The position numbers were made by a program, and so were the translations under genes. The notes under the pieces were generated by a model. It had not been told where the DNA came from. It did not search any database and worked only from the letters and a program-made list of their open reading frames with translations. 64,000 nucleotides of DNA from Rhizodiscina lignyota. Taxonomy: Eukaryota. Positions 1 through 64,000 of the stretch are shown here, in pieces; position 1 is the stretch's first letter; each line of letters opens with the position of its first letter. Where the stretch lies: the NCBI GenBank assembly GCA_010015805.1, contig ML978135.1, positions 1 through 64,000 of the forward strand, written 5' to 3'.

Positions 1-74
1 TAAGGCATATTGTATGATTAGTCAGGCAGGAACCCCCACGTGGGCCAGAAATGGCCTAAAAGGGCGAATGAAAA

Positions 75-94
75 TCTCTCTCTCTCTCTCTCTC
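75..94. repeat. (TC)10 microsatellite
   Basis: Uninterrupted tctctc run read directly from the sequence. Confidence 0.9.
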
Positions 95-415
95 GTCCCA
101 TCCATTGATATTAGTCCCCTCAATCGGTCTTGTCTGCTCGATTTCAAACCTCGTCGACAAATTCGTCCGAGTATCGTGCTCAACTTGAATCGTTCCTGCC
201 AAGGCCAATGCCACATTGTCTCAACCGACTTAATTCCAAAATCCGACAACGGCTGCCAAATGAAGAGGGGTACGAAGACGAGAATGGAGAGGAGAATGAA
301 GTCTATAAAAGCCCCCAGTGATGGCACAAAGCTGTCTACATTCATTCCCTCAGGTCAAATCCATTAAATCAAGAGCCAAAACATCAAAGCGCTTCCCACA
401 TCCAACTACAACACA

Positions 416-1201
416 ATGGCAAAATTCGACGCTTCCAAGACAGTCGTCCTCATCACTGGAGCAAACATTGGTCTCGGCTACGCAGCAGCTCGACTCCTTG
501 TGCAAGACAATCCGAAATATCATGTCATAATCGGTAGTCGTTCTCTTGAACGAGGGCAGGCGGCCCTCGAAAAGCTGCAAGACTCAGTTAGCAACCTTCA
601 TCAAAATCAGCTGGACGTTGTCGAAATCGACATCACTAAAGACGATTCCATCACTGCCGCCGCGGCAGCAATCGAGAAGAGATATGGTCGTCTCGATGTT
701 CTGGTTAACAACGCTGCTATCGCGCTCTCGAGTGATTCCGGCAAATGGAAGAGCGAGGAGCTGCGCCTGGAGTATGTGACCAACTGCATTGGGCCGGCAA
801 TCACAACGCAGACGTTCGTTCCGCTCCTCCGCAAGTCCAAGGACCCGAGAATCATCTTTGTCACATCCGGTATGGGTTCTCTAAGAATAGCGTCTGTTAA
901 CGACAACCCATATTACTTCGTCCAGGCCGCGGGCTACCGCAGCACCAAATCCGCACTGAACATGATCATGGTCGAGACAAACAAGTGGCTTCAGGGTGAG
1001 GGTATGAAGGTCTGGGCTGTTTGTCCAGGCTGGTGTGCCACCACGTTCGGCAACGAAGATGCGGAGGCAAAGCTGAAAATGGGGGCGAAGACTCCAGAGC
1101 AGGGCGCAACAGCAATTACCGAGGTGATTGAAGGCAAGAGAGACGCAGACGTCGGGAAGGTGACACACAATGATGAGCCGGGTGGTACGAGGGCATGGTA
1201 A
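416..1201 (+). CDS. Short-chain dehydrogenase/reductase (classical SDR), 261 aa, intronless
   Basis: TGANIGLG Rossmann motif, LDVLVNNAA, catalytic YRSTK (YxxxK), VCPGWCAT. Confidence 0.93.
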   Translation: MAKFDASKTVVLITGANIGLGYAAARLLVQDNPKYHVIIGSRSLERGQAALEKLQDSVSNLHQNQLDVVEIDITKDDSITAAAAAIEKRYGRLDVLVNNAAIALSSDSGKWKSEELRLEYVTNCIGPAITTQTFVPLLRKSKDPRIIFVTSGMGSLRIASVNDNPYYFVQAAGYRSTKSALNMIMVETNKWLQGEGMKVWAVCPGWCATTFGNEDAEAKLKMGAKTPEQGATAITEVIEGKRDADVGKVTHNDEPGGTRAW

Positions 1202-2300
1202 ATGGTGATGCAGTAGGACCGAGAATCATGCATGGATGGACTGTTTCGCTAATGCCATCCGGAGAGTCGGAGTTTTACGATAGCACCAGGGCACTGATGC
1301 CAGAATGAAGTTAGCAAGAATCTATGATCAGTCATTAATCGAGCTTCAGATCATGTAACAAACGAATCCGCAATACTGCTCTTCCTACTTGCCTCAAATC
1401 CAATTCAACGGAAGTATGAAATATCCGGGCCAACGTGTTAGATTTTAGGGGCTTAAATGCCAAGAGGCAATGGACCGCCACGCTGCAATCACCCTGCAAG
1501 CCTTAAAGGCTTTGTATAACGATGGCCAGTATGGTGCGGGAGTATGATGTTTCGGGTGACTAATTACGATATTATGCTTCAGCAAGCTCATCGTACAGAT
1601 TTGTAGAGACAAGTGGAGATTGGTCCCTACTCTTCGCCGAGGATGGGACGTATCCGGACTCCCGGAGTGAAATTTTGCCGGATCGACGCGACGCCAACGT
1701 CCAGCGAAGTGTGTAATCCATCCTTTACCCTTCACAGAATATGCCGTACTGGACAATTCCAACTCATCTTGAGGCGAACCTCTTCGTATTGACGGCTTGT
1801 GCACTCTAACGACTTCTCAAAGTGCGAATCGCTGATGTGAGACTGAATAAGTGACATCACGTGTAAGAATTGCTCCCTTGGGCGCTCGCGCGAGCTGAAG
1901 GTGCTGCAGCATGGACGGGGCTTAGCAGGGTTGCGCCGTCGACAGTTGTGGGAGAGCAAGGGCTTGCGAACCATCAACCGACCTGATTACCTGTCTTTGT
2001 GCTTCGGTTTTGCCTCTGTAGACGTTAGCTCTGTCGATTCCTTCCCTATAATAAGAGGCTTGACGACCCGTCAAGCTGGCCGCACCATTTCGCATGTCTA
2101 GCTTCGCCTTTTCAGTCCCCTTCGCCTTATCCATCCTTCTGCCTGCGGCATTCTTTGTTCCTACTTTCCTGTGGATCTCTCTGCGCGCTTTACCTCGGGA
2201 GAATATCGTTCGAAAAAAAGTAGAAAGCCAGGTAGACGCGGCACTACTCAATTTCGAGGACCTGGTAGATTCATAAAGGGAGCTACAGAACGACTTCAAG

Positions 2301-4010
2301 ATGACGGCGGACATTGCGAAGATCAGCACAACTCCAGGTCATGCCATCCCGCCATTTCCGAGACATGCCATCACCACTCACCTGCCAACATGGCAGGCAG
2401 TGCTCGACTTCGCCGACCGAAAGCCGGAAATTATGACGATGTTCAAGTCAATGTACCCGCGCATGATGCTACACCGCGACGTCATTGAGCTTGCCGGAAG
2501 CGTTCTCAAGTTTGCAAAAGCCCCCGAGGGTCAAACATGTTTCCTTTACCCCAGTTTGGAGGCCGCTGAGTCCCAAGTGAAGTTTTCTACGGATCCGAGA
2601 CGGAAAGAGGCGATGCTTAAGAAAGAAGATTTGAACTTGCGGGTGTTTGACATCGACGTCCGCTATTATGCCGTTTTCTTTGATGCCAAAAAGACGCCAA
2701 TGACGATGCCGTTTTGGACGAATGCCGGCATTGGAGTGTCGTCTCGAATGGCGGAGCAATCTTTGCAGCACATAGACCAGCTGAAGGAAGTGTCTCTTTC
2801 GTCTGTTTTCAGCGCGCCGCCTCCTGCAAACGGACAGCCGAAGGAATCGTCGGCCGAATACAAGACCCAAGAGAGAATAGCCTCTCTCCTCGAACGAGCC
2901 CCTGTTGGCGGAGCCCGAGACATAAAGGTCAAGGCAGACGATGTTTATTTCTTCCAGACCGGTATGGCAGCCATCTGGTGGGTACATGAGTACCTAATTG
3001 GCGCGAGAAATGGAACGTCAATTCTATATGGCTATGCATTCCACAGCACCCCACACGTTCTCGAGGACTTTGGACCTGCATACAAACTGTTTGGAAACGG
3101 GTCAACCGAAGAGCTGGATGAGCTAGAGTCGTTCCTTGAGACGGAGAAAAAGGAAGGTCGGAAGGTTCAAGCGATTTGGGCAGAATTTCCGGCGAACCCC
3201 ATGCTCACTATCCCGGACCTCTCTCGTCTTCGGAAGCTCGCTGATACCTATGACGTGGTTTTATGTGTAGACGACACTGTTGGCTCTTTCTGCAACGTCG
3301 ATGTCATGGGTGCAGACGGTGCAGATATTGTGCTCACATCATTAACGAAATCGTTCTCTGGATACGCAGACGTCATGGGCGGTAGCGCCGTCCTCAACCC
3401 TCTTACCAAGAGCTACTCAGAGTTGAAAGAGGTCTTCACTAAGCGCTACCATAATGACGTCTGTCCGCTTGATCTTGAGGCACTTGAACACAATAGCCGG
3501 GACTACCTGGAACGCTCCAAGGCTTTCAATTACAAGGCGGAATTCCTTGTGAACTGGCTTGAGAAGAAAGCCAAGGACCCGAACAGCGCTGTCAAGGAAG
3601 TCATGTATCCATCCTGCCACCCTCAACGTCCAAACTACGATGCGCGAAAACGGCCCACTACAGCGGAGTTCGAGGCTGGCTATGGCTGCCTCTTCAGCGT
3701 CGAGTTTGACAACGTGCCTGAAACAATTGCGTTCTACGACACAATGAGCAAGTACATTCACATTGGCCCACATTTGGGAGCTCACAGAACGCTTGTGCTG
3801 TGCTATGTGAAGGCGATTTACGCGAAAGGGCTTGACCACGTGGCGCCGTTCGGGCTGCACGAGACTGCGATCAGAGTCAGTGTAGGGTCCGAAGATGATC
3901 CGGAGCAGCTGTTGGAAGTCTTCAAGATAGCGGTTGCGGAGGCCGATGCTCTGAAGGCGAAGAGCGAAGACGCAGAGAAGGCGCCGACTGCGGTGGCGAG
4001 TGTGAGCTGA
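2301..4010 (+). CDS. Cystathionine gamma-synthase-like PLP-dependent enzyme (Cys/Met metabolism family), 569 aa, intronless
   Basis: TGMAAI, EFPANPML, VDDTVGSF, TSLTKSFSGYADVMGGS (PLP lysine), GYGCLFS, GPHLG, IRVSVG. Confidence 0.88.
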   Translation: MTADIAKISTTPGHAIPPFPRHAITTHLPTWQAVLDFADRKPEIMTMFKSMYPRMMLHRDVIELAGSVLKFAKAPEGQTCFLYPSLEAAESQVKFSTDPRRKEAMLKKEDLNLRVFDIDVRYYAVFFDAKKTPMTMPFWTNAGIGVSSRMAEQSLQHIDQLKEVSLSSVFSAPPPANGQPKESSAEYKTQERIASLLERAPVGGARDIKVKADDVYFFQTGMAAIWWVHEYLIGARNGTSILYGYAFHSTPHVLEDFGPAYKLFGNGSTEELDELESFLETEKKEGRKVQAIWAEFPANPMLTIPDLSRLRKLADTYDVVLCVDDTVGSFCNVDVMGADGADIVLTSLTKSFSGYADVMGGSAVLNPLTKSYSELKEVFTKRYHNDVCPLDLEALEHNSRDYLERSKAFNYKAEFLVNWLEKKAKDPNSAVKEVMYPSCHPQRPNYDARKRPTTAEFEAGYGCLFSVEFDNVPETIAFYDTMSKYIHIGPHLGAHRTLVLCYVKAIYAKGLDHVAPFGLHETAIRVSVGSEDDPEQLLEVFKIAVAEADALKAKSEDAEKAPTAVASVS

Positions 4011-4601
4011 AAGCCGACAGTTGTTAACGTACGGCACGTGAAAATGATCGGGTTCAAATGTCCATGTTCAGGACCAGGGTTCTACTGCGTGTGGAGGTTG
4101 TGTTCAATCATACCAGGATCGTGGTCAATCCCTTTGCACGGACTTGTGAACTTGTATAGATTACTAGCGCAACACAAATGCGATGTAAAGCGTCCAATAC
4201 CTGGAAACATGCCTAATTTGCACGAACTGCATCGTTAAAGTAAAGCCCACTGTTTATGTATGTACGATTCGGTCTCGGTCTTTGTCTCAAACACCCAGAT
4301 TCACTTGATTACAGATGTCGCATTCACCCATAGCACCGTAGGATCATACTTACAAGAGTACTCGGAGGGCATTGTCGAAGACCGAATTTCGTGAGTGTAT
4401 GCAGGCATGTATTTAAAGTAAAGTATCTGGGGTTATACGCAAGGTAGCACGCAGGTCTCTGCCAATTTGAGCATGATGTGAACGGTCAAGTGGAATGCTG
4501 CGTTCGAGTGACTTGTCACACGCCTTTACTGTTTCGGAAGATGATAAGCTAGTCCCTTGATAGTGACTTTCCAAAATCTTACATAGGACAACTCTCATAC
4601 C

Positions 4602-5645
4602 TCAGAATATCGCCAGCACATTTGGGGGACTGGTTCTCCATTAGCAGACTGTAATCCCAAGTTTTGACTCCAAGAGTACTCACCTCGCAGCACCCCCTAT
4701 GACGTTGCACGGCTCGCTCACCAGGAAGAACGTGTACCTGCCCATCTCCTTGCAATGCGACGCCAATTCTTCAAGGTGGAAGAACTCGCCGAGGGGCATG
4801 CCCCAACCGGCAAGGAGGACCTCGTGAAGCGAGAAGGGCCCGCCTTGCTTCGGGAAGCACTCAACAGCAGGCTGATCCGATCCTACACACGCAAACCGGT
4901 TCTCCCAAAGGAACTTCAGCATCTCTTCGCTTTGCTCGAGCCCCGCAAACTTCCAGTCCGTGTCAGTCGTGATGCTCATCTTCTGCTCGCTGCTCAGCGC
5001 TTCGAACTTCTCAAAGAGGCCTGCGCGGTAGAGCAAGATGTCGCCCGGCTGAAATTCGATACCCTGGAACTTGGCTACCTCGTGCAAATCCTGCGCCGAG
5101 ATGCCAATGCCCTTGAACGGATCGAAATCGGCAAACTTTGCAGGCTTCGTCTCTAGCCTCCATCGGTGGAAATCGAGCAAGACTCCCCTTCCTACAATCC
5201 CACGCTTCGCCATATTATGGATGCCATTGACACTACCTGCGCCCTCTCCCAGAATCTGCTCCTCAGTGACGCCGTTGTAAAACAGCCGCTCCTTGTGGTA
5301 GCCAGCATGCCGCAGGCCGTCCCACTGGCTGCTAGACTGGCTGTTGAAAGTCCAGACATCGTCGATGCCGATGCGCGGCGGGTCACGAGCGTAGATGTTC
5401 AAATGGAACGTCTGCCTTTTGAAGAAAGGAACAACCGACTTTCCATCGAGCGCGTTAAGGGCCCAGTTCAGGGAAATGCGGTGGCCCGAGCGAATTTCCG
5501 AGGCGGCGGAGGCGACAATGTCGTCCTTAAGGTGGTTAAGAGTGCCGAGCTCATCATTTGGCCCGTATAGACCCCAGGCGGAGTAGTATGGGTCTGATTT
5601 CCGGAGCGGCAGAGCAGAGAACGGGGGGTGGGTGGAGCTAGACAT
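4602..5645 (-). CDS. Cyclase-family (kynurenine formamidase-like) metal-dependent hydrolase; one intron 4630-4683
   Basis: AWGLYG..DELGTLN, QSSSQWDGLRH, GIVGRGVLLD, LHEVLLAGWGMPLGE. Splicing the GTGAGT..GCTAAT..CAG intron restores the typical C-terminus ASPPNVLAIF*. ATG at 5645. Confidence 0.88.
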
Positions 5646-7279
5646 GGCCACTTTCCAGGCGTTTTCTCGAAGCCGTCGAATCAGCGTAATGGAGCGCTAT
5701 CAGAGTGATACAAATTCGTCGAAATCATCCCATGCTCTTGTCCAGGTCACCACGTTTGATGCCTCGCCGGCAAAGCTCGGTCCATAACCGCGGGGGACTT
5801 GCACTGTTCATCAAGTGCCGGTAAGCGGGGAGTTTCTGCCAGGGATGCAATATTGAATGATCTCCTCACTCACTTGCCGCAACGCATTATGCCATCACTG
5901 TTGCGCTTTTGGGGTTGTTTCCATGTCAGCCCTGAGAATACAGCAGGCATGCTCGGAAAGGATTCTACATCGCGGATATGGCTGTCCGTTTAGTGTGCTT
6001 GCTTTATCTTGATGTCATCCTGCCCTGGGCCAGTGCTCTCGCTTGCTACCGACAGCTTGGTAGCCGTCGATCTTTGTGGCTCACTTAAAGCGATCACTTT
6101 CGCTTTCGCTCGCCCATGTCGATATCGGATCATCACAACAAAGGGGAGTGAGAGGTGCTGTTCTCACATCCTGGACTCCGTAGACCCTGTACATACACAT
6201 CGTCTTTCAGCATGTCCGATGCGTTTGGCCTTGGAAAGCACCGATTTACCTCGCAAGCTGTGGACAGGCGTCGCTTTCCCGCCCTCAGGCTGTCGTTTCG
6301 GCCAGTCCCGAGCCACCAGGTTGCTGCTTCCTTCGGCTTCCCCGCGCGAGTGCGGTGGTGTCGAAGGCAGGATGAAGATTCAAGAAGCGGCAGATTGATT
6401 TAGAAACGTCTTCGTCTCGCTTGATTTCTTCTAGACCGCCAAATCTACGCCATCGCGCATTTTTCTTCTGTCAAACCCACGTGGCGATCAACCATTTTCA
6501 CCCTCTCCACATCGCGACGGCTGGCCTGTGCCGTGCTGAGTTTTATTGATGGCGTCGGCTCTCCGCCAATCTTCATCATTCCCTGCCCTTTTCTGCCCTG
6601 ATCTCCGCCTATCGCTGCTTCGGTTCCACTCCTTTTCCATCAATCGGCGCACATCAGCCCACACGTAATCGTGGACGAGCTGAAGACAACGCGATTCCAC
6701 TGGCGTCCCACAGAAGCGAGAAGAAACGCGCCGTCCTACCTTCACCAACGCACAGCGGCTCCACGTATGCGCGGACATGAGGCTTCCACGCGAGAAAACA
6801 AGCTGGGCAATGGCCAACGCGCCGAACATGCAGTCTGCAGCATCCCACGCACCAGTCAGCTTCATCGAAGCTCCTTTCTAGCGCCATCATGCCCGGAAAC
6901 AGACTTATCGTGCAACCCTGCGCGCTCCCGATTTGATCAAGATTGCACCCCTTCTCGGCGGGTGAACACGAGTAATGCTCCGGGTTCAGCGGCGCCATCA
7001 ACGCGCCGGCCGTGTCTTGGTCGTTGTGTGTATAATATCCACGTGTTGCACCTGCCGTAATTGCTGGTGGTTGACCCAGCCATTTGAACGTAGTAGGATG
7101 TGATATGACATGATCCTCGGTTGCCCAACCGTATAGCGCCATCTCCTATTTCGCGCTTATAGGTGTGGCGAGGACGATTTCTTCCTCTCTCGCTTTTGTT
7201 GCGCTCTACACTCTTTAATTCTTTTAATTGTGGAAGCTCTTGGCCGTCTGGGTCGCGCGTTGCTTCCCAATTCGCCATC

Positions 7280-8849
7280 ATGTCGATCCTCTTCTACAAA
7301 CGACCCGACTATATCACAAAGCCGGACGGGCCTCTCAACAAGACCGAATGCCAACGCTACGTTGAGAAATACAAACATCTCCAAGGCAGGACGCCACCAG
7401 AATTGAGCTTCGAAAATGTCATTGAGGGTAGAGCTCTTCCAGTACGTTGGCCATTTCGGGTCTCCACCATAGCTGCGATGTAGGATCCTTGTGCTGACTT
7501 GCAGTAGCCATGCACGCTCAGCGACTTCATGGATTACCTCGTCTACGTTGAGCGCAACGCCGAAAACCTGCAGTTCTACCTCTGGCTGCGTGACTACACC
7601 AGGCGCTTCGAGGCTCTGAAGCCTGAGGAGCAGGCATTGTCACCTGTATGGAACGTAGAAGAGGGGGTAGCACCAGATGGTCTCCCTGTAAGGTCAAGCA
7701 GGAATCCGTCGGTGTACGAAAGGGAGATAGACTTCGATGGCACACGGCCAGGTACAAGGAACGGCCGGGGGCATGAGAGCAATGCAAGTGTGTCGGATGT
7801 GGCATCGTTCATGTCGAAATCAACGCAAGGCCCTATGACTATCAAGAACATGGAGACGATATCAGAAGACGCAAACAGCAATGTCGGGCTGAAGTGGCAG
7901 GGCTGTACGTCTATGCGCATCTTCCAGCCGCGGTTGCCTTTCGAGAGGTTGAAGCTAACGAATATCTCCAGTTTCATGCCAGCCCTTCCGCGCTGAGATC
8001 ACGCGAGTAATCGCCCACTATATTGCCCCAGAGAGTCCTCGAGAGCTCAACTTGTCGCACCGTGATCGCGGCGCCGTCTTACACGCCCTCCAGCATACCA
8101 CGCACCCCTCCGCACTCGCTTCAGTTAAAACTCTCGTCGAAGCCGTGCTGAAGGGCCAAGCCCACCCCAACTTCGTCCGATGGTCCGTCTGCAATGGCAA
8201 CAAACCGAAGGTACTCTTCGTCCGCACCATGGGCACAACAATGATCTTGCTGGCGCTGATAGCAATGATACTGTTGATCCTAAGCAGGGCGCCGAGGTGG
8301 TGGCGCATAACGCCATGCGCGTTGCTGTGGTTGGGCATCACGAACCTCGTCGCGAGCAAGAAGGGGATGTGCATGATCCTCACGCTAAATCACCAGCGAG
8401 ACCTCAAGCCTTGGGAACTCGACGCCGATCCCGCTAGCACATTCGGCATTATCTGCAAACCCATGATCGGTGGCTCAACGGCCTCGAGCAAGGGCGCCAA
8501 GAGTGTTCACTCCGAATCCGAATCGACATCGGAGCTGCGTCAGCCGGACTATCATCCGGACGAAGAGGCAGCTATTGAGGGAGCACTATCGACTCATGAC
8601 GAGAAGACAAAACACTGGACACTCGACTCCTTTGGTACGACAAATGAGTGGGACCAAGAAGAGTGGGTAAACCGGTACACAAAGCGGCCATTGCTGAAGC
8701 GCGCGTTCCCGGGGTCAACATGGGTGCAAGCGGAGGGTATAAGGCAACTACAGTCGAAGATTGTGAGAGAGAGTCAACTGTGGGGCTTGGCACTGACGAT
8801 AATAATCGTTACGGGGTTTACAGCGATTCCGAACGGAAACTTCTTCTAA
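7280..8849 (+). CDS. RGS-domain protein with C-terminal transmembrane segments; introns 7442-7507 and 7905-7971
   Basis: Spliced frame reads LSFENVI..LP|PCTLSDFMDYLVYVERNAENLQFYLW..QPFRAEI..HYIAPESPRELNLS..HTTHPSA, followed by hydrophobic helices; canonical splice and branch signals. Confidence 0.85.
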
Positions 8850-9177
8850 TCCAGCCTTTTTCATATTCGGTGGTTTGGTATTTGGGGCTTTAATGAGAGA
8901 TGACGGATATCCAATGGGTTTGTTTGCATAGGATGGAATTTGCTCGCCGGGCGTTGCTGGTGAATCCCTAAAGCGCTTTGGGAGCTACGCATTTGGGGGC
9001 TTAAGATTGGTGATATACCCGGCATCCTGTTCAAGGCTTTTGGCGGCTATTTGCGGTGGTCGAGATAATGTATTGAGAGACTGCCTGTATAACAGTTCAA
9101 TCAAAAGTATTATGTATAAGAACCGTACAGTCTGAATACATGGTTACAGTGGAACCTGGAAGATAGCCCCACAAGAG

Positions 9178-11241
9178 CTACCAATGCTTCACGTCACTGT
9201 TCCTGAATGTGACCCAGTCAACTTCCATCCAAGATCGCAATCTTTCTTGCTCGGCACAGACATGAAGTACAGCATTGGCTTCGCGGAGCCATTTTGCCTT
9301 CCTATCCCTTCGTCCAATTTTTCGTGATAGTGTTACTTCATTGTCGCTTGAATCGCTACTGCAATTCTCACTATCAGAGACCTTAACCCATTGCTGCTGT
9401 TGGCAGAAGCCTTGGAGATACTCGGATCTCATAGTGCTCGCAGCTCTCAGGGCGTGTTGCTGACGCAACTTTGCAGCACGATGCTGGCGGGCTAGCCTCT
9501 CGCATAGTGTATTGTACCATCCAGGCGGAGATGAAGCGCGAGAACTCTTGCAGCTATGCATAGAAGCTTCTCTGCAAGAGGCCACTACAATCGGATTTGT
9601 TTCATCTGGTACCTCAAAGTCGTCGGCGGCCAAAAGGTCTGTACTCGATGACGGATCGTCCACTTGGCTATTCACAATGCCACTATCAAGAATTGGGCGT
9701 GAGGCCACGTCGTCGATAATCTGACATTGTCGAGTTGGATTCTGAGTTGATGGCGGAGGTCTCTCATAGACTGGAGAAGTAAATTCTTTGTACCCTGGTA
9801 GATTGAAATCATGATGGGCTTCTTCCGTCTCTGTACCTGCGTAAGATCGACTCTCCCCTCTTGGAATTTCCTCACTGTTTTCATCTGCGTCGAATGGCGT
9901 CTCATTATTCAATGCCGACTCGTCAGCGCCAGATTCAGCCCAGGCCTCGAGCAGAACATGATTATCTGAGCTGTTGAATTTCTGCTGGGTTGTCGGGACT
10001 CTGATTTCCGGTATGTCGAATTCCGAAGTAAGAGCAGCCATTGCATCCTCAACACTGCGGGTCTCGTCCATCTCGTCGTCTTCACTGCTATCCGAAGATA
10101 TGATGATAGGGTCGTCAATTGCCGAGGTTGGCTTGGTGAACCGTCGCGCTGGATTTTTAGGGGCAGTCCGGGTCAGCTTTAGTTTTCTCGGTAAAGCCCA
10201 ATCTCGAAGTGAGGTGAATCTTGAATGCCTTCTCGGCGACCACTTTCTCGGAATGAACGCTGTCGCCGAGATACGAGAGCGATATAATTTAGATACTCCA
10301 GTGGGCGAAACAGATGATCTCGACCTGGGAGCTGATCTAGACCCGGCGATCGTCTTATGCCGTTCCAACTTTGTCGCACGATGGCCAGGATATGACTTTC
10401 TTGAAGGCGCTTTAATGATCCTGGTGGCCGGGAAATCTGGACAAGGCGTTGAGTGTACTGAAGTAATATCATTTGAGAAAACCGGAAGAGAGCTTGTTGT
10501 ATGATGCGTTGGGTTACGGAAGATAGTCCCAGAGTTCGACATTATTGCATTGGAGCGATTGAAGTCTTCTGTCGTTTCAATGCTTTCGATAGATATGTAT
10601 TCATTGTCTGAATTTTCAATCGTTGGATGACGATGACCAGCTCCTCTGGCGGGATGGAATCCGTGTGACTGGATTGGCGGAGATGAAGCTATCAACTGAC
10701 TGTCAATCCGGGTAACTCTCGTCAAGTCAAGCGACATGAGACAGGCAGCATCTGTATGAGGCGGAGTGGGTAGTGTCACTGGGACAACGGACAGCTGATT
10801 CCTGTTAATCCGCCCAAATTGTTTGTCTGCTGCCGGTCCGCATGAAGCTGGGACTAGTACGACAGCTTGATTTTCTTTCTCGCCACTATCAACAGAGAGA
10901 GACATCGGCTGTAAAGAGCATTCTGGCCGCGCATTGAAGTGTCGATCGATTCCTGTTTGAATCGCGCGAATCCGGCGCTCTTGTGGAGCGACGTCGTGAA
11001 AGAATTCTTCCACGCAGAAGTTCAAGTCGATATCGCCATCGTTCCATTGAAGCCTTTCGATGACGTGATTGAAACCAGTGGCATCACAAGCGTAGTATTT
11101 GCTGCAGAAATCCTCGGCTTCTTTCAATACGTCCTTGAACAAGCATTTTGGCTCCACCATGAGATAGAACTTGCGGTCATCCAAGCCGCCTTCATCTCTG
11201 CCATGAAGCGGCAGGACGTGAACTAGTAGTCGCAATTTCAT
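9178..11241 (-). CDS. Hypothetical 687-aa protein, mostly low-complexity; N-terminus loosely resembles the Net1/Dnt1 Cdc14-binding domain
   Basis: Long open ATG-initiated ORF; globular-looking first ~100 aa (MKLRLLVHVLP..) then S/P/R-rich and acidic tracts. Family call is tentative. Confidence 0.6.
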   Translation of the reverse strand: MKLRLLVHVLPLHGRDEGGLDDRKFYLMVEPKCLFKDVLKEAEDFCSKYYACDATGFNHVIERLQWNDGDIDLNFCVEEFFHDVAPQERRIRAIQTGIDRHFNARPECSLQPMSLSVDSGEKENQAVVLVPASCGPAADKQFGRINRNQLSVVPVTLPTPPHTDAACLMSLDLTRVTRIDSQLIASSPPIQSHGFHPARGAGHRHPTIENSDNEYISIESIETTEDFNRSNAIMSNSGTIFRNPTHHTTSSLPVFSNDITSVHSTPCPDFPATRIIKAPSRKSYPGHRATKLERHKTIAGSRSAPRSRSSVSPTGVSKLYRSRISATAFIPRKWSPRRHSRFTSLRDWALPRKLKLTRTAPKNPARRFTKPTSAIDDPIIISSDSSEDDEMDETRSVEDAMAALTSEFDIPEIRVPTTQQKFNSSDNHVLLEAWAESGADESALNNETPFDADENSEEIPRGESRSYAGTETEEAHHDFNLPGYKEFTSPVYERPPPSTQNPTRQCQIIDDVASRPILDSGIVNSQVDDPSSSTDLLAADDFEVPDETNPIVVASCREASMHSCKSSRASSPPGWYNTLCERLARQHRAAKLRQQHALRAASTMRSEYLQGFCQQQQWVKVSDSENCSSDSSDNEVTLSRKIGRRDRKAKWLREANAVLHVCAEQERLRSWMEVDWVTFRNSDVKHW

Positions 11242-11272
11242 GGTACTTGATAAATGAGTAGTCGGCTAATTA

Positions 11273-11501
11273 ACGCGACGAACAGGAGCATGAGAGAATC
11301 TGGACACGTCGTGGACCTGACGAGTAGAAACGAACGGCGCGAGAATGCGGTGAACATAATAAGCGACTTGGGAGATGCTCCAAAGTACACAAATTAGACA
11401 AATCAGCGCATGAAAAACATTTAGACTTGAACAAAAGCGATCGATAGAGTTGGAAGAGTTTCAGTGACGCGTGAGGAGGAAGAGCACGCGTCAAACACGC
11501 G
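11273..11501. promoter_or_regulatory. Cluster of MCB-like boxes (ACGCGT/ACGCG) in a divergent promoter
   Basis: ACGCGT at 11467-11472 and 11486-11491; ACGCG at 11273-11277 and 11497-11501. Confidence 0.45.
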
Positions 11502-11919
11502 CTGACCGAACGGGCGTCAGCCCCATGGGCCCATGATGGTCTTTGCTTTCGATCTCGCTTTCCGCACGCCATCTCCTTCTCTTGCACTTTGCAACTGATG
11601 AACTGATCACTCGTAGTCAGGACTTTGGGCCGTAACCGAATGAGGAAGCTAGTCAAGAGAAGAGAAGCCTTATCGGCGTTGTGAGCGCTCAAAGTCGTGT
11701 CACTCAAGCTAACCCCCGCTCCGGCAAAGCACGTTTTGGGACGGAAAAAGATCTTATAAATTACAAATTACTAGAAGTCATGTACCTGCATTCTCAACAC
11801 GTTCCTTCGATTGTGTCTCGTTAGACTCAGATTTCAACTCTATCTGAGGCCTTTCCATTTCATTGCCGCAGGGCCAATTCCCTTTCATCAGATTGAGCTT
11901 ACAAGACCAATACTCAATC

Positions 11920-12981
11920 ATGGCGGAGACGAAATATTTCTCTTATGACCTCACACTAAGTCCTCAATCCAAACCTCCTTCATCAGTATTTCCAGCAAAA
12001 GCTGCATATCGTACCTTTGGCTCCCCTTCCAATCCCGCAATTCTTCTCCCATCATGCTACGGGGGCAAGCTGGAGAGCACCTTGCCATTTCTATATCGTT
12101 CTGATGCCCCCAATGTCGCCAGCAATTCAGTAGTGCTGCCCCCAGAGCGGTACTTCATCATTGTAGTAGGCCTCCTGGGTGGCTCGGAGTCTTCATCGCC
12201 TTCGAATACAGCCGCGCCGTTCAATGGTCCAAACTTCCCGCACACAACGTACGAAGACAACATGAGGCTACAGCGCGCACTGTGCGAACACCTCGGCGTA
12301 TCGAAGCTCTTCGGGTACATCGGTTTCAGCATGGGCGGTCAGCAAGCTTACCACATGGCATCGTTGTTCCCAGACTTCGTCGACAACTCCATCTGCATCG
12401 CTGGCTCGGCCCGCACAAGCTGGCATAATTGGTCATTCCTCGAGGGTCCGAAAGCCGCCCTCGTCAACAGCGTCGACTTCCAGGACGGAAATTATTCAAC
12501 TAAGGTCGTCCGTGGCACTGGGGCATTCGGCCGAGTGTACTCCACATGGGCGCTATCGCAGCAGTGGTTCCGCGAGAAGAGCTGGGAGAAGATTGGCTTC
12601 GCTACGCTTCAAGATTATCTTCGCGAAAACTGGGAGAAGAGGATGGGCGATTGGGACGCGCATGACTTGCTCTGCTTGCTGCGGACATGGCAGATGGGCG
12701 ACATAACCATCTATCATGCCGAGGACAATGGAGATTTGGCGAAAGCGCTGGCCAGGATCAAGGCTCGGATGTTGGTTATGCCCAGTCGTACTGACACGTA
12801 CTTCCCTCCGGAAGACAGCATGCAAGAGGTGAAGCATCTAAAGGCGGGGAAACTAAGCGTTATTGAGAGTATTTGGGGTCACATCGCTGGAGGTGGTGGA
12901 GGGACGAAGGAGGATTGCAAGTTTATCGAAAATCAAGTCAAGGAGTTCCTGGAAGATCCAGGAGAAATTCCGCGGCTATGA
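11920..12981 (+). CDS. Homoserine O-acetyltransferase-like alpha/beta hydrolase (MetX/MekB-like), intronless
   Basis: Nucleophile elbow GFSMGGQQAY, SSSPSNT, Asp in TDTYF, His in SIWGHIAG. First ATG at 11920. Confidence 0.85.
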   Translation: MAETKYFSYDLTLSPQSKPPSSVFPAKAAYRTFGSPSNPAILLPSCYGGKLESTLPFLYRSDAPNVASNSVVLPPERYFIIVVGLLGGSESSSPSNTAAPFNGPNFPHTTYEDNMRLQRALCEHLGVSKLFGYIGFSMGGQQAYHMASLFPDFVDNSICIAGSARTSWHNWSFLEGPKAALVNSVDFQDGNYSTKVVRGTGAFGRVYSTWALSQQWFREKSWEKIGFATLQDYLRENWEKRMGDWDAHDLLCLLRTWQMGDITIYHAEDNGDLAKALARIKARMLVMPSRTDTYFPPEDSMQEVKHLKAGKLSVIESIWGHIAGGGGGTKEDCKFIENQVKEFLEDPGEIPRL

Positions 12982-13112
12982 AAACCGACAACTTTTTGAG
13001 AGGTATCTATTCAGCGCCAGCATTAATATGTTATAGTTCGGTCAAGAGCTGAATCCGAAAATATGGATCGTTTGCTCACGAGCATTTCTTCCCGATGACC
13101 ATCCGAGGATGC

Positions 13113-15474
13113 TCAAAGGGCGTGACCTTCTTTCTGCTCCTCTACTGCTACAGCCTCTTCCGCTTTCTGGGGCTCCCCTCTCGGCAATATCCTCCAATTG
13201 AATATTAGTGCAATGAAACTAACAAGGACAGAACCGGCAGCGAGAGCGACGGCGAGGAGAAACGCGTCTTTCAGGCCAGACATATACGCGCGAATAACAC
13301 CGGGCAGCTGGCTGGCGCTGAACGTGCTGCGCAGTTGTGTTGCTCCCGTCGCTACTATCTGATGGGGGTCTGTTCCAGGCACGAACCGCGGTGCCGTCTG
13401 GAGCAGCCGATTGGCGAACACGCTCTGACCAACGGACACCCAGATGGCACCCGCAAGAGTCTGGAAGAAAATCAAAATCGCCGTCACAGACGGGATATCG
13501 ACGGTTTCGCTGATTCCCTGTCCAACAATCACTGGAATCTGGATAGTGAGCCCAAACCCAATACCTGCAAGAGCCTGGTAGCCGATCCAGTGAGACGACG
13601 GAGCACCTATGTCGAGAGTATAGATCAACCCGCACGCGATCGTCGCGAATGAAGTGCCGATGAGCATGATTTCGATATAGTGACCGGTAAGGGTAATGAT
13701 GACACCTGAAGCCACGGTGAAAATTGCCTGTGGAAGATATCAGCGCCACCGACTCAAAATACGGCTAGGGTCGTTATGTTTTACTGACACATCCCAAAAC
13801 GTATGATAGATTCCGAACGCCGGAGTTCGCTGCTGACACGCCTGAAACGACCTGGAAATATATCGGGAGATAGTATAGCAACTCCAGAAAGACGCCGAAG
13901 TTGACCATTTGGAACATACTCAAAATATAGATTGTCCGTTGCTTCACCAGCCGTGGGACAATAAGGGCACGTTCGCCTTGCCAGGTTTCAATGCCGATGA
14001 ATAGGATAAGGATTAATACGAAGCCGACAAGAACGCCGATCACATCAGAGTTGCCCCAAGACTTCGTCACTCCTCCCCATTGCAGGGCCAAGATGAGGCA
14101 GACAAACGCAGCCATGAGGACGAAAGTACCAAGGAGATCCTGAAGCGCGCGGAGAACGTCAGTGTATCTCACGATAATAAAATGGGTTCGAGGCCACTCA
14201 CCATCTGGAGCAGTTTCTCCTTAAGCGGTGCGGGTACCGGTTTGGCTTTCTTAGGAGCGGCGAAGAAGAGCACGACGAGTGCAGCCGATGCGCCTCCAAT
14301 CGGGAGATTGACGTAGAAGCTGTATAGAAATAGGTCAGATCATGAAATCATGTCGACAATTAATCGTCCGATAGAGGAGGACTTACCACCATCGCCAGCT
14401 CACTTTATCGGTGAAGACACCTAGTACTCGGTTAGTATATACTTGGATGGTTCAGACGCAAGCCGTACCTCCAAGCAAAGGTCCGATAACAGACGCGACA
14501 CCATAGGTGGCGCCAAGGACTCCAGTGTATGCGGGGACTTGAGCTGGTGGTGCACTGAGCCCGATCATCGTATATCTTCGGAGACATTAGTTCGCTATTC
14601 TATCATACTGAATTGGCCAGGAAAGATGCTTACGCTCCAGAAGCGATCCCTGCTCCACCGGCGCCTGCAATCGCTCGGCCCTTTCAAGTTCCTGTCAGCA
14701 TCTTATTTCATTCTCACCCGAACGGTCGGCAAACACGGCACCATTTGCGGGGAACATTAATGTGGAAAATAAAGTGTACTTACGACAATGAGAGTTGTGC
14801 TGTCCTGCGCAACAGCGCAGATGAGCGAGCCGATTTCGAACCAGAAGATTGAGATTAGGAAGGTAGTCTTGAGAGGAAAGTATTTGTAGGCCTTCCCCCA
14901 AGTCGCTTGGAATGAAGCCATGGTTAAAAAGAATGCAGAGCCGTACCAGCCGACCTGGTCTAAGCTGTGAAATTCGTCCGTGATTTTGGGGATGGCAGTC
15001 GCTATAATGGTCTATTCGCAAGACAACACGAGTCAGTATGTAGTGTGACATTACAGAAAGCTGACTCAACCGTACCATGTCCAGTGCCACGAGAAAAATA
15101 GAGAGCGCGACAGCGATCAAGATGATAATGAGTTTTCCAGTCGTAGGATATTCGGAGCTGACGATTTGTTCGAGCGGTGCGCCGGTTTTTTCCACCTCAT
15201 CTGCTTTAAGTTCACCCTTTTCTCCGGTTCCAGTGGCCCGGTCCTTGGGTTCTTGCTTCTCTCTATCGATGGTGTATATGGACGATGCATTAGTCGTTGA
15301 AAGCTCATCAGGTCCGTGGCCGGTGGGAACTGCGAGACGATGTGCTCCCATCTCTTTCTCCTCTGCACTCGAGGGGGAGAGCTCCTTCCCTCCCATCTCT
15401 TTATCGTCTACTTTGTCTGCCATCAAGGCCGATTCCCGCGGTGACACCTCTGGTGATATCTCCTTTTCTGACAT
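13113..15474 (-). CDS. MFS drug:H+ antiporter (DHA2, 14-TMS, AflT/GliA-like exporter), about 7 introns
   Basis: Spliced motifs [86 protein letters not shown]. Confidence 0.92.
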
Positions 15475-17585
15475 CCTGTTTCCTGACCGGAGTGAGGTTG
15501 TCGTTCTCAGTTGAATCCAGTCTAATAATTAGACGGAGCAATTGAATTGAAGAGTCGAGAGAAGATCTGTAGGTACAAAGCAGATAGATGTCCGAAACAC
15601 GACTCGCGACTTGGTGAATCGCAAGCTCCACTATCGCCGAGTGCTCTTCGAGGGAGTGTCAGGCTATTAGTATTCGGGAAAATGTACCAAACATGAGTCG
15701 GTCCTCCTGATCTTGGCCTAGGCGAGAAGGAAAGCCCACTCTGTTTCAGCCATAGAGCACATCATATATTCCCGGGTTCATTTAGCGGGAGCGCCAGAGC
15801 ACCGCTGCCCTACTACATTCTGCAAGGCCCCGGTACGAAAGACTGAAGACTGACCCATATAAGCGGTCAATGTACGAGCGGCCTGCGGCGCCTGAGAAGA
15901 TAGTCACCCAATCATCTCTCTCGGATATTGGATCATCAGACCGGTGTGCGGTGGAAGGTTTGCGCGCCTGTGCACTTCACATGCAGTAAGGGTACCCATC
16001 CACTGGTCAGCACTCTAAAAGCGAGGCGTAACTTAATCCTGAAAATGATGTTGTACGTCCACTTTTTTGCACCAGGCTTACTTTGGTTCTTACTGCCTTA
16101 TCAGCTAGTCCTAAAAGATGTAAAGAAACATGCCCCTGAGGTAACAGCCCCATTACGATTGAAGTAGGCAGTTCTTACGGTCACATAGAGCATCCTGGAC
16201 TAGTCATCGAGAATCTCCCGACCAGAATGTTGCCGAGGATGTTGCCGAAATTGAGGTTGATTCGCAGAGTTGGTTGGCGATCAAAAGCTGGTCGTCTGGA
16301 GTTCTATGTAGTGAGGTCGGAACAAGATTCGGCGCAACGTCGAAGCCGCGACTGACACTTGATGCATTCCGACGCTAGTCCTCTTTCTTTCTTTCCGTAA
16401 CTTTCGGCATGGCATTATGACTTTCAAGGATTTGGAATACTCAATCACCATTGGCTCCTTCAGTACAGTTCGGAAACATCACACCTATCTCGGAATAAGG
16501 CCCCTGTCCTTGTCTCGTACCCGATACTCTTTGATCCCCACATGCATTTGAAAGGTCGGTATGCCGTTTTTCGTCCGGTGTCATATCTTATGTAAATCCT
16601 TACACATGTAGAAACAATTAACTTCCCTATGTATGGGTCTATGCATAGTGATCGCAAAACGTGACCTTATCTTTAGCGAGAAGCCGGAGGATTGGCCATA
16701 GGTACACCCTCCATCCCTATTTCGGCTATACTCACAACCGAACATCATTCACCTCTCAAAAGCAAAATGTCTCCGTGCGAACGGAAGGATGATAATGCTC
16801 CAGCTTTTGATCCTATGGTTCAACATTTGCGAGCCAAGAATTACTACCTTGCGAAAGCTGAACTGTTCTCGGGCTCGCCTCTAGCGCTTACCCTGTGTAG
16901 ATCAACAGGACACATTGCAAAGTCAGCACGAGGACCATTCTCATTCGAGAGTTCCAAGACTCCCCATTCACAATTCAGAATCAATTCTACGGAATTGACA
17001 AAAGTTCCCGAGGTGTGCAATTGCGTTTTGACCGCCTCGAGTCGTAGCGCGCTTCGGAATTCCATACTCGGCAACCAAAAATACGAGGCTGATAGAGTTG
17101 GGTGTCGGCACTGGTCCTGTTCAGCTTCGAGCTTCTCCGAAGTACGCACGAGCATTGTGGCTCAGTGAACTGCCGACGATGCTTTCAGGGCAATGCTATT
17201 TGGATATTCTTACAGGCACATATCCATAGAAAGCATACTCCGAAAGACTTCGTCCGAACTATGTCAAATCAGTCTTGCAGTTGTTACGATTCCACGGGTC
17301 TAAATGCATGAGGCATGAGGCTTGGAGATTGTGAAGAATCATAGCTTTTGCATTACCCTCTACGACCAAGGCTGCGAGCAGACTATCTAGAGTCCAAACT
17401 CCCAACGAAAGCAAAACGCATGCGGCCGCAAACAAAAGTCCACACATATTCCAGGCTGGCGAGAATCCAGAATGGCCTGTTCCATCCAATGAATGCACTG
17501 GTATCATCTGCACCATTCGCGAATTCTTACTCTTTGTAGGAGGTGCTTGGGTCTACAGACACGCGTTGAATGTATCCGGACCCAT

Positions 17586-18852
17586 TTACGGTAACTTATC
17601 GACGTTACCATTGTAGCCGTTCGTAACCTCGTGCGAGGCATTTTGCTGTTCGGCAAACTCTTTCGGGTCATTGACGGTATAGATCCATCCAAAGGTATCC
17701 TTGATCTTCGCCTGCTGGATTCCCTTGAGCGTAGCCAGAAGCTTGGACACAACTGGGCCAAGCTCTTCGGAGTCATTCTGGTAGACGAACTTGTCGCCTC
17801 TTGACTCCATCGTGATCGAGCGGATGGGAACGAGAGCAGCCGCGGTGCCGCCAGCTATGATCTCGTCGAAAGTGGGCAGCTCCTCGTACTTGATCTGGCG
17901 GACCTCAACCTTCCAACCGAACGACCTAGCCATATCCAGGCAGCTCTGGCCCGTAACGCTATCGACGATGTTCTTGCTCTCTGGATAGACAAGTGTCGTG
18001 TTGCTGTCGCCATTTCCACGCACAGCAATGAACGCAGAGGTGGAGAACTCGTCAATCTCACTCCTCGTCTTGCTGTCAAGGTGAAGTGTGATGCCATAGC
18101 CGTCATTCCTTGCTTTTTCACTCCACCTCAGTACCGGACCGTAGTTGCCTCCAATCTTTGCACTGCCAGTGCCAAATGGCGCTGTCCTGTCGAACTCTTC
18201 CAAAATCAGTGCCGGCACGGGGTGAGTGCCGTGATACACGCCCGTTGGCATCACAAAGACGACGAAGGTATATTCCTCTGGCGGATTCAAGCCCAATTGC
18301 GCAGAAGATCCGAACAGGAGTGGGCGGATGTACATAGCAGCTCCGGTGCTATGCGGGGGAACATGTTCCGCGTTCATCGCTACGGCGAGGTCGACGGACT
18401 TGATGAACAGCTCGGTGGGGACAGGAGGAATCGAGACGTAGGATGCAGAGTGTTGCATGCGCTCGGCATTCTTGTTAGGGCGGAAGATGTTGATGTGCTT
18501 GTCGTCAGGGCTGCGATATGCCTTCATGCCCTCGTAGCATTGCACCCCATAATTGAGGCCTGGTGCCATGCCATGGATCTTCAAGTATGGATCCACGACC
18601 CATTTTGGCTCGGTCCACTTGCCCACCTTCTTGCTGAAGTGACATTCGATATGGCCATTGACTGGTGTTCATGTTAGCACTAGCTATCCAAACACCCAAA
18701 GGCAGAAAGCAACGGACCTTCTCGCACTTTGAAGCCAACGTTGTTCCTGAATTGCAAGAAATGAGTCAGCGCACATCTCGCCCTGCTTGTCAAAATTCGG
18801 CATACCAATCGATCGTATTAAGCGGCGCGGGAGGAAACGCTGGAGGCGACAT
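17586..18852 (-). CDS. Class IV PLP aminotransferase, branched-chain amino acid type (TOXF-like); introns 18747-18805 and 18662-18717
   Basis: Spliced N-terminus MSPPAFPPAPLNTIDW|NNVGFKVRE|VNGHIE; LNYGVQCYEGMKAYR, FRP..NA.R, YIRP, AKIGGNY (PLP lysine), GTAA. Confidence 0.92.
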
Positions 18853-19227
18853 GTTTGGAGCGTGCGTTATGCAAAGAAAGTGAGGAGAGCAGCAATTGAG
18901 GCCTTTTTAATGTCCGGATGGGACGGAAAGCGAGATTCGAAAGCACAAAGTTGTTTGGGCTCGGCTTTCAAAACATTTGGAGTCGCATGCACAATGATCC
19001 TGCGGCCGCCGAGGATTACCTACGTAAGAGCGAGATCGGCGGGCAAACATTTACTGCAAGGCACAGGCCAAAGGTTCACCTCCCCGCATCACGTGATAGC
19101 GCATTGAAATGTGGCTTGATATTTATCAGGCCGTTGAAGCTTCCTCGTTTAACCCGCACTCTTATCACTTATTAGCCATGTCGTGACATTTCCTTCCAGC
19201 TAACCACATTCCCCATCTTCGATCAGC

Positions 19228-19830
19228 ATGGCTGGAACTGGAGCAACAAGGCGTTTTCTTTTGTTAGGCATCCTCGCGGCGTTCCTCGTCGTATTCCTCT
19301 ACATCGGCTCGTTCAGGGACGACGCGACGCGCGGTCACCTGTCTAGCAAGCTCGCTTCTATCGACACCTCCGATGAAATATTACATGGAAGTGCGATAGC
19401 TCCAAAGCTAGGCAACGAAACTTTAAAAGCAGAGCTTGGCCGTGCCGCCTGGAAAGTCTTCCACACCACCCTCGCTCGATTCCCCGACAAGCCGAAGAAA
19501 GACGAGTCCGAGGCTCTACGATCCTACATCCACCTCTTCCAACGATTATATCCCTGTGGCGATTGTGCCACCCATTTCGGCGAGCTGCTGAAGAAGTTTC
19601 CACCACAAGTGTCGTCACGGTCGGCGGCCGCTGTGTGGGGATGCCACGTCCATAACCAAGTCAACGAGCGGCTAAAAAAGCCCACGTTTGACTGTTCAAA
19701 GATTGGAGACTTCTACGACTGTGGCTGTGCGGACGACGAGAAGGATGAAAAGAAGATAGAGGGTAAGTCAATGGAGTTCGATACGAGCGAGGGTTTTGAG
19801 AAACCAGAGACGGATCCCGTTAGGAAATAA
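19228..19830 (+). CDS. ERV2: FAD-linked sulfhydryl oxidase Erv2 (ER type)
   Basis: N-terminal signal anchor, AELGRAAWK, LYPCGDCA (CxxC), WGCHVHNQVNERL, distal YDCGC motif. Confidence 0.92.
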   Translation: MAGTGATRRFLLLGILAAFLVVFLYIGSFRDDATRGHLSSKLASIDTSDEILHGSAIAPKLGNETLKAELGRAAWKVFHTTLARFPDKPKKDESEALRSYIHLFQRLYPCGDCATHFGELLKKFPPQVSSRSAAAVWGCHVHNQVNERLKKPTFDCSKIGDFYDCGCADDEKDEKKIEGKSMEFDTSEGFEKPETDPVRK

Positions 19831-20211
19831 ATTTTGACAAGCGCAGGGAGAGACACAAGGGAAGACCTATTTCCAATGGAACAAGAGGTTCCGGAGCCAA
19901 AGGGGAGGTAATGAGGTACGTTTGAAGCATTTAAACTGTGGTGGAGGACTAGCTAACGTTGTCTGAAGCCACGATGACAATAAGACATAGATTCACTCTT
20001 CTGTATGATATTAGATCCCCTGTATAAGTACAGAGATACCCCACGACTTCACTTTAAGGATTTGGTCCAGCCTCAGAAGCGGCATCAATCAAATTACATC
20101 ATAGATGCTTACTGTGCCGACTAAATACTATCAACCCACCGCTTGTATAGCTACAGCGATCGCTACAACTCTAAGTATTGGCGTTGTCAATTCCAACAAG
20201 TCTATCAGGCA

Positions 20212-22030
20212 TTACTTTCCTGTATACTTCTTCTCCAGCCAACGAAAAACGGGAAACGCGAGTGCGGAAAAGGCAAAAGTCAACTCGTGCCCAATATTCG
20301 CACCTTTTGCACCAATCAAGCTAGCGATCGGAGCAGTGTACCAGGCAACCTTCATTCCCAACGCTGCGCCGATAAATCCGAAACAGAATGCGCCTATCGC
20401 TCCCCAGCCGAACGGCAGCAGTTTCGGGTTGTCCCAAGAGTCCAGGTCGTACCGGCTCCATCGTCTCGCTCGGAAAATCAAGTGCTCCTCAGCTACGACG
20501 ACAATGTGGATTATTGTCCAGTAGCCAATGACACTCAGGAACGTTTGCAGCGTGTCGTGGAAATACCGAGCAGCGAAGCAACCGACGATTATAGCTACAA
20601 CGAAGCCGAAGGTCACAAGCACAACCCGAGGTATCTTGAGCGCCCACGGGCCGAAGTTCTGTGCGTGCAACGCGAAGGAGTAGTTGTTCGGGATATTGTT
20701 CGGGATCGAGCTTAGAGCAGCCAGGACCAGGAGGAATTTTCCAAACCCGCCTGCTGGTTCTAACGCCATCTTCAGTGGTCCACCTACACCTGCCTCTTGG
20801 TATGCCAGCTTCCAACTTGGATTGACGAAGGTTCCGCTGTATATGGCTGCTCCCAGAGTTTGCACCAGGACGGTGGGCACGAGAATGCCAACGTATGTCG
20901 CAAAGAAGATTCTGCTTCTGGGTGTATCCACTGGCATTCTGACGTTATAATCCGCGGCGCAGTTGACCCAAGATGTCGAGAAACTGAGGATTATTGCGAT
21001 GAACGACAGCGCAGAGGCAGCACCATTAGCACCAGTCGGCGACTTGATCGCCGTTCCACTGAATTTCGAGGCGCCCGTTCCCGCTGCAACACACCAGACG
21101 ATGAATGGCGGAACCCAAAGGAACGCGTCAAGTCGATGAATCCACGTTATTCCAAGGGCACAGATGATCCAGACAGTAGTGCAGATTATGATGACCCCTG
21201 CCCACTGAGGGCAACGTCCGTCTGAAAGGGCGTACAACACCGAAGCTCCACTTATCGAGTTGATTGCGTTCCAACCTGTAGTGGACACCATTGAGAAGAT
21301 GACAACCAGGATGTTTCCCCAGTATCCAAATGAGAAGCGTCTGGAACGATCAGTATCCAGTCTTGTGCTACGAATGAGCTACTTCCCAGCGAGCGAACGA
21401 GACCTGCAACGGCATCCCTTTCCTTTGACAATGAAATAACCTTCTGAGTAAGGCTGCGTAGGCTACTCCCTGACAACCTCGAACGCAACTTCATCGATGT
21501 GAGGAAGCTTCTTGGAAGTACCGGGAGCAACTTTAACAGGGTAGCTCAGCAGACCGTTCGCTCGCCGAAACTAGCTCCATCGTAGAAACGGTTATCGACT
21601 TACGAGAACGTCGTCATCCTCAAACCCGTCAGGCCGAATGAAGCAGTCCAAGCTGGTATCAAGCAGCTCGCGACATTCACGACGAGGATTATTGCGAAAC
21701 AATCCCAGAATGCCAGACCCATCGTGCCGCCTACCATGCCTGTGCTCAGCGTAGCCACGGCCATGTTTGCGCTCAGCCTGTCTCTGATCAGCTATTGGGT
21801 GAAATGGGGTTGCACTGCGAAGCTGACCAGAAAGTGCAAGCGTTCCACCATTTAGTAGTATTGTGCCGCCTGTCATCTTCGGTGACGCGCTGAATACCAC
21901 CCTTCTCAAAGGCAATCGTTCGTGCCCAGCGACCCATGAACGATGAGCCTTTGTCATTGATGATCGATCCTTCCTCGGTCACACTTAAATTACTCGTGTC
22001 TTGCTTCACCACAGGTGTCTTCTCGTCCAT
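20212..22030 (-). CDS. NCS1-family purine-cytosine permease (Fcy2/Tpn1-like); introns 21778-21827 and 21341-21603
   Basis: EKGGIQRV, FW|LSAN, G.RMTTFS|RFSFGYWG, GWNAIN, SWVNCAADY, NNIPNNYS, FLSVIGYW, EHLIFR; many hydrophobic segments. Both introns restore the frame. Confidence 0.9.
21368..21585 (-). repeat. Long imperfect inverted repeat inside intron 2 of the NCS1 permease (arms 21368-21407 and 21549-21585)
   Basis: Transcript 5' arm CTACGATGGAGCTAGTTTCGGCGAGCGAACGGTCTGC aligns to the reverse complement of the 3' arm CTACGAATGAGCTACTTCCCAGCGAGCGAACGAGACCTGC. Confidence 0.85.
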
Positions 22031-22647
22031 TTTGGTAGCCACTGATCGTGTGAATTGATCTTGCATAATTTGCAGGTTTGAATAATGGACTGTTGAATGG
22101 CTGGAATTTCACTTTGAGAGAGGACTTTCATCCAAATGGGATAGAATGAACATGAAAAATGCAAATTCGCCTTTCGCAAAGCATATATCTGCACAATGCC
22201 TTGCATTCGTACATCATTGCGTCTTTCGAGCTTTAATTTATGGGAGAGGTCGTGGCCAAACCGACATCTTCTCCCATATCGTCCAGGGCTGCTATCGCCG
22301 TCGGCAAGCCACAGGCAAATCGTCGATCACCGCGGCATGCCGGCGGGTAGATAGAACCTCGCCGGCTGGACACGGACGTCGTCTTCTTCACTCTTTACGG
22401 AATACGCAGCACTACCGGTAAGAACTAAGACCAGGCAATGCATATATAAGCTTAAACAGGCTGCAGGTAAGTATATGCGTATAAGACGGAAAGCTATCTC
22501 TACAGCTCCAACTTCTTGTCATCGACACGCAGATTTTCCAATCGACTTTCGATCCAAGCTGCACACGTCTCTTTTGCAACAACTTTACTTGTTTCTATAA
22601 AGTCAATCGCATTTCGCTTCTTTCAGCCGATTTCCCTTTCTTCGACA

Positions 22648-23778
22648 ATGGAGCAATCCACTTTGGGCCGTCGCGGTCTCGGCCTCCGTGGCGTTGACCA
22701 CAACCTCGTCTCCCCGGGCTACGTCCTCTTCGCGCACCTCACATCGCCCGGCATCGTACGTCTCATCTCAACCGCCGGCCACGAAGTGCACCGCTGGAAC
22801 CTACCCTACCGTCCTGGCCGACACGCGCGCATCCTGCCCAACGGCAATCTCGCATACAATGGCGTGCATCCCGACGGACCAGATCTATTCCCCATGTTCG
22901 CAAAGTACCGTGGCGGCATGATGATGGAGGTCGATCCTCAGGGAAAGGTGGTCAGATGTCACGAAGACCCGTTGGCGCACCATGACCAGAACCAGCTCGG
23001 AAACGGCGAGATCATCTACACGACTTTAGAAGCCGTGACACCGGAGCAAGCGGCGTCTATCCCCGGCGGGATACCAGACAGCGAGGCCCCCGACGGCAAC
23101 ATCTACGCCGATTGCATCAAGCACGTCGACGGCGAGGGGAAACTGCTCTGGAGCTGGAAAGCCATCGAGCACCTGGACCCAGCAAAATTCCCTCTACATC
23201 CGCACTACGCACGCGAGCACTATCCGCTAATCAACAGCGTGTCGATCCTCTCCGATGGCAACATCCTCGCGTCGCTGCGCTCCGTCTCCGGCGTGATCAT
23301 CATCTCCCGCGAGACCAAGGACGTGATATGGCACCTCGACAGCACCGTCGTGTCGCAGCAGCACTTCGCCTCCGAACTCTCCCCCTCAGGCGACATCCTG
23401 ATCTTCGATAACGGCACGTTCCGGTACCGCGAGAGCGCGACCTACAGCCGTGTGATTCAGGTCTCGCGGGCGACAAAGCAGATAACATGGCAGTACAAGG
23501 ACCCGAATCCGATGACGTTCTTCAGCGCGTTCATGGGCGGGGCGCAGCGGCTCGCGAACGGGAACACGTTCATCACGGAGGCGGCGTTCGGGCGGATGTT
23601 CGAGGTGACGCCGGACGGGAAGATGGTGTGGGAGTACGTGAACGAGGACTTTGCCGACTACAGCAAGCTGGAGGGGGCGGAGGCAGCACAGAGTATGTTC
23701 GACTACCCTAGCAATGCGGTTTTTAGGGCGTATAAATATACGCCGGAGGAGATTCCCTGGTTGAAACTGCCGAATTGA
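22648..23778 (+). CDS. Arylsulfotransferase (ASST)-like beta-propeller protein, intronless, no signal peptide
   Basis: PGYVLF, VHRWNLPY, LPNGNL, AHHD, W.WKA.EHL, LINSV..L.DGNILASLR, SQQH, ILIFDNG, AQRLANGNTFITE, VWEYVN, VFRAYKY. First ATG at 22648. Confidence 0.82.
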   Translation: MEQSTLGRRGLGLRGVDHNLVSPGYVLFAHLTSPGIVRLISTAGHEVHRWNLPYRPGRHARILPNGNLAYNGVHPDGPDLFPMFAKYRGGMMMEVDPQGKVVRCHEDPLAHHDQNQLGNGEIIYTTLEAVTPEQAASIPGGIPDSEAPDGNIYADCIKHVDGEGKLLWSWKAIEHLDPAKFPLHPHYAREHYPLINSVSILSDGNILASLRSVSGVIIISRETKDVIWHLDSTVVSQQHFASELSPSGDILIFDNGTFRYRESATYSRVIQVSRATKQITWQYKDPNPMTFFSAFMGGAQRLANGNTFITEAAFGRMFEVTPDGKMVWEYVNEDFADYSKLEGAEAAQSMFDYPSNAVFRAYKYTPEEIPWLKLPN

Positions 23779-24478
23779 GGATTGAGGGCTTGATACTGAG
23801 TCGACTTCATGCTCGAGAGGTAGCCAGGCTCGAGAGTGACAGAATGGTTTGGAGGCGGGGAAGCTGTAATTTGTAAGGGTGGGCAGCTCTTGCTATTCAA
23901 GATGAGTGGGAGTATCTCTTGAAACTTAGTCTACGATCGTTAGAGCGTATACGACAATAGCAACACTTTTGAAAATCCTAACGCTGTGTTAGACTAAGAC
24001 GCTATGCAGCAAAGCCGCTAGATACGTTAGCACCTCGAATTGCAGAGAGCTTGAGACCTATCCATTTCCAGGGGAGGTTGCGATGATTCAGGTTGCATCT
24101 TGTCTTCATCTCACTTTCCTGCGCAGTCTCAATTACTTGTGTCGTGTCCATGATGTCTGCAAGATATTCTAGCTCCTACTTCAATGGTATCGGTTCAGTA
24201 GGATTCAGACAAACAGAATATTCATCTCGCGTTTAGAATGGTTTTCTATTTACTTTGTTCCCAATTTCCTTGATGGATACTGTGGAATTTTCACACGCAG
24301 AGTATGATTATGTCCTACCATCTGTTATCCCTTAATGTAGCAGAGACGCCCGCCCAATCTTGTCTGCAATTGTGGAGTATTTCGTGAAGGACATCAGCAC
24401 ATGTTCAGCCGTTCTGGGTATGAATCACATTCAGAGCTTGGTGCTAGAACGTCTTAACACCGATTATGATCAAAGGCT

Positions 24479-26460
24479 TTAGCAGATAATGAAATCCTCC
24501 TCTTCCCTGCCTTGTGTATGGATGTAGTTATCAAATATGCTTGTGGAGTGAAACTTATCGGCATATTCGGAAGCCTCGTCACAGGCAGTGAGTTCCTGGT
24601 GCTCGCACAAGAAGCAGTCTCCGCTAACAAGATGCCAGAAGCCTCCGGGAATCTGACGCAAAATGCAAGGCGAATAAGCCCCTCTGACAATGCACACAAT
24701 GTCTCCCTCCTGTGAATTTTGAGGAGCAATTCCAATTTCGCCGTGTTCTGTGACGAATATCCGACAGTTGTCCATGGTCGTCCTAAAATTGGCGATTGTT
24801 TCAGAATGGAATCTATCACCTGGTTCAAGGCTACTAGCAATTCTATGCAGGTCGGACTCGGGGCACGAACTGTACTGTTTATACAGGTGCATTAGTGACA
24901 GAAGCCTAGTTGCTCTAGCCTTGGCCTAGTGACTTACACTATAAAAGCCGCGTGTGAACCACATCACAAAATCACTACTGCAACAAGGCAGTTGCATTGC
25001 TTACAAGTCAGTATTCCAACGACCTTGAAGTCTAAACTCCCGTACTCACCAGCCAATAAATCTGGCGGCACAAATATACGGGAGTGGCGGCAGTGGAAGA
25101 TATTGAGCAATTCCAAGAATGCTTGTTCGGCATCGTCGAAACTAAAGAACGAAAACGCGGCGCTTTGGGAGCGAATTGTACCGAAGCGAACGCCCTTTAC
25201 TTTCAAGGCATCGTGGTTTCCAACTGGCCACAGCCCGTAGCCTGACATTTTCGGAGTACTCTCATGGCTTGTATGCTTTGTACAGCTCGCATCGCGTTGA
25301 TCTGTTCTGGAAGCTTCGGCCTCCTCTGAAAATTCATTTTCAACGGCTTTCTGGAGGTTGAGTCCCCAAATATCACAATAGTAATTCTGGGACCAATCAG
25401 GGACCCAAGACGGCATATGTAGGGTATGTCCGTGGCGTGCTGCAGCCAAAAGCCAAAGTCCAGTGTGCGAAAGTAGGAGCTTCGCAACTCTGGTGAAAAT
25501 GACTTCAGGACTCTGGGTATAATCAATCAGTATATGTCTGATGTCTGAGTTAGACTCGAGCAAGGACAGAAGAGCGAAAACCCTATCTCTTGGGTCACTC
25601 GCGTACAGCTTCCTTGTAGCGAGGAGGATATTCCACAGGCCACCAATTGAATTGTACTCGTGGAACAACCGTAAGACAGGGGGATCCTCTTTCAAGGTCA
25701 CACGGGTTCCATGGTGGTATCCCATATTGCATGACTCCAGAGCGGCCAAGGAGCTTTGGTCAGTTCCACACATGACCGTCACAGTCGGATTTACAACAGC
25801 TTCTTGAACAACCCAGATACGTGAAAACCACGGCCGCTGGTAGAGGTATTCTAGCTCTTGTATTATCTCTTCGTTGGGCCATTGCCTGATAAATTTGCCA
25901 GTTGGTTCCCTTGTCTGGTCCGCGTCCGCGTCTGCGTCTGCAAGTTCTTCGAATAGAAGCCGGCTTCCTGGAGTCGCTTCGCCAAGATCAACTATGACTC
26001 CAGACGCCGAAGCAAAGATGCGATCCATGATCCGAACCTGGACGGACCGTTCTATATCGTTCTCCTGGTTGATACTGATGGCATCAATCCAAAGGTATCT
26101 GTCAGTGTCCTTCCGAAGCCGCCGAAGAGAGCTGTAACAATTTTGCGTCACCTCTAGGACGCTCGCCGGGTTTCTGCAGAATATTTTTCGCCTTGGGTAT
26201 TTTTCGCCCCAGGTGTATGAGAGCGCTTCGTACTCAGGCCGTGCATCAGATATACGGGCCCGCCAAATGGATATCAATATCGGAGCGGAATCATCGACGG
26301 AACAGTGAAGCTGTATGACGCGAATGGAATCATTATAGCGTAATGGGCGGTAGCTATATGTTGGTAGGTCAGACCTATGGAAGACTTCAGCTACACGTCG
26401 AGCTCTTTTGGCCTGGCCTATATCAACGGCGTGACCTTTGTTCGGTTCACGCGGTGACAT
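24479..26460 (-). CDS. Heterokaryon incompatibility (HET-domain, HET-6-like) protein; two introns near 24880-25050
   Basis: YEALSYTWG, LWIDAISINQ, QVRIMDRIF, RPWFSRIWVVQE, ASDPRDRVFALL, PSWVPDWS, and the C-terminal G.IGIAP..GDIVCIV.G...ILR..LVSGDCF block in the last exon. Confidence 0.9.
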
Positions 26461-27042
26461 GCTGCGCTGTAACAAAAATTCGAAATTTGAGGATGTTTTA
26501 AGAATATTGACTGCGAACGTTCAGAGATCCTTTATATTTAAGAACAAAGGAAGAAGGGAATCGACAGAGAGAGAAAAGAGAGGTCAAGCAAGGCTGAGAC
26601 AACTGGTTTCTGTGCTTGTATGGCCTCTCTTCGTCTATCATGTGCTTCGCCACAAACAGACAGACAACAACCAGAATTAAATGAACATAACGAAAGGCTG
26701 CCCCGGATGAAAGCTGCGGCCGATATTCTCGTTCACCCTTGATCAGGTTGTACGGAGCACTGTACCAAGTTCTGGGAGGCAGATTCAGATGATACGCTTT
26801 CCATGATTAACGATGGTTTGGAGCTATCAATAAGCTAAATACAACTCGAAGAGTACAGACGCAGCCAACAAGGCAGTCGTATTACCCATGCAAATTTTGC
26901 TCCTTTTCCAATGCCATAAGATCCCAAAAGCACGATTACAAAACGCCGAGCTTTGCTACATATCGACAAGAATGATGCCCTGCGTATCCCTTTTCACGCC
27001 GAACCGCCCTCTACCCCGTACCAGTCTCATCTACCAATCACC

Positions 27043-28362
27043 TCAGAATCTTTCCCTAGGCCCATTGCCATGATTCTCGAACAGGTCCTCCAGGTACGCA
27101 CTCGGCGTCCTTCCTCCAGGTTGCTGCGTTCCACCTGGCACATTCAAGTTCAGACTGCTGTAACTGGGCGCGCTGTACAACCCGCCCGTCGGCCCGCTGA
27201 CCTGTCCCACCACAGAGCTCGCGTTTCCAGGCGACAATGTTCTCGACGCCGTTCCAGAGGGTGCTGTGGGCCCCAAAGCAGGCGAGCCAGGCGGCGAAGG
27301 GCCGAACGACTGTGTACGCTGGTAGCCCGCAGATTCTGCGCGCAGGCCGGAGAGGCGGTCGCTGAGGGGATTGAGGATGCTCGATCCACGTTGGCCGGCG
27401 GCGTGCGCGTTGATGTGAGTGGTGCTTTGTCCTCCCGCTGGCTGTGATGAGCCTGAGGCGTAGTATCCGGCTGGAAGCAAGTTCGAGGCGCGATTGCCGG
27501 CGGAGAGATGTGCGGCGGGTGCTTGGCTGTGGTGGCCAGCGCCTGCTGTAGGTGAGAAGAATAGATTCTGTGTGCTTGCGCGAGCGTTTAGAAGAGTGGA
27601 TGGAGTTCCACCTCCCAGCGAAGACGAGTGCTTGTGGGAACTGCGCTTCTTGTTGGATGCTGGAGCCGCGAGGTGCTCCATCGAGGCCATGGAGCCAACT
27701 GGCGGTTGGGAGTACACGGCTGAAGAAGGTGCCGCGTACATATTCGTCTTGAGATCAAACGTCTGGTGATGGGCGATTGCGGCACGCTTGACCGAGCGAG
27801 AGAGCGACCAGGCAACCATAGCGCGCCAAAGGAGGACGCAAGCACCGAAGAAACCAAGAATCGCACCGACGATGATGAAGACGCTGCCTTCTGGAAGGTT
27901 GGACTTCTGCATATAGGGCGCCTTTGCAGTGTTGGGGACTGTCGGTGTCGGATTGGTGGCACCGGCCACGGTTGGAAGATTTGACAGATGAAAGATGGGG
28001 CCAGTAGTAGATGAACTGGCTGGAGTGGAAGAGCTTATGTGGATACCATTTGAAAGAGTGACATCGACACCCGTGACCGTCGAGCCTTTGCTGTCGGTTG
28101 AGGTTGCCGCGGAGGTGGAGGTAGCTTTTGACGTGGTAGCCTTGCCGGTGTTCGATGTCGATGCTGCTTTCGTCGTCTCAGAGCTCTGATCGCTCGTGGA
28201 ATCCGAGCTACTAGGGCCGCCCACGGTCGATGCCGTCTTGAGGTTCGGCAGGTCGCTGAGCGATTGTGCCATACATTGCGTGGAGAGAATGAATAGGAGG
28301 AGTAGCGAGAGTGCAGCTGCTGCGCCGTGAGAGCCTCCTGAACGACCGTTGCTCCACCTCAT
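27043..28362 (-). CDS. CSI2-like type I membrane protein (signal peptide, Ser/Thr-rich ectodomain, one TM, disordered tail)
   Basis: APYMQKSNLPEGSVFIIVGAILG..LLWR..VAWSL.RSVKRAA, LFFSPTAG, C-terminal RTPSAYLEDLFENH. Confidence 0.8.
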   Translation of the reverse strand: MRWSNGRSGGSHGAAAALSLLLLFILSTQCMAQSLSDLPNLKTASTVGGPSSSDSTSDQSSETTKAASTSNTGKATTSKATSTSAATSTDSKGSTVTGVDVTLSNGIHISSSTPASSSTTGPIFHLSNLPTVAGATNPTPTVPNTAKAPYMQKSNLPEGSVFIIVGAILGFFGACVLLWRAMVAWSLSRSVKRAAIAHHQTFDLKTNMYAAPSSAVYSQPPVGSMASMEHLAAPASNKKRSSHKHSSSLGGGTPSTLLNARASTQNLFFSPTAGAGHHSQAPAAHLSAGNRASNLLPAGYYASGSSQPAGGQSTTHINAHAAGQRGSSILNPLSDRLSGLRAESAGYQRTQSFGPSPPGSPALGPTAPSGTASRTLSPGNASSVVGQVSGPTGGLYSAPSYSSLNLNVPGGTQQPGGRTPSAYLEDLFENHGNGPRERF

Positions 28363-29003
28363 CTTGCTGGATTGTACCTGAATGTGGGTATGTACGGGAT
28401 AGTGAAGGTCCCTTTGCTGTGATTATTGTGGTGTCCTTGGTATTATGAAGATTCGCGCGCGGAATGCGGTACCGGCGGCTCGGATATTAAACGTGTTCGC
28501 GGTCCGTCTTTGTTGTTCGCGCACAAGAGGCTCGACGAGGCTGTCGTATGTAGAGTAGAGGTTCTAAATATGCCCAGGCACTTGAAACGAAGGGTGACTG
28601 GGGGCGGGCGGTCGCCAACCTCAGACGTGCGAGGCTGTGGTCAGACTGAACGACGGGTGCCAGCCGCGCGAGCACAACAACGATCGGAGATCTGCAGCGA
28701 GCGAGGGCGATTGGAGAATTCAAGACGAACGAGGGTATGAATGCTGCAGAATGACGAAGCCGGCCGATTTCCAGACCGAGGGGTATTTTGAGAGCGAGTG
28801 AGGGGACAAAGTTGGACGAAGATGGTGAGATGCCACCAAACTGGGCTGAAGGGGAGGAGGACAGGCTTTGCAGCGCGCTAGCACACAACAGGCGCTAGTG
28901 GCCCAGCAACGGCGAGCCGCAGTGCAACACCACGCCAAGCCCCACTATCGATTTCTTCCAGAACAGGCCCACCCACGCGAATTGCGTCTATAGCAGCAAT
29001 ACA

Positions 29004-29650
29004 ATGGGCGTCGCGAAGAAGACGAGGAAGTTTGGCCAGTTCAAGCGCATCATCGGCCAGCGCGATGCCCGCCTCAAAAAGAACCAGATAGCCAACGATG
29101 CCGCCGTGCTCGAGGCGAAGAAGAAGAGCGATGCCGTGCGCGAAATGTATATCATCTTTTCCACCTCTTCTTCAGATACACTTGACTGACTGACCATTTC
29201 TGTAGCCCACAAGTCCCCTCCTCGCTCTTCTTTCAGCACAACACGGCACTCGCGCCGCCCTACAACGTCCTCATCGACACCAACTTCCTCTCGCACACCG
29301 TGCAGCACAAGCTCGAGCTGCTCTCCTCCATGATGGACTGCCTGTATGCCGAGTGCCGGCCCATCATCACATCCTGCGTTATGGCTGAGCTCGAAAAGCT
29401 CGGGCCCAAGTACCGCATTGCACTGCGCATCGCACGCGATGAGAGATGGCAGCGCCTGTCCTGCGATCACGAGGGCAACTATGCCGATGATTGTTTGGTT
29501 GAGACGGTCATGAGGCACAGGGTGTACATTGTCGGCACCAACGATAGGGATTTGAAAAGGCGCTTGCGCAAGATTCCCGGCGTGCCAATCATGAGCGTGG
29601 CGAGGGCGAAGTATGTCATTGAAAGGTTGCCGGATGCGCCTGAGAGATGA
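29004..29650 (+). CDS. FCF1: rRNA-processing PIN-domain nuclease Fcf1/Utp24; intron 29147-29205
   Basis: MGVAKKTRKF, PPYNVLIDTNF, CV.AELEKLG.KYR.AL, YADDCLV, RKIPGVPIM, IERLPDAP. Confidence 0.96.
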
Positions 29651-30019
29651 GATGGAAGACCGTCTGAAGGCATCTAAATTCACGGTTTTGGTATGCATAG
29701 CGTGGCGTTGATGGGCACATCACCATTTGGACGATGTCAGGATATCATAGACGCATTATGAACGAAATATTAGCTTTGGCTAATAGCGAGGGTATCATGG
29801 AACATGAACCCATCCTCTGTAATACATAGGAGAATCGAAAAGAAAACGGTAAATGAAGCGGATTAAAAGATGATCCCCATTCAACCCTCATCCAGTCTTT
29901 CATAATTCATCAACGCCGTAGGTCGCGGTCGCGTGACTCATTCATCTGCATGTCTCGTAACGAATAACGCCCACTATCATCACACCACGTTAACCGAAAG
30001 CAAAACCGAAAGGAAAAGA

Positions 30020-31966
30020 TTACAGCGCAGCACCAACTTCAAACAGCCCTTCCAGCAACGCCGCAACTCCCGCTCCCGCAGCGACCTTGCTCAAGTTCGA
30101 GCCCGTCTTGCTCCCCTTCTTGCTACTCCCGTGCGAATCTCTACGAGAGCGCGTCGACGATCGGGAGCCATCACGCGACCTCGAAACGGTAGGGCCGTCT
30201 CGATCCGAGTCCGACGTATTTGACGTGTTCGATGGGCTGGATCGTGACGAGCGCGGTCGGTATTCATCGCGTCGCTGAGAAGTTGAACGTGCCGTCGAGC
30301 GGTGGTAGTCTCGTGGGGTCTGGAGACGGGATGCTGACGCCAAACCTGGAATTGGTAACGGGCTTGAAACTGAGCGATCGAGGGCGGGATGTGACAGTTG
30401 CGGACGAGGTTTCTTGTAGCGCTGTTCCCAGAGTCGATTTGAGCGGCCAACAAGGGCTTCGACCTCAGGCTGGAACAAAAGGTTAGTCATATGGCGCTTG
30501 TGGAAAAAATTGTCTGATGGGAAGCTTACGAAAGTCAAGGCGCGGCGGATACAGTACAGTGTCTCCATCTTTGTTTGTCCGCCATCATTCCTCGGTACTT
30601 TGACTCTGTCGAACGAGTATCCCATGTCTTCTATGGCCGTCTCGCTAGCATATGTGGCAAGTATATCGGTTCCAGAATTCTTCTCCACATGCACTTGCGA
30701 TGGATCCAGTTGCGTATTCGAGTTTATGACCCTCTCATTCTCATGATCCCAGTACTTGTTGCCTACACGAAGTCTCCAGTGAATTGACTTTCTACCGTCT
30801 TGTACCTGCTCTGGATTTGGCTGCCTGACTGGTCTCGGAGTAGATGAAGCAGAGAAACTCGTGCGGGGGGACGATCCAGTCGACGAGGGGGGCTTGACAG
30901 GCGGGGCTGGAAAGTAAGACGCCGTACGGCCATTCCAAGAGCTAGGTGAAGTCGGCGACATGGGAGCTCTCGGTCGTCTCATTCTCTCTGGAATCCCGAT
31001 CGGTGATGTTGGCGTGCTTCTTGTCACTTCGTCTTCTTCTTCGTCAATGTGCGTGAGGATTGGGCCAGGGGGGCTCTTTAGACCATTGGAATATGTAGTG
31101 CCAGGCGGAGTTTCGTCGTCACTACTGTCGTCCGAATCGACTCTTGGCTGCTGTGATCTCCTGATTTCTAGGAGGCGAGTCCATCGTTCTAGCAGATAGT
31201 CTATGTAAGGAGATGAAGCGCGCCTGACCATGGCAAGCCTTTCCGTCTCGTTGGCAGCTCTCGTACCAACTAGAGTCGAGTCCTGGTATTTCGAGAGCTT
31301 GCTGGGATTTGGAGCGTGCTCCTCGAATAGCGTGAGGGCCTGAGCGCTCTGGTCCAGTGGAATAAGCTGCAGTCCAGAATCCGCATGTCGTCGGTGGTAG
31401 ATATCGAAGAGCTGTGCTGCGCGCAGAAACGATAGCTGCTGCTCGACCACCAAGCATTCCAATTGCATCTTTTCCAAAGATACGGCCTCTGAGCACATTG
31501 GATGTGAACCCTGTTGTTGTTGCAGCCCGGCCCATTCTATCACCTTCACGCTCTGAATCGCTTGCGACAGGACGTCCAGAGTCAACTTCAGCGATTCCAG
31601 ATGTCCGAGTAGATATTGCACCTTGGCCCGCGACACCTCGCTCCACTCCCATTTCTGTCCATATGTCAGAGACTTTCCATCTCTCACCATCTCCAGTGGT
31701 ACGACCGCCTCAATCTCCGTGAACACTGCCTGACATTGCTGCACGATATCCGCAATCGCATCCCCGGCCTCGGGGGTTGTCACCCGCGCATCCGCCCTCA
31801 AGCTCGCGCTGACTTGCCACAGTGCTCTCGTGAGGTCCTTAACGCATCTCGCGAGCTGTGAGGCGTCGGTTGTCGCAGCTGGTACACTGGCCGCGAAGTC
31901 GTAGAGCGCGAGGGAGAGCTTCGAACCGCGCGAGGCGATTTGTAGGATGGACGCGATTTCCGGCAT
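30020..31966 (-). CDS. Hypothetical protein with HeLo-like/STAND-associated fungal N-terminal helical domain; probable in-frame intron 30470-30529
   Basis: IASILQIA..G.KLS..LYDF, KVQYLLGHLESLKLTL; S/P/R-rich middle; 60-nt GTAAGC..ACTAAC..CAG intron. Confidence 0.72.
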   Translation of the reverse strand: MPEIASILQIASRGSKLSLALYDFAASVPAATTDASQLARCVKDLTRALWQVSASLRADARVTTPEAGDAIADIVQQCQAVFTEIEAVVPLEMVRDGKSLTYGQKWEWSEVSRAKVQYLLGHLESLKLTLDVLSQAIQSVKVIEWAGLQQQQGSHPMCSEAVSLEKMQLECLVVEQQLSFLRAAQLFDIYHRRHADSGLQLIPLDQSAQALTLFEEHAPNPSKLSKYQDSTLVGTRAANETERLAMVRRASSPYIDYLLERWTRLLEIRRSQQPRVDSDDSSDDETPPGTTYSNGLKSPPGPILTHIDEEEDEVTRSTPTSPIGIPERMRRPRAPMSPTSPSSWNGRTASYFPAPPVKPPSSTGSSPRTSFSASSTPRPVRQPNPEQVQDGRKSIHWRLRVGNKYWDHENERVINSNTQLDPSQVHVEKNSGTDILATYASETAIEDMGYSFDRVKVPRNDGGQTKMETLYCIRRALTFVSFPSDNFFHKRHMTNLLFQPEVEALVGRSNRLWEQRYKKPRPQLSHPALDRSVSSPLPIPGLASASRLQTPRDYHRSTARSTSQRRDEYRPRSSRSSPSNTSNTSDSDRDGPTVSRSRDGSRSSTRSRRDSHGSSKKGSKTGSNLSKVAAGAGVAALLEGLFEVGAAL

Positions 31967-33245
31967 CTATGTTATTCGCCCAGCGAGTGTGGTGCCTGCG
32001 GCAGCGGGGCGTAGAATGGGCGTTTGGGAGGCAGAAGAATTCGGATTTATGCTACAGGGCGTTGAGTCGCATGGTTGGGCGCACGAGAAAAATGTCTTTC
32101 CTGTTGGGGAAAGCAGTAAAACTGGGGAAGTATTGGGAGGCGAATAAAGGAGGGATATATTGCTGACGGTGGAGACCTAGACCCTAGGAAAAAGAAGAGA
32201 GCGCGAAAGCAATGAAAGGTTGAAGAGTAGAGCCAAGTCTCCTCCCTCTTGTTACGATATCTTTCGGTGCCCGCCATTCCGCGAAGGCACCACCAAGCGT
32301 CATAGTTGGCCAGCAACACCCTCCTTCTTGCGATCGGGAACGGATGCTCCCACTAGTCGACTCCAGGACGCCGGTGAAGTACGAGCAATCATTGGCAGTG
32401 CCTAGGTCCTTACTGCGAATGCGAATCAGGTGAGGGGGAGCTGACGACTTGCATATGCATGAAGCCGGATGGGATGACGGAGCTGGTGTGGGAACGCCTA
32501 TCCTGAGCTAACGTGCATTTTGCATCGCCCCGGAGCTAGACGAGGCTAGTCGTTTCGGTCAGCCCTTGGTAGATGCTTGGAGGTACTTTATTTCTACCAC
32601 GAGAGCCCTTCAGTTCTTGTCACAAATCTGACGACGTTTCTCTTACATCTCCGGCTGGTGGCAAAGGACAGACCGACTGGAGTCGGCGGCCCTTCTGCCA
32701 ATGCTATTACGAAGGTCGCACAGTTGCCTAAACACCGCCGGAGAGAATTATAACAGCTCAGAGTCAGAAGTCTAGTAGCCGGCCGAAAGTGAACTCGTTC
32801 AGCCTACCGGTGGATTGTTAAGCTTCCGAACTGATTCGTAGCTGCATACGATTGACGGGATGGCGCAAGGCATACATGATACTACGTGGATCGCAGAGTG
32901 AGGCTGCATGAATGAGATTGCCGTGGGGTGAACGAGTCTCTCATTACCTATCTATTTGAACAACTCGCGAGTCACACCGAAAGCGTAGCTCCTGACCGGA
33001 TATTTAACTTCCAATCAGAAGAGGGGCATGATGCGAACAAAACCTTGGCTTCGCTGATTCATAAATAGGTGTCACTGTACAACTACTGCCAGCGCGCAAG
33101 GCTCGACTCAGTCGACCGTGCGGTCTCGTTTATCGGCCTCCGTTTACACCCTATCGTGCATCTGCTAGATGCGGAAGCATATCATAATGGAGAAGATTGC
33201 CACGAGGAGTCTCTAAGAGCCTCATCCTCTCAGACTCGTCGTCGT

Positions 33246-34769
33246 TTATCCCCTCAAGTCAACCAAGTTGACCATGATAACCGACTTCTCCCAAACCATG
33301 AAAGCCTTCTTGTACTTCATCTCCCCAGATGGGTCCCACAAAGGCGCCCCGTCAACGGATACAATATCAAAGTTCCAAAACAGCCGTGCGATCATCACAC
33401 GCATCTCCATGTAAGCCAAATTTCTGCCGATACAATTTCGCGGCCCAACTGAAAACGGCTGCAATGCTTTCTTCACGTCGGTGTTGTACGCTGCCTCAAT
33501 CCATCGTTCTGGCACAAACTCATCTGGGTTTCGGAAGTTTGCTGGATCGTGGCAAGAAGACCACTGTCCGACAGATACAGTAGTACCACCCGGTACCCAA
33601 AGACCGTCAATGAAATCTCCACCAGGGGGGACGGTGCGTGGAGGCCCGGCAGGGACAGCCGGATGGACACGTAGGATTTCCTCAATACAGGCGTTCAGGT
33701 AAGGAAGGTTAATCACCGCCTTGAAGGTGATGCCATCCTCGGTTTCAAACGCTGAGCGAATTTCCGTCGTCAGTTTATCGTAGCACAATGGGTTCCAGAT
33801 CAAGCGGGCGATGAGGCCGGAGAGCGCAGATGCTGTAGTCTCACTACCCGCCACGATGAAGAGGCCGGAATTCGCTATGATTTCATCTTGTTTCAGGTCG
33901 AACTTTTCCTGCTGTCGGAGGATATACCAGATAAAGTCACGGTGGTCGACCTCTTGGGCCTGGAGTCGGTTCAGGACCTTCTCGCGGGTATGTTGGACAT
34001 GATACGCCCCAGCCTTCCCCATGTTTGGGATACAGTTCTGCAAAAAGCGCTGTAACCAAGTTCCGGTGCCAGCGATCCGTCTCGTAGCTTGTATCAAGGC
34101 GCCGTCCTTGACAGTTTGGAAGAGCATATTGACCCATTCCTGATATTCTCCTCTGTCCAGGCATCCAAAGCTCTCACCAAAGGCCAAGTCACCCATGGTG
34201 TCAAACGTGAAGTAGTTAAACCAATCGCAAATGTTGAATGTTCTCTTCTGCCGGGCCAGCTGTCTGAAGTGGAACACTACCTTGCTCATGTAGTCTTGGA
34301 CGATCGGCTCTTGTTCCATGAGAGCTTGCTGCGAGAACGAATGACTCAGAGCACGTCTCTGTCTCCCATGGTCGGCATCATCAGGGACGTATTGTAGTGT
34401 CGTTGTGTTCCCAACCTTGACCGGTCCGGTATGCAGCGGCGATTTCTTCATATTCTGATGCCCTGCACGAAAGCCGTAAATGTCTGAAGTGGACTGCGCC
34501 GAACTAAATGTGAGTTCATTCGGGGCTAGACGGAAGACGGGCCCATATTTCTCATGGTTCAGCTTATTCTCAAAGGGAAATCGGCCTCGAAGAAGGGATA
34601 ACGCCGCTGGGAGAGCGGAGACTGAATTCCAAAATGGACCAGGGTACTTTGCAAGTGGGTGGAAGTAACGGCGATATACAACAATGCCAATGAGATAGGA
34701 TACGAGAATGAATGTAAGCAGAATTGATATACGGAATATGAGCACTGGTTCATTCAAAATAAGAGCCAT
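33246..34769 (-). CDS. Cytochrome P450 monooxygenase (CYP65-like), 507 aa, intronless
   Basis: N-terminal TM anchor, FHPLAKYPGP, AGSETT (I helix), EILR (ExxR), PERW, FSVGPRNCIG heme motif. Confidence 0.95.
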   Translation of the reverse strand: MALILNEPVLIFRISILLTFILVSYLIGIVVYRRYFHPLAKYPGPFWNSVSALPAALSLLRGRFPFENKLNHEKYGPVFRLAPNELTFSSAQSTSDIYGFRAGHQNMKKSPLHTGPVKVGNTTTLQYVPDDADHGRQRRALSHSFSQQALMEQEPIVQDYMSKVVFHFRQLARQKRTFNICDWFNYFTFDTMGDLAFGESFGCLDRGEYQEWVNMLFQTVKDGALIQATRRIAGTGTWLQRFLQNCIPNMGKAGAYHVQHTREKVLNRLQAQEVDHRDFIWYILRQQEKFDLKQDEIIANSGLFIVAGSETTASALSGLIARLIWNPLCYDKLTTEIRSAFETEDGITFKAVINLPYLNACIEEILRVHPAVPAGPPRTVPPGGDFIDGLWVPGGTTVSVGQWSSCHDPANFRNPDEFVPERWIEAAYNTDVKKALQPFSVGPRNCIGRNLAYMEMRVMIARLFWNFDIVSVDGAPLWDPSGEMKYKKAFMVWEKSVIMVNLVDLRG

Positions 34770-35783
34770 GGCGATAGGACTTGGAAACCACGGGAAGGGC
34801 TCGACAGCACAACAATGAAAGGCACATGCAAACCTTAAGAGGAGGGCAGCGCAATTAAACCAACCTACATATTGCGGGGGATTCGTAACACCCTGGGGAA
34901 GATATAAATCCGGGGTAGCGTATCCGTAATGGTTGTAACTCTATTTGGTGGTGATGGTGCGGAAGAGTGGAAAACCTCATCCGCATTCGTGCTTGACCTC
35001 CGCTGGGGAACAGGTAAAGTTCGAGCTGGATCATCGCAGCACGGAATTCGACACGCAGCCGAGCTTTGAAGATCGACGTTGTCAAATGTGTGTTGAGATG
35101 TTCATAGGAAGAGTTCGTCATGTTTGAGGAGCCTTTTCGGCTCCTCGAGCCGTGCCGCAGCCAAGGTTTGAACAGAGCAGAAGCCAGCTTAATTCCACTG
35201 CTAGCGCCGAACAACTTTGCATGTTATGGAAGGCAAGCGTAATGTACTCGCTGCCATCGCAATGCCTTCATCATCGTTCCGACATGGAAAGGACGAATGT
35301 CAATGGCGCAACGTATCAACTCGAAGCAGTATGTCCTCTCCACTGTAGTCCGCCAAGCGCTAAACAATCGACGCAGCAGTTCTGAAAGGGGGAGGTATTG
35401 CACTGATCTTGCGCGAAAGGTATATTGCAACCTGGCTAGTGACCTCACGACCACAGAAAAGTGTCGTGGGCGATTAATCTGTTCGAGCCGCGCTGATGTG
35501 TTCTTTGAGGGGGCAAACGAGAAGGAAAGATATGGAGAAGTTGAACCTGGTCCTGATTTTGTGACACCGCGCTATGCAAATACCTATTGTACATGAAGTG
35601 AGCAGAGATAATACAGGATTGGTCGGTCGAGATCGGGTTCAATGGCGAAACCGGCGAATCGAATGCGTGTGATCAAATTCGCATGGAATCGCACTGAGAG
35701 CGGCGCAACGATTTGTCGGGTGCCAAACAGAGGTAGCTCTTTCAGCAGTAGCGACACCGGGATGGGAGGGTCGTCTTCCGCCT

Positions 35784-38700
35784 CTATGCCGTCGCCTGTT
35801 GCAGAAGTCCGCTTCCTTCCGCGTCTTCGCCCTGTTGCCGCTGAGCCATGCCCAAGTCTTTTACGTCCCAACCATCACTGCCCTTCACCCAGTCTTTCTG
35901 AGCTCCGAGCACTGCCAAACTGGCCTTTGACGCACCATCTACGAGATACTCTTGAGCCACTTTGCTCACATCCTCAGCAGTCACATCAAGCAACTGCTCC
36001 CTCCTCTTCTGCGCCATGGCATCGTCTACGCCATACAAAAACTTCGTCATTCCTTCAGCGCTTACGCTCTCCGGAGCATCAACGCTCTGGAACACGCTGA
36101 GCTTCGCCTCGCCCATCTCTTCCTCTGTCCACTTCCGGTCTCTCGCCCATTCGCCTGCCTGCTGCATGACGCTGATCGTGTTCTGTGGATTCGGGTCGCG
36201 GTACGAGTAGTAGCTAAAAACGCCACCAAGTCCTTGAGCATGAGCGCCGCCCCCATATGCGCCTCCTTTCTCGCGGATCTCGCGGTGGAGATGTTTGTGC
36301 GTGAGGAGTTGCGAGAGTATCTGCAAATGTGCGCCTGACGGATGAGCATAAGGCACAGTCGGTAATGCAAGACCAGCATAGTAGACTTGATACGGCAGAT
36401 TGAAGAACGTCTTTGATCCCGTTATTGGAGGACTGCTACCTTGGCCGAAGGCTCCTTCAGCTGTACTAGAAGGTAGTCTGGTCAGAAAACGGTCGAGGGC
36501 TTTCTCATTGCTCGAAATACTCTCTGTGCCGCAGTTCAGGGCAACTCGAAGATTCTGACGATCTCCAATGACTAGTGCTTGGATGGCCTTCAGCTTAGCG
36601 ACGACATCTTGGAGAGACTCCGATGCTGGTCTGGAAGCGAGCGCCGCTGTCAGTTTGACCTGTGTCAGGCCAGACGTCTGTTCGCGGAGTAGGGCAGTTG
36701 GCGTTAAAGAAGCCTCAGCGTATTTACGTGCATATGTATGACCTCTCGAAGCAATCGCGTCAAGAGCGCCATTTGCGGACATTTGCAATAGCTCTCGAAG
36801 CTTTGCTTCTGCTTCTGGTCCATCGAAATTGGTCTCCATGATCAGAGTTTGCAAGAGTTCGTACATTGCAGGAATATTGTTGTCGAAGGCGTGTCCGGAA
36901 AGGATGAATCCCTCCTCATGCTCTCCAAGGTTATGTGGTGATGTTGCAAGGTGATATCCCACAGAGACACCTCCTGTCCGCAGCCTGATCAATTCCTCCA
37001 ATTGCTCCATTGTCTTGTCTCTCGTTCCGAGGCGCATAATGGATTCGCTGAAGAGCGGAATCACTTCGCGCAATTCATTGGGAATTTTCTTGAGCGAACG
37101 AATGGCTCGGAAATATGTCAATCCGTTTGTTGGCGCTTCGCGCCATTGCACACTGACATTATTGACAGACGAGTGTCGTAATTCCTTGGTCTCTTTCTGT
37201 CGAGGTATATCTTTCACATTGAGCGTAGGGAGACAACTGAGGTCTTGGTTTGCTGCGGCTTCCTGCTCTTTGAGCAAGTCCAATTCTCTTTCAGCGAGAT
37301 ACTTGTGCGCTTCTTCCTCGTTAGGAAGCTTTTTCGTTACTTCTTCGATCTTGGCTGAAAGTCGATTGGCCTCTTCCGTTGCCAGATCCTGCGCATAAGC
37401 CTCGGCTGGTTCCATTGTAAAAGTCAGAGTGTTGTCATTCATGAAATACTTGTCAATCAAGCTCTCCAGGAAACCCCCTTTGGCGTACTTTGTCTTGAAT
37501 GCAGATACGGTGTCCTGCCAAGCCAAAGAATTGAACGGATCCAGGCCATTAAACCAGTCAGGTTTGACTCTCTGCATAATGCCCATCCCAAAATGTGCAG
37601 TCTTGTGCTTGAGCCCAAGTTCCAACTGATGCAACAGCCCATCGACTTTGATTTTGTCGAAACCTTTGTCCCTCGCTTCCTGGAAGATTGCTGCTACAGC
37701 CTCCTTTATTCTCGACACATTCTCTTCTTTGACGCCTGTCAGGCCGACAGAGAAGACAGGAATCCGTGTAGATGGGTCAAAGCCAGTGTTTGGCGTGAAG
37801 TCGGAACCTAACCCAGCTTCAACCAGGCCACGATAGAACGGAGAGCCGTACCCATCCAACAACAGTGCAGACAGGAGGCTCAATGAGAACCGTTCGAGGA
37901 CATCTCCACCGTCTGCTAAAAGCCAACTTGTTGACGTCTTGAACTGCGAGTCTGGAGGTACGAGTGGATCCAGCGGACCCTTGATTGTTATATTCTGTGG
38001 ACCATTTAGAGTTATCGGGAGTTTGATATCGCTGTCAACTGGAATGCTCTGAAACGTTTTCAGTCTACTGTCGAGCTCAGCCAGATGATCCGCCAGAGGC
38101 ATGTCACCGTAAGTGAATATCTTCGCGTTGCTCGGGTGGTAGTGGTGATGGTGGAAGTCCGTCAACTGCTTGTGCGTAAGATCCGTGATCTTTTGTGGGT
38201 CTCCTCCAGAGTTATTCAAGGATGGATATAGGTGCTCGTGGAATCGGATATAGTACAAGTAGCTTGCATCTGACATTTGGCCTTTCATTTCGTTGTATAC
38301 CACTCCTTTAAAGACTAGATTGTCATGCTGTCCATCTGTTGGATTCTCCGGTCCTATTCGCCAGCCTTCTTGGTTGAAGTCATTTGCGTTGAGAAGTGGA
38401 TGCAGTGTTGCATCGAGGTACACCGACATGAGGTTCTTGAAGTCTTGCGGATTTGTGGTAGCGAACGGATAGGTGGTATGGTCAGCGGAGGTAAATGCGT
38501 TCATAAAATTTGACAAGGACCGAGGAAGCATCTTGAAGAATGGATCTCGAACGGGATATCTATTCAGAGGTATATTAGCACCAAGCTCTTCATTTATTCG
38601 GGTCAAACGATGCTAGAACGATCATTGAAGTGCACTCACTTTTCACTACCACAAAGCGTGGTGTGCTCCAGTATGTGTGGCACTCCAGTAGCATCCGGAG

Positions 38701-38962
38701 GGTTTGTCTTGAATCCAATAGAAAAGACATTGTTGGAATCGTCTCTTGCGACATGCAGATACTGCGCCCCGGTTTTCTTATGCTGCAGCTCTAAAGCCGA
38801 CAATTCAAGCTCGGGAAAATGTTTCGACCTCCTCAGAGTGAACCCAGAGACTTCTTCGCCTGGCTTCGGATACTGCTTGAGGTCCGTAACAGTCGCATAG
38901 AACCTGCGACTCGCATGCCTTACGGCGCGTCCTCGAAGGGCGCCCAGCGACGAACGGAACAT
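35784..38962 (-). CDS. CYM1: Mitochondrial presequence protease (M16C, Cym1/PreP); intron 38560-38639
   Basis: Arg-rich presequence, [25 protein letters not shown] (HxxEH), [31 protein letters not shown]. Confidence 0.96.
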
Positions 38963-39884
38963 GGTGGATTGCGGATGAGTCCGGCCTCCAAAACAGCGTA
39001 GTGCACTGAGGATACAGGCCACTTGAAGAACAATGATGCTGCTCTTCCAGGACATGCGGTTTTACCGAGACGTCCTCGCGGAGAAGCCGACACACTCAAG
39101 GGATGCTGGCAACCTACGCTCCATCGTCGAAGCGGACCACGGGCATGTCGTATTTACAGTGAAGTCGGAGGATGAAGGAATCGCGTTGCTCGTCCTCAGA
39201 TTATAGATTGTGGCGTCGTCGCGAAGAGCTTGACGCGCTACCGAAATTCATTACGGCGTATCCAAAACGGGGCTAGGGCTTGATACCCATGTGCACTGCA
39301 GGAAGCGTCGTGTGAGCACCCATTTCGATGTTGCGCAGAGAGGGCACGAGTAGGCTGGCTTGCAAGCAAGTGAAGTGATTCGATCTCTGCCAAATGCGCA
39401 GAGGAGCCATCCCGACCTCGAGACGTAGTTGTTTATAGCGTGCACCAAGCTCTGGCGCCTTCCGTTTAGATTACCCGAAAGTGGCTTCGTCCTTTTGTGA
39501 TCTCGCGACGATCCTTTTCCTCCACTCCCCTCCGTAGCTTGCTCAATCGACCCTGCACAACACACCCCACAAAGCGCGCGCCATACGTTCCTCGAGGCGC
39601 TTATTTGACAATCCAAGTCTTTCCAAGTCGAACAGCAACGCGCCACCCTTGTCACGGCGTGCGGGAAAGAGCATCCTGGCACTGTAACGACGACGTCAAA
39701 ACCTCGAGCGGGAGCCCCCATCGCGCTTTACGATCCACCTCAGGTGGCCGACACACTTTCGACGCCTTCATACGTTCGATGCAGTCTCTCACTTCTACGG
39801 AATATCATCAGAGCCCCGCGTATAAGGGCTCTTCAGCTGTCACGCAACCCTCAACATCGATACATTCATTGCTCCACGGAGCGC

Positions 39885-41707
39885 ATGGCCACACTTGCAA
39901 ATAGAACGCAACCAACCTCATTGAACTCCGACCTTGCACCCCCGGCCAACATGGGTGATAGTCGCAGTTCATCGCTATCCCAAAGCGCGACTCCGGTCGA
40001 TGCTCCAGTCTCTACCCCCAATGCATCCTCCTCCACTGCGGCCAAGAAGGGCAAGGGCAAGAAGAATGCAGATCCCTTGGATGCTACAAAGGCGATACAG
40101 GCGCGCATTTCTCAGCTGGAACAGGACAAGGCAGGGGAAAAGGACCAAGAGGCGGAGATAGGTGAGTCTCGGGTTTATATTTGTGTGAAACAGCAGGAGA
40201 GACGATGTTTAATATCACAACTGCCCCTCAGCGTTCCTGGAGACATTGTCTATTCTCTATTATTATTATGTCGTTTTGGACTCCCGAATATCTATTCTTC
40301 CACCCGCTTCGGCTGTCAGTTAGAGCAATATGCTGACGTAGCATGAATAGACTTTGCAGCGAAGCAACATAACCGCGAACTGAAGAAGTCTCTCGACCGC
40401 CTGGCTGATCCACTACAGAAGCTGGACGCGGTTCAGAAGAAGTACTCCCAGCTGTTCCGTGAGATGAAGACCACAGAGCGGGAGATGCAGAAGGCAAAGA
40501 AACGCGGCGACCAACTGCAGAAAGAGAAAGAGGCGATTAAGAGCGAGCTCAATAAAGCCAATAGTGCTAAAGACAAGCTGGAGAAGCTGTCGAGGGATAC
40601 AAATAGTGAAAACAAGAGGCTTAGGGTGAGGTTCCATCAGACCAATCAAAGGTTGAATGGTCTTGCTAACTCCACGTCCTCGACCAGAGCGATATCACTA
40701 GGCTCGAAAGAGATGAGATGCGGATGAGAGACGAGCTTCATGATCGCCTCGAACGGATGGTCTTCGAGGTTGAAGATGCTGCCCAAGCCAATCAGCAACC
40801 GCCTCAGGAAAGTGCCGCGAACATGGAGGTGGAAGAACTGTGGGTGGCTCTGGCTCTGGACTTGATAGATGAGGGTGCTGATGATGTTTCAGTTTCCGGC
40901 AAAAGTTCAAATCATTCATCGAACAGTACGAGTTGCGCGAGCTTCAGTTCCATTCGCTTTTGCGCACAAAAGAGCTTGAGCTTCAGCTCTACCAGACGAG
41001 ACTGGAGGAGTATCGTAAGAGGGAGCAAATGGAGAGTTCAAAGTCCTCGCAGTTGACGAGGCAGGTGTCGACATTCTCACAAACGGAGACGGAGCTGCGG
41101 AGCCAACTCAACATCTACGTCGAAAAGTTCAAACAGGTACGTCTTGCGACCCCCCTGCTTGGAGATTCTCTTCTGAGAACTTGTATTTTAGCTAATAAGT
41201 GCAAAGGTGGAGGACACGCTGAACAACTCGAACGACCTGTTTCTAACTTTTCGCAAGGAGATGGAGGAGATGTCGAAAAAGACAAAGCGATTGGAGAAGG
41301 AGAACCTGAACCTGACCCGCAAGCAAGAAGCTGCGAACAAGAACATTCTGACGATGGCTGAAGATCGCACTAATACTCAGAAGGAGCTAGAGTTGCTGCG
41401 CAAGAAGAACGAGAACCTCGAGAAGCTGTGTCGAGGCATGCAGGCTCAGGGGCGTGGCCAAGTATCGGTACCGGATGCGGAAGACGAGGAAGGTACCGAA
41501 AGCGAGTATGAGTACGACGACGAGGAGGAAGAGAGCTTGGGAGAGGAATATGAGGATGATACCGAAGAAGAGGCTCTCGAGGTCAGGCCGAGACCGTTTG
41601 GCCCTGTTCCTCCTCCTCCTCCACCGCCCCAAGCTATTAACGGCAAGACACATCAGCCCGTCGCGGGAAGGCAGATGAACGGGAAAGTCAACGGTGTTAA
41701 AGGCTAG
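39885..41707 (+). CDS. Taxilin-family (myosin-like) coiled-coil protein, multi-exon; start codon uncertain
   Basis: KLEKLSR, FRQKFKSFIEQYELRELQF, ETELRSQLNIYVEKFKQ|VEDTLNNSNDLFLTFRKEMEEM, LEKLCRGMQ; four canonical introns. Confidence 0.88.
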
Positions 41708-42409
41708 AGCGGTTCAGGTAGCCAACCAGTGTACAACTCCTCTTTCGCCCTATGCAGTTGGGTCAAGTATCAATAGCAGTGCCTGTGTGGGCCGTTCGTT
41801 AGGCGCTTGGATTCGATTTCCAAAAGGGTAAATGCGAGCTTCTCTTAACAGGTGATCGGCCGTTGCATCTGCAGCCCAGTAGCTCCGTCGTATACGTACA
41901 ATGCAGAGCCCCTTCAGCCTTATGTACCCTTGGCATGCAGAATTTCGACTCTTTGAGCATGCAGCACTTTTTAATCATGGCGTCGCAATAAGGCAAGCAT
42001 TTCGATCCTCGTATACGGTAAACGTACCGCTCAGCTTGGTAACGTGGCAGGACGCCTGCCCAAGAAAGTGCTGAGCATGCCATGCGCAAGGATAGCTGGG
42101 CGGCTATTCTACGCCAGGGTCCTTGCTTAGACCCTTTGCAATAGCCTTACCTAAACATTTGAGAAAGCTGCCGCGGCATGCGGAGCTTTCCCCACAGCTT
42201 CGCTCGGCTCAGTCGTCTGCGGCACCATGAGAGCTTATTATTTGAAACGTTCGTATCAGGAGCTCTCGTCTTCGCCATGAGGTGGCCGATTTGAGATTCA
42301 CTGCTCGCATTGCATTCAGCCCTTCGCTCGCGACCATTGCTACTCGCGTACATTGCTGCCCGTCCCTCCTCGACTTTTGCTTCCGCACGCGTCCAATTGG
42401 CCCCCAAAC

Positions 42410-43456
42410 ATGGCCGCACCAACGCTCCAAACGCCGCTCTGCAAGCTGCTCGGCATCAAATACCCTATCATCCTGGCAGGCATGGCGCGGACGTCTGGAG
42501 GCCCGTTGGCTGCCGCCGTGTCTAATGCCGGCGGACTGGGTGTGATAGGAGGGCTTGGCTACACTCCGCAGCAGCTCCAGGACATCATTGACGAGATCAA
42601 AGAAAACCTAGACGACAAGAGTCTGCCATTTGGCGTTGACCTGGCCCTGCCTCAGGTCGGCGGTAGTGCACGCAGGACGAATCACGATTACACCCATGGC
42701 CAGTTGGACCAACTCATTGACGTGACTATCAAGAATGGAGCGAAGCTTTTCGTCTCCGCCGTGGGCGTCCCGCCGAAACATGTCATCGATAGGCTTCACA
42801 AGGCGGGGATTCTGGTCATGAACATGGTCGGAGCTCCCAAGCACGCCGTCAAAGCTCTCGATGCCGGTGTGGACATTGTATGCGCTCAGGGGGGTGAGGG
42901 CGGAGGACATACCGGGGACATTGCCAACAGCATCCTCATTCCAGCGGTGGTGGATGTTGCGAGAAGGTACAAGAGCCCCTTGACGGGCGAGACGGCAATC
43001 GTCGTCGCGGCTGGTGGTATCTACGACGGCAGAGGGCTTGCCAGCAGCCTCATGCAGGGTGCGCAAGGAGTTTGGGTTGGGACACGCTTCGTTGCTTCCG
43101 CAGAGGCCGGGTGCTCGAAGATGCACAAGGAGAGTGTGGTTTCGGCTTCGTTTACGGACACTTTGCGAACGCTCGTGGTCAGCGGGCGACCGTTGCGTGT
43201 GCGGCTAAACGACTACGTCCAAGAGTGGGAGAACAAGCCAGAGGAGATCAAGTCGCTGACGGAGCGGGGTGTGGTTCCGCTGGCACACGACATGGAAAAT
43301 GGCAAAGACGTCGATATTCCGTTCCTGATGGGCCAGGTCGCGGGAGTGATTAAGGATGTCAAGCCGGCCGGGGAGATTGTCCAGGATATGGTGAAAGAGG
43401 CTGTAGACATGCTTCGCCTTGGCAATTCCTACATCGGGCGGGAAAGCCGGTTATAA
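42410..43456 (+). CDS. Nitronate monooxygenase / 2-nitropropane dioxygenase family FMN enzyme with C-terminal PTS1
   Basis: YPIILAGM, LAAAVSNAGGLGVIG, AQGGEGGGHTG, VAAGGIYDGRG, VWVGTRF, GQVAG; ends -SRL. Confidence 0.93.
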   Translation: MAAPTLQTPLCKLLGIKYPIILAGMARTSGGPLAAAVSNAGGLGVIGGLGYTPQQLQDIIDEIKENLDDKSLPFGVDLALPQVGGSARRTNHDYTHGQLDQLIDVTIKNGAKLFVSAVGVPPKHVIDRLHKAGILVMNMVGAPKHAVKALDAGVDIVCAQGGEGGGHTGDIANSILIPAVVDVARRYKSPLTGETAIVVAAGGIYDGRGLASSLMQGAQGVWVGTRFVASAEAGCSKMHKESVVSASFTDTLRTLVVSGRPLRVRLNDYVQEWENKPEEIKSLTERGVVPLAHDMENGKDVDIPFLMGQVAGVIKDVKPAGEIVQDMVKEAVDMLRLGNSYIGRESRL

Positions 43457-46400
43457 TTCAAATGAAAAGCCGATATTGACTCCTGCCTCTTTATCATCTG
43501 CTTTGCAATCTCTTACATAAATCCGATGTATTGTTTATTTGCTGCGTGCAGCAACAAACGGGGGAGTGATGCTAGGAGCTTCCTAGAAAAGCGAACCCCG
43601 GCATGCCCGTCCGGTCCTACCAGACAGACAGAAGAGCATGAAGCGCCCGATCGATTCAAAGTGAGGAGAGGGTCACGTTGAGAGAAGAGACGACGAGCGC
43701 GGACAAGGAATTGCGACTTCTAGGGATGCTCGTCCGCGGGTGCAGAAGACGAGCTTGCCGACGGATTTGGGGGCCAAAACGCTGCCAATGCCGTCGAGCT
43801 GTGGCCGATAGAGGGAATGGACCGCTGTAAATCGCCCGCCAAAGCCTACGTGATGAATGAACCGGGGTTTGAGAGGCCTTCGGGCTAGTCTAAGGTACGT
43901 GCTACGTCGCAAGGAGTGCTGAGAGCTAGTTGGCGTCCAAGACTTGAAGAGGTGTCGTCCAGTGAGTCGGAGACTTTGCACGCGCTTATTATTAAGTCCT
44001 GACACAGGCTATAGCGGAAAAGTCTCCGCTTACCAACGCGAGCCTGGCTCTCCCAAAGAGCAGCGCCCGTAAGAACTTTAAAAAGAGGACAGAGAGCCAA
44101 GCTCTGCCACGGGTGCGGTGGCCCCTGCTGGGTGGACTGTGTGGAGCAGTGGCTGTCTGGGGCTCCCTTGCGGCCCCAAAGCTCTCACAAGGCTGATTTT
44201 GACACACGCAGGGTGATTCAGAGGTTATTTCAGCCTCATGCAAGCAAGAGGGCGCCAGGGAGGACGGGTGCAACGCCAGTCGGAAGGGTGAACGTTTCTC
44301 GTACGTTAGCCTCGCCAAATAGCGAGCATGCGATTTCTGGCAAGAAGCTGCGCGCCAATGGGAGCGTGTGCTACATATATCTCGAAGATCATGCCCGCGA
44401 GCAGCAATCGCAAGAATGGCAGTGCCGCGCTGTTAGCTAAGCCAGCCTTACGCACCCTCGAATTGTGGAGAAGAGCAGCGTCGTGCAGGCATTGCTGCTG
44501 TCACCGCCTCCCCTGCTCCTGCTCCGTCCTTTGCTCGTCGTTCGTAGTGGTTGTATAGACATCGCCGTGTCCGCTTGAGTGCCAGACTCACGACCGCGCT
44601 TGTGGGATTGAGCGGTCTTGGGCCGTTGCATCGATTCGAACGAGCCAATGCGCGGCCGGCGTGATTTATAACGCTAACGTCCGACCTCGTCTTCACCATC
44701 CTCAAACGCAGACCATGATGGCGATCATTGCCAGCCCCCAGCACGGTAGCACCGAATGGGAAATCTCGCTCTTCTTAGCGAACCTGTTGGTTTTGCAGCG
44801 CATTCCGCATCGCTCAGTGGGCGAGGATGCATATCCATGGAGATAACAGAGAGGGGAGATCGTAAAGGCCGTCACCGATACATCGGCGCGGGCGCGGACC
44901 CTTGGGACCAGCAATCGACCATACATCGTGCTCGACAGGCGCTCGCAGTTCGCATTCGGACAATCGCCACGCAATCTCCAGCGGTGAGCGAGTGCTTTCT
45001 CGCAGTCTGCAGCGTACCACCCACGCCTACCCTGGTCGTCTCATTCCTCCCCATCCCACACACCTCCCCCCTTATTCCCCTCCATTCGCCGTGAGATATG
45101 GTTTCCAGACCCACTGCGTTGGCCCGGGGGCTGCCGTACTTTCCATGCTGCCGGAAATCACGTTCAGACGCCATGTGAACAGGCCTGGCGACTGCGACTG
45201 CGGGAAGCTCGACGGACTGGCCGCTATTCCTGGCGCTTCTCCACTGCTAAGGCTATGACCATGTCGCCCATGTCCGCACCGCCTGTTCACACCTTTGCCA
45301 CTATGATTCATGAATTAGGGAGACACACAGACGGGGGGACTGTTGACTGAAAGCGAACGCGTTGCAGCAACTGGTCAGATCGTGCGATGCGGTTGCATGT
45401 GGTGCGATGCCATTCTGCCTTCACCAGAGCTCAGAGGCCCACGAGACGACGCTCAAGCCTGCCCTGCTCTGTGCGAATGCAACCTGCTCGCGAGCGGCGC
45501 GTAGATTGGCCTGTTTTGACGACTCGGAAATTATCCGATCAATCTGCCCGCGCCCTTCTGGTGCTCGCATTGCTGCGCGCGCGTGCCGATTGATTGAGGC
45601 GCTGTCTGCGAGACGCGGTGACTGGGTCGTCAACGTCGTCAACGTCGTCGTCAAGCCAAGGCACTCGCCACAACTCGCACGCATTCCTACTCGTTCTCGA
45701 AGCTGCACCGAATTGCGCGCCGTTTGCAGTAAGCACGCCGATACATACCGACACTGGATCGTCCCTGAGTGCAGCCCTACGAGGCTCCGTCCTGCACGCA
45801 TCCCAGCTTCATCTCCATCCACCGTTCCACGCCATGCCGGCCGGCTCATCTAGAGCACAGCAGTGGCCATGAAGCCCACAATTCCACCCGCTGTATAACC
45901 AATCTCCAGGCTTAGTCACGGATGAAGATCGTGGAGGACGTTGCAGGGCTGCAGAGATGCAGCTAGCCCCAGGGACTGCTCAGAGGCCCAACGTTGCACC
46001 ATGCTTTGCATCGCCTTTGCATTGCAGACACACACCACGATCGTCCCTGATGATGCTCCCGCACACACCCATACCCTGAAGGAGCCCTTCCCTGGCCCAT
46101 TCCACTCCACTCCCACCACGCTACCACGAACCCGGCAGTCTTAGCTCCGCTGCACTGCACTGCACCAGGCTCGCGTGAACCTCCTCATACTGCCCGCCGG
46201 GGAGGCATTTTTGGAAAGCCAGGCTAAGCTTCTCACTAGTCTCCACGTCATTGTACTGGTCTGCTTCTCGACTTTCGGTGAGCTTGGTGCCATGTCGCGA
46301 CCTCGCCCTGGCCCTGATAATCAGTCGCTACCTCGACTATATTTGACCCATGAGATGATTGCGTTTGCTCTTCTCCATCTTACCTTTTCCAGTTTCCAAC

Positions 46401-46895
46401 AATTTCCAAGCTCAAGCGCGCACAAGACTGTCTCCCTCTCGCGCGCCCCATACATCTTGCGTACAGCCACATTCCCCCGTGCTCAAATTTCCCTACTCTG
46501 CCTCGTGGAGCCCAGACAGCTTATTTCAAGTTGTTTTGGCCCCCTCGGCCTCTCGAAACCGCTGCAAGATACTCAGCCAGCAGTCGCTGCCGTACCCCGA
46601 AGCTGAATTGCTTTCTATTCTAGACCTATTTCTTCGCGGCCTATAAGCTAGCCCACTGCACTTGCCACAGGGCCGGAATGGTCGGACAGGAAGGTTGTGG
46701 CTTACGATAATCCTTCGAGCACTCTCTCCGAATATAACGCAAAGAGCTCTTTTCAAAATGCATATATCTGCCGCGTCCACGCCATGGCGTTTCGGCTATT
46801 GCCAAGTGCTAGAACAGCAAGAAATCTATCTTCCTGACACAATCGATCCCGCGCTTCTGTCGCCTCCAATTAAGCGCCGGAGACTAGAAAGAGAG

Positions 46896-47374
46896 ATGTC
46901 GCAGGAGCAGTCGGGTGCGAGCTCGTCGGCCGCCACGGAGGCGGAGACGACTCCCGATGTTGAGACGACTGAAGATTGGTCGACCATCACCGACCCTGCA
47001 GAGCGGCGTCGAGTACAGAACCGCCTCGCGCAAAGAAAGTTTCGTAAGTCAATGGCATACCGTTTCAATGAAGCTCTGCAGCTAACAGTCGGCCAGGGCA
47101 GAAGAACAAAGAACAAAAGGAAGAACGGGAGCGCGACTTGCAGAACCAAGAACGCGCCGCATCATCGTACTCCACACCAGAACCATCAGAGATCGATGCT
47201 GGCACAGAGCTGTCTGGACTGCCCTGGGGAGGCCCATCATTGCAGCATGTCATCTCCGCCGGCAAGGAGAGGGAGCGCGCCTCGACATCACAAGCCGGGT
47301 CAAGCTCAATGCACATAGGCAGTCCAGCATCTCAAGCATCGCAACCCTCACAAGGTGGAACCAGCTCGCGGTAA
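46896..47374 (+). CDS. Small bZIP transcription factor; intron 47044-47096; start and 3' end uncertain
   Basis: EDWSTITDPAERRRVQNRLAQRKF|RQKNKEQKEERER basic region, then SGLPWGGPSLQHV. Confidence 0.82.
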
Positions 47375-49228
47375 GGCCTGTGGGGTATGAGGGTTCACCA
47401 TTACTACCGAACATGCACACTCATTGACATTTCACAACAGAGTTGGCTTGCAGTTGTCTTCTCGGTTCGCACGTGGGGGAAACTATCCTGCATGGCGTTA
47501 TTCGGCATGGCGTTACTTTCCATACCATCGTCCTCCAGTCCCAAGGTTTCCTGCAGCTTCTTCTCCGCCTTCTCGTCGTTCGTCTCACCCTTCTTATCCT
47601 TCTTCACGGTCTCAATCATCATGACACATGGATACCCTTCGGGCAATTGAACGTCCGTTCTTACGGCCTCCGCTCCACTATCGGCGTTATGGCATGGCGT
47701 GGTGTGACGCCACGGGTACAGCATTAAAAGGGGGAAATCAGGCAGCATAGGAAAAGGAAGCTCAGAGCAAGAGCTTTGCATATCAGCCAGGAGTTTGGCG
47801 CTCAGTCACAAGAGCCGCGTTTCGTCTCGTTTGTTTTGCTTTTTGTCGCTAGCTACGTCTTTCGCTACTGCGCCGCGCATATTCTTACTGCTTCTTGCAT
47901 GTCTTTTGCGTTCGGCGCGCTGGCTCTTCAATCAATCACATGATATTGGACAGATGCATACGCACACGACGGACGGTAGCAGTCTGCCGTTGAGCGTTTC
48001 AATGGGTGCGGCGTCAACGCCGTCGATTCTCTTGATTTGGAATTTCCAGACGGCGTGCGGGAGCAGTGGGGCATCTGGCGTCTCCAGACCACAGTCTAAC
48101 GGGCCGCAATTTCACAAGCTTAACCGTCGTCGCATCCGTGCACTCGTGCTCCATGGCGGAATTGGGAAATACCATGCGCTGCACACCTGCTCCTTTCCGC
48201 TTGCCAATATGAATCCATTCGCGTCGTAGCCCAATCGACGCGTCCGTCAATGGCTATGCTGCCACGTTTCGCAATTTGTTCAAAAATAGAAATATTCGCG
48301 ATGCCTTCGGTGGCTTGGAGTGCACACAAGGTGATATTCAGACTGCGGCCCCTGCAGATCAGGAAGCTTTGCCGTAGAGAGCCGGCTTAAGCTCAGCCTG
48401 TGCCCGAGTCATGTCACCCTCGTCGATCGCTCTTGCCTGACCCGGACCCGATCGAAGAGTCGGACCCGGCTTGCACCGTTTTGATCTCTCGCGCGTTCCG
48501 CGTCTGCATTTAACGCACTCGGTCCCAAACTTTGAACACTCCACTGCTCCTGTGTCGTTCACACCGGTGGGTTGCGATTTCCTCGGGGCTCTCGAGCCTT
48601 CGCGGAGTCTTTCAGTCGAAGAGGAGCGCAAGGCTTCCGAGCTCGAGAGGCCTGCTGTGCCGTGAGCTGATCGCGTCTCGTCCTCTTCCACGTAACCAGA
48701 TGCGACCTTTGAGGTCAAATTCTCGAAGAATGAAGGTCTAAGTAGAGCGTTTGCCTATCGTCACCGTACTTTTTGCGGCGTCTAGCTTCTGCAGCTACGC
48801 CGCGCACCCGCATGGAAATCCTCTCACGTTCCTTCCAGTTCCATACTGACTCCTCCACGTCTCTGGAAAAGAGGCCTTCCGGGGCATGCGGCACCGTCAA
48901 ATCCATGCGATGGTGTGGAAAAAAGGCCAATCACTTCTCATCACGGCTTCAGCAGCACGTCGAATTCGTGGTATGACCGTGGTGGCTGTCCGCCGGCCCT
49001 GCATGGCTCATGGCAAGTAAAAAGTCTGCTTGCTGTAGTTAAGCGCCGACGATTGCCTCCAGCGCAACCTCACCCATCATCCCACCGCACACCGCGCAAC
49101 AGCCGAAGTTCGCGGCGAAGTTCGCAAGGCGTAGACGGCCCCATAAGTATATTCATGATTTGCCTTGGATATGAGGCTTCTTTATATTTACTTGCTTTCT
49201 CTTGGGTGTGGTGAGCGTGAGTTTCTCC

Positions 49229-50462
49229 ATGGTTTCGCCAACGAAAGGGATTGAAGACCTCACATTGGAGGAGGAAATGTCTCGCCGTTCCAGAAGGGTA
49301 GCAAGAGGGGGGCAGCCTCCTCCGGATACTGGCGAGTCGTCTTCGTCAGCAGCGGCTGCTTCCTCAGCCAGTATCCTCGCGAGCTCTGGCATTCAGTATA
49401 CAGTTGCAGACACGACCGGCAGGACCAGACAAAGAGCTGAAAGCGGCTTCCAGAATGTGGCAGTTCAGCTGAATCACTGTGCTCCAGTGAGCGAAGCCGG
49501 AGAGACTTATTATGCTTTTGAGTTCACAGATCAGTTCACAATCCGCTTCGGCGGTGCTGGAAGCTCATATGCCACTCCAAGCTGCACTTGCGGTGCAAAC
49601 GAAGGCGGCGTTGCTTGTAAGGTAAGGCAAACTAATATCACTAGCCTCAATGCTCTGCATGCTAACATGGGCATAGCATCTGTTTTGGTTCATTGATCAG
49701 CTTCAACAGGCCCGTCAGCGCCGCGCTGGAATTGTACCAGTGTCAGAGGACGCCTCCACCGTTGGGGACTCTGCGTCCTACGACCTTGTGCATCAACTTG
49801 GCCTTTTGAGTGTGGCGGACCGTCTCCCACATAGCGAGCAGTACCAGGCCACAGCAGCTGCGGACCTGAACACCGTAGTAGAGCTACGCAAACAAGTGCC
49901 CATTGTCTTTCGAGCATTTGATGTCTGGGTCCTCTATGACAGCCAGACCTCGGAATACGCCCTTGACGTAGACGAGTGTGCTGAGAGGCTGGAAGAGCTG
50001 ATTATGGAAATCAGAGAAGCCTGCAGTGACCAGGAGCGACTCCAGTGGGACGTTACCACCCAAGCTGTCGCCGCCCTCATGGAGATACTCACTGGGCTCC
50101 TTCGACGCAACAATGACCAGCACTCGATCGCACACACGGCATGGGGCATGGTCCCCTCACCGTCCAGCGGTAGGGAAGGGAACCTCTACACACATATTAT
50201 GTGGCACGACCCACAAGCTGAGAGCGCAAGCGTCTTTGCGGTGCTCAATGAGATTGGCCACGACGTGCTATTCGAGTATTCTGACCAATTGAAGGAACTA
50301 ATTCAACGGGCGGAGGCGGCGAGGGTGTCCGAGGGTCATCGTGCGGAGATGGTGAGGCTGAGAGAGAGGCTAGAGGCCCAGGAAGCCCGAGCCACAAGGA
50401 AGAGAAGGGGCGCGGAGAGGGAGGAAAGAGGAGGTTCGTCGAGGGGGAGGGCGAGACGTTAA
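49229..50462 (+). CDS. SWIM-type zinc finger protein; intron 49622-49677
   Basis: Splicing gives PSCTCGANEGGVACK|HLFWF (CxC..CxH) and continues in frame into the 240-aa downstream ORF. Confidence 0.78.
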
Positions 50463-52365
50463 GAGAATGACAAGGTGCAGCTGCTATTGGTGATATCAGA
50501 GTGGCTGAAGAGGTGTCATTCAGAACGGATCCTTCTTGGGTGGCAATTTGTGTCATTTGCAGCGTCGGACTCGGAAGCATGTCGTCCCTCAACCGTCGAT
50601 TATTGCCTTTCCACTCCCTGTTTTCATATCTCGGAATTCCCTTCGACACACTCCTTCATCTTACTTAATGGTATCGGTTTTGGCGGGGTTCCCTCGATAT
50701 TGTTCTGCACCCGAAGACAGGTTTCCTTTATCGTCACACATCATTCCTTCACAACCTGCTTTACTTCTCTCAAGAGATATATTCTACTACACTCCTTGTA
50801 ATTTTTGATTGGTTGTTGAGTTGGGCTGACTATTTAATTCCTACCGATGTCTTCGCTCTCTGCGTTTCGTCTTCAAGACACATCGTGGCACACTCCTTCC
50901 CTGGTCTTGACATTTAGGTTATCTAATCAAAGTACCTACTCGTATCACTTCACATCTAGCTATCCCCGAGCTCCACCCCCACTTGCATATTCGTCTAGGC
51001 TGTGTCACCCATTGGAACGGCACGTGTCGTCTGCCCACACTTGGACCCTTGTGGGCCGTGGCTTACGCTACGTCAACTTTAATCTGATGGCCCGTTGATC
51101 TTCTTCTGGCGGGGCAGCATGAGCAACAATGCCTCTCCCGAAACATGAGGACGAGTATGAAAACGGAGTATGGTCTCGTGTGCGTCTCACTCAGATATCT
51201 GCTTCACGATACTGTTTCATCTCTTCCAACCGCCCCAGCATTTCTCGGCCCCATCAAAGTCAATTGAGCTCCGTGGAGTTGGACAGTGGTTGCTAATAAA
51301 AACCACCGTGAAGGGCGATTGCTATTGGCGAGCCAAGCTTACCTTGCATTCGAGCAGAACTGCAAGGGTTTACATGGCAGGGCTTCAGATCATTCCGTGT
51401 CAAGTTACGAGCTTAGAGCGTGCCGTTCTGACCTGCCTGGGCATGGAGAAGGCTGACGCAGCGCCTCGCTCTCGCAATTACATACACGTCAGTCTTGTAT
51501 CGTGCTCCGCGCCGAGATTGTGACTGTTCGCGAGGCATCCGCCTGCTGCCGGACGGCTTCCAACTGCGCGGTTTACCAGCTTTCAAATTCCCGCGTGCCT
51601 GGGACAAAGCAAAAGAAAAGAAAGGCGGCACGTGAGGTTGGCGCTGCTGTCAGACGTCTATTCGGTGCGCACCGCAGCCGTTTCGCACGGGAGACTGCAA
51701 GATAAAGCGAATCGACGGCGTGGATGATGTCGTGGAGCTCCTGATAGGGCGATTGTCGAGTTCTAGACGCATGCTTGTCCGCTAAGGAATCTAAGCAAGA
51801 AACTCAGCACGCACCAGCACCTTCCTTAGCTCTTTGTTCAATGCGGGGAAGCAACGACTAACGAGGGCGCGCCGCCAATTAGAGCGCGCCATCTACACCC
51901 CCCCGGTCGTGTGGCAGATGCGCGTGTATAGACTTACTTGTAGAGGCCAGCGCCCCTCGCTCTCCACTGCTGCTCCCAAACACTCCCACGCCTCGCCATA
52001 CCACGCAGCATTCTTCGCCGCTCCCCTTGTTGACCGATAGCACTGGACCTGCAGTGGTCACGAGCACGCGTGTCACCAAGTGAAACGATCGACGCTTCCC
52101 GACGACGCAGGTCGGCTGAGCTCTGACGTAAAATCGACCCCCTCAACCAACGATCCACCATCCACACCACGCTCACTCCACTCCTGTCTCCTATATCTCG
52201 CTGAAAGCACCTCGATCCTCTCAATAACTCCTTCACACGCATTCAATCGGCGAGAATAGCATTGAGCACGCCCGGTTGAATTGAGAAGGAGCACCGACTC
52301 CGCCAACGTCCTGAATCCTTCACCGCCTACGCCGCTCAACAACTCAGCCCCCCGAAATCCTCACC

Positions 52366-53186
52366 ATGTCCGACCGAAATACCACTGACCCTTCCACCGA
52401 ACCTTCCCCTGCCGCCGCCGGCCGCCGTCGTTCCTCCTTCGCAGGAATGATGGATCTCTTCGGCTCGCGCACCAACGGCTCAAACTCCCCTCCCGTCCCA
52501 GGCTCCTCCATGTCGCACGCTGCAGCTCAGGCACAGCAGCGACGCCTCTCAATCACCACCGTCGGCCTCGGCTCCTCAACCACCGCACCCTCTGCCTCTC
52601 CCTTCGGTACCATGCGCTCTCGCGGCCAGAGCATCTCGAGCTCTGGCAGCGGATCCGTCGACGAGTCGCCCTTCGAAGAGGCTGACGGCCCGCCCCTCTC
52701 AAGCAACCCCACAAGCCCTTTCGCACGACGCCTCAGTTTTGGAGCGAGGGCCTTGCGCGATGTCAGAACTGGCTCGGGCAGTGGAGGTGGAGGTGGCAAC
52801 AATGCCAATGGTAGACCTTCCGTCATCCATACTACTGCTAGTGATCGCAAGCCCACTGTTTCTCCCCCGACTGCCAAAGGTCGAGGTTTGTTCTTCTGTT
52901 CTGTTCGATGCTCGCTCAGCAGTAGCGTTTTCCAGCGTTCTTCTTTTGATCCCGGGCTGACGGTTTGACCTCTCTCATAGAAGGCTTCAATTTCGCCGAA
53001 AACATGCGTGCCCGCGCTGAGCGCGGCTCCGTCTCTAACGGCGTGGGTGTCCCGAGCCCTCCAATGCACGGCCGCGCGAAGAGCGTTGCCGTCATGGAAC
53101 CACCTGTCAGGGAGATGCCGGTGAATACACGGAAGCCGGATCAGTTCCAGGAGCGCATCCTCAAGGGAGACTTCTACATGGATTGA
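52366..53186 (+). CDS. Conserved fungal Ser-rich protein of unknown function; intron 52886-52980
   Basis: RRLSITT.GL, PTSPFARRLSFGA.ALRDV, spliced GR|EGFNFAENMRARAER, terminal KPDQFQERILKGDFYMD*. Confidence 0.8.
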
Positions 53187-54115
53187 CCGATGGGGCCTCC
53201 TATGGGGCCTCCCATCACGCTGGACTTGTACGATACGTGACCGGGCTTAACGATTTTGCCTCCTGTATTGCCGCATCTGCGGCATCGTTTACCAATGGAT
53301 CTACCGATTTTGCCCACGTGGGCATGGAGCATCTGGCGGGCACAAAAGTGTCAAAAGCACTATGCAAACTATGGAAAAGCCGGACGATCGGAATTGACGT
53401 CTTGTCGATTGAAAGCTCTTCCAGAGCATCACTTATTGGATTTTGCCGCACTGCTTCAATTGCTACTTGGCTGCAGTTTTCTGCAACTTTGGACAACATT
53501 GATTTAAGCACGGAGTCGGGCTAGCCTTCTGCGACCGCTCTCAGTTCCTACACCTCGTTCCGAACCTTCTGTACGAATACACGAACGACACCTGCGAACT
53601 ATTTACGGCCGTTCTACAATTCAATGGTTTATGCCGCTTTGTTTCTCCTCATTCGCTTACGATTGTCCTGGATTCGATTCAGTGAGTGGAGAAGTGTCAC
53701 CAAGTTGACATATCAAGGCGTTTCAGTTCTTGTATATCTTGACCGCGCGGTAGCGGATTGCTTTAGAAGAGGCGTGGGACCAGCCTTGGACGTTCTGTTG
53801 ATGGGCAGTATTGCCCACTGGATGGCTTGGTGGACGGTTTTTCAATTTACGATGCGTTGAATATGTATCTTTAGGAATTGCCCACACGACCAATACATTT
53901 CAAGCCGATCTTCTTAGCCGTGATCTCATGGTCTTGTGTGCCACAATTTGATATGCATCACCGGTAGAGAATATGTGGCTTTCGACCAACGCCCATGGCT
54001 CTCCATAATCTATGTGTCTACAACTCTCAGCAAAGTTCTATTCATATAGTTCGAACAAATTCAGATTCTGGATCAAAGTCGAAGTGGCAAGTTCTTGTCA
54101 TTCAGATTAAGTTTG

Positions 54116-54180
54116 ACCCTAACCCTAACTGGAGATAGCATTAATCTCACGTGACCGCGTATATTAGTTTCGCGTCGCGA
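54116..54180. promoter_or_regulatory. POL31 upstream elements: telomere-like ACCCTAACCCTAAC, E-box TCACGTGAC, MCB-like CGCG boxes
   Basis: ACCCTAACCCTAAC 54116-54129; TCACGTGAC 54147-54155; CGCGT 54156-54160 and 54171-54175; CGCGA 54176-54180; 70-135 nt upstream of a DNA replication gene. Confidence 0.5.
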
Positions 54181-54248
54181 CACGTCCAACTTTGATCCAA
54201 AGCCCGTCAACCCATTCGCCATACATTGTATGCCCGTAAGCTCTCAAA

Positions 54249-56010
54249 ATGGTGACATTCACAGAAGGCGCGAAGGCACTCTTATCGGCGCCCAAGTAAG
54301 CCTTACTTTCCGCGATGCATCTGCTCAGGAAGCTGGCTGCTAATTAATGGTTAGAAATGACGAGTTCGATACATCTGAACGCGTCGCATCGTCCTACAAC
54401 CCTCTTCACACATTTCGACTGCCGAAAGGTGAAGACAGAAGATACCAGCATCAGTTTGCGGATATGTATTTTCTGCGATTGGCGCAGGTTAAGCCCATGG
54501 TCGAGGAGATTGCACAAGAGGCTTGGGCTGATTTCAAGGTGTGAGGCCCTAGTTCTGCTCAAGCAATGGTGGTCATCAGGGGCTGAACATGTGGCACAGA
54601 TAGCAGGAGAGAGCCCAAGACGCGTTGACAGGGTGCTTGATGTGAGGCAAGGCGAGCTTTGCTGGATGGCCGGGACGGTTTACATGGAGATGCCGCTGAA
54701 GCCAAATGTGCTCGACGACATCTCAAAAGAGGTAGAGGGCGGGAAAAAGACTCTTTTATCTCTCCCCAAGCTAATGCAGCACTAGCACTGGATTGCAGCT
54801 CCTCCAGTAAGAGAAAAGTTTCTCTCCGACGACGCCCTCGACCAGGTCATGCTCGAAGATGAATCCGGCCGGCTACGACTCACAGGCGCGTACTTGAAGA
54901 CACAGATACTGGTCACGGGCTGCATTATAGCGGCACTGGGTACTGAGAACGCGAACGGCGAATTCGAAGTCATCGACACCAAAGTTGCAGACCTTCCACG
55001 CCAGCCGGAGCGCTGGGAGCGCGACGAGGCCTCCGCTGCTCTGTCAGGAAAGAAGGTCAAGCAAGAACGGCCGAAGGCGGGCAAAGTTGCGTTCGTCAGC
55101 GGGTTGGACATCAGCGGCGCGGACGATGAGACAATTGGGCTGGACCTTCTTAAATCATACCTGCTTGGGGAAGTGGGAAGCGTCAATGTCGCCACGGACA
55201 TAGATAGAGCGCGTGTCTCGCGTCTCATCATCGCGGGAAACTCGTTTGCGGACTCAAGTCCTATTCCTTCAAGAGACGAGGTGATTGTCAGGAAGCAAAG
55301 CAAGAAATACGGTTACGATTCAACAACATTCAACCCGGCACCATCTGCCGCACTCGACTCCTTCCTCGCCGACCTCCTACCCTCCCTTCCAATTACACTA
55401 CTCCCTGGCGTGAACGATCCGGCGAATGTAGCGCTGCCCCAGCAACCGTTGCACCCAGCGCTATTTATGCGAAGTCGAAACTACGCGAATCCACCGGGCG
55501 TGAATGGAAATGCGAAGGGAGAAGAAGAGCCGAGTTGGTTCGATAGTGTTACCAATCCGTGGGATGGAGACGTGGATGGCTGGCGCATGTTGGGGAACGG
55601 GGGACAGCCAATAGACGATTTGTATCGGTATGTTGAGGGGGATGAGAGGCTCGACATGATGGAATCTGTGTTGAGGTGGAGAATTGGCGCTCCAACGGCT
55701 CCGGACACGTTGTGTAAGTTGTCTTCCAGTTTCACGAGGCCTTCGTGGCGAAGAGATGAAACGGGATGGCGAGGTGTGCTAATATATCCTGCTAGGGTCG
55801 TACCCATTTCAAGACGACGACCCGCTCCTCATAAAAGAATGCCCGCATGTCTTCTTCGTGGGGAATCAACCTCGCTTCGAATCGAGGGTCATCGAAGGCC
55901 CGCTGGGACAACAAGTGCGGCTGATTGCGATCCCAAGGTTCAGGGAGAGCAAGACCATTGTCTTGCTCGACGCCGAAACCCTTGCTGTGGAGACGATGGC
56001 ATTCGACTAG
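54249..56010 (+). CDS. POL31: DNA polymerase delta subunit 2 (Pol31/Cdc1), about 4 introns
   Basis: YQHQFADMYFLRL, GTVYMEMPLKPNVLDD, MLEDESGRLRL, RLIIAGNS, LPG..DP....LPQQPLH, APTAPDTL|W.YPF, CPHVFFVGNQ. Confidence 0.95.
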
Positions 56011-56626
56011 CATTCATCCTCGGAGGCAGTTGCAGCATTTCGTGGCGTTGGATGGTGGCTTGCTGGATCATGGATACGAAGACTTATGAGCTTTATAATG
56101 TGCGCCTCTTGCATAAACACTCGGGCTTTACGACGATATATGGGATTATCAGTAAAGCGTACTGGTTTTTCAATAGCATTTGTCGCGACGCTGGTGACAT
56201 AGTAACGCAGCATAGTCGGTCAGTCTGAAACACTCATGTATAGTGTGTTCCGACAGTGTTGTAATGCCTATGACATAACCGGTCGCCTTGTGCCAGGACA
56301 ACTTCTGCTTGCCGCGCACTTGCGCAAATAGTGTGGCTTGAGATGTTCATGTCTTGCAGGTCCTTGAAGCCACAGAAAGGACTAAGTCCGAGAACATAAA
56401 CCGTCTGTAAGTTGCCGGTCGCAATGCGTTCGGATGAGGATTGGATGTGCTATACAAGGTATTTGTGTATTATTGGACAATGGCTCGCGCGATAGTCGCT
56501 CGAGACCTCACGATATTCCGCCAGCGCGTCGTTAATTCTGCATCTTTTGAAAGTTTCGAGGGTGACAACATAGTCGATGGACAGCAAACACGAGTTTTCA
56601 TCTCCCAAGAGCACGATTGAGCCAGT

Positions 56627-56648
56627 GTTTATAGTTTATAGTTTATAG
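56627..56648. repeat. (GTTTATA)3 short tandem repeat in a convergent intergenic region
   Basis: gtttatagtttatagtttatag read directly. Confidence 0.8.
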
Positions 56649-57115
56649 CACTGTGTGTACAGAGCAGTGTTTACGGAGTAGCGTTTACAAAGTATACAGT
56701 TTTAACAAACACGATCTATAGTTATTGTGCAGCTCTGTGTCAACCTCAAGGCGAATCAAGTTACGTCTAGCCTTTCCCAGACAATATATCGGGGGATATA
56801 TACGGATTTGAGATTCCTCATTCGCTATCGCAGCTAAGAACTTAAATACAAGTCGTGAATTACCAATTTGGTACTGCAAATAAGGTTGGCAAAAAGTGTG
56901 TAACGCTCGCAAGACATCAAAGAGGCTGGAACGCCGGCTAGGAGAAGGGAGGCGCTACGATAGAGACAAATCACGAAGAGAAGCTTGAAAAGGTGGAAAG
57001 AGAATGTAAAGACCGATCAATGAGGGAGCATTTCCTTCATAGCACTCATATCGTTACCAAAAACACCTCCAGAACTGAACCCGCAACCGTCCTGCACTGA
57101 ACCAGGGAGCTACGC

Positions 57116-59664
57116 CTAAGCAAACTTCTCCGCTCCCCACACCCTCCGTCCCCAAAGGTCGACCTTGACCTCCATTATGCCCTTCTCGCTCGCACACCAT
57201 AACGTTCCTCCATCTGCACTCATCGCCAAACCGGCGCTCTTGTCCCCGCACTCAGGACTCTCGTAGAGCGCTGCTCTGCGCTGCAGGAACCCGATCGTCT
57301 GCGGATCGGTGTAGCGCGCCATGTACCGCACGCGGGCTTCGTAGTCCTCGAGTCGGACCTGACGATCACTGACGCGGGAGCGTGACCTACTCCGAGGGTT
57401 GGATGTACGGCGGGAGAGACCACCAGAGGAACGGAGACGTGGTGGCGAAGGTGCAGTTGTAGTGGAGGTGGAGGACGTGGGGCGAACGGCTGTTGGTGAA
57501 GAGGGAGAATGCGGGAAAGGGGCGGACGTCGAGGTTGATGCTGCAGCCGTGGCGGAGGAATGGCGGAGTTGAGAGAGCTGGTGATGCGCTTCAAGGGCTC
57601 TGAAGGCGGGTGTGCGGCGGCGGAGAGGAGAGTCGTCGGGAGATGGCGATGCGGCAGAGTCGGAGGTTGATGGGCGAGAGTCGTTGAGGAAGTGGCCATT
57701 CGAGTCGCTCGGCGGCGGAGGAGTGTGAGGTCGCGCGCCAGAGGTATAGCTTGGTGGACTACGGCTACGAGCCCACTCTGCTTCGATGGTGCGCATGGCG
57801 TCTGTTAGAGATGGGGAGTTTGAGGGGTGTACGTGAGGAGGAACAGTGGAAGGATGAGATGAAGCGGCATTTGACGTAGAGCCATTGCCGCCGCCGTCAG
57901 TAGTTAGCACGACGGAAGCTTGTCTTCGCGGCTGGTAGAGAAGGCGGTTTGGATCGGTCTCTCTCTCGCGCATGTAATCATGGATTGAGGCTAGAGATGG
58001 CAGTCTTCCTCCGCCACGTAGCGAAGGAAGCTCGTCTCCAAGGGCAGTCGATCTTCGCTCTGCGCTTTCAGTTGTTGCAGGTCCGCCTGGTCGTGGATAG
58101 GTGGTATTCCTTGGCCGATGGACGCCAAAGTCTCTTTCGTCCGTTCGTCCTTCTGTGGTCTGGAGTGCATCGAGAATCTGACGCTCTTCCGCAGTGAGAC
58201 CATTGGGATCAGCTTCTACTGCAGCTGCCAGCCTCTGCAAGCGTCTCCGTTCTGAGAGAAGCTCCAGAAATTCCGTGCTCATCGTAGCTGCTGCAAGATC
58301 GACATCTGCGTCGAGCGCTAATCGATACTGCCTCAGATTCTCCACTTGCTGCGTCAGAGCGCGTAATTGCCCTTGTATCGCTCTTTCTCGGAAGTGGCTA
58401 GAGTCGGATTGGTTATGTGAAGTAGAGAAGTCCTGAATCTCTACTCTCTCCACATGCGCTTCATTAGGATCGAGCTTGACGACTTGTCGAACTTTGAGCC
58501 CCGCACGGACATCTGCAATGACAATACGTCCGCGATCTTCCGCCCAGATCAGAAGGTCCCAAGGTTGTGGTGAGAACATCATCGAGCGTATGGCACCAGG
58601 TCCGGGCTTCTTGTCTGCACGTGTCGACTCGCAAATTTCCACGATAGCCTCTTCTCCCCAATCTGCAGTTCGGATAAGCTCCGTATCAAAGATTGTAACA
58701 TAACCGCATTCAGAGCCCACGGCACATAGACCTCCAGATGGCGACCAAGCTGTGGTGAAATATCCAAGGGTATTTGCATCTTTCGGAGAGTGTAGCTGCA
58801 CGATGTTCATAATCTCCCAGCTCGAAGCTTTCGAATACACCGGAGTTGAATCCGACTCTTTTGCTTGAGGCTCCAACCTCTCATAAAAGTATGCCTGATT
58901 ATAGTCTCCCACTGCGATGAGAAGGTCGCCGTCGGGGGAAATCGTCGCATGGTTCATAGGGAACGGTAGTTCAAGCAGCGCCACCTCTTGGTCATATGTG
59001 AGAGAGTAGATTCGAATTGTCCTGTCATTGCTCGTGACGATCGCGACGACCTCCTCGGTTGGATCGTCTTCGTCGCCATAGAGCTTGTGGATAGTGATGG
59101 AATTAATTATGTCGCCACCAATGTTCTCAACCTTGACCTTTGGCGGGGAAACGCCTGGAGTAGGCCGGCCAAGCGGTCTATCATTCAGCCCCAATGGAAG
59201 AAGCGCATCAACGTCGGCCGCCTGGTCTGATGAGCCAGCATCGAGTTGTATGATTGTGAAATTGCCTTTGTCTCCGCCGGCTACGCATATCCAGCCGTAG
59301 CCGGCAGCAGTGCACCGGCAGTCGAATGGGGCATGATAGACGTGTGTGCGTGTCTTGGTTTCGGTATTAAGGCAGTATATGTCGTGGCCGCTCGCATAGT
59401 AGATGAGGTCGGGGTCTTGCGCATTGATGAAGTGGCGGAGTTGAGGGTGCCTGAAGAACAGCGCGTCAGTCGGATTAAGCTCCGGGTGCAGCTCTCGCCA
59501 TGGTCGAACTCACGCGATGGGGATCTTGAGCGGATAGAACTTCTTGTCGGGCAAGACGAGCGAGTCCGTGTCGCGGATCCTAATGCGGCGCGTCAGTGAG
59601 ATGCAGGCAAGCGTGCAGCAGATCCGCGCGAGGCTTGCACCTACAGAAACTCGTCGATGGTCAT
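57116..59664 (-). CDS. WD40-like DUF2415-type protein with low-complexity C-terminal half; two short 5' introns
   Basis: Spliced N-terminus MTIDEFL|IRDTDSL..FYPLKIPIA|HPQLRHFI, CTAAGYGWICVAG, IGGDIINSI, MNHATISPDG, GAIRSMMFSPQPWDLLIWAED. Confidence 0.85.
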
Positions 59665-60629
59665 GGTGATGCGCCGCTTCTCATGGCTCGTCAGTGTCGT
59701 TCATGGTGGAGAGAGAAAGATGAGGCACGATGCGGCGTCAGATTGCGTGCATTGCTTTGTTGTCGGGTCTAAGGTCGCATGAGGCGAAGCGCGGGAGCGA
59801 AATGCCTATACGTCAGAGTGGAGGAGCGAGGGGCAGGCAGATGGCTTGCGAGATGCCTGCCGCTCGGGACTTTGCTGCTGCAGCTAACACGGCCGTCAGT
59901 CCGGCTTACAGCGGCTATTTCAACGTGCCTCAGTCAGCAGTCTAGATGATGGAGCGAGCCTGAGGAATGGCTTTGAGGAGAAAGGTGCTGTGCGAGTCCG
60001 GCGCTTGTCTGGCCTGCTTCTGCTCTTTATATCCCGAGTTTGCGGGGTGAGTGACTGCTTTGTCTAACAAGCAGCACGAACACGGAGCGAGCTACTACGA
60101 TATTACTTAACAGGGCATTCGGGCACGAGTGCAGGCTGCTGAGGCATCAGACACCACCACCGAGCCCGCTCGAGTCGCGGGGATGAGGCTGGTAACCTCC
60201 AGCCCGAGGCCGGTATGACAAGATGCGAGTGAGTCGTCAAAGCTGTCCGATGCTTTCCCATTTCGAAATATGAAAGAGTTGGGACTTGGGAATCTCCAAT
60301 CAATGTCGTTTCCACTGGTCCTAGGGGCGCAGTATTGCCGTTGAGACCGTTGTGCTCATTGGCACCAATCAGTCCACTGCGATTGGAGACAGTTACATTT
60401 CTTTCTGCCATAATAGGAGTAGTAGAATTGCTTTCCAACGTTTCCACTTCCTCGACAGCCTGTTCCACTTTCTTCTCTATATCAACTGATCGCCCCAGCC
60501 ACTGTTCCTGCACAATCAACCAACAAGGACTGACACAGACTGCAACCAAAAATTCGCAATCCCAAGGCTACACAAACAGCGCATCATAGATATCTACGAG
60601 GGCGCAAATAACGGAATCTGTTATCCAAC

Positions 60630-61621
60630 ATGACTCCAAAAGGGCCGGGAAATAACCATTTTCGCCCAAGACATATCAGCACATTCTGGAAATCTAGAAT
60701 ACCCGATATTGAAACCCTGAAGAAATTGGTACCAAACTCAGTACTCGTTGGCTTTGATATCAAGTCATCGCTTCAGCAAGATGTCGTCAAGGAAATTGGC
60801 CTAGCATTCCTTCGAGTTGACGGACAAGCGCCTCATTTCTGGCCTGGATCTCTACAATCATTTCACGACCAAAACAAGTTTCAAGTGTCTTCTGTCCAGG
60901 TCTGCAACAGGGTGTCTCTTCCCCGTGAGAAATTCGATTATGGCACGGAATTTGTTGTTCAGGCCGAAGAAGTTGCTCCGCTGGTGGAAAGGTTAGTTTC
61001 CCTGCTCAAGGGAAAGGGCAACCTGGTACTCGTTGGTTTTGACTTATTCCACGTGATGCGATGGATATCACGGGAAGCTCCCGCACTCTCTTCGTTGTTC
61101 ATGGCTTGGGTGACTTGCAACAGCTCGTTGCGACACGCTGCGAAGGCCGCCAAATCGGACTGATGGACACCTTAAAGGCGATTGGTGTGGACAGCAACCA
61201 TTCCGGATGCCGCAGGGGATCAAATGATGCAGTGAGGTGCCTGGCCATTCTCTCTGGCCTCGTATCTTCTGCCCCCTTTACAGCCCCGAGTCCTGAGGTG
61301 ACACTCTATAACCGACCCCGCAAATCGAGTGGAGGGGATCATCTCACAGTCAGAATCGCAACTGCTGATGGCAGCACGCTTCCCTCTGAGCTCAAGTCGC
61401 CAAAGGCCGTCGCTGAGCATTTTGCGGAATACGAGCTCGAGACGGTGGCGGTGAATCGTCGGGATCAGTACACCAGAGAGAATGAAGCTAGTTATTGGTG
61501 GTTATCATTTCAAACGGCAGAGTCGTTGGAGAGCTTTACGACTAAGACAAACGGATCTATGCTTAATGGCAAGAGGCTGGTGGTGGATAGCTTAGCGTGC
61601 ATGGACAAGGGCCAGATATAG
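60630..61621 (+). pseudogene. Frameshifted Gfd2/QIP-like (DEDD-fold) exonuclease homolog with RRM-like tail
   Basis: ORF1 has LVGFDIK, EIGLAFL, REKFDYG, LVLVGFD and ends ..AWV; ORF2 resumes DLQQLV..GL.DTLKA.G..SNDAVRCLAIL in another frame at ~61110, with no intron signals. Confidence 0.65.
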
Positions 61622-61975
61622 GCAGGCATTGGTGTTATGATTGTGAGCTATTTCTGAAGAACTTCAAAGAGAGAATTGAAACGGATCTGCATTCATAGTC
61701 TCAACTATCATAATGCAGCACTTCTGGCACCGAGACTTCATATTTGGGCGAAACCACGCAATGAGAAAGCTCGGGCTCAGTTCTCGTAGGGGTAGGGGAT
61801 GGGGAAACCTCGGGCCGGGTCGGAGCTCCGAGGGAGGCGAGAAGCTCGTGGAAGAACCTTAAGGAAACTTTTTTCTCCATTCATCCAACCATCCAAACTC
61901 TCCCCCTTACTACATCGCTCGCTGTAGCTTTCTCGTGCTTCTGCAGAGCTTCTATAATCACATTAGTACATCATT

Positions 61976-64000
<2,025 letters not shown>

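Follow-up and report, generated by a model that had tools for sequence, protein, structure and literature searches.

The window analysed here is a stretch of 64,000 nt (64 kb) of contig ML978135.1 from Rhizodiscina lignyota, a Dothideomycete of the order Aulographales. On its minus strand it harbors a permease gene of three exons (22030..21828, 21777..21604 and 21340..20212), which join to a product of 501 aa. Exon 3 matches the Pfam family Transp_cyt_pur (PF02133) with an E-value of 6.6e-12; its score of 45.4 bits lies above the cut-off of 23.5. The nearest named relatives carry the name FCY2, among them the 'purine-cytosine permease FCY2' of Mytilinidion resinicola with 85% identity to the window permease. 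As judged from its Pfam domain and from orthology to FCY2-like proteins, the host gene is an Fcy-type NCS1 (purine-cytosine) permease.

A deposited R. lignyota protein of 470 aa (P0001, with the record title 'hypothetical protein NA57DRAFT_46788 [Rhizodiscina lignyota]') shows 100% identity to the product of the window gene and matches the spliced 501-aa product letter for letter from residue 32. Since the spliced product contains the deposited protein exactly, the intron boundaries agree with the public gene model. The junction between exons 2 and 3 (...GLRMTTFS/RFSFGYWG...) is identical in the deposited protein and aligns gap-free to orthologs of 498-508 aa, in which the pattern ...MTTFSR[YF]SFGYWG... 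is found. A preliminary description of this DNA had reported a folded-back intron of 263 nt in an NCS1 permease gene. This intron, here termed intron 2, is real, and its GT-AG boundaries are those of the junction in the deposited protein. The features of the gene and of intron 2 are the following:

Exon 1, 21828..22030, minus strand: with the upstream in-frame ATG at 22030 taken as its start
Intron 1, 21778..21827, minus strand: 50 nt, GTCAGC...CTGAT...CAG; an ordinary short intron of the permease gene
Exon 2, 21604..21777, minus strand: permease; from the spliced product
Intron 2, 21341..21603, minus strand: 263 nt, phase 2, GT-AG, GTAAGT...CTGAT...CAG; boundaries as in the deposited protein
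5' linker of intron 2, 21586..21603, minus strand: 18 nt, contains the donor GTAAGT; predicted to be mostly unpaired
Foldback core, presumed insert, 21368..21585, minus strand: 218 nt, intron positions 19-236; missing from 15 of 15 orthologous introns
5' stem arm, 21549..21585, minus strand: 37 nt, intron positions 19-55
Interior between the arms, 21408..21548, minus strand: 141 nt; non-palindromic at the DNA level and weakly structured
3' stem arm, 21368..21407, minus strand: 40 nt, intron positions 197-236
3' linker of intron 2, 21341..21367, minus strand: 27 nt, contains the branch motif CTGAT; the acceptor AG is predicted to be paired here in a small local hairpin
Exon 3, 20212..21340, minus strand: permease, includes the stop codon; Pfam Transp_cyt_pur

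All splice signals of intron 2 are located outside the hairpin, in a remainder which amounts to exactly 45 nt when the 218-nt core is subtracted and for which about 45 nt had been given before. The branch A lies at intron position 254, 9 nt ahead of the acceptor, and the distance from donor to branch is 253 nt in the whole intron and 35 nt without the core. Retention of intron 2 would lead to an immediate stop of translation, the codons TCG-TAA being formed across the donor. With regard to the earlier figure of about 50-95 nt for most introns in the window, a crude signal scan for further introns returned 10 candidates of 50-82 nt together with 13 longer, unverified ones.

An alignment of 12 orthologs served to scan metagenome contigs for orthologous introns, which led to 31 fungal loci. 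The junction is covered by 28 of these (L019, L020 and L031 do not cover it); 15 loci have an intron there that agrees in codon position and phase, and the other 13 have none. The 15 introns collapse to 12 distinct sequences (L001 = L002; L004 = L010 = L011). All of them are between 45 and 65 nt long, so that intron 2 exceeds them 4-6 times in length, and their fold energies range from -1.6 to -12.3 kcal/mol, compared with -100.4 kcal/mol for intron 2. The intron-carrying loci closest by protein identity have introns of 52 nt (L027, 82%) and 54 nt (L001 and L002, 80%). The distances between the splice signals are 35-50 nt from donor to branch and 8-17 nt from branch to acceptor, and one intron of 45 nt (L003) has a spacing of 35 and 9 nt, which is the same geometry as that of intron 2 without its core. 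The hairpin was found in none of the 15 orthologous introns, nor was any similarity to the intron of the window. The preliminary description had held that a lack of conservation in orthologs, together with constitutive splicing, would refute a regulatory role; of the two, conservation was looked for and is absent in 15 of 15.

Taken together, the shared site, the short and hairpin-free orthologous introns and the ortholog-like remainder lead to the simplest reading that the site is old, that its intron was ordinarily short, and that the core has been added. From this comparison of introns, we infer that the core is an insertion. It is highly probable that it represents a lineage-specific addition to an ancestral short intron and not a conserved regulatory RNA. 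An insertion of a miniature inverted-repeat element (MITE) or of an introner-like sequence had been named as a fallback in the preliminary description, and the insertion reading fits the data, namely the intron site common to 15 of 28 loci, the hairpin-free introns of 45-65 nt and the remainder of 45 nt.

The structure of the intron was predicted by folding the sense strand. Intron positions 19-55 form a stem with positions 197-236; its 34 pairs, interrupted by a few small internal loops, comprise 30 Watson-Crick and 4 G-U pairs. The 37/40-nt stem starting 18 nt into the intron and its four G-U pairs on the transcribed strand had thus been described correctly. The statement that the stem ends just before the branch site was loose, since the ACTGAT motif is 13 nt away from the stem and the branch A is separated from it by 17 nt. 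The whole intron has a minimum free energy of -100.4 kcal/mol, whereas dinucleotide shuffles (n=200) have a mean of -78.2 kcal/mol (sd 4.6). This gives a z of -4.84, with 0 of 200 shuffles as good, and the comparison with shuffled controls that had been proposed earlier bears out the fold. The 218-nt core folded alone reaches -94.3 kcal/mol, and the fold excess could be traced to one long stem. In a folding scan of the 64 kb (532 scanning windows of 240 nt), intron 2 was the top GC-corrected outlier of the minus strand with a residual z of -3.04. In the plus-strand scan over the same 532 windows of 240 nt, the intron 2 locus fell outside the top 8. A gapless inverted-repeat scan of the 64 kb returned 10 weak pairs, the bulged hairpin of intron 2 being split by the gapless method.

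When 100 nt of exon were included on each side, the 34 stem pairs kept a mean pairing probability of 0.92. In this context, the predicted unpaired probability is 0.80 for donor positions 1-6 and 0.75 for the branch motif. At the 3' splice site it is 0.03, with the acceptor AG in a small local hairpin. Pairing of the acceptor AG, if real, would be unhelpful for splicing and stands as a counter-point to a splicing aid by the intron's structure. It should further be kept in mind as a counter-point that the stem is known from a single sequence and as a predicted fold only, hence no covariation.

The antisense strand of intron 2 folds with -82.7 kcal/mol (z -2.97) and is thus weaker than the sense strand. 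Part of this gap arises because the sense strand is rich in G+U, and sense-strand shuffles already fold 10 kcal/mol better than antisense ones. The 141-nt interior alone has a z of -1.82 on the sense strand, with 8 of 200 shuffles as good, and of +0.50 on the antisense strand; with these values, the multi-way junction earlier suggested for the loop is not established. As the antisense value identifies the interior as non-palindromic, the architecture is one of inverted ends around an unrelated middle, as in non-autonomous elements. Compared as DNA, the arms themselves agree to about 81% over 32 nt. All four transition mismatches of the stem form G-U pairs on the transcript, for which the chance probability is 1/16. 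This bias towards the sense strand is suggestive, not significant, and could also stem from C-to-T changes on the non-transcribed strand. The aspects of the sense bias, namely the 4/4 G-U pairs, the z of -4.84 versus -2.97 and the interior's z of -1.82 versus +0.50, could hint at selection at the RNA level and are in this respect a counter-point to mere tolerance of the structure.

A geometry of this kind is known from budding yeast. Zipper stems colocalise the donor and the branch point in S. cerevisiae, and some introns need them for efficient splicing (PMC12350175). By definition, such a stem starts no closer than 10 nt to the donor, keeps 20 nt or more from the branch point and leaves a total linker of 42 nt or more (PMC12350175); these values come from modelling of the A complex of S. 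cerevisiae and may not apply to a fungus which splices introns of 45 nt. Like the yeast zipper stems (e.g. of RPS17B and RPL7B), the stem of intron 2 lies between donor and branch point and loops out the intervening sequence, which would reduce the distance from 253 to about 35 nt. In geometric terms, the earlier claim of a stem that brings the splice signals side by side is right, and it matches the zipper-stem concept (PMC12350175). On the donor side, the stem starts at intron position 19 and hence beyond the 10 nt of the yeast definition. On the branch side, 17 nt from the stem end (position 236) to the branch A (position 254) stand against the 20 nt of that definition, and a linker of 35 nt stands against its 42 nt. 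Because these two distances fall short, we call the stem zipper-like in its working and not a member of the zipper set. It also differs from the yeast stems in being far longer (34 bp) and in resembling the ends of an insert, and it is predicted only; moreover, its host is a filamentous fungus in which introns at this site normally measure 45-65 nt. By analogy, the stem of intron 2 may work like a zipper stem.

Our preferred account is that of a lineage-specific inverted-repeat insert in an ancestral short intron, tolerated thanks to its stem, to which we assign a probability of roughly 60%. The ancestral state would be an ordinary intron of about 45 nt in the gene of an Fcy-type NCS1 permease. 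The R. lignyota lineage would then have gained a 218-nt insert with inverted-repeat ends of about 40 nt in the spacer between donor and branch, presumably the one stretch of a short intron able to accommodate extra sequence. In the pre-mRNA, the ends of the insert would pair as a stem of 34 bp and loop the insert out, and the effective donor-to-branch distance would return to about 35 nt, within the 35-50 nt of the orthologs; a distance of 253 nt would lie far beyond what is normal for introns of 45-65 nt at this site. With the spacing restored in this way, the short-intron splicing machinery could still define and remove the intron. The stem would be passive and comparable to a yeast zipper, a reason for tolerance and not a sensor. 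We infer that the stem forms in vivo and aids splicing. The insert may derive from a mobile sequence, MITE-like or introner-like, or from an inverted duplication of local sequence.

If this reading is right, intron 2 is a natural example of a fungus with tightly length-limited introns tolerating a fourfold expansion, in which the insert supplies its own closing stem and the ancestral spacing of the splice signals is kept. It would bear on the survival of foldback elements and introner-like sequences inside genes, as well as on the reach of zipper-stem logic beyond budding yeast. No new class of riboswitch or regulatory RNA is opened by it, and its value is that of a test case, not of a discovery. 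We regard the locus as a fresh instance of known things, that is, an intronic foldback insert of zipper-like geometry.

Concerning the origin of the core, several searches for related sequences were carried out, all of them weak tests. No second copy of the core or hairpin was found within the 64-kb window, nor of the core in 136 kb of orthologous fungal loci (best E 0.34). Among 1.84 billion representative proteins, the translated core had a single match, in three stretches with 29% identity and an E-value of 4e-4, which was read as low-complexity noise. The best target-site duplication was the 4-nt GATA among 288 boundary combinations, where about one is expected by chance. In its 218 nt, its inverted ends of about 40 nt, its unrelated interior and its insertion-tolerant location, the core resembles intronic MITEs. 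The terminal inverted repeats characteristic of these elements are present in the form of the 37-nt and 40-nt arms with 34 pairs around a non-palindromic interior. Unlike MITEs, the core shows no target-site duplication above the chance level of the GATA and no second copy in the 64-kb window or in the 136 kb of orthologous loci.

Two other origins have to be weighed against a nested insert. The entire 263-nt intron could be an introner-like element (ILE) which took the place of the ancestral short intron, for instance through reverse splicing into the spliced mRNA and subsequent recombination. The ILEs of Dothideomycetes are described as multi-copy, longer than regular introns, provided with stable predicted folds and normal splice signals (PMC3609843), and they are associated with gained intron positions (PMC3609843). 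Intron 2 shares with them the fungal class, a length above that of regular introns, a very stable predicted fold and canonical signals (PMC3609843); with 4-6 times the length of its orthologs and about -100 kcal/mol, it fits the ILE description (PMC3609843), its 263 nt and -100.4 kcal/mol contrasting with orthologous introns of 45-65 nt that fold to between -1.6 and -12.3 kcal/mol. That the host is a Dothideomycete, that no target-site duplication is seen, as expected for a spread without transposase, and that one copy per 64 kb would fit a few hundred copies per genome (our own estimate) also agree with such an origin. However, the intron position is not a gained one, position and phase being the same in 15 of 28 orthologous loci. 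Intron 2 differs from the ILEs in this ancestral position and in having its signals outside the folded core (PMC3609843); a nested insertion would be expected to leave all signals beyond the hairpin and spaced as in the orthologs, as they are here. As a second copy was also not seen in the 64-kb window, the 136 kb of orthologous loci and the translated search, we consider a replacement of the whole intron unlikely. An origin in place, through inverted duplication of local sequence or a template switch inside the intron, which would make the core a single-copy neutral oddity of non-mobile origin, is unlikely to the same degree. It agrees with the missing target-site duplication, with the lack of another copy in the sequences searched and with the similarity of the arms (about 81% at the DNA level over 32 nt), yet neither interior nor arms match anything else in the gene or the window that could have served as template, and the unrelated 141-nt middle is poorly explained by it.

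Structures with a certain likeness are the symmetrical sister (stw)introns of Hypoxylaceae. For these introns, lengths of about 200 nt and inverted repeats of 45-55 nt with about 73% identity and about 100 nt apart are given (PMC8469720), and neither flanking duplications nor an Rfam match are reported for them (PMC8469720). Intron 2 is similar to them in size, in repeat length and in having no flanking duplications (PMC8469720). The Hypoxylaceae repeats are terminal to the intron (PMC8469720), whereas in intron 2 a linker of 18 nt precedes the repeats and one of 27 nt, up to the acceptor, follows them. The sister introns are furthermore found at novel gene positions, in many copies and in Sordariomycetes (PMC8469720). 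Membership in this family was rejected, as its 10-nt palindrome WTTCTAGAAA is missing (neither TTCTAGAA nor TCTAGA occurs in intron 2) and the repeats are internal.

Known RNA families were searched with Rfam. No matches at gathering score were obtained in the whole 64-kb window. A permissive scan of positions 21000-22000 yielded two chance-level matches (E 2.9 and 5.9), neither of them a riboswitch; the only one overlapping intron 2 was to a flavivirus xrRNA model, with 15.7 bits against a gathering score of 46.5. A TPP riboswitch was rejected, as no TPP match appeared up to E 10 in 21000-22000 and the structure is found in 0 of 15 orthologous introns; the preliminary description, too, had seen no canonical TPP aptamer. 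Other known riboswitches were discarded in the same way, no Rfam family matching. Intronic snoRNAs carry box C (RUGAUGA) and box D (CUGA) near a short terminal stem. This possibility was also rejected, with no sense-strand snoRNA match in the Rfam scan and no RTGATGA (box C) in intron 2.

Fungal TPP riboswitch introns, to which those of THI4, NMT1/THI5 and DUR31/NCU01977 belong, had nevertheless been drawn upon for comparison, with NCU01977 as the example. The part of the analogy that holds is the location of a structured RNA, an intron of a transporter gene in both cases (PMC5997356), together with long-range pairing, which in the riboswitch introns affects the choice of splice signals (PMC5997356). 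The analogy is looser than it had been stated, for NCU01977 is a DUR31 ortholog, a member of the solute carrier 5 / SSF family and not an NCS1 permease (PMC5997356). Apart from the host family (SLC5/SSF, not NCS1), intron 2 differs from the riboswitch introns in having no TPP aptamer and no conservation in orthologs.

The interpretation favoured in the preliminary description, a previously undescribed splicing element controlled by a ligand or by structure, is not supported by these results, considering that there is no conservation in orthologs (0/15), no Rfam match and no convincing fold of the interior. In a wider form, it makes intron 2 a regulatory device: the fold would sense a ligand or a condition and control splicing of the permease transcript, or the 34-bp stem would be a Dicer substrate (a mirtron-like or milRNA precursor) tuning the host or other genes. 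The sense bias of the fold would fit such a device, with a z of -4.84 versus -2.97 for the intron, -1.82 versus +0.50 for the interior and 4/4 G-U pairs on the transcript. The host is a transporter gene, like several of the fungal riboswitch hosts (PMC5997356). A retained intron would also end translation at the donor (TCG-TAA). A nearly continuous stem of 34 bp is long enough for Dicer, and that of intron 2 suffices in this respect. Against this, no Rfam family matches, with zero hits at gathering score in the window, and no part of the structure is present in the orthologous introns (0/15), so that any function would have to be species-specific and young. Moreover, the interior, where an aptamer would be expected, folds only marginally better than shuffles, and the G+U richness of the sense strand alone makes shuffles fold 10 kcal/mol better. 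A regulatory device is accordingly regarded as very unlikely. Some slight chance is left to the regulatory or small-RNA reading by the G-U bias, the sense-strand fold excess and the stop on retention. A further variant, slightly less probable still, is a young, species-specific structured intron that has been co-opted, its stem and sense-biased interior either switching splicing according to conditions or forming a hairpin cut by Dicer, and in this way setting the level of the permease. Were it true, intron 2 would exemplify, for filamentous fungi, an intronic regulatory RNA that arose from an insertion.

The second intron of the permease, at the MTTFS|R junction, is not shared by all relatives. 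Among the 28 orthologous fungal loci on metagenome contigs which cover this junction, 15 possess an intron at the site (listed as L001-L004, L010, L011 and L021-L030) and 13 lack it (listed as L005-L009 and L012-L018), a distribution which points to intron loss (or gain) among relatives. Further features of the permease gene and its flank are as follows.

21341-21360, minus strand: small predicted hairpin CUGGA...UCCAG, intron 2 positions 244-263 (fold prediction)
21778-21827, minus strand: intron 1, 50 nt (sequence)
22030-21937, minus strand: upstream in-frame ATG region (sequence, spliced translation)
20146-20173: imperfect 18-nt palindrome around GCGATCGC (inverted-repeat scan)

In the predicted fold, the loop of the hairpin at the 3′-end of intron 2 holds the branch A, and the acceptor AG is paired within the hairpin with a predicted unpaired probability of 0.03. 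This predicted structure may have arisen by chance. The donor of intron 1, GTCAGC, is non-consensus.

The deposited R. lignyota protein P0001 (470 aa) begins at the second in-frame Met of the permease reading frame. Counted from the ATG at 22030, which lies upstream in the same frame, the permease is 31 residues longer, at 501 aa. This is closer than 470 aa to the length of the orthologs (498-508 aa); the public gene model may be too short at its N-terminus.

A short way downstream of the permease stop codon lies the GCGATCGC palindrome, which may be due to chance or form a portion of a 3′ end signal. Elsewhere, in the coarse folding scan (532 windows of 240 nt across 64 kb), the strongest GC-corrected plus-strand outliers were located at 27241-27720 (residual z -2.1 to -2.5, GC 0.61-0.65).
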